Origin: Candidatus Iainarchaeum sp.
GTDB lineage: Archaea > Iainarchaeota > Iainarchaeia > Iainarchaeales > 0-14-0-20-30-16
Assembly (NCBI GenBank): GCA_028710695.1
Contig: JAQTTP010000002.1
Location: forward strand, 60,001 to 92,000
Length of the DNA stretch: 32,000 bases
Direction: 5' to 3'
The position numbers and the translations under genes were made by a program. Within the stretch, counting starts at the first letter, position 1; each line of letters begins with the position of its first letter. Shown piece after piece: positions 1 to 32,000 of the stretch. The notes beneath the pieces were generated by a model, which made no database searches, was not told the DNA's origin, and worked only from the letters and a program-made list of their open reading frames with translations.

Positions 1-780
1 ATCAATGTCACAAAAATTAAAATATTTTGCTACTTCTTTTTTCCAAAAATAAATATTTCTTTTTCTAATTCCATCAGGCTGTTGATAATTTCTAGGCCCT
101 AAATTCCTTACTTTTTTGTCTTTAAAATTATAATTTACTCCAGGCATTTCTGACAAAGAAGCATAATCTTTAGTCACAATTCCTTTTAATACATCTTCAC
201 CACGGTCAGTAACAGTTCCAACAAAAACAAAATCAAAACCCAGATCCAACAAATAGTCTTCATACCCTTCTACACCAGTTCCAGAAGCCAATAAAACAAT
301 TTTTTCGCCATATTTTGATTTTAGATATTTGCCCACTTTTCCAACTTCAGTTATTCTGCTTTCAAAAGGAGTAGTACACACAAATAAGTCTACAGAATCA
401 ACCAGTTCATCAAAGCTTTTTATTGACTCTATAGGAACACCAATGTTTCTGAGTTCTATGTTGGATTTGCCATACTCTATTTTTTTATATACTGGACCCA
501 AATATTTGTTTTTCCATGAAGACGATATAAATAAATTTCTTGGGACCGCAGAAAGATTCAATAATTTAGATTCTAATTTTATATTTCCCAAAGCACTTTG
601 TAATTGCCTTATAGCAGATAAAATAGAAGTAAATGGATAATTTATTTGCCCATCATAACTTAAGACTTTTCCATCCGAACCAATTAGTTCAAATAATTTT
701 GAATCCTTGGATGGAACAATCTTCAGCTGAATGTCTTGGGGCTTTATCCAGCAGATTTTTATCTTATCCAAATTTATCAC
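1..780 (-). CDS. Hypothetical protein, N-terminal part only (gene continues past window start); cobalamin-binding-like/Rossmann-like domain pattern
   Basis: Absent from the supplied ORF track. Translating the minus strand from 780 down to 1 gives 260 sense codons with no stop (VINLDKIKICWIKPQ...VDLFVCTTPFE...GEKIVLLASGTGVEGYEDYLLDLGFDFVFVG...MPGVNYNFKDKKV). GTG at 780-778 is the first possible start, 9 nt after the gyrB stop. The strand/helix spacing resembles the N-domain of B12-binding radical SAM enzymes, but no CxxxCxxC motif lies inside the window, so function is unproven. Confidence 0.5.
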   Translation of the reverse strand, partial: MINLDKIKICWIKPQDIQLKIVPSKDSKLFELIGSDGKVLSYDGQINYPFTSILSAIRQLQSALGNIKLESKLLNLSAVPRNLFISSSWKNKYLGPVYKKIEYGKSNIELRNIGVPIESIKSFDELVDSVDLFVCTTPFESRITEVGKVGKYLKSKYGEKIVLLASGTGVEGYEDYLLDLGFDFVFVGTVTDRGEDVLKGIVTKDYASLSEMPGVNYNFKDKKVRNLGPRNYQQPDGIRKRNIYFWKKEVAKYFNFCDID

Positions 781-789
781 AAAACAATT

Positions 790-5207
<4,418 letters not shown>

Positions 5208-5322
5208 AAATTATAGCTTAAAAACAGGCCATTTTCAACCTTATTTTGGTCTCTATATATAATATATAACATAAAGTATATAAATAGTCGGATTTTATGC
5301 TAATTTGGGGGGTGTTTTTTAG

Positions 5323-5916
5323 TTAAAAAAAGCTATAATCTTTTGAGTTTACTGTTTTCCCATACATTACTGGCCAGGTGTAATTTTTTAGTAATTTTTG
5401 TAAGTCTTGCCTCTTTTTAACGTCTGTTGTTTCTATTAAGTCTTTTAGCATAATAAGGTTGTACCCTTTAGTAAATGCAGAACTAATTGTTGCATTAACA
5501 CAACCATCCCCAAATACTCCCGCCATTATCAAAGTTCCAATCTTTTTCTGCTTTAGGTATTTATCTAATTCAGGGTTAGAAAAAGCGTCGTAAGTGTTCT
5601 TCTCAAAGATTCTATCTTTCTTTTTTGGCTTTAACAAATAGAATTCCTCTGCTTTCCCAGTTTTATCTTTAGAATAATAGCAAATTAGTGGATTTTTATA
5701 TAGTTCATTTAGATTATCTGGCAAGAATTCTTTTTTCCAGGGTTTAGTCTTTATGTAAATTACTTCTCCACGATATTTTTCTATAAATCTTTTTAGTTTT
5801 GGAACCATTTTCCGTATTTTTGAGAATGTAACTTTGTATTTCTGGATTTCATTCTCTTCTGCACAGCAAAAGTTAGTAACATCTATTACAAGTAAGGCAG
5901 TATTTTTTAGATCCAT
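5323..5916 (-). CDS. Isochorismatase-family cysteine hydrolase (nicotinamidase-like)
   Basis: ALLVIDVTNFCC near the N-terminus and MAGVFGDGCVNATISSAFTKGYNLIML, which carries the conserved catalytic Cys context G-x-C-V. Both are typical of the isochorismatase/PncA fold. Substrate unknown. Confidence 0.7.
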   Translation of the reverse strand: MDLKNTALLVIDVTNFCCAEENEIQKYKVTFSKIRKMVPKLKRFIEKYRGEVIYIKTKPWKKEFLPDNLNELYKNPLICYYSKDKTGKAEEFYLLKPKKKDRIFEKNTYDAFSNPELDKYLKQKKIGTLIMAGVFGDGCVNATISSAFTKGYNLIMLKDLIETTDVKKRQDLQKLLKNYTWPVMYGKTVNSKDYSFF

Positions 5917-5980
5917 AAGTAAAAAACAAGCCCTAGTTTTAAAAGCCTTTCTTATGCAAGAAATAACGAGAAGTTTATAT

Positions 5981-6011
5981 AAAAAAAGTAAATAAAAAAA
6001 AGAAGAAAAAA
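5981..6011 (-). terminator. Oligo-T tract downstream of hppA (archaeal-type terminator signal)
   Basis: Just past the hppA stop (6021-6019) the minus strand reads ...AATTTTTTCTTCTTTTTTTTATTTACTTTTTTT..., with T6, T8 and T7 runs. A TTTATATA box for the next gene (plus 5976-5983) follows directly. Confidence 0.4.
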
Positions 6012-6018
6012 TTAGGCT

Positions 6019-8001
6019 TCAAAGAAGCCCAAGTGTTATTGTTACAATTACTGATGCGAAGATTAGAGCAACTGTGCTTAGAACCTTGATTAAAGAGTTC
6101 AATGCTGGTCCTGCTGTGTCCTTAAATGGGTCACCAACTGTGTCACCAACAACTGCTGCCTTATGAACATCGCTTCCTTTTCCGCCATAAAGCCCTTTGC
6201 TCTCAATTGTCTTCTTAGCATTATCCCATGCCCCACCAGCAGTACACATCATAACTGCTAAAAGGAACCCTGATGCAATTGATCCTGCCAAAAGCCCACC
6301 AACAGCTTCAACTCCAAATAAGAAACCCACAACTATTGGGCTTAATACCGCTATCAAACCTGGAATCAAAAGCTCTCTTTGTGCTGCTTTTGTGCTAATA
6401 TCAACACATTTTGCATAATCTGGCTTTGCTTTACCAGACATAATTCCTTTTATCTCTCTGAACTGCCTTCTTACTTCTTCAACAATTTGCATTGCTGCCC
6501 TTCCAACTGCGTTCATTAAGAATGAGCTAAACACGAATGGCAATAAAGCACCAATGAATAATCCAATTGTTACTGCTGGATTCAATAGATTTATTGTTGT
6601 TATTCCAACTGCCTCTGCAAATGCAGTGAACAATACTAATGCACCCAAAGCCGCACCAGCAATAGCAAATCCTTTTGTTGTTGCTTTTGTTGTGTTTCCT
6701 GCAGAATCTAATGCGTCTGTTACTTTTCTTACTTTCTCGTTCATTCCGCTCATTTCTGCTATTCCGCCCGCGTTATCTGTTATTGGGCCGTAGGCATCAA
6801 GAGTGATTATCAAACTTGTAAATGAAAGCATTGCTACAGATGCTATTGCAATACCATAGAATCCGCCTAAAGCATAACTTACTGCAATTGCTACTACTAC
6901 AAGTAGCATAGGTAAAGCTGTGCTTGCAAATCCAAGACCTAAACCTCTAATTACATTTGTTCCAGCACCAGTTTTTGATGCTTCTGCAATGTCTTTTACT
7001 GGTTTATAGTTTCCGTCTGTGTAATATTCAGTTATTATTCCAATTAGCACAGTAGCTATTGCACCAACTACATATGCCCAGAATACGTTCATAGGTGATT
7101 TTGTTATAAAGAAGGTTGTTAAAAATGTTAAAACAATTCCTAAACCCACTGCAACAAATAACCCAAAGTACATCTGTTTTACAATTCTGTTTTCTTTTGT
7201 TAAATTTATGCACAAAATTCCAATAATGCTTGCAATTGTTGTTACTGCTGCAATTGTTAATGGTAAAAGAGCAAACTCGATTCCCATTGTTATTCCCAAT
7301 ATCATTGCTGCCAAGATAGTAACTACAAAACTCTCGAACAAGTCTGCAGCCATTCCAGCACAATCTCCAACATTGTCTCCAACATTGTCAGCAATTACTG
7401 CTGGATTTCTTGGATCATCTTCAGGTATTCCTGCTTCAACTTTTCCAACAATATCAGCACCAACATCTGCTGCCTTGGTGTAAATTCCTCCACCAACTCT
7501 GGCAAACAAACTCATTAGGCTTGCACCAAATCCAAACCCTAACATTACGTTGAAATTTCCAAATATCAAATATAGTACACTAATTCCTATAAGGCCCAAA
7601 CCCACTAAAGCCAATCCAGTAACTGCACCACTTCTTATTGCAATACGGCCTGCGCTTTTTAAGCCATTTTCTGCTGCTTGTGCAGTTCTTATATTTGCTC
7701 TAACAGATACATTCATTCCGATGTATCCTGCCAGTCCTGAGAAAAGCACACCAACTACAAAAGTGATGGCCATAGACCAGCTCAAGCAAAAGCCAATTAT
7801 AATTGCCAATATTACAACGAATATTGAAAGCGTTTTATACTGCCTATACAAGTATGCTATTGCACCGTCTTGTATTGCTTTTGCAATCTCAATCATTTTT
7901 TTGTTCCCTCTTGGCTGTTTCATAACCCACATGGTTAGTCCACCAGCAAAAAGTAGTGTCAAAACACCGATAATAATTCCTAACAAAATTGCAATTTGCA
8001 T
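6019..8001 (-). CDS. hppA: Membrane-integral H+-translocating pyrophosphatase (K+-independent signature)
   Basis: [70 protein letters not shown] and [10 protein letters not shown]. About 16 hydrophobic segments. GAGGTGA Shine-Dalgarno box directly upstream of the ATG. Confidence 0.95.
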
Positions 8002-8039
8002 TCATTCACCTCTCAGTTAAAAAAAGTCTAAAAATTCAC

Positions 8040-8082
8040 CTTATCTATTTTAATAATATAATATATTACGCAAAATATATAA
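8040..8082. promoter_or_regulatory. Divergent promoter spacer between hppA and trpS
   Basis: The 81-nt spacer is almost pure A/T with several TATA-like boxes (TTTTAATAATATAATATATTA, AAATATATAAA). The first block is centred about 25 nt before the trpS ATG, which suggests a leaderless or near-leaderless trpS mRNA. hppA retains a GAGGTGA SD. No TSS data. Confidence 0.35.
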
Positions 8083-9258
8083 ATGATGAGTAACAAAACA
8101 AAGTTACATAAATATATAAAGAATTATTCTAATATTATAAGTATGGTTAAAGATGGATTTGTGGTGACGCCTTGGGAAGTTCAAGGCAATATAGACTATT
8201 CTAAACTAATAAAAGAATTTGGGCTTGAAGAATTTAAGAAGATCCCAAAAGCTTTGCAAGATAATGTTCTTTTCAAAAGAAAATATATTTTCGCAAACAG
8301 AGATTTTTCAAGAATATCTGATTGTATTGAAAAGAAAAAGCCTTTTGTTATGATGACTGGTCTAATGCCTTCTGGAAATATGCATTTCGGCCACAAGCTA
8401 TTAGCAGACCAGATGATTCTTTATCAGAACTTAGGCGCAAAAGTTTACATTGCAGTTGCAGACACCGAAGCCTATAATTCAAGAAATACAAACATTGAAG
8501 AACTTAGAAAAATTGCTATTGACCAATATCTAATAAACTACATTGCTCTTGGATTAAAACCAAAGAATTGTGATTTCTATTTCCAATCCTCAAGAAGTAA
8601 GGACGGAAAAAAAGCGTCTGCTTATTACACATTAGCAAATCGATTAGCAAGGCATGCAACTTTTAATGAATTCAGAGCAGTTTATGGAGAAATTTCTCCT
8701 GGAAAGATGGCATCATCTTTATTACAAGCATCAGATATGCTCCATCCACAATTAAATGAATTTGAAGGTCCAATCCCAACAATTATCCCTGTTGGTTCTG
8801 ACCAGGACCCACACATAAGATTAGCAAGAGATATTTCTCAAAGAATTAAAACAAATAATTTTATCCAAATTTCTTCAACATATCACAGATTCTTGCCCGG
8901 ATTAAATGGCGGAAAGATGAGTTCTTCAGATCCAACAAGCCACATAGCATTAAGCGAGGATCCAGAGAATATTAAAAAGATAATTAACAAATATGCATTT
9001 AGTGGTGGACAACCAACTTTGGAAGAACACAGAAAGAAAGGCGGTAATCCAGACATAGACGTTTCTTACCAATACCTAACTTACATGGAAGAAGATGACA
9101 AAAAACTGGCAAAGATTTACAATGATTATAAATCAGGGGCTTTGCTTTCAGGGGAATTAAAAGCCCTTGCAATAGAAAAGATAAGTTCATTCTTAAAAGT
9201 ACATTCAAAAGAAAGAGAAAAAGCAAAGAAGCAAGTTGATAAGTTTTTAAAAAATTAA
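8083..9258 (+). CDS. trpS: Tryptophanyl-tRNA synthetase, archaeal/eukaryotic type
   Basis: N-terminal VTPWEVQG..IDYSKLIKEFG is characteristic of archaeal/eukaryotic TrpRS. Class I signature HFGH in GLMPSGNMHFGH. KMSSS loop in GGKMSSSDP. Confidence 0.88.
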   Translation: MMSNKTKLHKYIKNYSNIISMVKDGFVVTPWEVQGNIDYSKLIKEFGLEEFKKIPKALQDNVLFKRKYIFANRDFSRISDCIEKKKPFVMMTGLMPSGNMHFGHKLLADQMILYQNLGAKVYIAVADTEAYNSRNTNIEELRKIAIDQYLINYIALGLKPKNCDFYFQSSRSKDGKKASAYYTLANRLARHATFNEFRAVYGEISPGKMASSLLQASDMLHPQLNEFEGPIPTIIPVGSDQDPHIRLARDISQRIKTNNFIQISSTYHRFLPGLNGGKMSSSDPTSHIALSEDPENIKKIINKYAFSGGQPTLEEHRKKGGNPDIDVSYQYLTYMEEDDKKLAKIYNDYKSGALLSGELKALAIEKISSFLKVHSKEREKAKKQVDKFLKN

Positions 9259-9318
9259 AAATGAAGACAAGAAAAATTAAGAGTTAATATTTATATTATC
9301 ATAGGATATATTTTTCTT

Positions 9319-10482
9319 ATGATTTTTGAAATATTAGTTGCAATCTCAGGAATAGTTACTGTTTATTCCTTAATAAATTCATTGGTAAACTTAAGAATAA
9401 CATCAGAAATATATCGACTACCAAAAACAAAAGAGAGACCTTTAGTTTCTATTCTTGTTCCAGCAAGAAATGAAGAAGCCAATATTGCAAAATGTGTTCA
9501 ATCTTTATTAGATCAAAATTATTCTAATTTTGAAATTGTTGTTTTAAATGATAATTCCACAGACAAAACTGGAGAAATCTTAGACGGGTTAAAAAAGAAA
9601 AATAAAAACTTAAAAGTAATTTCAGGAAAGCCATTACCAAAAGGTTGGCTTGGAAAGAATTGGGCTTGTCACCAACTATCTGAAAATGCAGTTGGAGATT
9701 ATTATTTATTCACAGATGCAGACACGATCCACACAACAGATATGCTTATTTCTGTAGTATCTGCTGCAAAAAATAAAGATCTAGAATTCATTTCTATGTT
9801 ACCAAAATATCCGCTAGGATCGTGGTTTGAAAAAGTTATTCTTCCGTTTATTTCATTTTTCTATTTTATACTTTCGCCATTATATGTTGGTCAGAAATAC
9901 AAGCAAGAATATCTTTCTTTAGCTATTGGCCAGTTTTTGTTTTTCTCAAAAAAAGCATATGATCAAATTGGAGGATATAGCAGAATAAGAGCAGAATTTT
10001 TAGATGATACCTCTTTTGTAAGGATAACCAGCACTTTAGGGCTTAATTGGAGATTTTATAATGGTTCAAGATTAGTATCTTGTAGATTGTACCACAACTT
10101 CAAAGAAGTATTCCACGGATTCACAAAGAATGCATATGGTTTTTTCAATGCGCACCTTTTTGTGTATATAGTCATGGTTGCATTCTTACTTACAATATTC
10201 TTTTCACCTTTAGCAGTAATAATTGCTTTTATTTTAGGAAAAGTTGGTTTTTTAGTTTACATTCTTGCAGTACTTATTATTGTAATGAACATATACATTT
10301 TCTCTATTGTACTATACAAAGTAAAAATTAGGCCATATTATTCAGTATACTATTTATTCTCTATTTTTTGTTGGCTAATTATTACCTTTTTTTCAGTACA
10401 CAGATATATTTGTGTTTTCAATAAAGGAATTGGGAGAAATGTTTATGATCACCAAAAAGGCATAAAATCATCATCAAATTAG
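9319..10482 (+). CDS. Family 2 glycosyltransferase with C-terminal transmembrane domain
   Basis: N-terminal TM helix, then SILVPARNEEANIAKCVQSLLDQNYSNFEIVVLNDNSTDKT and FTDADT (DxD-type). Several C-terminal hydrophobic helices. Acceptor unknown. Confidence 0.85.
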   Translation: MIFEILVAISGIVTVYSLINSLVNLRITSEIYRLPKTKERPLVSILVPARNEEANIAKCVQSLLDQNYSNFEIVVLNDNSTDKTGEILDGLKKKNKNLKVISGKPLPKGWLGKNWACHQLSENAVGDYYLFTDADTIHTTDMLISVVSAAKNKDLEFISMLPKYPLGSWFEKVILPFISFFYFILSPLYVGQKYKQEYLSLAIGQFLFFSKKAYDQIGGYSRIRAEFLDDTSFVRITSTLGLNWRFYNGSRLVSCRLYHNFKEVFHGFTKNAYGFFNAHLFVYIVMVAFLLTIFFSPLAVIIAFILGKVGFLVYILAVLIIVMNIYIFSIVLYKVKIRPYYSVYYLFSIFCWLIITFFSVHRYICVFNKGIGRNVYDHQKGIKSSSN

Positions 10483-10563
10483 CCTTTTCTTTTTTATTAA
10501 ACCATGCAAATAATTAAATACAAAAAGTGCCTATCTATTTATGGATAAAAAATAGTGATATTT

Positions 10564-11664
10564 ATGATGAAAGGACCGTCTAAAGGATTAAGAAGAGCTG
10601 TTGTTGCTGGAGCAGGACTTGCTGCACTTGGACCTGGTTTAGGCCATGCAGAAGCAAAACCCCACCATTTTGAGCCAACAAAACATGAGTTTAGAATGGG
10701 ACACGAGGAAAGAAGAGAGACTGCCAGCGATTTTGCAACTCCAGAAGAAATTGGGAGAGAAAAATTCAGAATTGGTCTAGAACATGCAAAGAAAGCAGGC
10801 CAAGATAAGGTAGAAAAAGGCATTGAAGAGAGAACTTTACACTTATTAAAAAAAGTTGAACGTGGAGAACTAACGCAAAAAGAAGCTCAAGAAATTGCAA
10901 GTAGAATAAATGCAGAATTAAAAGAAATTGACCCTTCAGGACAAACAAGGATTGTATCTGGGCCCGAACTTAAAAAGATGGGTTTAGTTGAAGATGCAGC
11001 ATCAATTCCAATGGGGCTTTGGAGTTTAATAATGGGCGCAGCAAAAAACTTGAACAATCATTATGTCCTAGTTCCACTTACGGAGCTTATTATTCTTTAT
11101 TCATACTTACAAGTTGCAAGAAATGCAAGAAGAAGAGGATTTTTCAAAGGCATTATTGAAAACGACCCAAATAGAGCGCATTTAGGAGACATAAGAGGAT
11201 TATCAAAGATAGAACAATTTGGAGTTCTTCCACTTATGGGCTTATATTTTGCAAACCACTATACAGCAGGAATAATTTTAGGACTAATTGCAAACCCCGC
11301 AATAAGAGCAAAGGTTGCTGGTTTGATTAGAGATTTTAATAACAGGGGCGGCAAAGGCAGAGGAGGATTCAGTTCTCCAGGTACTCCAGATCCGAGAAAC
11401 CCAGATAAAAGAGTTCTTAATACAGGAAGACCAGTTGCGGGATTAAAGGATAACTCCGGAAGAAGCCCAACAAGACGCTCGGCAGCACCAAGAACAGACA
11501 GCAGAGAAGGCTTAGGAGATAAAGCAGCAAGATTCATTTATTCTGGAGACAAAGAAGAGCCAACTGCTGCAGACTTAAGAGACGATTGGCACGACAGAGT
11601 GGCAAATACTATAGATAGAATGACTGGATTTAAACCTGGCAACAAAAGACGTGGAAGAAGTTAA
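10564..11664 (+). CDS. Hypothetical membrane-associated protein with twin-arginine-like signal and Arg/Gly/Pro-rich disordered tail
   Basis: Longest ORF in a 1.1-kb gap. The track start at 10555 is a GTG, so I use the first ATG. KGLRRAVVAGAGLAALGPGLGHA-EA looks like an RR signal peptide. Three hydrophobic segments occur mid-protein. The C-terminal ~100 aa are rich in R/G/P/S. Markedly GC-richer than its neighbours. No family recognised. Confidence 0.6.
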   Translation: MMKGPSKGLRRAVVAGAGLAALGPGLGHAEAKPHHFEPTKHEFRMGHEERRETASDFATPEEIGREKFRIGLEHAKKAGQDKVEKGIEERTLHLLKKVERGELTQKEAQEIASRINAELKEIDPSGQTRIVSGPELKKMGLVEDAASIPMGLWSLIMGAAKNLNNHYVLVPLTELIILYSYLQVARNARRRGFFKGIIENDPNRAHLGDIRGLSKIEQFGVLPLMGLYFANHYTAGIILGLIANPAIRAKVAGLIRDFNNRGGKGRGGFSSPGTPDPRNPDKRVLNTGRPVAGLKDNSGRSPTRRSAAPRTDSREGLGDKAARFIYSGDKEEPTAADLRDDWHDRVANTIDRMTGFKPGNKRRGRS

Positions 11665-12110
11665 TTATTTTCTTTTCGCTCCCAAGGGAATACAATCCAA
11701 CCCTTGTTTTCTTTTATATAAAAATCAGGATATTTTTTACAATGCTCTTTATTAACAAAATAAACTGCTACTTTTACATCTTTTACTTTATATTCACTAA
11801 AAAGCAGATTTTTTATCCATTCAATAGTTACTCCGCTATCAACTAAATCATCAACAAGCAAAACATTCTCGCCTTCCAAATTAATCTGCGGCTTAGAAAT
11901 TATTTGTAAAGTACATCGCTTCTTGTCACAATAAGACTTTGCACAAAACAAGCCAACTTTTTTTATTTTAAGAATTTTACTAAGAAGAGTAGTTGGAATC
12001 AAACCGCCAGAAGCAATTCCAATAATAGCATCACACTTATAATTAGAATTTTTTACTTTCTCTGCCAACTCTTCTGAATATTTTTCTATTTTGTTCCAAG
12101 TAATGTTCAT
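11661..12110 (-). CDS. gpt: Xanthine-guanine phosphoribosyltransferase-like purine PRTase
   Basis: Collinear with E. coli Gpt as I recall it: ITWNKIEKYSEELAEKV, IIGIASGGLIPTTLLSKIL, PRPP loop VLLVDDLVDSGVT, and C-terminal WIVFPWE. Starts 5 nt after the stop of the 432-aa HerA-like gene. Confidence 0.78.
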   Translation of the reverse strand: MNITWNKIEKYSEELAEKVKNSNYKCDAIIGIASGGLIPTTLLSKILKIKKVGLFCAKSYCDKKRCTLQIISKPQINLEGENVLLVDDLVDSGVTIEWIKNLLFSEYKVKDVKVAVYFVNKEHCKKYPDFYIKENKGWIVFPWERKENN

Positions 12111-12115
12111 TAAAA

Positions 12116-13414
12116 TTATTTCTTAAATGCACTTGCGGTTTTACCTGCATCCCAAGTTGTTCTTGGCCTTATCTTTACAAGCCACAATTTCTCAGAATTA
12201 TCGTCCAATATTAATGCATAACCTTTTGCTCTAGGCATTCTTCCAAAATATTTGTCCATATCTTCATACAAATAACTTGGCCTCAAAGCAGCAACAGCAT
12301 CAATATCTGGCTTTGCAGTCATTCTCATACTAATGAAAAGATCACACTGCGAGATTGCATCAGGATGTAATTTCTCAGGCCTCTGTGTAGCCAATAATAG
12401 ACTTAATCCTGGTTGTCTTCCAACTCTTACCCATTCTAATAAAACATCCAATGCCATACTCGGCCTATCCTTAGGCATGAACATGTGGGCTTCATCAATA
12501 AGCATCCAAATCATTGGAAGATCATTTTTCTTTTCGCCCTCGCTAATTAAGGTTATTTCTTCTTTTTTTCTTTCAAGCATTCTTTCTTCATATAATCTTT
12601 TTCCAATTAATGCAACAATGATCTCTCTTATGTTCTCCATTCCCAAAACTTGGCCGTAAGTAGAAACATCAATTATATTTATTGTTCCAGGCTTTGCCAT
12701 CTCTCTAACGCTAGTTCCATTCTTTGAAAATATACCCCAAGATTCTGCAACATCAAATCTATTCTTCAAACTTATCTTTGTATCTTTGTCATAATCTGGC
12801 AACAAATCAATTGTTGATTTTAGTTCTTTAATTCCATAATAAGTTCCAAAAGTATCTTTTGCTTTTTCAACTACGTCCAATAATAGCGCAGATTCTTTGT
12901 CGTTCCAGCCCAACTTAAACATTGAGAACCATTCCATTGGATCTAAGTCTGCAGTTTTTATTGTAAAAGCACCATCTACTGGCATCTTGTTTTTCTGATA
13001 AAATTCTAATTTGCCTTCCGGAACCATAACTCTTAGGTTTTCCATTCCTTCTGGCTCCAAACCCCATTCTCTTATAGAAGATTCTTCTTCTTTATTAGCT
13101 AATTTCATACTCCAAAAGATCCCAACAGTATCAATTACAAAAATAGACATTCTGTTTCTCACATCTACAGGTAGTTTTGTAAACCCTTCCATAAAAACAG
13201 ACATTGTGTAGGACTTTCCTCCACCCCTCTTACCACAAATAAGAACAACGTGCGGAGCAGCAAGGTCAACTAGAACTTTTCTTCCCAAAACTGGGCTTTC
13301 TCCAGAACTCATTACAACCTTTGCAAGGAATCCTGTTCCTTTTGCCCCATATTTTGTTATATCCTTTTCAGGACGGCCAACAATAATATCATCACTAGCA
13401 AGCTCAAATGACAT
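12116..13414 (-). CDS. HerA/FtsK-superfamily P-loop ATPase (DUF87-like), short paralog
   Basis: Walker A LICGKRGGGKSYT, Walker B WMLIDEAHMF, and LLLATQRP. Full-length collinear similarity to residues ~130-560 of the 890-aa protein at 16073-18745. Own TATA-like box (CTTTATATATTA) in the 13415-13511 spacer. Confidence 0.8.
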   Translation of the reverse strand: MSFELASDDIIVGRPEKDITKYGAKGTGFLAKVVMSSGESPVLGRKVLVDLAAPHVVLICGKRGGGKSYTMSVFMEGFTKLPVDVRNRMSIFVIDTVGIFWSMKLANKEEESSIREWGLEPEGMENLRVMVPEGKLEFYQKNKMPVDGAFTIKTADLDPMEWFSMFKLGWNDKESALLLDVVEKAKDTFGTYYGIKELKSTIDLLPDYDKDTKISLKNRFDVAESWGIFSKNGTSVREMAKPGTINIIDVSTYGQVLGMENIREIIVALIGKRLYEERMLERKKEEITLISEGEKKNDLPMIWMLIDEAHMFMPKDRPSMALDVLLEWVRVGRQPGLSLLLATQRPEKLHPDAISQCDLFISMRMTAKPDIDAVAALRPSYLYEDMDKYFGRMPRAKGYALILDDNSEKLWLVKIRPRTTWDAGKTASAFKK

Positions 13415-13486
13415 AAATATCCCTTAATATCACACAAAAGTCTATGTATATAAGTAGAAATAATATATAAAGATTAGGTTATTTGT

Positions 13487-13511
13487 AAAAAAGAAAAAGA
13501 GAAAAAGGGGG
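13487..13511 (-). terminator. Oligo-T tract after the Sm gene
   Basis: After the Sm stop the minus strand reads CCCCCTTTTTCTCTTTTTCTTTTTT. Confidence 0.4.
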
Positions 13512-13736
13512 TTAAGGAGTGATCATTATTAAAGAGTCCCCTCTTAACATTGCTTTTCCGTATTTTACTTTTACGCTGTTGTCTTCTTCTAATGATTCTG
13601 CATCATCTAATACAACATTCATGTGTACATCAAAGGCAACTAATTTACCCCTGATCTTTACATTTCCTTTCATTAAAACTAATACTGGTTTTCCGATCCA
13701 ACTATTCAAGTGGTCGAAAGGTCTATCTTCTGCCAT
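13512..13736 (-). CDS. Archaeal Sm-like (LSm/SmAP) RNA-binding protein
   Basis: 74 aa. Sm1-like KPVLVLMKGNVKIRGKLVAFDVHMNVVLDDAE and Sm2-like MLRGDSLIMI. GGAGGA SD 7 nt upstream. Confidence 0.88.
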   Translation of the reverse strand: MAEDRPFDHLNSWIGKPVLVLMKGNVKIRGKLVAFDVHMNVVLDDAESLEEDNSVKVKYGKAMLRGDSLIMITP

Positions 13737-13751
13737 TTTAATTCCTCCAAA

Positions 13752-13781
13752 CTACCTTCCAAAAAGCCTTTTTAGCCAAGA
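13752..13781 (-). repeat. Orphan duplicate of the minD 3' end (would encode SWLKRLFGR-stop)
   Basis: Ungapped alignment with 13828-13857 matches at 24 of 29 compared positions (hand alignment). Differences are TTA to CTA (synonymous Leu), TCA to GGA (Ser to Gly) and TGA to TAG (stop to stop). A TAA lies 13 codons upstream in that frame and there is no start codon. Confidence 0.7.
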
Positions 13782-13827
13782 AAGCTTTTTGCGTTAAGCA
13801 AAAAGTTTCAGGGTTCTAAAGCTTTTT

Positions 13828-14601
13828 TCACCTTGAAAAAAGCCTTTTTAACCAAGCAAAGAATCCTCCGCCTTGCTTTTTAATATCTATTTCTATACCT
13901 AAGATCTTTCCGGCAACAACATATACTGCCTTTGATGCTTCAGCATCGGGATTACGTAAAATTACCGGCTGTATCTTCTTATAATAGAATGTTTTTCTTA
14001 CCTCTTCATCATATGGCACTACACCATATAGTGGGAGCTCAAGCATACTGATAATATCTCTTTCAGGAATTTCTCCCTTTAATCCAGCATACATATTAAT
14101 TATCAACCCAACTGGCTTTGCATTTATTCTTTGTGCCGCAATTTTTGTTTTCAAAGCATCAGCTATTGATAAAGAATGTGGGTTCACAACCAAAAACACC
14201 TCTGTTGAGGATGCCATTGCTGCCAAGGTATCTTCCCCTATTCCCGCAGGACAATCTAATAATACAAAATCGTATTTTGGTGCTACTTGTTTTATTATTC
14301 CAGGCAATTTAGTTAAATCCAATCTCTGAGTATCTTGCAATCCTAATGACGCAGGCATTATACTTACTTTTTCTGGGCCGTCATAAACAACATCCCAAAC
14401 CCCTGCATCGCCTTTAAGTACATCATTCAAAGTTATTGGGCTTGTTTCCATTCCTAAAATTAAACTTAGGTTAGCCATTGCCAGGTCAGTATCAACCATT
14501 AGCACTTTCTTTCCTTGCCTTGCTAATGCAATACCCAAATTAGCAACTATTGTTGTTTTTCCAACACCACCTTTTCCAGAAGCAAACGCAATAATTCTCA
14601 T
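13828..14601 (-). CDS. minD: MinD/ParA-family ATPase with C-terminal amphipathic membrane-targeting helix
   Basis: Deviant Walker A SGKGGVGKTT, then MVDTDL and FVLLDCPAG. C-terminus is GGGFFAWLKRLFSR. The track start (14613) is a TTG. ATG at 14601 gives the typical MRIIAFASGKGG N-terminus and has GGTGAT 4 nt upstream. Confidence 0.88.
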   Translation of the reverse strand: MRIIAFASGKGGVGKTTIVANLGIALARQGKKVLMVDTDLAMANLSLILGMETSPITLNDVLKGDAGVWDVVYDGPEKVSIMPASLGLQDTQRLDLTKLPGIIKQVAPKYDFVLLDCPAGIGEDTLAAMASSTEVFLVVNPHSLSIADALKTKIAAQRINAKPVGLIINMYAGLKGEIPERDIISMLELPLYGVVPYDEEVRKTFYYKKIQPVILRNPDAEASKAVYVVAGKILGIEIDIKKQGGGFFAWLKRLFSR

Positions 14602-14616
14602 CAATATCACCAAAAA

Positions 14617-15087
14617 TCAAACTTTTACAAAAGACATTATTTTTCTATACTCTTCAAGAAAAATATTCTTTCCATGCACTGCAATATCTTTAGCCACCGC
14701 ATTTAATTCAAATTCGCACAGCCTTGTATCACTTTTTATCATATATACAAATTCATCTTTTTCAAACATGCTTACCCAGCTTCCAACATTAAAATAAAGA
14801 ACTTTATTTTCTCTTTTAAAACTGGAAAACATTTCGTAAAGCTTGTTTGCTAATTCTAATATGTCTGGAGATGAAGAGTAGATCAAACTGTTTTCTTTAA
14901 AAACAACAACGCCCTCTATCAGATGTTTATGCAAAAGACTATCTACAAATTCTCCAAAAGTGTTTTTTAAAATTTCTGGAACTGAGTATTCTTTAGAAAT
15001 ATCTTTGATGTAGCCAATTTGTTCTGCGGGCAATTCTGTGTCATCAATCCCCAGCAGTTTAAATGCTAATTTTGAAAATAGCCCCAT
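14617..15087 (-). CDS. Hypothetical small protein; N-terminal amphipathic peptide plus possible Roadblock/LC7-like fold
   Basis: Its ATG directly abuts the stop of the upstream gene (TAG-ATG). The N-terminus is MGLFSKLAFKLLG. The segment order (FGEFVDSLLHKH / IEGVVVFKEN / SLIYSS / PDILELANKLYEMFSSF / VLYFNVGS / WVSMFEKDEFVYMIKS) fits an alpha-beta-beta-alpha-beta-beta layout. The fold assignment is by eye only. Confidence 0.6.
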   Translation of the reverse strand: MGLFSKLAFKLLGIDDTELPAEQIGYIKDISKEYSVPEILKNTFGEFVDSLLHKHLIEGVVVFKENSLIYSSSPDILELANKLYEMFSSFKRENKVLYFNVGSWVSMFEKDEFVYMIKSDTRLCEFELNAVAKDIAVHGKNIFLEEYRKIMSFVKV

Positions 15088-15576
15088 CTATATCCCTATA
15101 TTTCCCAATCCAATCTCTTTTAGCAGACCGTATTTGTCCTTACCAACCGAAGACTTATCTATATATTTCTCTACTAAAGAAGCTTTATATTCCTTTACGT
15201 AATTATCGAATAATTTCTGATTATTCTGCGATTTGAATAGGATCTTATCATTAAAGGTAACTATTAGCTCCATCTGCTCAGAGGTAAGTTTGAATACATC
15301 AAAACACCCAAATTTTGATGCAAATGAATTAAAAAACAAAGTTGCACTTTCGTCACCATAAACAGATTTATCAAAAGACAAAAAAGAATGCACAGATCCA
15401 ATAACATTTCCAAGTTTAAAGAATATTGCCCCATCTTCAAACCCAAAGCCATTATTATTTGTTACAGAAATATATCCACTAAATTTTTTATTTTCCAAGT
15501 CACTTATTACTTTTCTAACATCGACTTTTGCAACTGAAATATTTTCTGCAACTCTTTCGCCTGTAGGAATATTCAT
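15088..15576 (-). CDS. Hypothetical small protein, DUF4388/DUF2226 (PATAN-like) pattern
   Basis: VDVRKVISDLENKKFSGYISVTNNNGFGFEDGAIFFKLGNVIGSV...YGDESATLFFNSFASKFGCFDVF follows the 'L..l...k.tG.l.v....g.i.f..G.iv.a...G.eA....l....G.F.f' pattern of that family. AGGTG SD upstream. Family assignment by eye. Confidence 0.6.
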   Translation of the reverse strand: MNIPTGERVAENISVAKVDVRKVISDLENKKFSGYISVTNNNGFGFEDGAIFFKLGNVIGSVHSFLSFDKSVYGDESATLFFNSFASKFGCFDVFKLTSEQMELIVTFNDKILFKSQNNQKLFDNYVKEYKASLVEKYIDKSSVGKDKYGLLKEIGLGNIGI

Positions 15577-15590
15577 AAAATCACACCTAA

Positions 15591-16049
15591 CTATCTTCTT
15601 TCTTTATCTAATATAATAACATAATCCGCAGAATTCTTTAATGCTGCACCAGAAGATTCATCAACTAAAATTACAGCAACATCTTTTCCATGCTGTTTTG
15701 CTTTAACAATTACTGGCAAAAAGTCTGAATCTCTTGTTACTAAACAAATCATATCAATATGCTGATTGAAAACTGTTTCAGTTGCTTCAACAGCCATTAT
15801 TACATCAATATCAGAAACACAAACAGAAACTTCAAAGCCCTGATTTATTACTGCTTCAACTAATTTTCCTGGTGCAAATTGGTTCAAATAAACTTTTCCA
15901 ATTTTCATAGTTCCCATTTTATTTATTAGCCCTTTTATTTTTCCTAAATCCAAACTAAATTCTTTTCTCAACATGTTTGGACCATCAATAAAAACAGCAA
16001 TATTTTTTGCGGTTTTTTTCTTCAACCTACTCAAAACACTCTCAAACAT
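15591..16049 (-). CDS. NYN/LabA-like (PIN-fold) domain protein, putative ribonuclease
   Basis: IAVFIDGPNM, then VSDIDVIMAVEA, then LVTRDSDFLPVIVKAKQHGKDVAVI, then ADYVIIL. This is the acidic-residue pattern of LabA-like NYN domains. AAGGTG SD upstream, 23 nt after the 890-aa gene. Confidence 0.8.
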   Translation of the reverse strand: MFESVLSRLKKKTAKNIAVFIDGPNMLRKEFSLDLGKIKGLINKMGTMKIGKVYLNQFAPGKLVEAVINQGFEVSVCVSDIDVIMAVEATETVFNQHIDMICLVTRDSDFLPVIVKAKQHGKDVAVILVDESSGAALKNSADYVIILDKERR

Positions 16050-16072
16050 AGCAACACCTTTTTAATTTAATT

Positions 16073-18745
16073 TTACTCCACTTTATGTCCATAATAACTA
16101 TCAAATAAAGCAACTTGGCTTGAAACTTCATCCTTAAACATATACTCTTTTCTTAACAAAGTATCAATGTTTTCAATCTTTATATTTTTCCAAATTGTTC
16201 CTATTAAAGATCTCAAACTTTCCATACTTATTCTTGGATCCAAAATATGTTCTTGCTCAACTTCATGCTCCATCAAATTAATATCTGACAATGAAGATAA
16301 TAATTTTGTTTTTGGATTCTGCGGAACATCCATTGATTTTATTACGAAATAAACATTTCTTCTTCCCCTTTTTTCTTTTCTTACTAAACCCGCACCAATA
16401 AATCTATCCATCATATTCTTCAATTTGATTTCACCAAAATTGCTTACTTCTCCAAGATATTCTACATCAAAACCCTTATTCTGTGGAAGTTTCAACAACA
16501 ATCTTAAATCATCTGCATCAAATGCTTTAATTTCATTTAAACCTTTTGAATATACAAAAGCATTATCCATATCATGTACAAACTCTATTTTCACAGGATC
16601 AACATAGCACAAGTTTGTAACAAATCCGCCATCATCACTATAAACTTTATAGTCTACTTTTAATATTGGCCTATAAACTGTACTAACAACATAATTATTC
16701 CAAGATAAACTTCTTTTTGCAATCCCATCAATCTGTTCTTTATTGTATTTTTCTTCCATTACTGGATATTTTACTTTTTCTCTATATTCTTCTTGCTCTT
16801 CATCTTTTTCTATGTAAATATATTCATCTTCTAATTGTGCACCTTTGTCAACTAACTTTGCCAAAAATTTATCAAAAGAAATTTCTGCTTTGTATTTCAT
16901 ATTCAAAATTTTCAAAAGAGTTTTTACAGAATGCAAATCTAAAGAGCCATACCTGTCTAACTTACTCAAACCAATTTCGCCCATGATGTCCAATAATTCT
17001 GATTCCTTGTAATGATATTTAACTTCTGCAGTCTGTGTTTCTCTACCCTCGTGCTGTGACATTCTCGGCCTTACTTTCAATACAAACGCCCTAGAAGTTG
17101 TTTCAACTCTATCTGCAACTAATGGAACACCAACCTCTAATCTCTTTATGAAACTTGGCTTTCTGAATTCTGCAGGCACAATTGTTGGAATTCTTCTATA
17201 TACTGCTTTAATATCATCATCAAATACAAGCTTGTATGAAATCAAAGTTCCAACTTGTGACAAAACCCTTGTATCAATTGCTGATGGTTGCTGTGTTGCA
17301 AATATTAAAGAACATCCAGGCCTTCTTCCTTGCTTAACATATTCTATCAATGCTTTTGATGCTGGAGTTTCAAGGGTTCCGGATGGTATTAGTGTGTGCG
17401 CTTCATCAATAAACAACCAAGTTGGAGGAACATCCATTTCTAAATTATCAACTTTGTTATTTTCTTCTTCGCTGAACTTTTTAACTGCTTGATTTCTTGT
17501 TGCAATTTTTCTTGCTGCTAAAATCCTTCTTGCTAAAACACCAACTAAAAGTGCTGAAACTGTTTCATCCAAAAAACTAACATCAATTATTGTTAATTGC
17601 CCTGGAACAGAAATCTCCATTAAAGGAGTACCATTCTTTGCAAATACACCCCAAGATTTTGCTGCTTCAAATCTTGAAACCAATGCTCTCAGAGAATCTC
17701 TTTTATAACCCTTGTCTTTTGAGTTTATTTCTGCGTCATCTCTTAAACAATTTATTATATCATCAATATCAAAATTACTTCCTTTTCCTTTTACAATTAA
17801 ACTATCCATTGTTCTATACCCATCTTTAATTTTTGTTAATGATTTTTCTAACAATAATCCTAATGGACTAAATCTGTCTAATCCAAATGTTAAAGCCCAA
17901 TCTTCTGCAGTCAAGAAAGATGGCTGAATTGTAAAAATTGCATCATATGTTTCTTTTGGAGTTTTTGACTTTGCCCCTTCTGGGATAAATACAAACACAT
18001 TATCTAATCCTTTTGGCTCTAAGCCCCACTCTCTTAGTTGCTTAACTTCACTATCTTGCCTATTTGGGTATTTCATACTCCAAAAAACACCAACAGGATC
18101 TATTACTACCATCCCAACATTCTGGTTCTTCAGGGCCAGCTCTTCTGCTATTACTCCCAAAACATAGGACTTTCCAGATCCCCTTGAACCACATACAAAC
18201 ATTACTTGTGGATCCAAAGAATCAAAGTATACTTCTTTTGCCTCTTCTCCAGTTTCATAAACTTTTCCTAAAAATAATGCCGCTTCTTCCCCGTATTTCT
18301 CAAACACAGACTTCTTTCTTCCAACCATTGCATGGCCAGTCAAAGGGTTTTCTAAAAAAGACAAAGGTATATTTCCTGGAGCATTCAAAAAAGTAGAATT
18401 ATTCTCTATAACATCGCTTTCTTCTGTTTCTATTTCACTAGGCTCGTCTGCAAGCACAATAGGCTCTTCAGGCAATACAACAGTTTCATTGTTCTCTGTA
18501 CCAATCTCTTCTTCTTTTGGGTCTTCAACTTTCACTTTCTTTGCTCTTGTTCTCTTTGGTTTACTTATAGGAGCCAAAGTAGATCCTGTTTCGCCTACAT
18601 TGATTTGGTTTGTCTCATTTTGTTTGCTTTCTGTTTGACTTACTTCTGACTCTTCTTTTTTGTCACCATTGGAGTAAACAACTGTTTTGCCTTCTTCCTT
18701 GTTGTTTGTTCCGTCCATATCATCAAAGAGATCAAATAAGCCCAT
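16073..18745 (-). CDS. Large HerA/FtsK-superfamily ATPase with disordered N-tail and ~330-aa C-terminal extension containing a winged-helix-like segment
   Basis: Residues 1-~130 are low complexity: MGLFDLFDDM, acidic stretches, and the basic patch KPKRTRAKKVKV. Core motifs: Walker A FVCGSRGSGKSY, Walker B WLFIDEAHT, LIFATQQP. C-extension includes LLLKLPQNKGFDVEYLGEVSNFGEIKLKNMMDRFIGAGLVRKEKRGRRNVYFV (wHTH-like). A TTTTATATA box and GGTG lie upstream. Confidence 0.82.
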   Translation of the reverse strand: MGLFDLFDDMDGTNNKEEGKTVVYSNGDKKEESEVSQTESKQNETNQINVGETGSTLAPISKPKRTRAKKVKVEDPKEEEIGTENNETVVLPEEPIVLADEPSEIETEESDVIENNSTFLNAPGNIPLSFLENPLTGHAMVGRKKSVFEKYGEEAALFLGKVYETGEEAKEVYFDSLDPQVMFVCGSRGSGKSYVLGVIAEELALKNQNVGMVVIDPVGVFWSMKYPNRQDSEVKQLREWGLEPKGLDNVFVFIPEGAKSKTPKETYDAIFTIQPSFLTAEDWALTFGLDRFSPLGLLLEKSLTKIKDGYRTMDSLIVKGKGSNFDIDDIINCLRDDAEINSKDKGYKRDSLRALVSRFEAAKSWGVFAKNGTPLMEISVPGQLTIIDVSFLDETVSALLVGVLARRILAARKIATRNQAVKKFSEEENNKVDNLEMDVPPTWLFIDEAHTLIPSGTLETPASKALIEYVKQGRRPGCSLIFATQQPSAIDTRVLSQVGTLISYKLVFDDDIKAVYRRIPTIVPAEFRKPSFIKRLEVGVPLVADRVETTSRAFVLKVRPRMSQHEGRETQTAEVKYHYKESELLDIMGEIGLSKLDRYGSLDLHSVKTLLKILNMKYKAEISFDKFLAKLVDKGAQLEDEYIYIEKDEEQEEYREKVKYPVMEEKYNKEQIDGIAKRSLSWNNYVVSTVYRPILKVDYKVYSDDGGFVTNLCYVDPVKIEFVHDMDNAFVYSKGLNEIKAFDADDLRLLLKLPQNKGFDVEYLGEVSNFGEIKLKNMMDRFIGAGLVRKEKRGRRNVYFVIKSMDVPQNPKTKLLSSLSDINLMEHEVEQEHILDPRISMESLRSLIGTIWKNIKIENIDTLLRKEYMFKDEVSSQVALFDSYYGHKVE

Positions 18746-18913
18746 ATCTACACACCGATGTTTAATTATACGTTATATAAAAGGAAAAAAGATATATAAA
18801 TATAGCTAGCCTTTTACAAAAGGCACAGTCTGCCAAAAGTGGGCCCATCTTCGCCTTATGGCTCGATAGCCCTTATCATTGAAATTTATTGCAAAAATCT
18901 AGAAAAAGACAAA

Positions 18914-19246
18914 TTAAAGTAATTTGCTTCCATTTTCTGCTTTCTTATCTGGTACTGCCAATACAACCCCTTTATCAGTGTAGAACCCAGTAGTCAAGAC
19001 CTCAGACATAAATTTACCTATCTGCTTAGGGGGAAAATTAGTTACACATACAACTTGCTTTCCTATAAGCTCTTCCTTCTTATACAAAGACACAATTTGT
19101 GCACTTGATACCTTTATCCCAACCTCTTTTCCAAAATCTATTTTCAGTTTATAGGCCGGCTTCTTTGCTTCAGGGTAATCTTCAACACTTACAATAGTTC
19201 CAACCCTCAAATCTACTTTCTCAAAATCATCCCAAGTTATTGTCAT
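18914..19246 (-). CDS. csaA: CsaA-type tRNA-binding (OB-fold, Trbp111/EMAPII-like) protein
   Basis: FEKVDLRVGTIVSVEDYPEAKKPAYKLKIDFGKEVGIKVSSAQIV...GKQVVCVTNFPPKQIGKFMSEVL is nearly collinear with B. subtilis CsaA as I recall it. I prefer the ATG at 19246, which forms an ATGA overlap with the upstream stop, over the track start at 19273. Confidence 0.88.
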   Translation of the reverse strand: MTITWDDFEKVDLRVGTIVSVEDYPEAKKPAYKLKIDFGKEVGIKVSSAQIVSLYKKEELIGKQVVCVTNFPPKQIGKFMSEVLTTGFYTDKGVVLAVPDKKAENGSKLL

Positions 19247-20211
19247 ACTAATCCCAAATTCCTTTTGAACCAATAAACTCTTTTATGCCTGCCATCAAAA
19301 ACAGTTATTCCATAAGAGGCATCTGCACCAACAAATACAATAGGTACAATATATGGACCAATAACCTTTCCACCATCAAACAAAGGATTCGTAACATCCA
19401 AAATATGCCACATATCATCTATTTTTATTAAATTAAAAGAATGTGGCCCGTTCGAGGTCTCTGTACCACCATTTTCTTCTGTGTGCTCAAATCTAAATTC
19501 TCCCGCAACATACCTTGATTCCACACCAATTTTTTGTAAAAGAACTTGTGCAAGCATAGAAAGCTCTGAACACATCCCTACTTTCTCTTGCACAAATCTT
19601 GACAAATTTTGTGGGCTGTCAGAGCCAGGATCGTAAGTTTCATCTGCAATCCTTTGTCTTCGGGACTCACTTTGCTCGAAAACAGAATACAAATAATGGG
19701 CAATTAAGGCAATATCTGTTTTTTGTGATTTTGGAAGATGAGGAGCCGAGCCAGAATATTTTGTTATATACTCTTCAACTTCAAAAAATAATTTTCTTAT
19801 TTCTGGGTTATCTAAATCAAGTTTAGTAGCATGCCCAAAAGGAGAAATCGGCAGAACATCTCCTTCTTTTAATTCTTTTACAATTCCACCCCTAAATATT
19901 CCCACGGCATCCGCACCATGGCTTTCTGCAGCAACATATTTGTCCATAAATTTTGCAGCTCTAAAGTTTTTTATTGCGCCTTTAGCAAGCAAGATTTTTT
20001 CTTTATACAAAGGATCTGTCTTGATTTTTTTGACTGCCTCTTTTATTTTTTCAGAATTAGATAATTCTCCTTCTTTTAAATCAAACAAAGATTCTAAAAC
20101 CACTCTACTATGTTCTCTTCTTCCATGTTGAGTTTCAGGAGTTAGTTTATGTTCCATTGCTAAATGACCAATTCTTTTTCTTACTTCCGGACGCAAATTT
20201 CTAAATGGCAT
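19243..20211 (-). CDS. Transglutaminase-like (papain-fold Cys-His-Asp) domain protein, cytoplasmic
   Basis: The C-terminal half has GMCSELSMLAQVLLQKIGVESRYVAGE (Cys motif), GPHSFNLIKIDDMWHILDVTNP (His and Asp motifs). No signal peptide. GTGAT box in the 11-nt gap after hisS. Confidence 0.55.
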   Translation of the reverse strand: MPFRNLRPEVRKRIGHLAMEHKLTPETQHGRREHSRVVLESLFDLKEGELSNSEKIKEAVKKIKTDPLYKEKILLAKGAIKNFRAAKFMDKYVAAESHGADAVGIFRGGIVKELKEGDVLPISPFGHATKLDLDNPEIRKLFFEVEEYITKYSGSAPHLPKSQKTDIALIAHYLYSVFEQSESRRQRIADETYDPGSDSPQNLSRFVQEKVGMCSELSMLAQVLLQKIGVESRYVAGEFRFEHTEENGGTETSNGPHSFNLIKIDDMWHILDVTNPLFDGGKVIGPYIVPIVFVGADASYGITVFDGRHKRVYWFKRNLGLV

Positions 20212-20222
20212 AGCACAATCAC

Positions 20223-21458
20223 TTATAATTTTTCTTTGCTTTCTTTTCCAGTTTCTAAATCTTTAATTGTGTATTGTTTATTTTCTAAATCTTTGTCTCC
20301 AAGAATTATTATTTTCTTTGCACCAATATAATTTGCATATTCAAATTGCTTTGATAATCCTTGAACTTCTAAAGCTAATTCTACTGTTCCTTTTTTTCTA
20401 TATTCCTGCGCAATTTTTACTGCTTTTTCATATGCGGCCTCACTTAAAGGAGCAATATAATACTCTACATTTTTTTTGTATTTTTCAAAAATCTTTTTTT
20501 CTTCCAAAAACAAAATCAAACCTGGAACTCCAGATCCAAATCCAATTGCAGGAATTTTTTCTTTTACAAAAGTGGAAATCAGATCTTCATATGCTCCGCC
20601 GCCTTCAATTGCTCTTCCGCCAGAAGTTGTAAAAGTTTCAAACACTACATCCGTGTAGTAATCCAACCCTCTAACAATTATTGGATCAAATTTCGCAGAT
20701 TTAACACTATATAATTTCAGGTAATCAAACATTTCTTCCAAATCTTTTTTTGCTTTTTCGCCAATAGCATCTAATTTTTTAAAATCTTTTAGAGTTGCTG
20801 TTTTTAAAAAATATATTTTTTCTATTTGTTCTTTTTTTAATCCAATTTCTTTTAAACATTTTTCAAATTCTGCTCTTGGTACTTTTTCAATTCCATCTAT
20901 CTCTTTCATTATTTCTTTTTTGTTTTTTATTTCAATAGAATCTAAAAAAGAATCCAATAGTTTTCTTGAATTTATTCTTATTACAAAGTCTTTGTCTTTT
21001 AATCCCAAAGAAATTAAAAAGTCATAATACAATGCAATTGTTTCTGCTGCGACTTTTGGGTTATATTTTCCAATTACATCATAGTTCAATTGGAAGAATT
21101 CTCTATCTCTTGCTTTTTGTGGCTGCTCGTATCTATAGCACCTTGGCATAGAAAACCATTTTATTGGTTTTTTCAATTCTTTATTTTTCTTAGCAACCAT
21201 TCTTGCTAGAGACGGAGTCATTTCAGGCCTCAATGCCAATTGCCTATCAGATTTATCTTTAAAAGTATACATTTGCTCAGGAAGTTCTCCACCTGATTTC
21301 TCAAGCCAAAGCTCAGCAGATTCAATTATTGGGGCTTCATACTCTTCAGCACCGTATTTTCTACAGGTTTCCTTCCACTTATCAAAGATATAGTTTACTT
21401 TACTCATAAGTTCAGGATAATAATCATTCATTCCCTTTAAAGGCTCTAGAGATACCAT
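20223..21458 (-). CDS. hisS: Histidyl-tRNA synthetase
   Basis: Class II HisRS motifs: LRPEMTPSLARMV, CYRYEQPQKARDREFFQLNYDVIG, GGGAYEDL. C-terminal anticodon-binding domain present. GGTGGT SD upstream. Confidence 0.88.
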   Translation of the reverse strand: MVSLEPLKGMNDYYPELMSKVNYIFDKWKETCRKYGAEEYEAPIIESAELWLEKSGGELPEQMYTFKDKSDRQLALRPEMTPSLARMVAKKNKELKKPIKWFSMPRCYRYEQPQKARDREFFQLNYDVIGKYNPKVAAETIALYYDFLISLGLKDKDFVIRINSRKLLDSFLDSIEIKNKKEIMKEIDGIEKVPRAEFEKCLKEIGLKKEQIEKIYFLKTATLKDFKKLDAIGEKAKKDLEEMFDYLKLYSVKSAKFDPIIVRGLDYYTDVVFETFTTSGGRAIEGGGAYEDLISTFVKEKIPAIGFGSGVPGLILFLEEKKIFEKYKKNVEYYIAPLSEAAYEKAVKIAQEYRKKGTVELALEVQGLSKQFEYANYIGAKKIIILGDKDLENKQYTIKDLETGKESKEKL

Positions 21459-21559
21459 AAAACCACCACAATCACAAATTATTCATAAAATACTAGTATA
21501 TTTAACAATAAAAAGTATTTATAGGTTTGTAACAAACAAAGTAAAGGAAAAGCAAGGGA

Positions 21560-22786
21560 TTATAACCTATATATTGCCTCTGCCAATTTCTTAGAATCAT
21601 GCCTTATAGCCACTCTGTCATTTATTAAATCTGCACAAATGTATTTTTTATCTTGAGTTTGTAAAGGTTCAACAAAGAATTTCTTTTCTGCAGCATAATT
21701 CTTTAGCTTATCCCCAGATACTTTTGTGTTGTTCATCAAAATGTAATCCGGATCAAAATATTTCTTTATTCCTGCAATAAAATCTAATGCTTTAAAACCA
21801 TGAGTTTCTGGGTATTGAGTCATAACATTCATCACATAAACTTTCTTTGCTTTTGACTTCTTTATCTCTTTTACAATATCATTAACCAACAGATTTGGAA
21901 TTACACTTGAATATAAACTTCCAGGCCCAACAACAATTAAATCCGCGTCCTTTATTGCTTCTTTTACTTTTGGATTTAGTTTTGCTTCTTGGTTCAAAAA
22001 AATGTCTTTTATATTCAACCCTTTTGTATCAATTTCGTGCTCTCCAAAATATTTTTGGCCGTCTTTTGAAATTGCAATTACTTCCACATTATCAAGAGTC
22101 ACAGGGAGAACTTTTCCCCTACATCTTAGCAAAGTTTGCATAGTTTCTATTGCTGTCTCAAAATCAGAGTCTTGTGCTAATCTAGTTAATAACAAATTCC
22201 CAATTGTATGCCCTTGCAAAGAAGTATTTTTTCCAAATCTTTTATTAAAAATCATCCTTAAGTCATCCTTAAATGGACTTAAAGCAATAATACAATTTCT
22301 CAAATCCCCCGGTGGCAAAACTCCAAATTCTGTTTTTAATAATTGTGATGATCCTGCAGAATCCATCGTAGTAACAACTGCAGTTATATTGGATGTATGC
22401 TCTTTCAATCCATTCAATAAAGTATATTGTCCTGTTCCCCCGCCAATAGTAACTATTTTTTTACCCTTACTTAATGTAGAGTCTAAATACACATTTTCAA
22501 ATAAGTCTTTATTTGCATTTGAAAAGAATTTGTAAATTTTATATATTGAAAATAAAATTATGATTCCTGCAAGAATAATTAATATTACTGCAATAAATGC
22601 TCTTGCAGAAACATTCAAATCAAGTAAGGCATTAAATTTAGACAAAATTATTGTAGATAGTTTGTTAAAATAAGTCAAGAACCCAATAAAAAATGCAATA
22701 AATACTAAAATCATGCTAAGAACAATACCTATAATCCACAATTTGAGATTAGAAGTTAAAAATAAAGCTTTATTTAACCGATTCAT
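21560..22786 (-). CDS. CofD/YvcK-family (UPF0052) protein with N-terminal two-helix membrane anchor
   Basis: KIVTIGGGTGQYTLLNGLKEH..NITAVVTTMDSAGSSQLLKTEFGVLPPGDLRNCIIAL and VVGPGSLYSSVIPNL are family hallmarks. Two long hydrophobic helices precede the domain. The track ORF extends to 22927 and overlaps the thrS start. I use the ATG at 22786 (MNRLNK...). Start uncertain. Confidence 0.75.
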   Translation of the reverse strand: MNRLNKALFLTSNLKLWIIGIVLSMILVFIAFFIGFLTYFNKLSTIILSKFNALLDLNVSARAFIAVILIILAGIIILFSIYKIYKFFSNANKDLFENVYLDSTLSKGKKIVTIGGGTGQYTLLNGLKEHTSNITAVVTTMDSAGSSQLLKTEFGVLPPGDLRNCIIALSPFKDDLRMIFNKRFGKNTSLQGHTIGNLLLTRLAQDSDFETAIETMQTLLRCRGKVLPVTLDNVEVIAISKDGQKYFGEHEIDTKGLNIKDIFLNQEAKLNPKVKEAIKDADLIVVGPGSLYSSVIPNLLVNDIVKEIKKSKAKKVYVMNVMTQYPETHGFKALDFIAGIKKYFDPDYILMNNTKVSGDKLKNYAAEKKFFVEPLQTQDKKYICADLINDRVAIRHDSKKLAEAIYRL

Positions 22787-22855
22787 AGAAAATATTAGAC
22801 CTTTAAGATTATAAATTATTCCTATTATCTTATATTTATAAATGGAGGAATAGCT

Positions 22856-24631
22856 ATGGATGTAATCGAAAAAGTGAACTTTGCCAATGAAAAAGATAAA
22901 GAGGTCTATTGGCACACAACTGCACACATACTGGCTGCTGCAGTAAAGAGGTTATATCCAACCACAACCATAGCTATAGGTCCAGCAATAGAAAATGGAT
23001 TCTATTATGATTTTGACAATCTAAACATCATTGAAGAAGATCTAAAAAAAATTGAGGAAGAAATGTCAAAAATAATCAAAGAAAAACTTCCAATGAAAAA
23101 AGAAGTTGTAAGCAAAAAAAAGGCATTAGAAGTCTTCAAAAAAGAAATTTACAAAACAGAACTTATTAACGATTTACCAAAAGATGAAGAAATTTCTTTA
23201 TACCATCTTGGAAAAGAATTTACAGATCTTTGTAGAGGCCCACATCTAGCAAATACAGGAATGATTGGAGAAGTAAAACTTCTTAGCATTGCGGGAGCAT
23301 ACTGGAGAGGAGACGAAAAAAATAAAATGCTAACAAGACTTTATGGAATAAGTTTCCCTGATAAAAAGCAGCTAAGAGTTTATTTAGAATTATTAGAAGA
23401 AGCAAAAAGAAGGGATCACAGAAAACTAGGAAAGAAATTAGATTTATTTGTGTTCTCTGAACTTGTAGGCCCAGGATTACCATTATGGACTCCGACAGGA
23501 AATATTTTCAGAAATGAAATAATTAATTTTTCAAGAGAATTACAAAATGCAATTGGATATCAAGAAGTTCATACTCCACAGATCACAAAAGCAGAATTGT
23601 TTAAAATTTCTGGGCATTACAACAAATATAAGGATGACATGTTTAAAGTAATTTCAAACTACTCTAAAGATGAATACTTCTTGAAACCTATGAATTGCCC
23701 AAACCACACACAAATTTATGCGTCGTTACCAAGAAGCTACAAAGACTTGCCTATAAGATATGCAGATTTTGCAATGCTTTACAGAGATGAAAAACCTGGT
23801 GAACTTTCAGGATTAGCAAGAGTAAGAAGTTTCTCACAAGACGATGGTCACTGCTTTTGTACTCCAGAGCAGATGAAAGAAGAGTTCTTGAATGTTCTAA
23901 AATGTATAAACGCGGCTCTAAAAGTTTATGGATTAAACTATTATGTTAGACTATCCTTAAGAGATGAAAATGCAAAAGAAAAATATTTAGGAAATGATGA
24001 AATCTGGAACAAATCCCAAAAAGCATTAAAAGATCTATTAAAATCAGAAAAGATCTCCTTTGTTGAAGCCCCTGGAGAGGCAGCATTCTACGGCCCAAAG
24101 ATGGATATAATGGCTAAAGATGCTTTGAACAGAGAATGGCAGATTTCCACAATTCAGTTAGATATGAACTTGCCTGAGAGATTTGAACTTAAATACACAG
24201 ACAAAGATAATACTGAAAAAAGGCCAATTATGATACATAGGGCATTAATTGGAAGCCCAGAAAGATTTGGTGCAGTTCTTATTGAGCACTTTGCAGGGAA
24301 GTTCCCTTTGTGGCTAAACCCAAGGCAGATTCTTGTAGTTCCTGTTGCAGAGAACTTCAACAAATATGCACAAGAAGTTTGTGATTCTTTGAAAGCTTAT
24401 GGCCTAAGAGTAGACATTGATCTAAGAGAAATAACAATGAACAAAAAGATCAGAGATGGAGAGATGCTTTACTACAACTACATTTTAGTTGTTGGAGAAA
24501 AAGAAGCAAGCACAAAGAGTGTAAATGCAAGAATCAGAGATACAAAAACACAAAAGACTCTAACTACACAAAATTTTAAAGAAAAGGCATTGGTAGAATA
24601 CAAAAAGAGAGAACTAAAAAGTTCTCTTTAA
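22856..24631 (+). CDS. thrS: Threonyl-tRNA synthetase, bacterial-type editing domain, no TGS domain
   Basis: WHTTAHILAAAV and CRGPH (N2 editing/SAD domain). MNCPNHTQIY (Zn site). RVRSFSQDDGHCF and HRALIGSPERF (class II core). GGAGGA SD 7 nt upstream. An in-frame TAG at 22796-22798 excludes a longer N-terminus. Confidence 0.92.
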   Translation: MDVIEKVNFANEKDKEVYWHTTAHILAAAVKRLYPTTTIAIGPAIENGFYYDFDNLNIIEEDLKKIEEEMSKIIKEKLPMKKEVVSKKKALEVFKKEIYKTELINDLPKDEEISLYHLGKEFTDLCRGPHLANTGMIGEVKLLSIAGAYWRGDEKNKMLTRLYGISFPDKKQLRVYLELLEEAKRRDHRKLGKKLDLFVFSELVGPGLPLWTPTGNIFRNEIINFSRELQNAIGYQEVHTPQITKAELFKISGHYNKYKDDMFKVISNYSKDEYFLKPMNCPNHTQIYASLPRSYKDLPIRYADFAMLYRDEKPGELSGLARVRSFSQDDGHCFCTPEQMKEEFLNVLKCINAALKVYGLNYYVRLSLRDENAKEKYLGNDEIWNKSQKALKDLLKSEKISFVEAPGEAAFYGPKMDIMAKDALNREWQISTIQLDMNLPERFELKYTDKDNTEKRPIMIHRALIGSPERFGAVLIEHFAGKFPLWLNPRQILVVPVAENFNKYAQEVCDSLKAYGLRVDIDLREITMNKKIRDGEMLYYNYILVVGEKEASTKSVNARIRDTKTQKTLTTQNFKEKALVEYKKRELKSSL

Positions 24632-24653
24632 TTTTCTTTTTTTATTAATTATT
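24632..24653 (+). terminator. Oligo-T tract between convergent thrS and the 241-aa gene
   Basis: The plus strand reads TTTTCTTTTTTTATTAATTATT immediately after the thrS stop. Confidence 0.4.
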
Positions 24654-25379
24654 TTATACTTTAATTCTATATACTCTGAGTCGCCCGCTTTGTGGATCTA
24701 TTGCTTCAAATGAGTGATATTTCTCAACATTTGCCTTGGGGTCGACATTTTTATTAATTAAAGCTACTCGGTCGCCACCTACTATTGGTATAACCCTTGC
24801 CCCATATTTCTCAAGAACAGGTTCAAAATCTTTTTTAAGAACTGTAATGGCTGACTGTGGATTTTTTCTTTTTGCGGTATAACTTCTAATTGTTCTATCA
24901 AGTAATTTTAAGGCAAGACCTCTATGTCGAAGATTTTGGTCTCTAACTTCTAGGTGAAGGCCTTGGTCTTTATCAATCCAGCAAAAAGCAACCCAAGTTT
25001 CTGTAGGCTGTTCTAATGGGTGGTTTTTCACAAAATGATTTACTTTAAGCACCTGTGCTAGCCCATGATCTGTAGGCGATAATCCGCCTCTTAACACAAA
25101 CAAGCCCCCTTCAGGAGAAGCATAAACCCCTTGAAGATTCATAGGAAGAGGATGAAGTTTATCTTCACGTAGAGGAATTTCAATTTTTTCTCCATTATGA
25201 TAAAAAGGGGCAAATCCACGAGCAACAGCTTCTTTAACTTCTGCCCTTGAAGCAATTTGCAAAGGAGTAAGCATTTCTTTTTTTCCGACTCTAGTCCGCA
25301 CTATATTTCTTCTTTCCAAACGCCTTCGCAATGACATAATTCTTTCTTCTGGTTTTGCTCTTGTACGAATGTATTGCAT
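24654..25379 (-). CDS. Hypothetical protein with GNAT-like acetyltransferase motif
   Basis: WVAFCWIDKDQGLHLEVRDQNLRHRGLALKLLDRTIRSY resembles GNAT motif A (beta4-alpha3 with R-x-x-G-x-A). Basic N-terminus. R/H/G/P-rich composition unlike neighbouring genes. No SD, with A/T-rich upstream sequence. Confidence 0.55.
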   Translation of the reverse strand: MQYIRTRAKPEERIMSLRRRLERRNIVRTRVGKKEMLTPLQIASRAEVKEAVARGFAPFYHNGEKIEIPLREDKLHPLPMNLQGVYASPEGGLFVLRGGLSPTDHGLAQVLKVNHFVKNHPLEQPTETWVAFCWIDKDQGLHLEVRDQNLRHRGLALKLLDRTIRSYTAKRKNPQSAITVLKKDFEPVLEKYGARVIPIVGGDRVALINKNVDPKANVEKYHSFEAIDPQSGRLRVYRIKV

Positions 25380-25427
25380 TAAAAAATAAAAAGAGAAAAA
25401 GAATAAAAAGACATTAGAATTTTAATT

Positions 25428-25628
25428 TTATTTTTTAGGTTCTAATCTTTTCTTATTAGTGAAATACAATACAACATAAATAATTACTACTGCCACAATT
25501 GGAACTACAATATAATACCACAATGGCTGGAATGCTTTACCTCTCCAGATGTTATCTGCCACTATTTGCACATAAGAACCAACTAGTGCAATAAAACAAG
25601 ATAAATATACAAGCTCAGCTTTGTTCAT
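25428..25628 (-). CDS. Small two-helix membrane protein
   Basis: 66 aa with two hydrophobic helices (LVYLSCFIALVGSYVQIV, WYYIVVPIVAVVIIYVVLYF) and a basic tail. GAGGTGA SD upstream. Confidence 0.55.
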   Translation of the reverse strand: MNKAELVYLSCFIALVGSYVQIVADNIWRGKAFQPLWYYIVVPIVAVVIIYVVLYFTNKKRLEPKK

Positions 25629-25712
25629 ACTTTTTCACCTCTACTGTGTATAATAGCAAAAGCAGATATTTATTTGTTTTGGTCTGGAAGAAATACAAAA
25701 AAAAGTCAAAGA

Positions 25713-26546
25713 TTATTCAACCGCTCCATGAGTTCTATAAAGGTGATCATTATATTTCATACTTAATGCCTGGTATCGGTGTATTGCATCATGAATATCA
25801 TCTGGTTTTATTCCTAACTCTTTTGCAATAGACTCGGGAGAAAAATTAGTTCTGTGAGAATTATTTAATGCAAGCATTATTGCCAAATCTTTTTCTAATA
25901 TCCGCCTGTCTGCGTGACCTAAAGAAAGGCCATAAAAACGGAAAGGCCCTGAATCAACAGCCTCTGAATTACAGCCATATACTTGTTTATAAATATCAAA
26001 TACTTGTTCTAAATTATTTCGGAAATAGGCTTTTTGCACGCCAATATCAATTAAACCATGACGGGTCTGCAAAAGAGATTTTAATATTGTTATATATCCT
26101 ATAAATCCAGAATATATTTGAACAGCTTCAAAACTAACATACGCCCCCACATTTCTTATATGTGGAATTTCGTGCGCAGGGGAATGTAATGTAGGAAAAG
26201 TTTGTGGGCCTTTAGCATATTCTCTCATTAAATCTGTATGTATCACTTGAAATCCCATTCTTTGTAACTCTGCAGAAAAATGGCCTCCAAATCCAGCAAG
26301 AACTACAAGACGGGTCTTAGGAATTTCGGCTCTAGGAATATTAAAATGATTAAGTAATCCTACACGCAGTTCACGTGCATGGCCTTCAAAATCAAATCTA
26401 AAAGAATGAGTACACAAATGAGGCATTCGAGGGTTAGAAAGTACCCATGCTTTTTTTAAGCCGCTTATATGGCCGCCAATATTATTTCTTATACTCGCAG
26501 AATAATCTTTTATTTCTGCATGAGTATATCTTGGTTTTTCAAACAT
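25713..26546 (-). CDS. Hypothetical protein, possible Rossmann-fold methyltransferase-like core
   Basis: RLVVLAGFGGHFSAELQRMGFQVIHTDL resembles motif I plus the acidic post-I residue of class I SAM methyltransferases. VGAYVSFEAVQIY could be motif II/III. Weak, by eye. A TATA-like box about 21 nt before the ATG suggests a leaderless transcript. Confidence 0.5.
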   Translation of the reverse strand: MFEKPRYTHAEIKDYSASIRNNIGGHISGLKKAWVLSNPRMPHLCTHSFRFDFEGHARELRVGLLNHFNIPRAEIPKTRLVVLAGFGGHFSAELQRMGFQVIHTDLMREYAKGPQTFPTLHSPAHEIPHIRNVGAYVSFEAVQIYSGFIGYITILKSLLQTRHGLIDIGVQKAYFRNNLEQVFDIYKQVYGCNSEAVDSGPFRFYGLSLGHADRRILEKDLAIMLALNNSHRTNFSPESIAKELGIKPDDIHDAIHRYQALSMKYNDHLYRTHGAVE

Positions 26547-26592
26547 AATAAATATAAAAAGAAAAAATATAAAAAGAAGAGAGTAGAGAAAT

Positions 26593-26814
26593 CTACTCTA
26601 TAAGTTCACCTAATTCTACTGTGTCGTTTGCATCTGCAGAGATTAATACATCATCTACTGTAGAAAGGGCTTCTGTTTCGTCATACTCTGCTTGTCCACT
26701 CAAAGTATCGGAGGTATCTTTTGTTGTGCTGTCTTTGCTCAAAGTAACACCAAGGATTACTCCAACCACTACAAGTACAACAAGGACTACTAATATCGTA
26801 AGGCTCGCTTTCAT
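26593..26814 (-). CDS. Small signal-anchored protein with acidic Ser/Thr/Asp-rich tail
   Basis: MKASLTILVVLVVLVVVGVILGV hydrophobic anchor followed by an acidic tail. ATGA overlap with the upstream gene implies translational coupling. Confidence 0.6.
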   Translation of the reverse strand: MKASLTILVVLVVLVVVGVILGVTLSKDSTTKDTSDTLSGQAEYDETEALSTVDDVLISADANDTVELGELIE

Positions 26815-27851
26815 TCAGAACCACCCTCCATATTTGAATCTCCAGATCCAACGGAACCATTGGAATCTTCAACGCTATTACTGTCTTCGTCTGAATCTTC
26901 TATTTCTACTTCTACATTTGAGTCTATACTATTACTATCATCAGAAGAGTCGCCTATTTCCATATTTGAGTCTTCTACAGCGTTACTGTCTTCTGTTGAA
27001 TCTGACTCTTCATCATCTTTTCCAAGCCATTTTTCTAACTTGTTTTCTATTTTATTTTTTATTTCTTCTTTCTTTTGCTCAATCTTTTGTTCTAATTCTT
27101 TTTTCAGTTCTTCTTTCTTTTCTTCTATTTTTTGCTTTATTTCTTCTTTTTTGGTTTCTATTTTTTCCTTAATCTCTTTTTTTACTTTCTCTTTATATGT
27201 TTGCCCTTTTGCTTTTACTTCTTTTATTTTCCACATTAATTCTTTTTTCAAATCTTTCTCAAGACCGCCGAACATCTTTGCAATCTCGCTTCTCATTTCA
27301 CCATATGTTGCAGTGCCCGCAGCAATTTCATCTAAAAGACTTTGGTTCTTTATTTCCAAATCCGCAAATAATTTGGATGCTACTTCATAGTTATATTTAT
27401 TTTTATGTTCTTTTATTTCTGCATCTAATTCATCTAATTCTGTTGTGTCTACTTCTTTAAATGCATCTTTAATTGCTTCTTTTTCATCAGAGTTTAAATC
27501 CTTTACATATGTTTTAAACTCTTGTTTCAATTCTAATGCTTTTTCTTTGAATGCAAGGAAATCTTTAACCAAAAACTCTGGCTCTTTTCCATTTACATCA
27601 TATGCAGATACTTCTTCTTTCAAGGCTTTATATTCTGCAATTATTGATGTTGCGTTTTCATCCAGGTATGGCAAGGCCAATTCGCCTATTGCTATTTGTT
27701 TTTCCATTGCTTTTTCTAGCTGTAGCATTCTTACTTCAGCACCATTTGTATTTGTAAAGTTTGTATAAATTTTATCTTCACTAAATGCAAATGATGGTAT
27801 TGCTAATGCTACTACAAAAACCATTGCTAATAATATTGCTTTGTAGTTCAT
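26811..27851 (-). CDS. Secreted helical Lys/Glu-rich protein with C-terminal (E/D)DSN repeats
   Basis: Signal peptide MNYKAILLAMVFVVALAIPSFA-FSE from the ATG at 27851, which has GGAGGTGG 7 nt upstream (the track start at 27872 would bury this SD). Long K/E-rich helical region. C-terminal repeats: TEDSN, VEDSN, SDDSN, SIDSN, DEDSN, VEDSN, SGDSN. Confidence 0.7.
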   Translation of the reverse strand: MNYKAILLAMVFVVALAIPSFAFSEDKIYTNFTNTNGAEVRMLQLEKAMEKQIAIGELALPYLDENATSIIAEYKALKEEVSAYDVNGKEPEFLVKDFLAFKEKALELKQEFKTYVKDLNSDEKEAIKDAFKEVDTTELDELDAEIKEHKNKYNYEVASKLFADLEIKNQSLLDEIAAGTATYGEMRSEIAKMFGGLEKDLKKELMWKIKEVKAKGQTYKEKVKKEIKEKIETKKEEIKQKIEEKKEELKKELEQKIEQKKEEIKNKIENKLEKWLGKDDEESDSTEDSNAVEDSNMEIGDSSDDSNSIDSNVEVEIEDSDEDSNSVEDSNGSVGSGDSNMEGGSE

Positions 27852-27902
27852 CTTGAACCACCTCCATAACATACTCTCGGCGGAACTAAATATATGCCTT
27901 CT

Positions 27903-27932
27903 CCGGAATCACCCGGAACAAGGTGGAACAAG
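27903..27932 (-). promoter_or_regulatory. Three 10-bp-phased GGAA(C/T) repeats (candidate operator) in the leader of the 26811-27851 gene
   Basis: The plus strand reads CCGGAATCAC CCGGAACAAG GTGGAACAAG, with GGAACAAG exact at 27915-22 and 27925-32. A further CGGAAC lies at 27881-86. The repeats sit downstream of a CCTATAATG box on the minus strand and directly after the wHTH gene. Confidence 0.45.
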
Positions 27933-28039
27933 AAGCATTATAGGACAAGATAAGCAGTAGTTAGGCAGTTTAAAAGCAAAAAGGAAGACAAAACACACCA
28001 ATACAAAGAATATCAGGTTAAACTTTGGCCCTTACAAGC

Positions 28040-28738
28040 TTATTCTTGTAGTACAATAACATTAGACAAGCCCTTGCTTGATTTCTTAATAAGTCCTTTC
28101 TTCTCTAAACTCAAAAGGTTTCTAGATAACGAAGATTTTGGCAGTCCAAGTTCTTGTTGAATCTTATGTTGAGTTATTTGGCCTTTGTTCTTTTTTATCA
28201 GATCCAAGATTTGTTTTTCCCTATCTGTTAAGAAAACTTTTGGCTTTACTTCTTTTTGTGCTGGCTTCGTTCTATATTTTTTATATCCAACATAGCCAAC
28301 AATAGACAAAAGAACTAAAGCACCCACAAGATATGTCCACCAATATGATTTCGAAGCTGAGCTAAAAGAAGAGTATTGTAACTTCATATTCAATTTTGAG
28401 TTTTCTCCAAACCCAGATATTATTATTCTATTGTCTTGTTTTATTTTTTGAAACCCAGAAATATTTAAATAGTTTATTTCTGTATTTTCAGGCATTCTTA
28501 ATTCAAAAACATAAGACAAAAATATTTCATTAGAATCAAAGTTGAATATCCACAAGCCACCATTCTTTGAAGTTAAGTTTGAATTAAGCCCATTTTGTAA
28601 ATCTGGATAATCAGAATATCCTGAAATCAAAACATCACCATTGCTTTGTACATCAAAGATAACATCTGCATAATAAGAAAAAGAAAAGCTTGTCAATAAT
28701 AAAATAAACAATACAAATAACTTTTTCATAAAAATCAT
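28040..28738 (-). CDS. Membrane-tethered winged-helix transcription regulator (signal peptide, extracytoplasmic domain, TM, cytoplasmic wHTH)
   Basis: MKKLFVLFILLLTSFSFS signal, ~120-aa beta-rich ectodomain, TM WWTYLVGALVLLSIVGYVGY, then LTDREKQILDLIKKNKGQITQHKIQQELGLPKSSLSRNLLSLEKKGLIKK (MarR/TrmB-like wHTH). ATGA overlap with the upstream gene. Confidence 0.7.
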   Translation of the reverse strand: MIFMKKLFVLFILLLTSFSFSYYADVIFDVQSNGDVLISGYSDYPDLQNGLNSNLTSKNGGLWIFNFDSNEIFLSYVFELRMPENTEINYLNISGFQKIKQDNRIIISGFGENSKLNMKLQYSSFSSASKSYWWTYLVGALVLLSIVGYVGYKKYRTKPAQKEVKPKVFLTDREKQILDLIKKNKGQITQHKIQQELGLPKSSLSRNLLSLEKKGLIKKSSKGLSNVIVLQE

Positions 28739-29874
28739 TTTTGTTTTTCCAGTATAGAATCTATTTCTTGCTCTAAAGTTATAAACATATCATAAATAGA
28801 TTCATATCCCTTCCAGCCATTTTGATAAAGATAATAATCATTATCCGTTATTATCTGTTTTATGTAAGATACACTTTCTGGAAAATATTCTCCCTCAACA
28901 TAGTATTCAACATTAAAGGTTGTGGAACCATATTTCATCCTTCCCAAATACTGGCCTGTTTGAGGTTCCACTAATTCTGCCAGATTTAATTTTTCTAGAT
29001 CTAAAAGAGATTCAATTTTTTCTTTTGAAAAAGCAATTACACAATGTCCACCAAAAACATCAGCTTTGTTTGGATCTTTTAAAACACCGCAAACAATATT
29101 AGGATAAATATACCCTGCAATAAGATTGTGTTTTTTTGCATTTGCATAATACCAGGAGTTAGAATTGTCTAAAAAATAATTACCTGAATCAGAAGTTACA
29201 AATGCTTCAACTTTTATTTCTTTTCCAGAACATTTTTCCAGAAGATAATTTATTTCTGCTTTAAACAAAAGAGAAAAATCTTCACAATCTCCACCCTTAT
29301 TCTCTAAAAATTCATCAATAGAAATGAACTTATCAGTTTTTCCCAAGGTAGTATCATCTTTGTATTCCAAACCCATAAATTGCTCATTAACTAAATCTAA
29401 ACACGGCTCCGCAATAGTACAATAACCCGCAGTTGAAGAAATGCATTTTGAATCAAGTTTAGATTTTATTGATTTGCTTTCAAGAGTTGCATTTTCTTTA
29501 AACCAATCCAAAGAGCTTTGTACCTCAATCTTATACCCATTTAGTTCTTCTTTTGCAGAATAAAGCTTATCAGTTAATTCCGCAGATATATCAAGAGCTT
29601 TATTATATTCTAAGTTCAGAGACTTATATTCTTCTACCAGTTCATAATATTTTGTTTGTAGCTCAGAATATTGTGCCAATAATTCTGCATATTGTGTAGA
29701 AAGAGCATTAAAATCCCCTACTAGAGAGTTATACTTAAATTCAAGAAGATTATAATTGCCTACTAAAACATCATAATCAGATGATTTTAAAGAATACAGA
29801 ATTGCAAAAAAGGCAATTAATAATATTGTAACTGCAAACATTACTGGAATTAATATTTTAAGATATTTTTTCAT
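28735..29874 (-). CDS. Membrane-anchored extracytoplasmic transglutaminase-like protein with aromatic-heptad stalk
   Basis: N-terminal TM ILIPVMFAVTILLIAFFAILY. Heptad stalk at residues 34-94. Cys motif GGDCEDFSLLFKAEINYLL and His motif GGHCVIAF. Starts 3 nt after the stop of the upstream gene. Confidence 0.6.
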   Translation of the reverse strand: MKKYLKILIPVMFAVTILLIAFFAILYSLKSSDYDVLVGNYNLLEFKYNSLVGDFNALSTQYAELLAQYSELQTKYYELVEEYKSLNLEYNKALDISAELTDKLYSAKEELNGYKIEVQSSLDWFKENATLESKSIKSKLDSKCISSTAGYCTIAEPCLDLVNEQFMGLEYKDDTTLGKTDKFISIDEFLENKGGDCEDFSLLFKAEINYLLEKCSGKEIKVEAFVTSDSGNYFLDNSNSWYYANAKKHNLIAGYIYPNIVCGVLKDPNKADVFGGHCVIAFSKEKIESLLDLEKLNLAELVEPQTGQYLGRMKYGSTTFNVEYYVEGEYFPESVSYIKQIITDNDYYLYQNGWKGYESIYDMFITLEQEIDSILEKQK

Positions 29875-29877
29875 AGT

Positions 29878-31089
29878 TTACACCTTCTTCTTTTTTTTGA
29901 ATTTCGGCAACTTCTTAAAGGCTAAAAGATCCGTTGTTTCTTTAAGATCTGCTTTTATCTTTTCAGCAAATTCTTTCGTTTTAGAATGTGTTTTTAGATA
30001 CAAAGAAAACAAATGTTGCATCTGCTTTGAAAGATATTTTATAAACTCTTTTCTCATCTCTTCCACAGGTTTCTTTGACAAGATAATAATTCCAAATCCA
30101 ACTACCAAATATAACCAAAAAGAAAATAGCCTATCTATAATTACTACTGACAAAGCCAAAGTACTATCTATTCCTAATACGGATGACAAATATACAAAAG
30201 ATAATTCATACGCACCCAAACCACCGGGAAGCATACTCACATTACCTATTATTTCACATAAAGACCATAAACCCAGAACTATAAAGAAATTTACTTCTAC
30301 ACCAAACATTAAAAACACAAGATAAATCCTTAATGTGCAAATGAATATCTTCAAGACAGATAAAAAAAGGCTTAAGGAAATTGTCTTAAAAGAAATCATT
30401 TCCATCTTTTTAATTTCTTTATAAAACAAGGAAAGAATATTTTTTAAAAAGTTAAAAACTACTGAATCAAAGAATTTAATTTTTATGTTAAATACTTTTA
30501 TGAAATAATAACAAATTATTACAGAAACTACTGATAACAAAATAGCCAATACTATCAATACAATTCTATCCATTATTGATGGAAATGGCAAAAGAACCGA
30601 AGAAATTAGCCCAATTGTCAAAACTGTAATAATATCAAATACATTTTCCATTGCAATGGAAAAAATTACTTGAGAATATTGTATCTTGTAATAATATTTC
30701 AGAATAATAACCCTAAATGCCTCTCCCAAAGGCTTTGGAGGGATTCCCAAGGTTACTGCCAAACCACAGAGATAATAATATATTTGTTTTAAAGAATACT
30801 TTTTTTCGTTGTACAAAGAGTATCGCAAAGATAAAACAAACAACTGCACAATAGATAACACAAAAAACAGCAATAAATAATAAACATTAATTTTTCCATA
30901 ACTAAATATCTCAAAAAATCCGAATTTTGCAAATAAAAACAAAAATATTGCAATTACAACCAGGTACAAAAAAATATATTTTCTAAAATTAGTAAGAGAA
31001 TCTAATTTTTTTGCAAAGACAAAAAGTTTACTGTTGAAGTTTTCAATTATATTTTCAAGAGGCCTTTTGGTTTTTGGTTTGCGAATCAT
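29878..31089 (-). CDS. Flippase-like polytopic membrane protein (LPG-synthase-TM / UPF0104-like)
   Basis: About 8 TM helices, with NVSMLPGGLGAYELSFVYLSSVLGI matching the conserved PGG(L/I)G.(Y/F)E motif of that family. The track start at 31098 is a TTG. I use the ATG at 31089. Confidence 0.65.
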   Translation of the reverse strand: MIRKPKTKRPLENIIENFNSKLFVFAKKLDSLTNFRKYIFLYLVVIAIFLFLFAKFGFFEIFSYGKINVYYLLLFFVLSIVQLFVLSLRYSLYNEKKYSLKQIYYYLCGLAVTLGIPPKPLGEAFRVIILKYYYKIQYSQVIFSIAMENVFDIITVLTIGLISSVLLPFPSIMDRIVLIVLAILLSVVSVIICYYFIKVFNIKIKFFDSVVFNFLKNILSLFYKEIKKMEMISFKTISLSLFLSVLKIFICTLRIYLVFLMFGVEVNFFIVLGLWSLCEIIGNVSMLPGGLGAYELSFVYLSSVLGIDSTLALSVVIIDRLFSFWLYLVVGFGIIILSKKPVEEMRKEFIKYLSKQMQHLFSLYLKTHSKTKEFAEKIKADLKETTDLLAFKKLPKFKKKKKV

Positions 31090-31098
31090 AAAGATCAA

Positions 31099-32000
31099 TT
31101 AGAAAAACAAAAACTTCTTTTTAATTCCGCTTTCAATCATTTCAAAAGGGTATGGAGTTACACCACTAATTTTTCTCTTATTTAATCTAGCAACAAGTTT
31201 ATCCAATTTATGTTCTGACAAGGACTCCAGATCAGATCTTTTCTTTGCTTTTAATTCTAAATTGTTAAACAAAGAATCAAACAAAAAGTTTTGTCTATTG
31301 AAATTAAATTTATCTTTTGAACCATACTTGGTTTTCTTTATTGTGTTTCTCACTATTTCATAACCAATGTCAACACTTTTTAAGGATTCAAAAAAGTTTT
31401 CTCCAGAAAAGTTGTTAAATATTCCACCTGCGCTTCCCAGCAACAAGGCTTTATCTCCAACCAAAGTTTTCTTTCCGTTGTAGTTTCCTATTTCTTTATA
31501 TTTTATTTCGCCATCAATAGAATAATTATTTTTCAAAGCAAATTCATCTATACTATCTTTAGACATTTCAGAAGAAACAAAATATCCAGTTTTGCTATCT
31601 ATTGGGCAAACAAACCGATAAAGGCTTTTACATTCATTAGAAATAAAATAATCTATTACTTTAGGGTCAAACTTGCCTTTTAACTGACAATAAACCATTT
31701 TCTTTTTTGCCAAAGAATAATTAAATAACTTATCTCTTACGTTTGAATAAAGGCCATCACAACCAATAACAACATCTGCTTTTCTTAAAGTTCCTTTTCC
31801 TTTCTCTTCAAAAAATACATTGTTATTTGTTTTATTATAGTCAAAAAATCTTGCGGAATGAACTAAGTCTTTTCCTTTGTTTTGAAGTTTTTTATAAAGC
31901 AAATATTCAAAAGTGGACTTATCGTAAATAGAATACATCCCACGAGTGTCTATTTCTGCAATTTTCCCATAAGGGGAATGAAATCTAACCAAATCAACAT
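31099..32000 (-). CDS. FAD-dependent geranylgeranyl-reductase-family oxidoreductase, C-terminal part (N-terminus beyond window end)
   Basis: ADVVIGCDGLYSNVRDKLF (GxDG..S.vR motif) and LLGSAGGIFNNFSGENFFESL (a degenerate GDAAG...GEG motif). The frame stays open to position 32000, the track start is a TTG, and the GxGxxG FAD motif is missing. The gene is therefore truncated by the window edge. Confidence 0.55.
   Translation of the reverse strand, partial: VDLVRFHSPYGKIAEIDTRGMYSIYDKSTFEYLLYKKLQNKGKDLVHSARFFDYNKTNNNVFFEEKGKGTLRKADVVIGCDGLYSNVRDKLFNYSLAKKKMVYCQLKGKFDPKVIDYFISNECKSLYRFVCPIDSKTGYFVSSEMSKDSIDEFALKNNYSIDGEIKYKEIGNYNGKKTLVGDKALLLGSAGGIFNNFSGENFFESLKSVDIGYEIVRNTIKKTKYGSKDKFNFNRQNFLFDSLFNNLELKAKKRSDLESLSEHKLDKLVARLNKRKISGVTPYPFEMIESGIKKKFLFF

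Follow-up and report, generated by a model that had tools for sequence, protein, structure and literature searches.

We are interested in a cluster of seven minus-strand genes in an archaeon of the Iainarchaeia/Diapherotrites (DPANN), seen in a window of 32,000 nucleotides (the whole stretch of DNA that was analyzed). Do these genes encode one machine? The initial annotation proposed a single system that combines two HerA-type ATPases, a MinD ATPase, two adaptor-like small proteins and a nuclease. All seven open reading frames claimed there were found at the same coordinates. Below, the ATPases of 890 and 432 amino acids are called ATPase890 and ATPase432, and the five genes between them (NYN, DUF2226, Roadblock-like, MinD and Sm) are called the block. 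In the direction of transcription, the features are:

18753–18804, minus strand: putative promoter of the ATPase890 gene (sequence reading)
16073–18745, minus strand: ATPase890, with a DUF87/HerA central domain (55.5 bits; cutoff 23.2)
15591–16049, minus strand: NYN (PIN-like) nuclease, 152 amino acids, first gene of the block (TIGR00288, 191.4 bits; cutoff 178.45)
15088–15576, minus strand: DUF2226 protein, 162 amino acids, candidate MinD partner (PF09987, 24.3 bits; cutoff 22)
14617–15087, minus strand: Roadblock-like protein, 156 amino acids, candidate MinD partner (fold match; its ATG abuts the previous stop codon)
13828–14613, minus strand: archaeal-type MinD ATPase, 261 amino acids (TIGR01969, 269.3 bits; cutoff 201.75)
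13512–13736, minus strand: Sm/LSm RNA-binding protein, 74 amino acids, last gene of the block (LSM, 68.4 bits)
13486–13511, minus strand: C5-T5 followed by an oligo-T run, directly 3' of the Sm stop codon (sequence reading)
13444–13472, minus strand: TATA-like boxes upstream of the ATPase432 gene (sequence reading)
12116–13414, minus strand: ATPase432, with a DUF87/HerA central domain (31.7 bits; cutoff 23.2)

The junctions read from the sequence agree with the spacing of 0–23 nt claimed for the first five genes: 23 nt between ATPase890 and NYN, 14 nt between NYN and the 162 amino acid gene, and 0 nt between the two small genes, where TAG is followed at once by ATG. MinD begins either 3 nt further on, at a TTG, or 15 nt further on, at an ATG (14601); the ATG, which has a GGTG box 8 nt upstream, is the likelier start. 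Boxes of this kind were said to sit in most gaps, and they are seen before ATPase890, NYN, the 162 amino acid gene and MinD, while GGAGG lies upstream of Sm. The ATPase890 gene is preceded by A/T-rich TATA-like boxes (18792–18804, 18774–18783 and 18761–18770) and by its GGTG box at 18753–18756. The claimed co-transcription is likely on the basis of spacing and GGTG boxes, and the first six genes, ATPase890 through Sm, probably form one transcript in this genome. Since 11 nt or less also separates the genes at 6 of the window's 15 other same-strand junctions, as expected of a compact genome, the spacing fits an operon and yet is unexceptional. Wider gaps separate MinD from Sm (91 nt) and Sm from ATPase432 (97 nt). 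The C5-T5/oligo-T run after Sm resembles an archaeal terminator, which suggests that the transcript ends there; together with the TATA-like boxes beyond it, this T-rich run suggests that ATPase432 is a separate transcription unit.

Both ATPases belong to the HerA-like family, as had been claimed, with the DUF87 profile above its cutoff in each, and their paralogy is borne out as well (32% identity over 452 aligned columns, E-value 2E-63). Residues 11–425 of ATPase432 align collinearly with residues 140–568 of ATPase890. The smaller protein is compact, with only approximately 55 residues ahead of Walker A, while the larger one consists of an acidic, low-complexity N-terminus (approximately residues 1–125), the ATPase core (approximately 140–568) and a C-terminal part in which residues 740–803 align with a TrmB-type winged helix of its orthologs; in the window's own protein the winged helix gave no score and was identified through this alignment. 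Orthologs of ATPase890 occur at 271 sites in species-representative genomes, mostly of Iainarchaeia/Diapherotrites. Like HerA and FtsK, ATPase890 has the Walker A/B ATPase core of their superfamily (DUF87), and the C-terminal winged helix of its orthologs recalls the FtsK gamma domain. However, it scores at most 43 bits against HerA equivalog models, whose cutoffs are 800–970 bits, with only the C-terminal ATPase half aligned, and the FtsK profile (PF01580) is below threshold. Because its N-terminus is acidic, of low complexity and free of hydrophobic segments, no FtsK-type membrane anchor is evident. Unlike in HerA-NurA loci, no NurA, Mre11 or Rad50 gene was found in the window, as noted before. 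Judged by sequence and distribution, ATPase890 is a core Iainarchaeia gene that belongs to a separate subfamily of the HerA/FtsK superfamily, one with a winged helix at the C-terminus.

Does ATPase890 travel with the MinD genes? In a census of 80 species-level loci, in which neighbors within 10 kb were considered, 78 have no NYN, DUF2226, Roadblock-like, MinD, Sm or 432 amino acid gene nearby. ATPase890 lies beside NYN/MinD genes only in two close relatives of the window (L002 and L003). In the clade of these close relatives (clade A) it is upstream of the block, while in clade B it is absent from the 4.7–9.4 kb upstream of the block. Only in clades A and B (L003, L087, L082, L083, L090 and L091) does ATPase432 adjoin the block; in L100, L107, L109 and L110 unrelated genes take its place. 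In L110 a tRNA-binding gene is followed by aIF5A (on the opposite strand), TatD, NYN and the rest of the block, whereas in the window ATPase890 lies between the tRNA-binding gene and NYN; the comparison fits a local rearrangement that placed ATPase890 upstream of NYN. By gene order, the position of ATPase890 upstream of the MinD operon arose only among close relatives of the window. The single system of the initial annotation thus fails on two counts: ATPase890 is unlinked in 78 of the 80 loci, and the block recurs without it in many lineages. The seven-gene cluster is a juxtaposition and not one conserved machine.

The block itself reappears in about ten divergent lineages, its gene order kept and its junctions short or overlapping, while its flanking genes vary. 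Since all of the approximately ten lineages covered by this context census are DPANN, shared ancestry contributes to the synteny. Clade B proteins are approximately 60% (MinD), 40% (DUF2226) and 30% (Roadblock-like) identical to those of the window, and the block is also present in L098, L099, L100–102, L108 and L110. Partial forms exist: L107 has no Roadblock-like gene, the block is broken after DUF2226 in L103–105, and the micrarchaeote L109 has DUF2226, MinD and Sm only, with NYN and the Roadblock-like gene missing. In terms of gene content and order, what is conserved in these DPANN archaea is a housekeeping operon that encodes the NYN nuclease, the DUF2226 and Roadblock-like proteins, MinD and Sm.

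The NYN assignment of the 152 amino acid protein holds: besides exceeding the cutoff of the archaeal TIGR00288 model, it scores 82.6 bits with the NYN profile, and the acidic motifs FxDGPN, SDxDV and TRDSDF are kept in all aligned orthologs. The MinD assignment is supported by its TIGR01969 score. The protein has the deviant Walker A motif SGKGGVGKTT and a C-terminal tail, GFFAWLKRLFSR, that is conserved in orthologs; bacterial MinD models align through residue 258–259 of 261, the tail included.

The 162 amino acid protein had been described as DUF4388/DUF2226-like. Its DUF2226 match exceeds the cutoff and its DUF4388 match does not (15.6 bits; cutoff 25); within the family, PF09987 matches 47 of 47 members, and DUF4388 only four of the 47, weakly. 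An alpha/beta N-terminal domain (residues 1–110), distantly PATAN/DUF4388-like, is joined by a linker to a C-terminal peptide that is conserved, ...KYGLLKEIGLGNIGI. Its predicted structure (pLDDT 80) had no fold match in the PDB. The family comprises 218 representatives, and a hydrophobic-basic-GL motif (hydrophobic-hydrophobic-K/R-K/R-hydrophobic-G-L) is present at approximately residues 150–156 in 82 of 139 family representatives. This peptide may resemble the “GLGxGL” peptide of ParB. Our literature search found no paper mentioning DUF2226.

The Roadblock-like label of the 156 amino acid protein stands at the level of the predicted fold and not at that of sequence families, where profile searches gave no match. 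The top 50 PDB matches of its AlphaFold model, which is of middling confidence (pLDDT 62.7), are all LAMTOR, MglB or Roadblock proteins, at modest E-values (4.6E-4 to 8E-3). The putative Roadblock/LC7-like domain (approximately residues 36–153; alpha-beta-beta-alpha-beta-beta-beta-alpha) follows a conserved N-terminal peptide, M-x-x-F-x-K-Φ-A-x-x-Φ-L-G-Φ-D-x-T. Its orthologs are found at this point of the block in clades A and B, L098, L099, L100, L108 and L110.

Both small proteins thus have conserved terminal peptides. Short terminal peptides with hydrophobic residues around one Arg or Lys activate ParA/MinD ATPases (PMC12462528), and by analogy those of the small proteins may be of this general kind. 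Archaea are without MinC and MinE, and archaeal MinD has no established partners (PMC13228585, PMC11588486). It is tempting to hypothesize that the operon centers on a MinD ATPase that binds the membrane and has two small proteins as its dedicated partners. ATP-bound MinD would dimerize and bind the membrane through its C-terminal tail; the DUF2226 protein would engage the dimer by its C-terminal hydrophobic-basic peptide, and the Roadblock-like protein, which is presumably a dimer as other Roadblock proteins are, by its N-terminal peptide. One partner would stimulate ATP hydrolysis, as MinE or the N-terminal peptide of ParB does, and the other would link the cargo, giving a positioning system of the Min/ParA type. 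Its cargo could be the divisome, the nucleoid or the RNA machinery whose genes lie at the two ends of the operon. We lean, by a modest degree, toward such a MinD positioning module with two dedicated partners, conserved within a DPANN operon. This reading leaves the constant company of NYN and Sm with MinD outside its account.

That company could instead mean that the MinD triad localizes or regulates RNA processing by NYN and Sm, e.g., in membrane-organized RNA decay. Sm follows MinD in all eight lineages whose downstream sequence can be seen, DUF2226 has NYN ahead of it in every block-bearing lineage except L109, and the NYN acidic catalytic motifs are kept; furthermore, aIF5A lies divergently upstream of the block in five lineages, and in L107 Sm is followed by a metallo-beta-lactamase-fold protein with an HxHxDH motif. 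Yet RNases or Sm proteins are not known as cargo of any ParA/MinD system, L109 lacks NYN, and the link is one of gene order alone, so that we regard this explanation as improbable, a little more so than the next. The genes may simply have stayed adjacent because they are co-expressed or inherited as a group, without their products, even those of the core, acting on one another physically. The neighborhood is entirely housekeeping (gyrase, aminoacyl-tRNA synthetases, H+-PPase), Iainarchaeia keep synteny among unrelated genes (GlmS, GlmM, L44e and SMC near ATPase890), short gaps are common in this genome, and NYN TIGR00288 and Sm occur in archaea generally. We nevertheless find this unlikely: block order and tight or overlapping junctions persist across Iainarchaeia and Micrarchaeota while the flanks change, neither small protein has a known role of its own, and their terminal peptides are typical of partner-binding motifs.

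The same low standing applies to an integrated chromosome-segregation or division machine, in which both ATPases would act in physical contact with MinD and the adaptors, so that translocation of DNA is coupled to positioning. The gap of 23 nt and the common orientation point to co-transcription of ATPase890 with the block in this lineage, its orthologs carry the FtsK-like winged helix and have SMC within a few kb in approximately 20 loci, and ATPase432 stays beside the block in two clades. Against this, ATPase890 is missing upstream in clade B and all other lineages, in addition to the census result, and ATPase432 gives way to unrelated genes in four lineages and sits, in the window, behind a terminator-like run with TATA-like boxes of its own. 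Of the positioning/division hypothesis raised earlier, only the part that concerns the MinD core is still plausible. The other earlier proposal, an anti-phage defense module of HerA plus a nuclease effector, we consider very improbable. It draws on partial PADLOC matches to HerA models (E-value 4E-20) and to mad8, a weak NYN match, anti-phage HerA proteins as the nearest solved relatives by sequence, and a compact ATPase on a Haloplanus plasmid (31% identical) that adjoins a BREX-like ATP-binding protein and an AddAB-like nuclease-helicase pair. However, the PADLOC and NCBIfam matches to anti-phage HerA are partial and fall far short of the cutoffs (43 bits where 800–850 are required), extending over no more than the C-terminal half with the ATPase; ATPase890 is a core gene in conserved housekeeping synteny, its adjacency to NYN is limited to one shallow clade, and a search of a phage collection gave no match. 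Relatives of both ATPases also contain P-loop inteins, which favor conserved sites of essential proteins.

How does a MinD module with two partners compare with known systems? As in bacterial MinCDE, one operon combines small genes with that of a MinD-family ATPase whose Walker A is deviant and whose tail can be aligned to bacterial MinD models, and the 156 amino acid protein, with its N-terminal peptide and presumably dimeric alpha/beta domain, is loosely like MinE. In contrast, no MinC or MinE homolog was found in the window, the candidate partners are DUF2226/PATAN-like and Roadblock-like, the small genes lie upstream of minD, and NYN and Sm belong to the block; neither oscillation nor FtsZ control is evident. 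The archaeal Dip system (DipA/DipB/DipC) likewise consists of three proteins encoded in one operon, among them an NTPase that binds the membrane and a small protein that acts on it, and has been proposed to place the divisome in archaea that use FtsZ, some DPANN among them (PMC13228585). However, DipA is a GTPase, DipB a DUF2073 protein and DipC a Zn-ribbon protein, none of which was matched here, and within DPANN Dip is found only in Nanohalarchaeota (PMC13228585). Roadblock and PATAN families elsewhere regulate or bind NTPases and motor ATPases, and in cyanobacteria PATAN domains bind a motor ATPase (bioRxiv 10.1101/2021.06.11.447907). The likeness to PATAN regulators lies in the sub-threshold PATAN-like domain of the 162 amino acid protein, and that to MglA/MglB in the fold-level Roadblock/LC7 assignment, with MglB structures (6izw_C and 6hjm) among the matches; unlike MglA/MglB, the block has no small GTPase, and its NTPase is the MinD ATPase. 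Compared with ParABS and its relatives, neither a ParB nor a centromere is evident, the ATPase is of the MinD and not the ParA type, and the DUF2226 peptide is C-terminal rather than N-terminal; in those systems a short unstructured terminal peptide activates the ATPase (PMC12462528), a description that the DUF2226 C-terminal motif fits.

The seven minus-strand ORFs reported in the initial annotation are all present where it placed them. In 5' to 3' order they encode an 890 amino acid ATPase (ATPase890), an NYN protein (152 amino acids), a DUF2226 protein (162 amino acids), a Roadblock-like protein (156 amino acids), MinD, Sm and a 432 amino acid ATPase (ATPase432). Profile searches bear out the labels DUF87, NYN, DUF2226, MinD and Sm (the last for a 74 amino acid Sm/LSm protein), whereas DUF4388 stays below threshold and Robl_LC7 has no sequence match. 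Our reading of the sequence agrees with the gaps and GGTG boxes reported between the genes, and the more likely start of MinD is the ATG at 14601. Six of the 15 remaining same-strand junctions in the window measure 11 nt or less; because short gaps are frequent in this genome, the spacing is compatible with an operon but unremarkable. Named homologs are from Candidatus Diapherotrites/Iainarchaeum, DPANN archaea. The window is core genome, with gyrB, gyrA, an H+-pyrophosphatase, four aminoacyl-tRNA synthetases and a CofD-like protein, and tRNA and Rfam scans of it gave zero matches.

Do the seven genes form a single system with two HerA-type ATPases, as had been suggested? The gene identities hold, and so does the paralogy of the ATPases (collinear, 32% identity, E-value 2E-63), but the HerA-coupled single system does not, the juxtaposition being restricted to one lineage. 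ATPase890 orthologs occur at 271 sites in species-representative genomes, and at the 81 loci examined (L001-L081) they are 39-91% identical to the window protein. For a census we kept 80 loci from the species-representative scan, each with flanks of at most 10 kb. The block genes (NYN, DUF2226, Roadblock-like, MinD and Sm) and ATPase432 lie beside the ATPase890 ortholog in only two of these 80 loci, the closest relatives (91% and 81% identity). At L001, from a complete Iainarchaeum genome, the ortholog is likewise without NYN, DUF2226, the 156 amino acid protein, MinD, Sm and ATPase432. The "HerA-coupled" arrangement is a lineage-specific juxtaposition, and "giant ATPase + nuclease + MinD" is an unfit basis for any system definition. 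Ten recurrent clusters of neighbors were inspected across the 80 loci; the recurrent neighbors of ATPase890 orthologs are of housekeeping type and include GlmS, GlmM and ribosomal protein L44e, all three found downstream, and a CofD-like protein. At about 20 of the 81 loci, a protein of approximately 990 amino acids is encoded on the same strand approximately 3.8 kb downstream of the ortholog; its member at L001:20040-23057 belongs to the SMC family.

Within the HerA/FtsK superfamily, the two ATPases form a distinct, compact subfamily. They exceed the gathering cutoff of DUF87 (PF01935; ATPase890 55.5 bits, ATPase432 31.7 bits, cutoff 23.2) and fall below that of FtsK/SpoIIIE (PF01580; 14.1 and 21.2 bits, cutoff 24). 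The HerA equivalog models NF040819 and NF040937 give 42.7 and 37.3 bits against 970, and 29.6 and 30.7 bits against 800, matching the C-terminal ATPase half only. ATPase432 has only approximately 55 residues before Walker A, which leaves little room for an N-terminal HAS-barrel domain. The reported absence of NurA, Mre11 and Rad50 is confirmed by family search of the window proteins. By profile cutoffs and context, the two ATPases are non-members of the HerA-NurA, FtsK and anti-phage HerA systems. Near the C-terminus of ATPase890 orthologs, a TrmB/HTH_27 winged helix scores above cutoff, and residues 740-803 of the window protein align to it; a domain search of the termini of the window protein itself gave no match, winged helix included. 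To our knowledge, Iainarchaeia have no recognized DNA translocase. ATPase890, a core Iainarchaeia gene whose orthologs have a C-terminal winged helix, could plausibly play an FtsK-like role. Both paralogs also have, in some relatives, in-frame, intein-sized insertions (approximately 350-420 amino acids) at the Walker A/P-loop (L003:9998-13981, L003:17578-20007, L091:9212-11815, L082:7610-8650); Pfam recognizes intein or LAGLIDADG domains in the database orthologs P0003, P0013 and P0034, and the window ATPases have no intein.

The initial annotation had also considered a HerA-type defense module. The nearest solved relatives of the ATPases are anti-phage HerA proteins, over partial regions. The NF042943/4 matches reach at most 49 bits against cutoffs of 800-850; PADLOC HerA models, which are 379-686 positions long, are matched over approximately 125-160 positions of their C-terminal half only. 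ATPase890 adjoins NYN in two close relatives only, the genomic context is housekeeping, and the phage collection holds no relative of ATPase432. We therefore set the defense reading aside. The only hint of a defense or mobile-element context comes from another lineage, on a plasmid of Haloplanus sp. HW8-1 (L111, NZ_CP098519.1). There a 389 amino acid "ATP-binding protein" (6980-8149) is 31% identical to ATPase432 (approximately 90% of the length aligned, E-value 8E-67); the end of a 380 amino acid hypothetical gene overlaps its gene, which has a BREX-like ATP-binding protein on one side and an AddAB-like pair (PD-(D/E)XK nuclease and helicase) on the other.

The block has a wider distribution. 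In a search begun from relatives of the 162 amino acid protein, the order NYN, DUF2226, a protein of approximately 155-170 amino acids, MinD and Sm recurs, the genes overlapping or lying a small gap apart. Clade B, known from metagenomes, is approximately 60% identical to the window in MinD, 62% in NYN, 40% in DUF2226 and 30% in the homolog of the 156 amino acid protein; upstream of its NYN gene lie unrelated divergent genes, and ATPase890 is absent within 4.7-9.4 kb. Word-index searches return two close relatives of the 156 amino acid protein and seven of the 162 amino acid protein. An exhaustive profile search for DUF2226 yields 218 family representatives and reaches far more divergent lineages, at the following loci.

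Gene content at loci with relatives of the block
L098, L099, L100-102: block present
L107: 252 amino acid DUF2226 protein followed directly by MinD and Sm, without a Roadblock-like gene
L108: block present
L110 (Diapherotrites): block present
L109 (Micrarchaeota): DUF2226, MinD and Sm only
L103-105: exception, with an unrelated protein after DUF2226

The flanks of the block vary. Upstream we find aIF5A (opposite strand), TatD, a membrane protein or an M50/CBS protease; downstream, an unrelated 467 amino acid protein (L100), a metallo-beta-lactamase-fold protein (L107), a 170 amino acid protein with no recorded family (L109) or CTP synthase on the opposite strand (L110). In five lineages (L098, L100, L107, L108, L110), the gene upstream of the NYN-DUF2226-MinD-Sm block includes a divergently transcribed aIF5A, which in two of them is separated from NYN by a TatD-family gene. 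Adjacency to ATPase432 is not a general trait: Sm is followed by ATPase432 only in clade B and in clade A, the close relatives of the window. In the window, a C5T5/oligo-T run 3' of Sm and TATA-like boxes 5' of the ATPase432 gene suggest that ATPase432 may be transcribed apart from the block. At the other end, L110 has the order tRNA-binding-domain gene, aIF5A, TatD, NYN, and the window has a homologous tRNA-binding gene, then ATPase890, then NYN; a local rearrangement that placed ATPase890 beside the block would fit. The literature that we searched contains no description of a linkage between NYN and MinD. The real finding here, as judged from gene order and motifs across DPANN lineages, is a MinD operon that is conserved in these archaea and includes two candidate partner proteins.

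The 261 amino acid protein is an archaeal MinD over its whole length (TIGR01969, 269.3 bits against a cutoff of 201.75). Its deviant Walker A motif with the signature lysine (SGKGGVGKTT, residues 12-21) conforms to the pattern xKGGxGK[ST] and is invariant in orthologs, and its C-terminal tail, GFFxWLKxLF, a candidate amphipathic membrane-targeting helix, is conserved in them. Bacterial MinD models align up to residue 258-259 and so cover the tail; the archaeal model does not. For the terminal helices, this tail included, a hydrophobic-moment test against shuffled sequences is not significant. Within the spacer between MinD and Sm, positions 13754-13783 are an 87% identical copy of the final 30 nt of minD (13830-13859, the C-terminal tail codons and stop), set amid AAAGCTTTTT palindromic repeats; it looks like the remnant of a small tandem duplication. 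The NYN protein belongs to the archaeal NYN family (TIGR00288, 191.4 bits against 178.45). Its acidic catalytic motifs (DGPN, SDxDV, TRDSDF) are the same in each of 11 orthologs, and it is a predicted nuclease.

The first of the two candidate partners, the 162 amino acid protein, matches DUF2226 (PF09987) at 24.3 bits against a cutoff of 22, with only profile positions 1-109 of 252 covered. All 47 sampled relatives match the same family (best E-value 6E-17). PATAN/DUF4388 (PF14332) scores below cutoff in the window protein (15.6 bits against 25), and its matches are weak and confined to four of the 47 relatives (best E-value 0.0033); a distant relationship is possible. The model of the N-domain (pLDDT 80) has no counterpart among solved structures. 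A family motif, hydrophobic-hydrophobic-K/R-K/R-hydrophobic-G-L, occurs at approximately residues 150-156 in 82 of 139 representatives; short forms have it at their very C-terminus, long ones ahead of a disordered linker. The long forms (236-328 amino acids: P0195, P0196, P0205, P0208, P0213, P0222, P0225, and those at L099, L107 and L108) have this Pro/Glu/Lys-rich linker after the conserved motif, and most of them (P0205, P0208, P0213, P0222, P0225) end in a short helix, e.g., AEKLKKLLLKEK, perhaps an additional element for binding or for membrane contact. The forms of 252-328 amino acids are not fusions with a Roadblock-like protein, their extra part being the linker and the short C-terminal helix. 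Homology between the 162 and 156 amino acid proteins is excluded by hhalign (probability 0.3% and 0.9%). In Theionarchaea, a 416 amino acid protein (L106:6001-7251, P0244) consists of three tandem DUF2226 domains; its gene is solitary, unlinked to NYN, MinD or Sm.

For the second candidate, the proposed Roadblock identity is suggested by the predicted fold and finds no sequence-profile match. The model, built from a 3-sequence alignment (pLDDT 62.7), has the topology alpha-beta-beta-alpha-beta-beta-beta-alpha, and its top 50 Foldseek matches in the PDB are all of the Roadblock/LC7 type (E-values 4.6E-4 to 8E-3): LAMTOR, MglB, Thorarchaeota Roadblock, dynein LC7 and Gtr C-terminal domains. At E-values up to 5, the Robl_LC7 profile matches neither the window protein nor nine proteins, eight of them homologous, that occupy the equivalent place at other loci. 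Searching PDB sequences with a profile gave no Roadblock match, so that a sequence-level assignment failed. The most conserved portion of the protein is an N-terminal peptide, MxxFxKΦAxxΦLGΦDxT.

How might such proteins act on MinD? Archaea have MinD and lack MinC and MinE; the best-studied archaeon has four MinD proteins, of which zero act in division and zero have an established partner (PMC13228585, PMC11588486). In Haloferax, these proteins position the motility and chemotaxis machinery, not the divisome (PMC13228585, PMC11588486). To switch ParA/MinD ATPases, partner proteins use short terminal peptides in which hydrophobic residues surround one Lys/Arg (PMC12462528). Because of these two circumstances, the switching peptides and the lack of MinC and MinE, we propose that DUF2226, the Roadblock-like protein and MinD would form a MinD positioning module, in which the conserved termini of the two small proteins may let one act as activator and the other as adaptor, a division of roles that we infer. 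Min/ParA-adaptor systems would be its closest working likeness. It differs from MinCDE and would fall outside that set because it is without MinC or MinE, neither of which has a Pfam match among the window proteins. Nor is it the archaeal Dip divisome-positioning system, because Dip uses different families (DipA, a GTPase; DipB, DUF2073; DipC, a Zn ribbon; PMC13228585), and the cluster has no such Pfam matches.

The proposed module does not explain why Sm always, and NYN usually, accompanies the three proteins, and we therefore considered an alternative in which RNA is involved. The three proteins would self-organize with new MinE- or ParB-like activators and take as cargo NYN and Sm, the RNA machinery whose genes stand at the two ends of the operon. 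We think this improbable; if true, MinD would here drive a system that organizes RNA processing at the membrane, and neither DNA nor the divisome. On the positioning module that we prefer, MinD beside two small proteins with conserved terminal peptides in divergent DPANN lineages makes the latter candidate archaeal MinD regulators, and as such they would bear on a gap already recognized in archaeal cell biology. The operon also supplies a first functional context for DUF2226, of which the literature that we searched makes no mention.

Some neighbors of the seven genes may be recorded here. A phosphoribosyltransferase gene of the xanthine/hypoxanthine type (11661-12110) lies 5 nt downstream of the ATPase432 gene, a pairing absent from L003, the closest long relative. 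A 369 amino acid ORF without a Pfam match (10555-11664, plus strand), Gly/Arg/Pro-rich in its C-terminal third, converges on the phosphoribosyltransferase gene, and their ends overlap by 4 nt. At 790-5207, gyrB and gyrA, with a 4-nt overlap, are bacterial-type DNA gyrase genes in a DPANN archaeon.

Follow-up and report, generated by a model that had tools for sequence, protein, structure and literature searches.

A nearly universal HerA-clade ATPase family of Iainarchaeota with a motif-bearing disordered tail and a winged-helix/PepSY-like arm: a candidate DNA-pumping motor

The archaeal HerA of the HerA-NurA system is built on a RecA-like core with a HerA-type helical insert and an N-terminal barrel. 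The same fold is used by the defence HerAs (Sir2-HerA, DUF4297-HerA, and TdpAB), while EssC/EccC and VirB4 are protein-secretion ATPases within the FtsK-HerA superfamily. The bacterial translocases FtsK, SpoIIIE, and SftA consist, in this order, of a localising part, an extended flexible linker, a ring motor from this superfamily and, at the C-terminus, a winged helix (called the gamma domain in FtsK). FtsK recognises chromosomal motifs and interacts with Xer recombinase, and the SftA of B. subtilis is soluble. To our knowledge, no FtsK is recognised in archaea. Here, we analysed a long HerA-type ATPase of the Iainarchaeota, a phylum of tiny-celled archaea with minimal genomes. The literature that we searched contained no paper on this family, nor on DUF2226, which is encoded in the operon downstream.

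The gene lies in a window of 32,000 nucleotides, by which we mean the whole stretch of DNA that was analysed. Its translation has no internal stops. See Table 1 for the coordinates of all features. We sampled 151 genomes from across Iainarchaeota/Diapherotrites (DPANN). At a threshold of E <= 1e-80, 144 of them contain a long-form match, in every case as a single frame; among the 55 high-quality genomes, 54 do. A total of 274 long-form loci were confirmed in species-representative genomes. Full-length homologs are 40–94% identical, and genomes nearly always carry one long-form copy, surrounded by variable housekeeping genes; no long-form match was found on plasmids. The named records are all assigned to Iainarchaeota/Diapherotrites, except for a handful of bins that bear the labels Chloroflexi/Chloroflexota, Falkowbacteria, or Thaumarchaeota. 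A first-pass annotation of this DNA had proposed a three-part protein, and this architecture is real and conserved: an acidic N-terminal tail, a HerA-fold core, and a C-terminal module. We rejected the idea that the C-terminal extension is a separate gene joined on by a fusion or frameshift artefact, as the protein is encoded in one frame in the genomes sampled and homologs across the phylum have the same architecture.

Table 1. Features of the long ATPase gene and its paralog, in window positions.
Feature	Residues	Position	Strand	Basis or remark
Long HerA-type ATPase gene (P0001), complete	890 aa	16073..18745	(-)	Single open frame
Disordered acidic N-terminal tail	1-116	18398..18745	(-)	AF2 pLDDT <50
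Short linear motif GLFDLFDD	2-9	18719..18742	(-)	Local form of family motif D-h-F-[DE]-[DE]-h-[FL]
Basic patch KPKRTRAKKVKV	62-73	18527..18562	(-)	Read from sequence
HerA-fold ATPase core	122-573	17027..18382	(-)	Pfam DUF87 and HerA_C, VIA structural comparison
Walker A GSRGSGKS	186-193	18167..18190	(-)	Invariant positions in 71 homologs
Walker B WLFIDE	443-448	17402..17419	(-)	Invariant positions in 71 homologs
Winged helix 1, conserved LN-KYK motif	581-646	16808..17005	(-)	AF2 pLDDT >90
PepSY-like alpha/beta domain 1	about 657-735	16541..16777	(-)	AF2 element order beta-alpha-beta4
Winged helix 2, basic wing RKEKRGRRN	741-803	16337..16525	(-)	VIA, TrmB matches in homologs
PepSY-like alpha/beta domain 2	about 814-885	16091..16306	(-)	PF03413 in homologs, AF2 pLDDT >90
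Core-only paralog P0002	432 aa	12116..13414	(-)	Separate phylum-wide family, not a conserved neighbour

The core of the long ATPase adopts a HerA fold. Pfam assigns DUF87 to residues 182–408 (55.5 bits, cut-off 23.2) and HerA_C to residues 437–544 (22.3 bits, cut-off 22). In VIA comparisons, the AF2 model of the core aligned best with Sulfolobus HerA (4d2i_B) at a Z score of 32.3 and an rmsd of 3.9 over 345 residues, followed by Thermococcus HerA (9x1m_A) at a Z score of 29.2; the two alignments span about 345–374 residues. Foldseek likewise placed HerA closest (E of 4e-18). Z scores were lower for the defence HerAs (22–28), VirB4 (25.4), TrwB (20.4), FtsK (18.4–18.9), and EccC (18). At the level of sequence the relationship is distant. 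The core is only 16–19% identical to solved HerA structures, and a profile search against PDB HerA sequences gave a partial match (E of 6e-7 over about 100 residues). The canonical HerA equivalog models of NCBIfam, NF040819 and NF040937, gave 42.7 and 29.6 bits, far below their cut-offs of 970 and 800, respectively. P0001 had no reported match to the FtsK motor model PF01580 at E <= 0.01; in the homologs examined this model scored 12–14 bits, below its cut-off of 24, and reached E <= 0.01 in only 5 of 50. The protein thus belongs to the HerA clade of the FtsK-HerA superfamily at the fold level, with intact GxxGxGKS and hhhhDE motifs.

The catalytic positions are strictly kept. Across 71 homologs, G186, G189, G191, K192, and S193 of Walker A and W443, D447, and E448 of Walker B are invariant, as are Q472-G473-R474 and T484-Q485-Q486-P487 further downstream; column conservation over the core is 0.7–0.93. 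The long ATPase and archaeal HerA have in common the two Walker motifs and QGR with its arginine, along with the RecA-like core, the helical insert, and what looks like part of the N-terminal barrel. In the AF2 model, a beta mini-domain of four short strands (about residues 125–180, about 55 residues) precedes Walker A and corresponds in the alignment to the later portion of the HerA barrel. The VIA alignments begin at chain residue 79 of Sulfolobus HerA (model 122–573 against chain 79–475) and at residue 35 of Thermococcus HerA. Because so few residues precede Walker A and the alignments start this late, the N-terminal HAS barrel looks shortened or partial in the model. By analogy with HerA, the core is predicted to form a hexameric ring that translocates double-stranded DNA. 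Unlike archaeal HerA, the long ATPase has no conserved NurA beside it among the window's neighbour genes, and unlike the solved HerAs it adds a motif-bearing disordered tail and a 320-residue arm of the form (wHTH/PepSY-like) x2.

This arm accounts for the extension of about 330 residues that had been noted as lacking a counterpart in the 432-aa paralog, and residues 569–890 do fall outside the paralog alignment. A winged-helix-like segment had been pointed out there (residues 759–801), and it lies within the second winged helix; the module is richer than that, with two winged helices and two PepSY-like domains alternating in the order wHTH/PepSY-like/wHTH/PepSY-like over residues 581–885 at a pLDDT of 92 (AF2). 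The three-helix bundle and beta-hairpin wing that define the winged helix-turn-helix fold are present. The first winged helix resembles the WHB domains of APC2 and cullin (VIA Z score of 9.3, model 17–82) and is roughly neutral, with a median charge of -1. The second matches wHTH domains of the MarR/ArsR/Fur type (VIA Z scores of 9–10.5, rmsd of 1.2–2.0, 62 residues aligned) and has a median charge of +3 in 71 homologs. Of 50 homologs, 22 matched TrmB (PF01978), the best of them at an E of 2.6e-8, while the wHTH sequence of P0001 itself stays under Pfam thresholds. Column conservation of the wHTH domains is weak (0.36–0.40). Winged helices can bind proteins instead of DNA.

The PepSY assignment comes from homologs. 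The C-terminal copy matched PF03413 in P0030 (34.4 bits) and P0108 (29.1 bits), above the gathering score of 24; overall, PepSY was matched in 13 of 50 homologs, and P0001 itself had no match. The equivalent of the first PepSY-like domain in P0022 gave a weak score of 13.6 bits, below the cut-off. In fold searches with the whole module, wHTH matches filled the results and hid the PepSY-like part. The family ends in the consensus IDA-TGK. Among 1.84 billion (1.84e9) representative proteins, the module was found only inside the long-ATPase family. We looked for stand-alone or differently fused copies and rejected the candidates; the short matches begin inside the ATPase (e.g., MSQHEGR...) and are therefore fragments of it.

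At the other end of the protein, the MGLFDLFDDM start and the basic patch are present as the first-pass annotation described them. The region is acidic and disordered rather than merely of low complexity. Its net charge of -17 equals the family median, and column conservation is 0.15–0.3 outside the motif. A loose regular expression recognised an N-terminal motif in 92 of the 121 homologs, and the misses visibly include further variants. Of 83 tails, 44 contain the strict form, D-h-F-[DE]-[DE]-h-[FL], whereas shuffled sequences yield a mean of 0.1. When we scanned DNA with the back-translated motif, 36 of 55 matches lay just upstream of a long-ATPase core; the reversed-pattern control gave 10 matches. 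Judged from these scans, the N-terminal motif appears essentially specific to the long-ATPase gene in these genomes. No second protein with the same motif was found, as the off-gene matches lay inside a membrane protein or antisense and were as numerous as in the control; we therefore rejected a docking partner shared through a second motif-bearing protein. A conserved short N-terminal motif of this kind fits partner docking, in line with the suggestion that the peptide points toward partners. The accompanying suggestion of membrane tethering is unlikely; the motif is acidic-aromatic in a strongly acidic tail, quite unlike the basic amphipathic C-terminal helix of MinD. Orders outside the main one lack the N-terminal tail (e.g., G004 and G017). 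Therefore, the docking peptide would not be essential to core function.

DNA tethering by the tail regions had also been put forward, and this is supported in part. The basic second winged helix is a plausible contact. The basic patch recurs loosely: 51 of the 82 homolog tails contain a K/R-rich window (at least 6 K/R per 10 residues), but its place varies from tail to tail.

Since almost every Iainarchaeota genome keeps the long ATPase, and given its architecture, it is probably a housekeeping DNA motor. We lean toward reading it as a vertically inherited family of ring ATPases in the HerA clade, so far uncharacterised and nearly universal in Iainarchaeota, that pumps DNA and carries a docking tail. 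Most likely it would serve the cell as a housekeeping translocase of dsDNA that binds DNA through a tail of its own and docks onto a partner through its peptide. In such a mechanism, the core would assemble a HerA-like ring, hydrolyse ATP at the subunit interfaces, and pump double-stranded DNA through the channel. Each subunit would add a C-terminal arm, in which the second, basic winged helix may engage nucleic acid and the first winged helix and the PepSY-like domains may serve as scaffold or regulatory surfaces. The disordered acidic tail of about 115 residues would present the short peptide and so dock the motor onto a putative partner. Near-universality, strong conservation, and an FtsK-like order of parts in a minimal-genome phylum make this HerA-branch motor a candidate for housekeeping DNA handling, concrete and testable, in a role of the chromosome-clearing or segregation type. 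In the papers, Pfam, NCBIfam, and PDB entries that we searched, the (wHTH/PepSY-like) x2 arm, the conserved docking peptide, and cytoplasmic PepSY-like domains on a DNA-motor scaffold are all new. The docking peptide offers a direct experimental handle on the partner.

A more specific possibility is that the long ATPase is a division-coupled chromosome translocase, an analogue of FtsK or SftA, with the peptide recruiting it to the FtsZ/SepF divisome and the winged helices orienting it on the chromosome so that the closing septum is cleared of DNA. The docking element, long disordered linker, hexameric-type motor, and C-terminal wHTH mirror the layout of FtsK/SftA, and the gene is near-universal, nearly always in a single long-form copy. 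G000 encodes two FtsZ proteins and one SepF, and within this genus the gene stands at the head of a minD-containing operon. PMC9320952 describes SftA as recruited by SepF. However, the MinD operon is kept without the ATPase at all 23 other loci checked, the wHTH domains are poorly conserved, and the motor is of the HerA branch (Z score of 32) rather than the FtsK branch (18.9). Furthermore, the long ATPase lacks membrane helices, has no hydrophobic segment in its N-terminal tail, differs from FtsK in having two winged helices interleaved with PepSY-like domains instead of a single gamma domain, and gave no evidence of chromosomal-motif recognition or Xer recombinase interaction. The FtsZ tails DDEFGLDYL and LDDFDIGY of G000 made mimicry of the SepF-binding peptide attractive, a weak lead only. 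Across 18 genomes, the FtsZ tails follow [DE]-L-G-[IL]-[DE]-[FY], which matches the archaeal GID-type SepF-binding peptide (PMC8178401). This pattern differs from the motif of the long ATPase, so FtsZ-tail mimicry is not supported. We consider a division-coupled translocase unlikely. A broader proposal is equally tentative: in Iainarchaeota, and possibly in further archaea, a HerA-branch motor would take on the task of FtsK, as a soluble translocase convergent with FtsK/SftA that its peptide recruits to the division or segregation machinery and its winged helices guide on the chromosome.

Downstream of the long gene lies an operon of NYN, DUF2226, orf156, MinD, and Sm genes, with the NYN (PIN-like) gene 23 nt away. 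Among 98 other loci, this operon follows the ATPase only in L037 and L038, and elsewhere the five-gene cluster is conserved without the ATPase (in 19–23 of 23 loci); we therefore rejected a functional operon as a general property, and the long gene is independent of this operon. No conserved partner gene was found beside it. At 6 of 19 loci the long gene is followed by an ORF of about 100 aa, and at one more locus this ORF sits about 4 kb downstream. Pfam gives no match for it, neither profile search nor tblastn detected it in G000, and we rejected it as a conserved downstream partner.

The long ATPase could still be a repair or recombination motor, a variant of HerA-NurA end resection whose nuclease is encoded elsewhere, either an orphan NurA or, in this genus, the NYN protein. 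HerA is the closest fold, and the NurA of G000 has no adjacent HerA; it sits alone on contig C11 beside pheT and glycosylation genes. Inteins favour DNA-metabolism genes, and they occur in this family: at least 14 genomes have open frames of more than 1300 aa for the long ATPase, an intein makes up the added length in all three of these homologs that had precomputed Pfam domains listed, and the L038 protein has an insert beside the P-loop. Against this, G000 has a better candidate for a repair HerA, a third HerA-type gene that encodes 497 aa with a DUF87 score of 115 bits and is followed directly, on C23, by a PDDEXK nuclease. The NYN gene belongs to the separate MinD-Sm operon, and among the window's neighbour genes (NurA was not a query) no nuclease was conserved beside the long gene at the 98 other loci. 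The HerA equivalog models also stay at 30–43 bits against cut-offs of 800–970. We consider a repair motor improbable.

A motor acting on RNA or protein instead of chromosomal DNA, with the arms as substrate or partner adaptors, is decidedly improbable. VirB4 and EccC share the fold, the first winged helix resembles protein-binding WHB domains, PepSY domains are usually protein-protein modules, and the operon in this genus encodes an NYN RNase-type protein and an Sm protein. However, this adjacency is lineage-specific, the closest structures are DNA-translocating HerAs, and the second winged helix is basic and of the MarR/ArsR DNA-binding type. The long ATPase also has no transmembrane segments and no secretion-system neighbours.

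The shorter paralog had suggested a specialised pair or a hetero-oligomer. Most genomes of the phylum encode both proteins, usually as two matches per genome with the second at a distant site, and the two cores align colinearly, beginning at the mini-barrel and ending at the last strand. In this genus (L038), P0002 adjoins the long gene, on the same strand and about 2.7 kb apart. This holds in this genus only, so the pairing has no support from gene order: in the 18 other genomes for which 9 kb to either side of the long gene was covered, the two genes are not adjacent, and in G001 they are separated by 300 kb. P0002 is only 32% identical to the long ATPase (over residues 140–568 of the latter), while members of its own family share 57–77% identity. 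Core-only HerA-like ATPases of about 420–450 aa, found in DPANN and other archaea, have the same mini-barrel start and the same end, without the N-terminal tail or the C-terminal arm. In a protein atlas, such relatives are widespread in other archaeal phyla, where the long form was not shown, a lead only. An obligate hetero-oligomer, in which mixed rings would carry fewer tails per ring, is very improbable.

A mobile-element or anti-phage defence ATPase (of the Sir2-HerA, DUF4297-HerA, conjugative-coupling, or packaging kind) is scarcely credible, as the partial PADLOC HerA and mad8 matches (no more than 70 bits, covering part of the core) and the core-only relatives on haloarchaeal plasmids (30% identity) stand against a chromosomal, near-universal gene, nearly always single-copy, in variable housekeeping neighbourhoods, with no adjacent effector, integrase, or capsid genes, no long-form match on plasmids, and scores of 42–43 bits for the NCBIfam anti-phage models NF042943 and NF042944 against cut-offs of 800–850. 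Outside Iainarchaeota, the atlas also contains clusters of 667–766 aa in Methanobacteriota, Thorarchaeota, Bathyarchaeota, and Nanobdellota, which we note as leads.

The first-pass annotation had divided the 890-aa HerA-type ATPase (long ATPase) into a tail of ~130 aa, a core at about residues 130–560, and an extension of ~330 aa, and this three-part layout was borne out by Pfam and by an AlphaFold2 model built with 71 homologs as input. In Pfam searches, DUF87 (the HerA central domain) spans residues 182–408 and HerA_C spans residues 437–544. The model has a pLDDT below 50 for residues 1–116 and high confidence from ~125 to the end. The short paralog is 32% identical to the long ATPase in an alignment confined to residues 140–568 and, as had been claimed, has no counterpart of the extension. 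Homologs of the long ATPase align full length, with core columns 70–93% conserved and, from residue 125 through to the C-terminal end, a column occupancy of ~1.0. The extension is therefore kept in homologs, and its origin as an assembly or frameshift fusion is ruled out.

Features of the long ATPase, its neighborhood, and related genes elsewhere in the same genome (G000)
Feature	Location	Strand	Remarks
Long ATPase ORF	16073-18745	minus	single 890-codon frame
wHTH1	residues 581-646		long ATPase arm
Alpha/beta domain 1	residues ~657-735		long ATPase arm
wHTH2	residues 741-803		long ATPase arm
Alpha/beta domain 2	residues ~814-885		long ATPase arm
Short paralog	12116-13414	minus	432 aa
NYN (TIGR00288) / DUF2226 / 156-aa protein / archaeal MinD / 74-aa Sm	13512-16049	minus	tight cluster
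Sm/LSm-like ORF	13512-13736	minus	74 aa (MAEDRPFDHLNSWIGKPVLVLMKGN...); between MinD and short paralog
CofD/YvcK-like gene	21560-22927	minus	PF01933, 271 bits
Third HerA-type gene	contig C23:3875-5788 (L152)		497 aa; DUF87 115 bits
NurA	contig C11:15006-16007 (L151)		orphan; beside pheT and glycosylation genes

Both Foldseek and VIA-align ranked HerA structures at the top for the core. It superposes on Sulfolobus 4d2i_B with a Z score of 32.3 and an R.M.S.D. of 3.9 over 345 residues, and on Thermococcus 9x1m_A with a Z score of 29.2 (Foldseek E value 4e-18), and scores lower against DndH-C (26.6), VirB4 (25.4), TrwB (20.4), and FtsK (18.9) than against HerA. However, solved HerA structures share only 16–19% identity with the long ATPase, and NCBIfam HerA equivalog models give it 30–43 bits against cut-offs of 800–970. 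Thus, it has a HerA-clade fold, yet is not a canonical HerA. The third HerA-type gene of this genome ends at a TGA, and a PDDEXK_15 nuclease gene follows directly.

The C-terminal extension forms an arm of alternating wHTH and PepSY-like alpha/beta domains, and was modeled by itself with a pLDDT of 92. The winged-helix-like segment that had been picked out from sequence lies inside the second wHTH, which superposes on MarR/ArsR/Fur-type DNA-binding domains with Z scores of 9–10.5 and an R.M.S.D. of 1.2–2.0 over 62 residues. The first superposes on cullin/APC2 WHB domains (Z score 9.3). By net charge, wHTH2 is basic (median +3) and wHTH1 about neutral. Among 50 homologs, TrmB was matched in 22 and PepSY in 13; in two homologs, the C-terminal copy scores above the gathering threshold of PepSY. 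When the arm alone was used as a query against 1.84 billion representatives, all 41 matches were long-form proteins or their fragments.

With a median net charge of −17, the N-terminal tail is acidic, and its only conserved element is a short motif, D-h-F-[DE]-[DE]-h-[FL]. In the long ATPase's own clade the motif comes immediately after the start (MGLFDLFDD, MFDIFD...), lending support to the annotated start codon; outside this clade it lies 6–63 residues from the start. A strict regular expression matched 44 of 83 tails versus a mean of 0.1 in shuffles. The back-translated DNA pattern gave 55 matches in 151 genomes, 36 of them directly upstream of the ATPase core, compared with 10 for the reversed pattern used as a control; the off-target matches inspected fell within a membrane protein or antisense frames. 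The conservation of the motif is in line with a putative docking peptide. The tail is entirely absent from two out-group orders (G004 and G017). The archaeal FtsZ C-terminal peptide that binds SepF is NEDQLDDFIDGIF, with GID near-invariant (PMC8178401). Mimicry of this peptide by the motif is not supported, because FtsZ tails from the same genomes have a different pattern, [DE]-L-G-[IL]-[DE]-[FY]. Iainarchaeota FtsZ paralogs (L117, L118, and L121–L150) end in this conserved pattern, e.g., IDLGIEFT and DLGLDFI, and these tails fit the archaeal GID-type SepF-binding tail.

We sampled 151 genomes across the phylum, taking E ≤ 1e-80 as a long-form match. The long form was found in 144 (54 of the 55 high-quality genomes), five had a match at paralog level only, and two had no match of any level. 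The window's own genome is 0.9 Mb and 86% complete. Named homologs belong to Candidatus Diapherotrites/Iainarchaeum, among them Iainarchaeum andersonii, Forterrea multitransposorum, and AR10; candidate relatives from outside the phylum came up as atlas leads only. At least 14 sampled genomes have open frames of 1339–1584 aa for the long ATPase; in the three such homologs with precomputed Pfam domains listed (P0005, P0015, and P0036), an intein accounts for the additional residues. In locus L038 (6600-7858), an insert splits the ATPase gene at or beside the Walker A loop (P-loop). Four loci labeled Chloroflexi, Falkowbacteria, or Thaumarchaeota (L045, L094, L105, and L115) carry an Iainarchaeota ATPase gene at 47–56% identity; these labels are probably binning or labeling errors in public MAGs.

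The data support the long ATPase as a vertically inherited, probably important ring ATPase of the HerA branch with its own putative nucleic-acid-binding arm and docking peptide. From its fold and basic wHTH, we infer that it translocates DNA. Because its parts come in an order resembling that of FtsK/SftA, a role coupled to division or segregation is the reading of greatest interest, if an unlikely one; no specific link to the divisome emerged in any test made. A role in defense or mobile elements is very unlikely.

On the minus strand of the window, the order is long ATPase, NYN, DUF2226, 156-aa protein, archaeal MinD, Sm, short paralog, and phosphoribosyltransferase. The ATPase stands ahead of the NYN-to-Sm cluster only in the two closest relatives, L037 (91% identical) and L038 (81% identical). 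The cluster occurs without the ATPase in 23 other genomes and is absent from 96 other ATPase loci; its conservation across the phylum, in 19–23 of 23 loci outside the window, does not depend on the HerA-type gene. At its C-terminal end, the window's MinD has a basic amphipathic segment, FFAWLKRLFSR. The Sm ORF, which escapes ORF lists with an 80-aa minimum, was called by eye and by conservation in 20 of 23 loci. The short paralog is found across the phylum elsewhere on the chromosome, e.g., 300 kb from the long ATPase in genome G001. The remaining neighbors of the long ATPase are variable housekeeping genes. A small ORF of ~95–126 aa (L021:11533-11829, L022:11243-11623, and five more) directly follows the ATPase on the same strand in 6 of 19 loci; in one further locus, it is ~4 kb downstream. 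This ORF has no Pfam match and was not found in the window's genome. In 16 of 80 other loci, a homolog of the window's CofD/YvcK-like gene lies immediately downstream of the long ATPase in convergent orientation; in small genomes, this proximity may be a coincidence.
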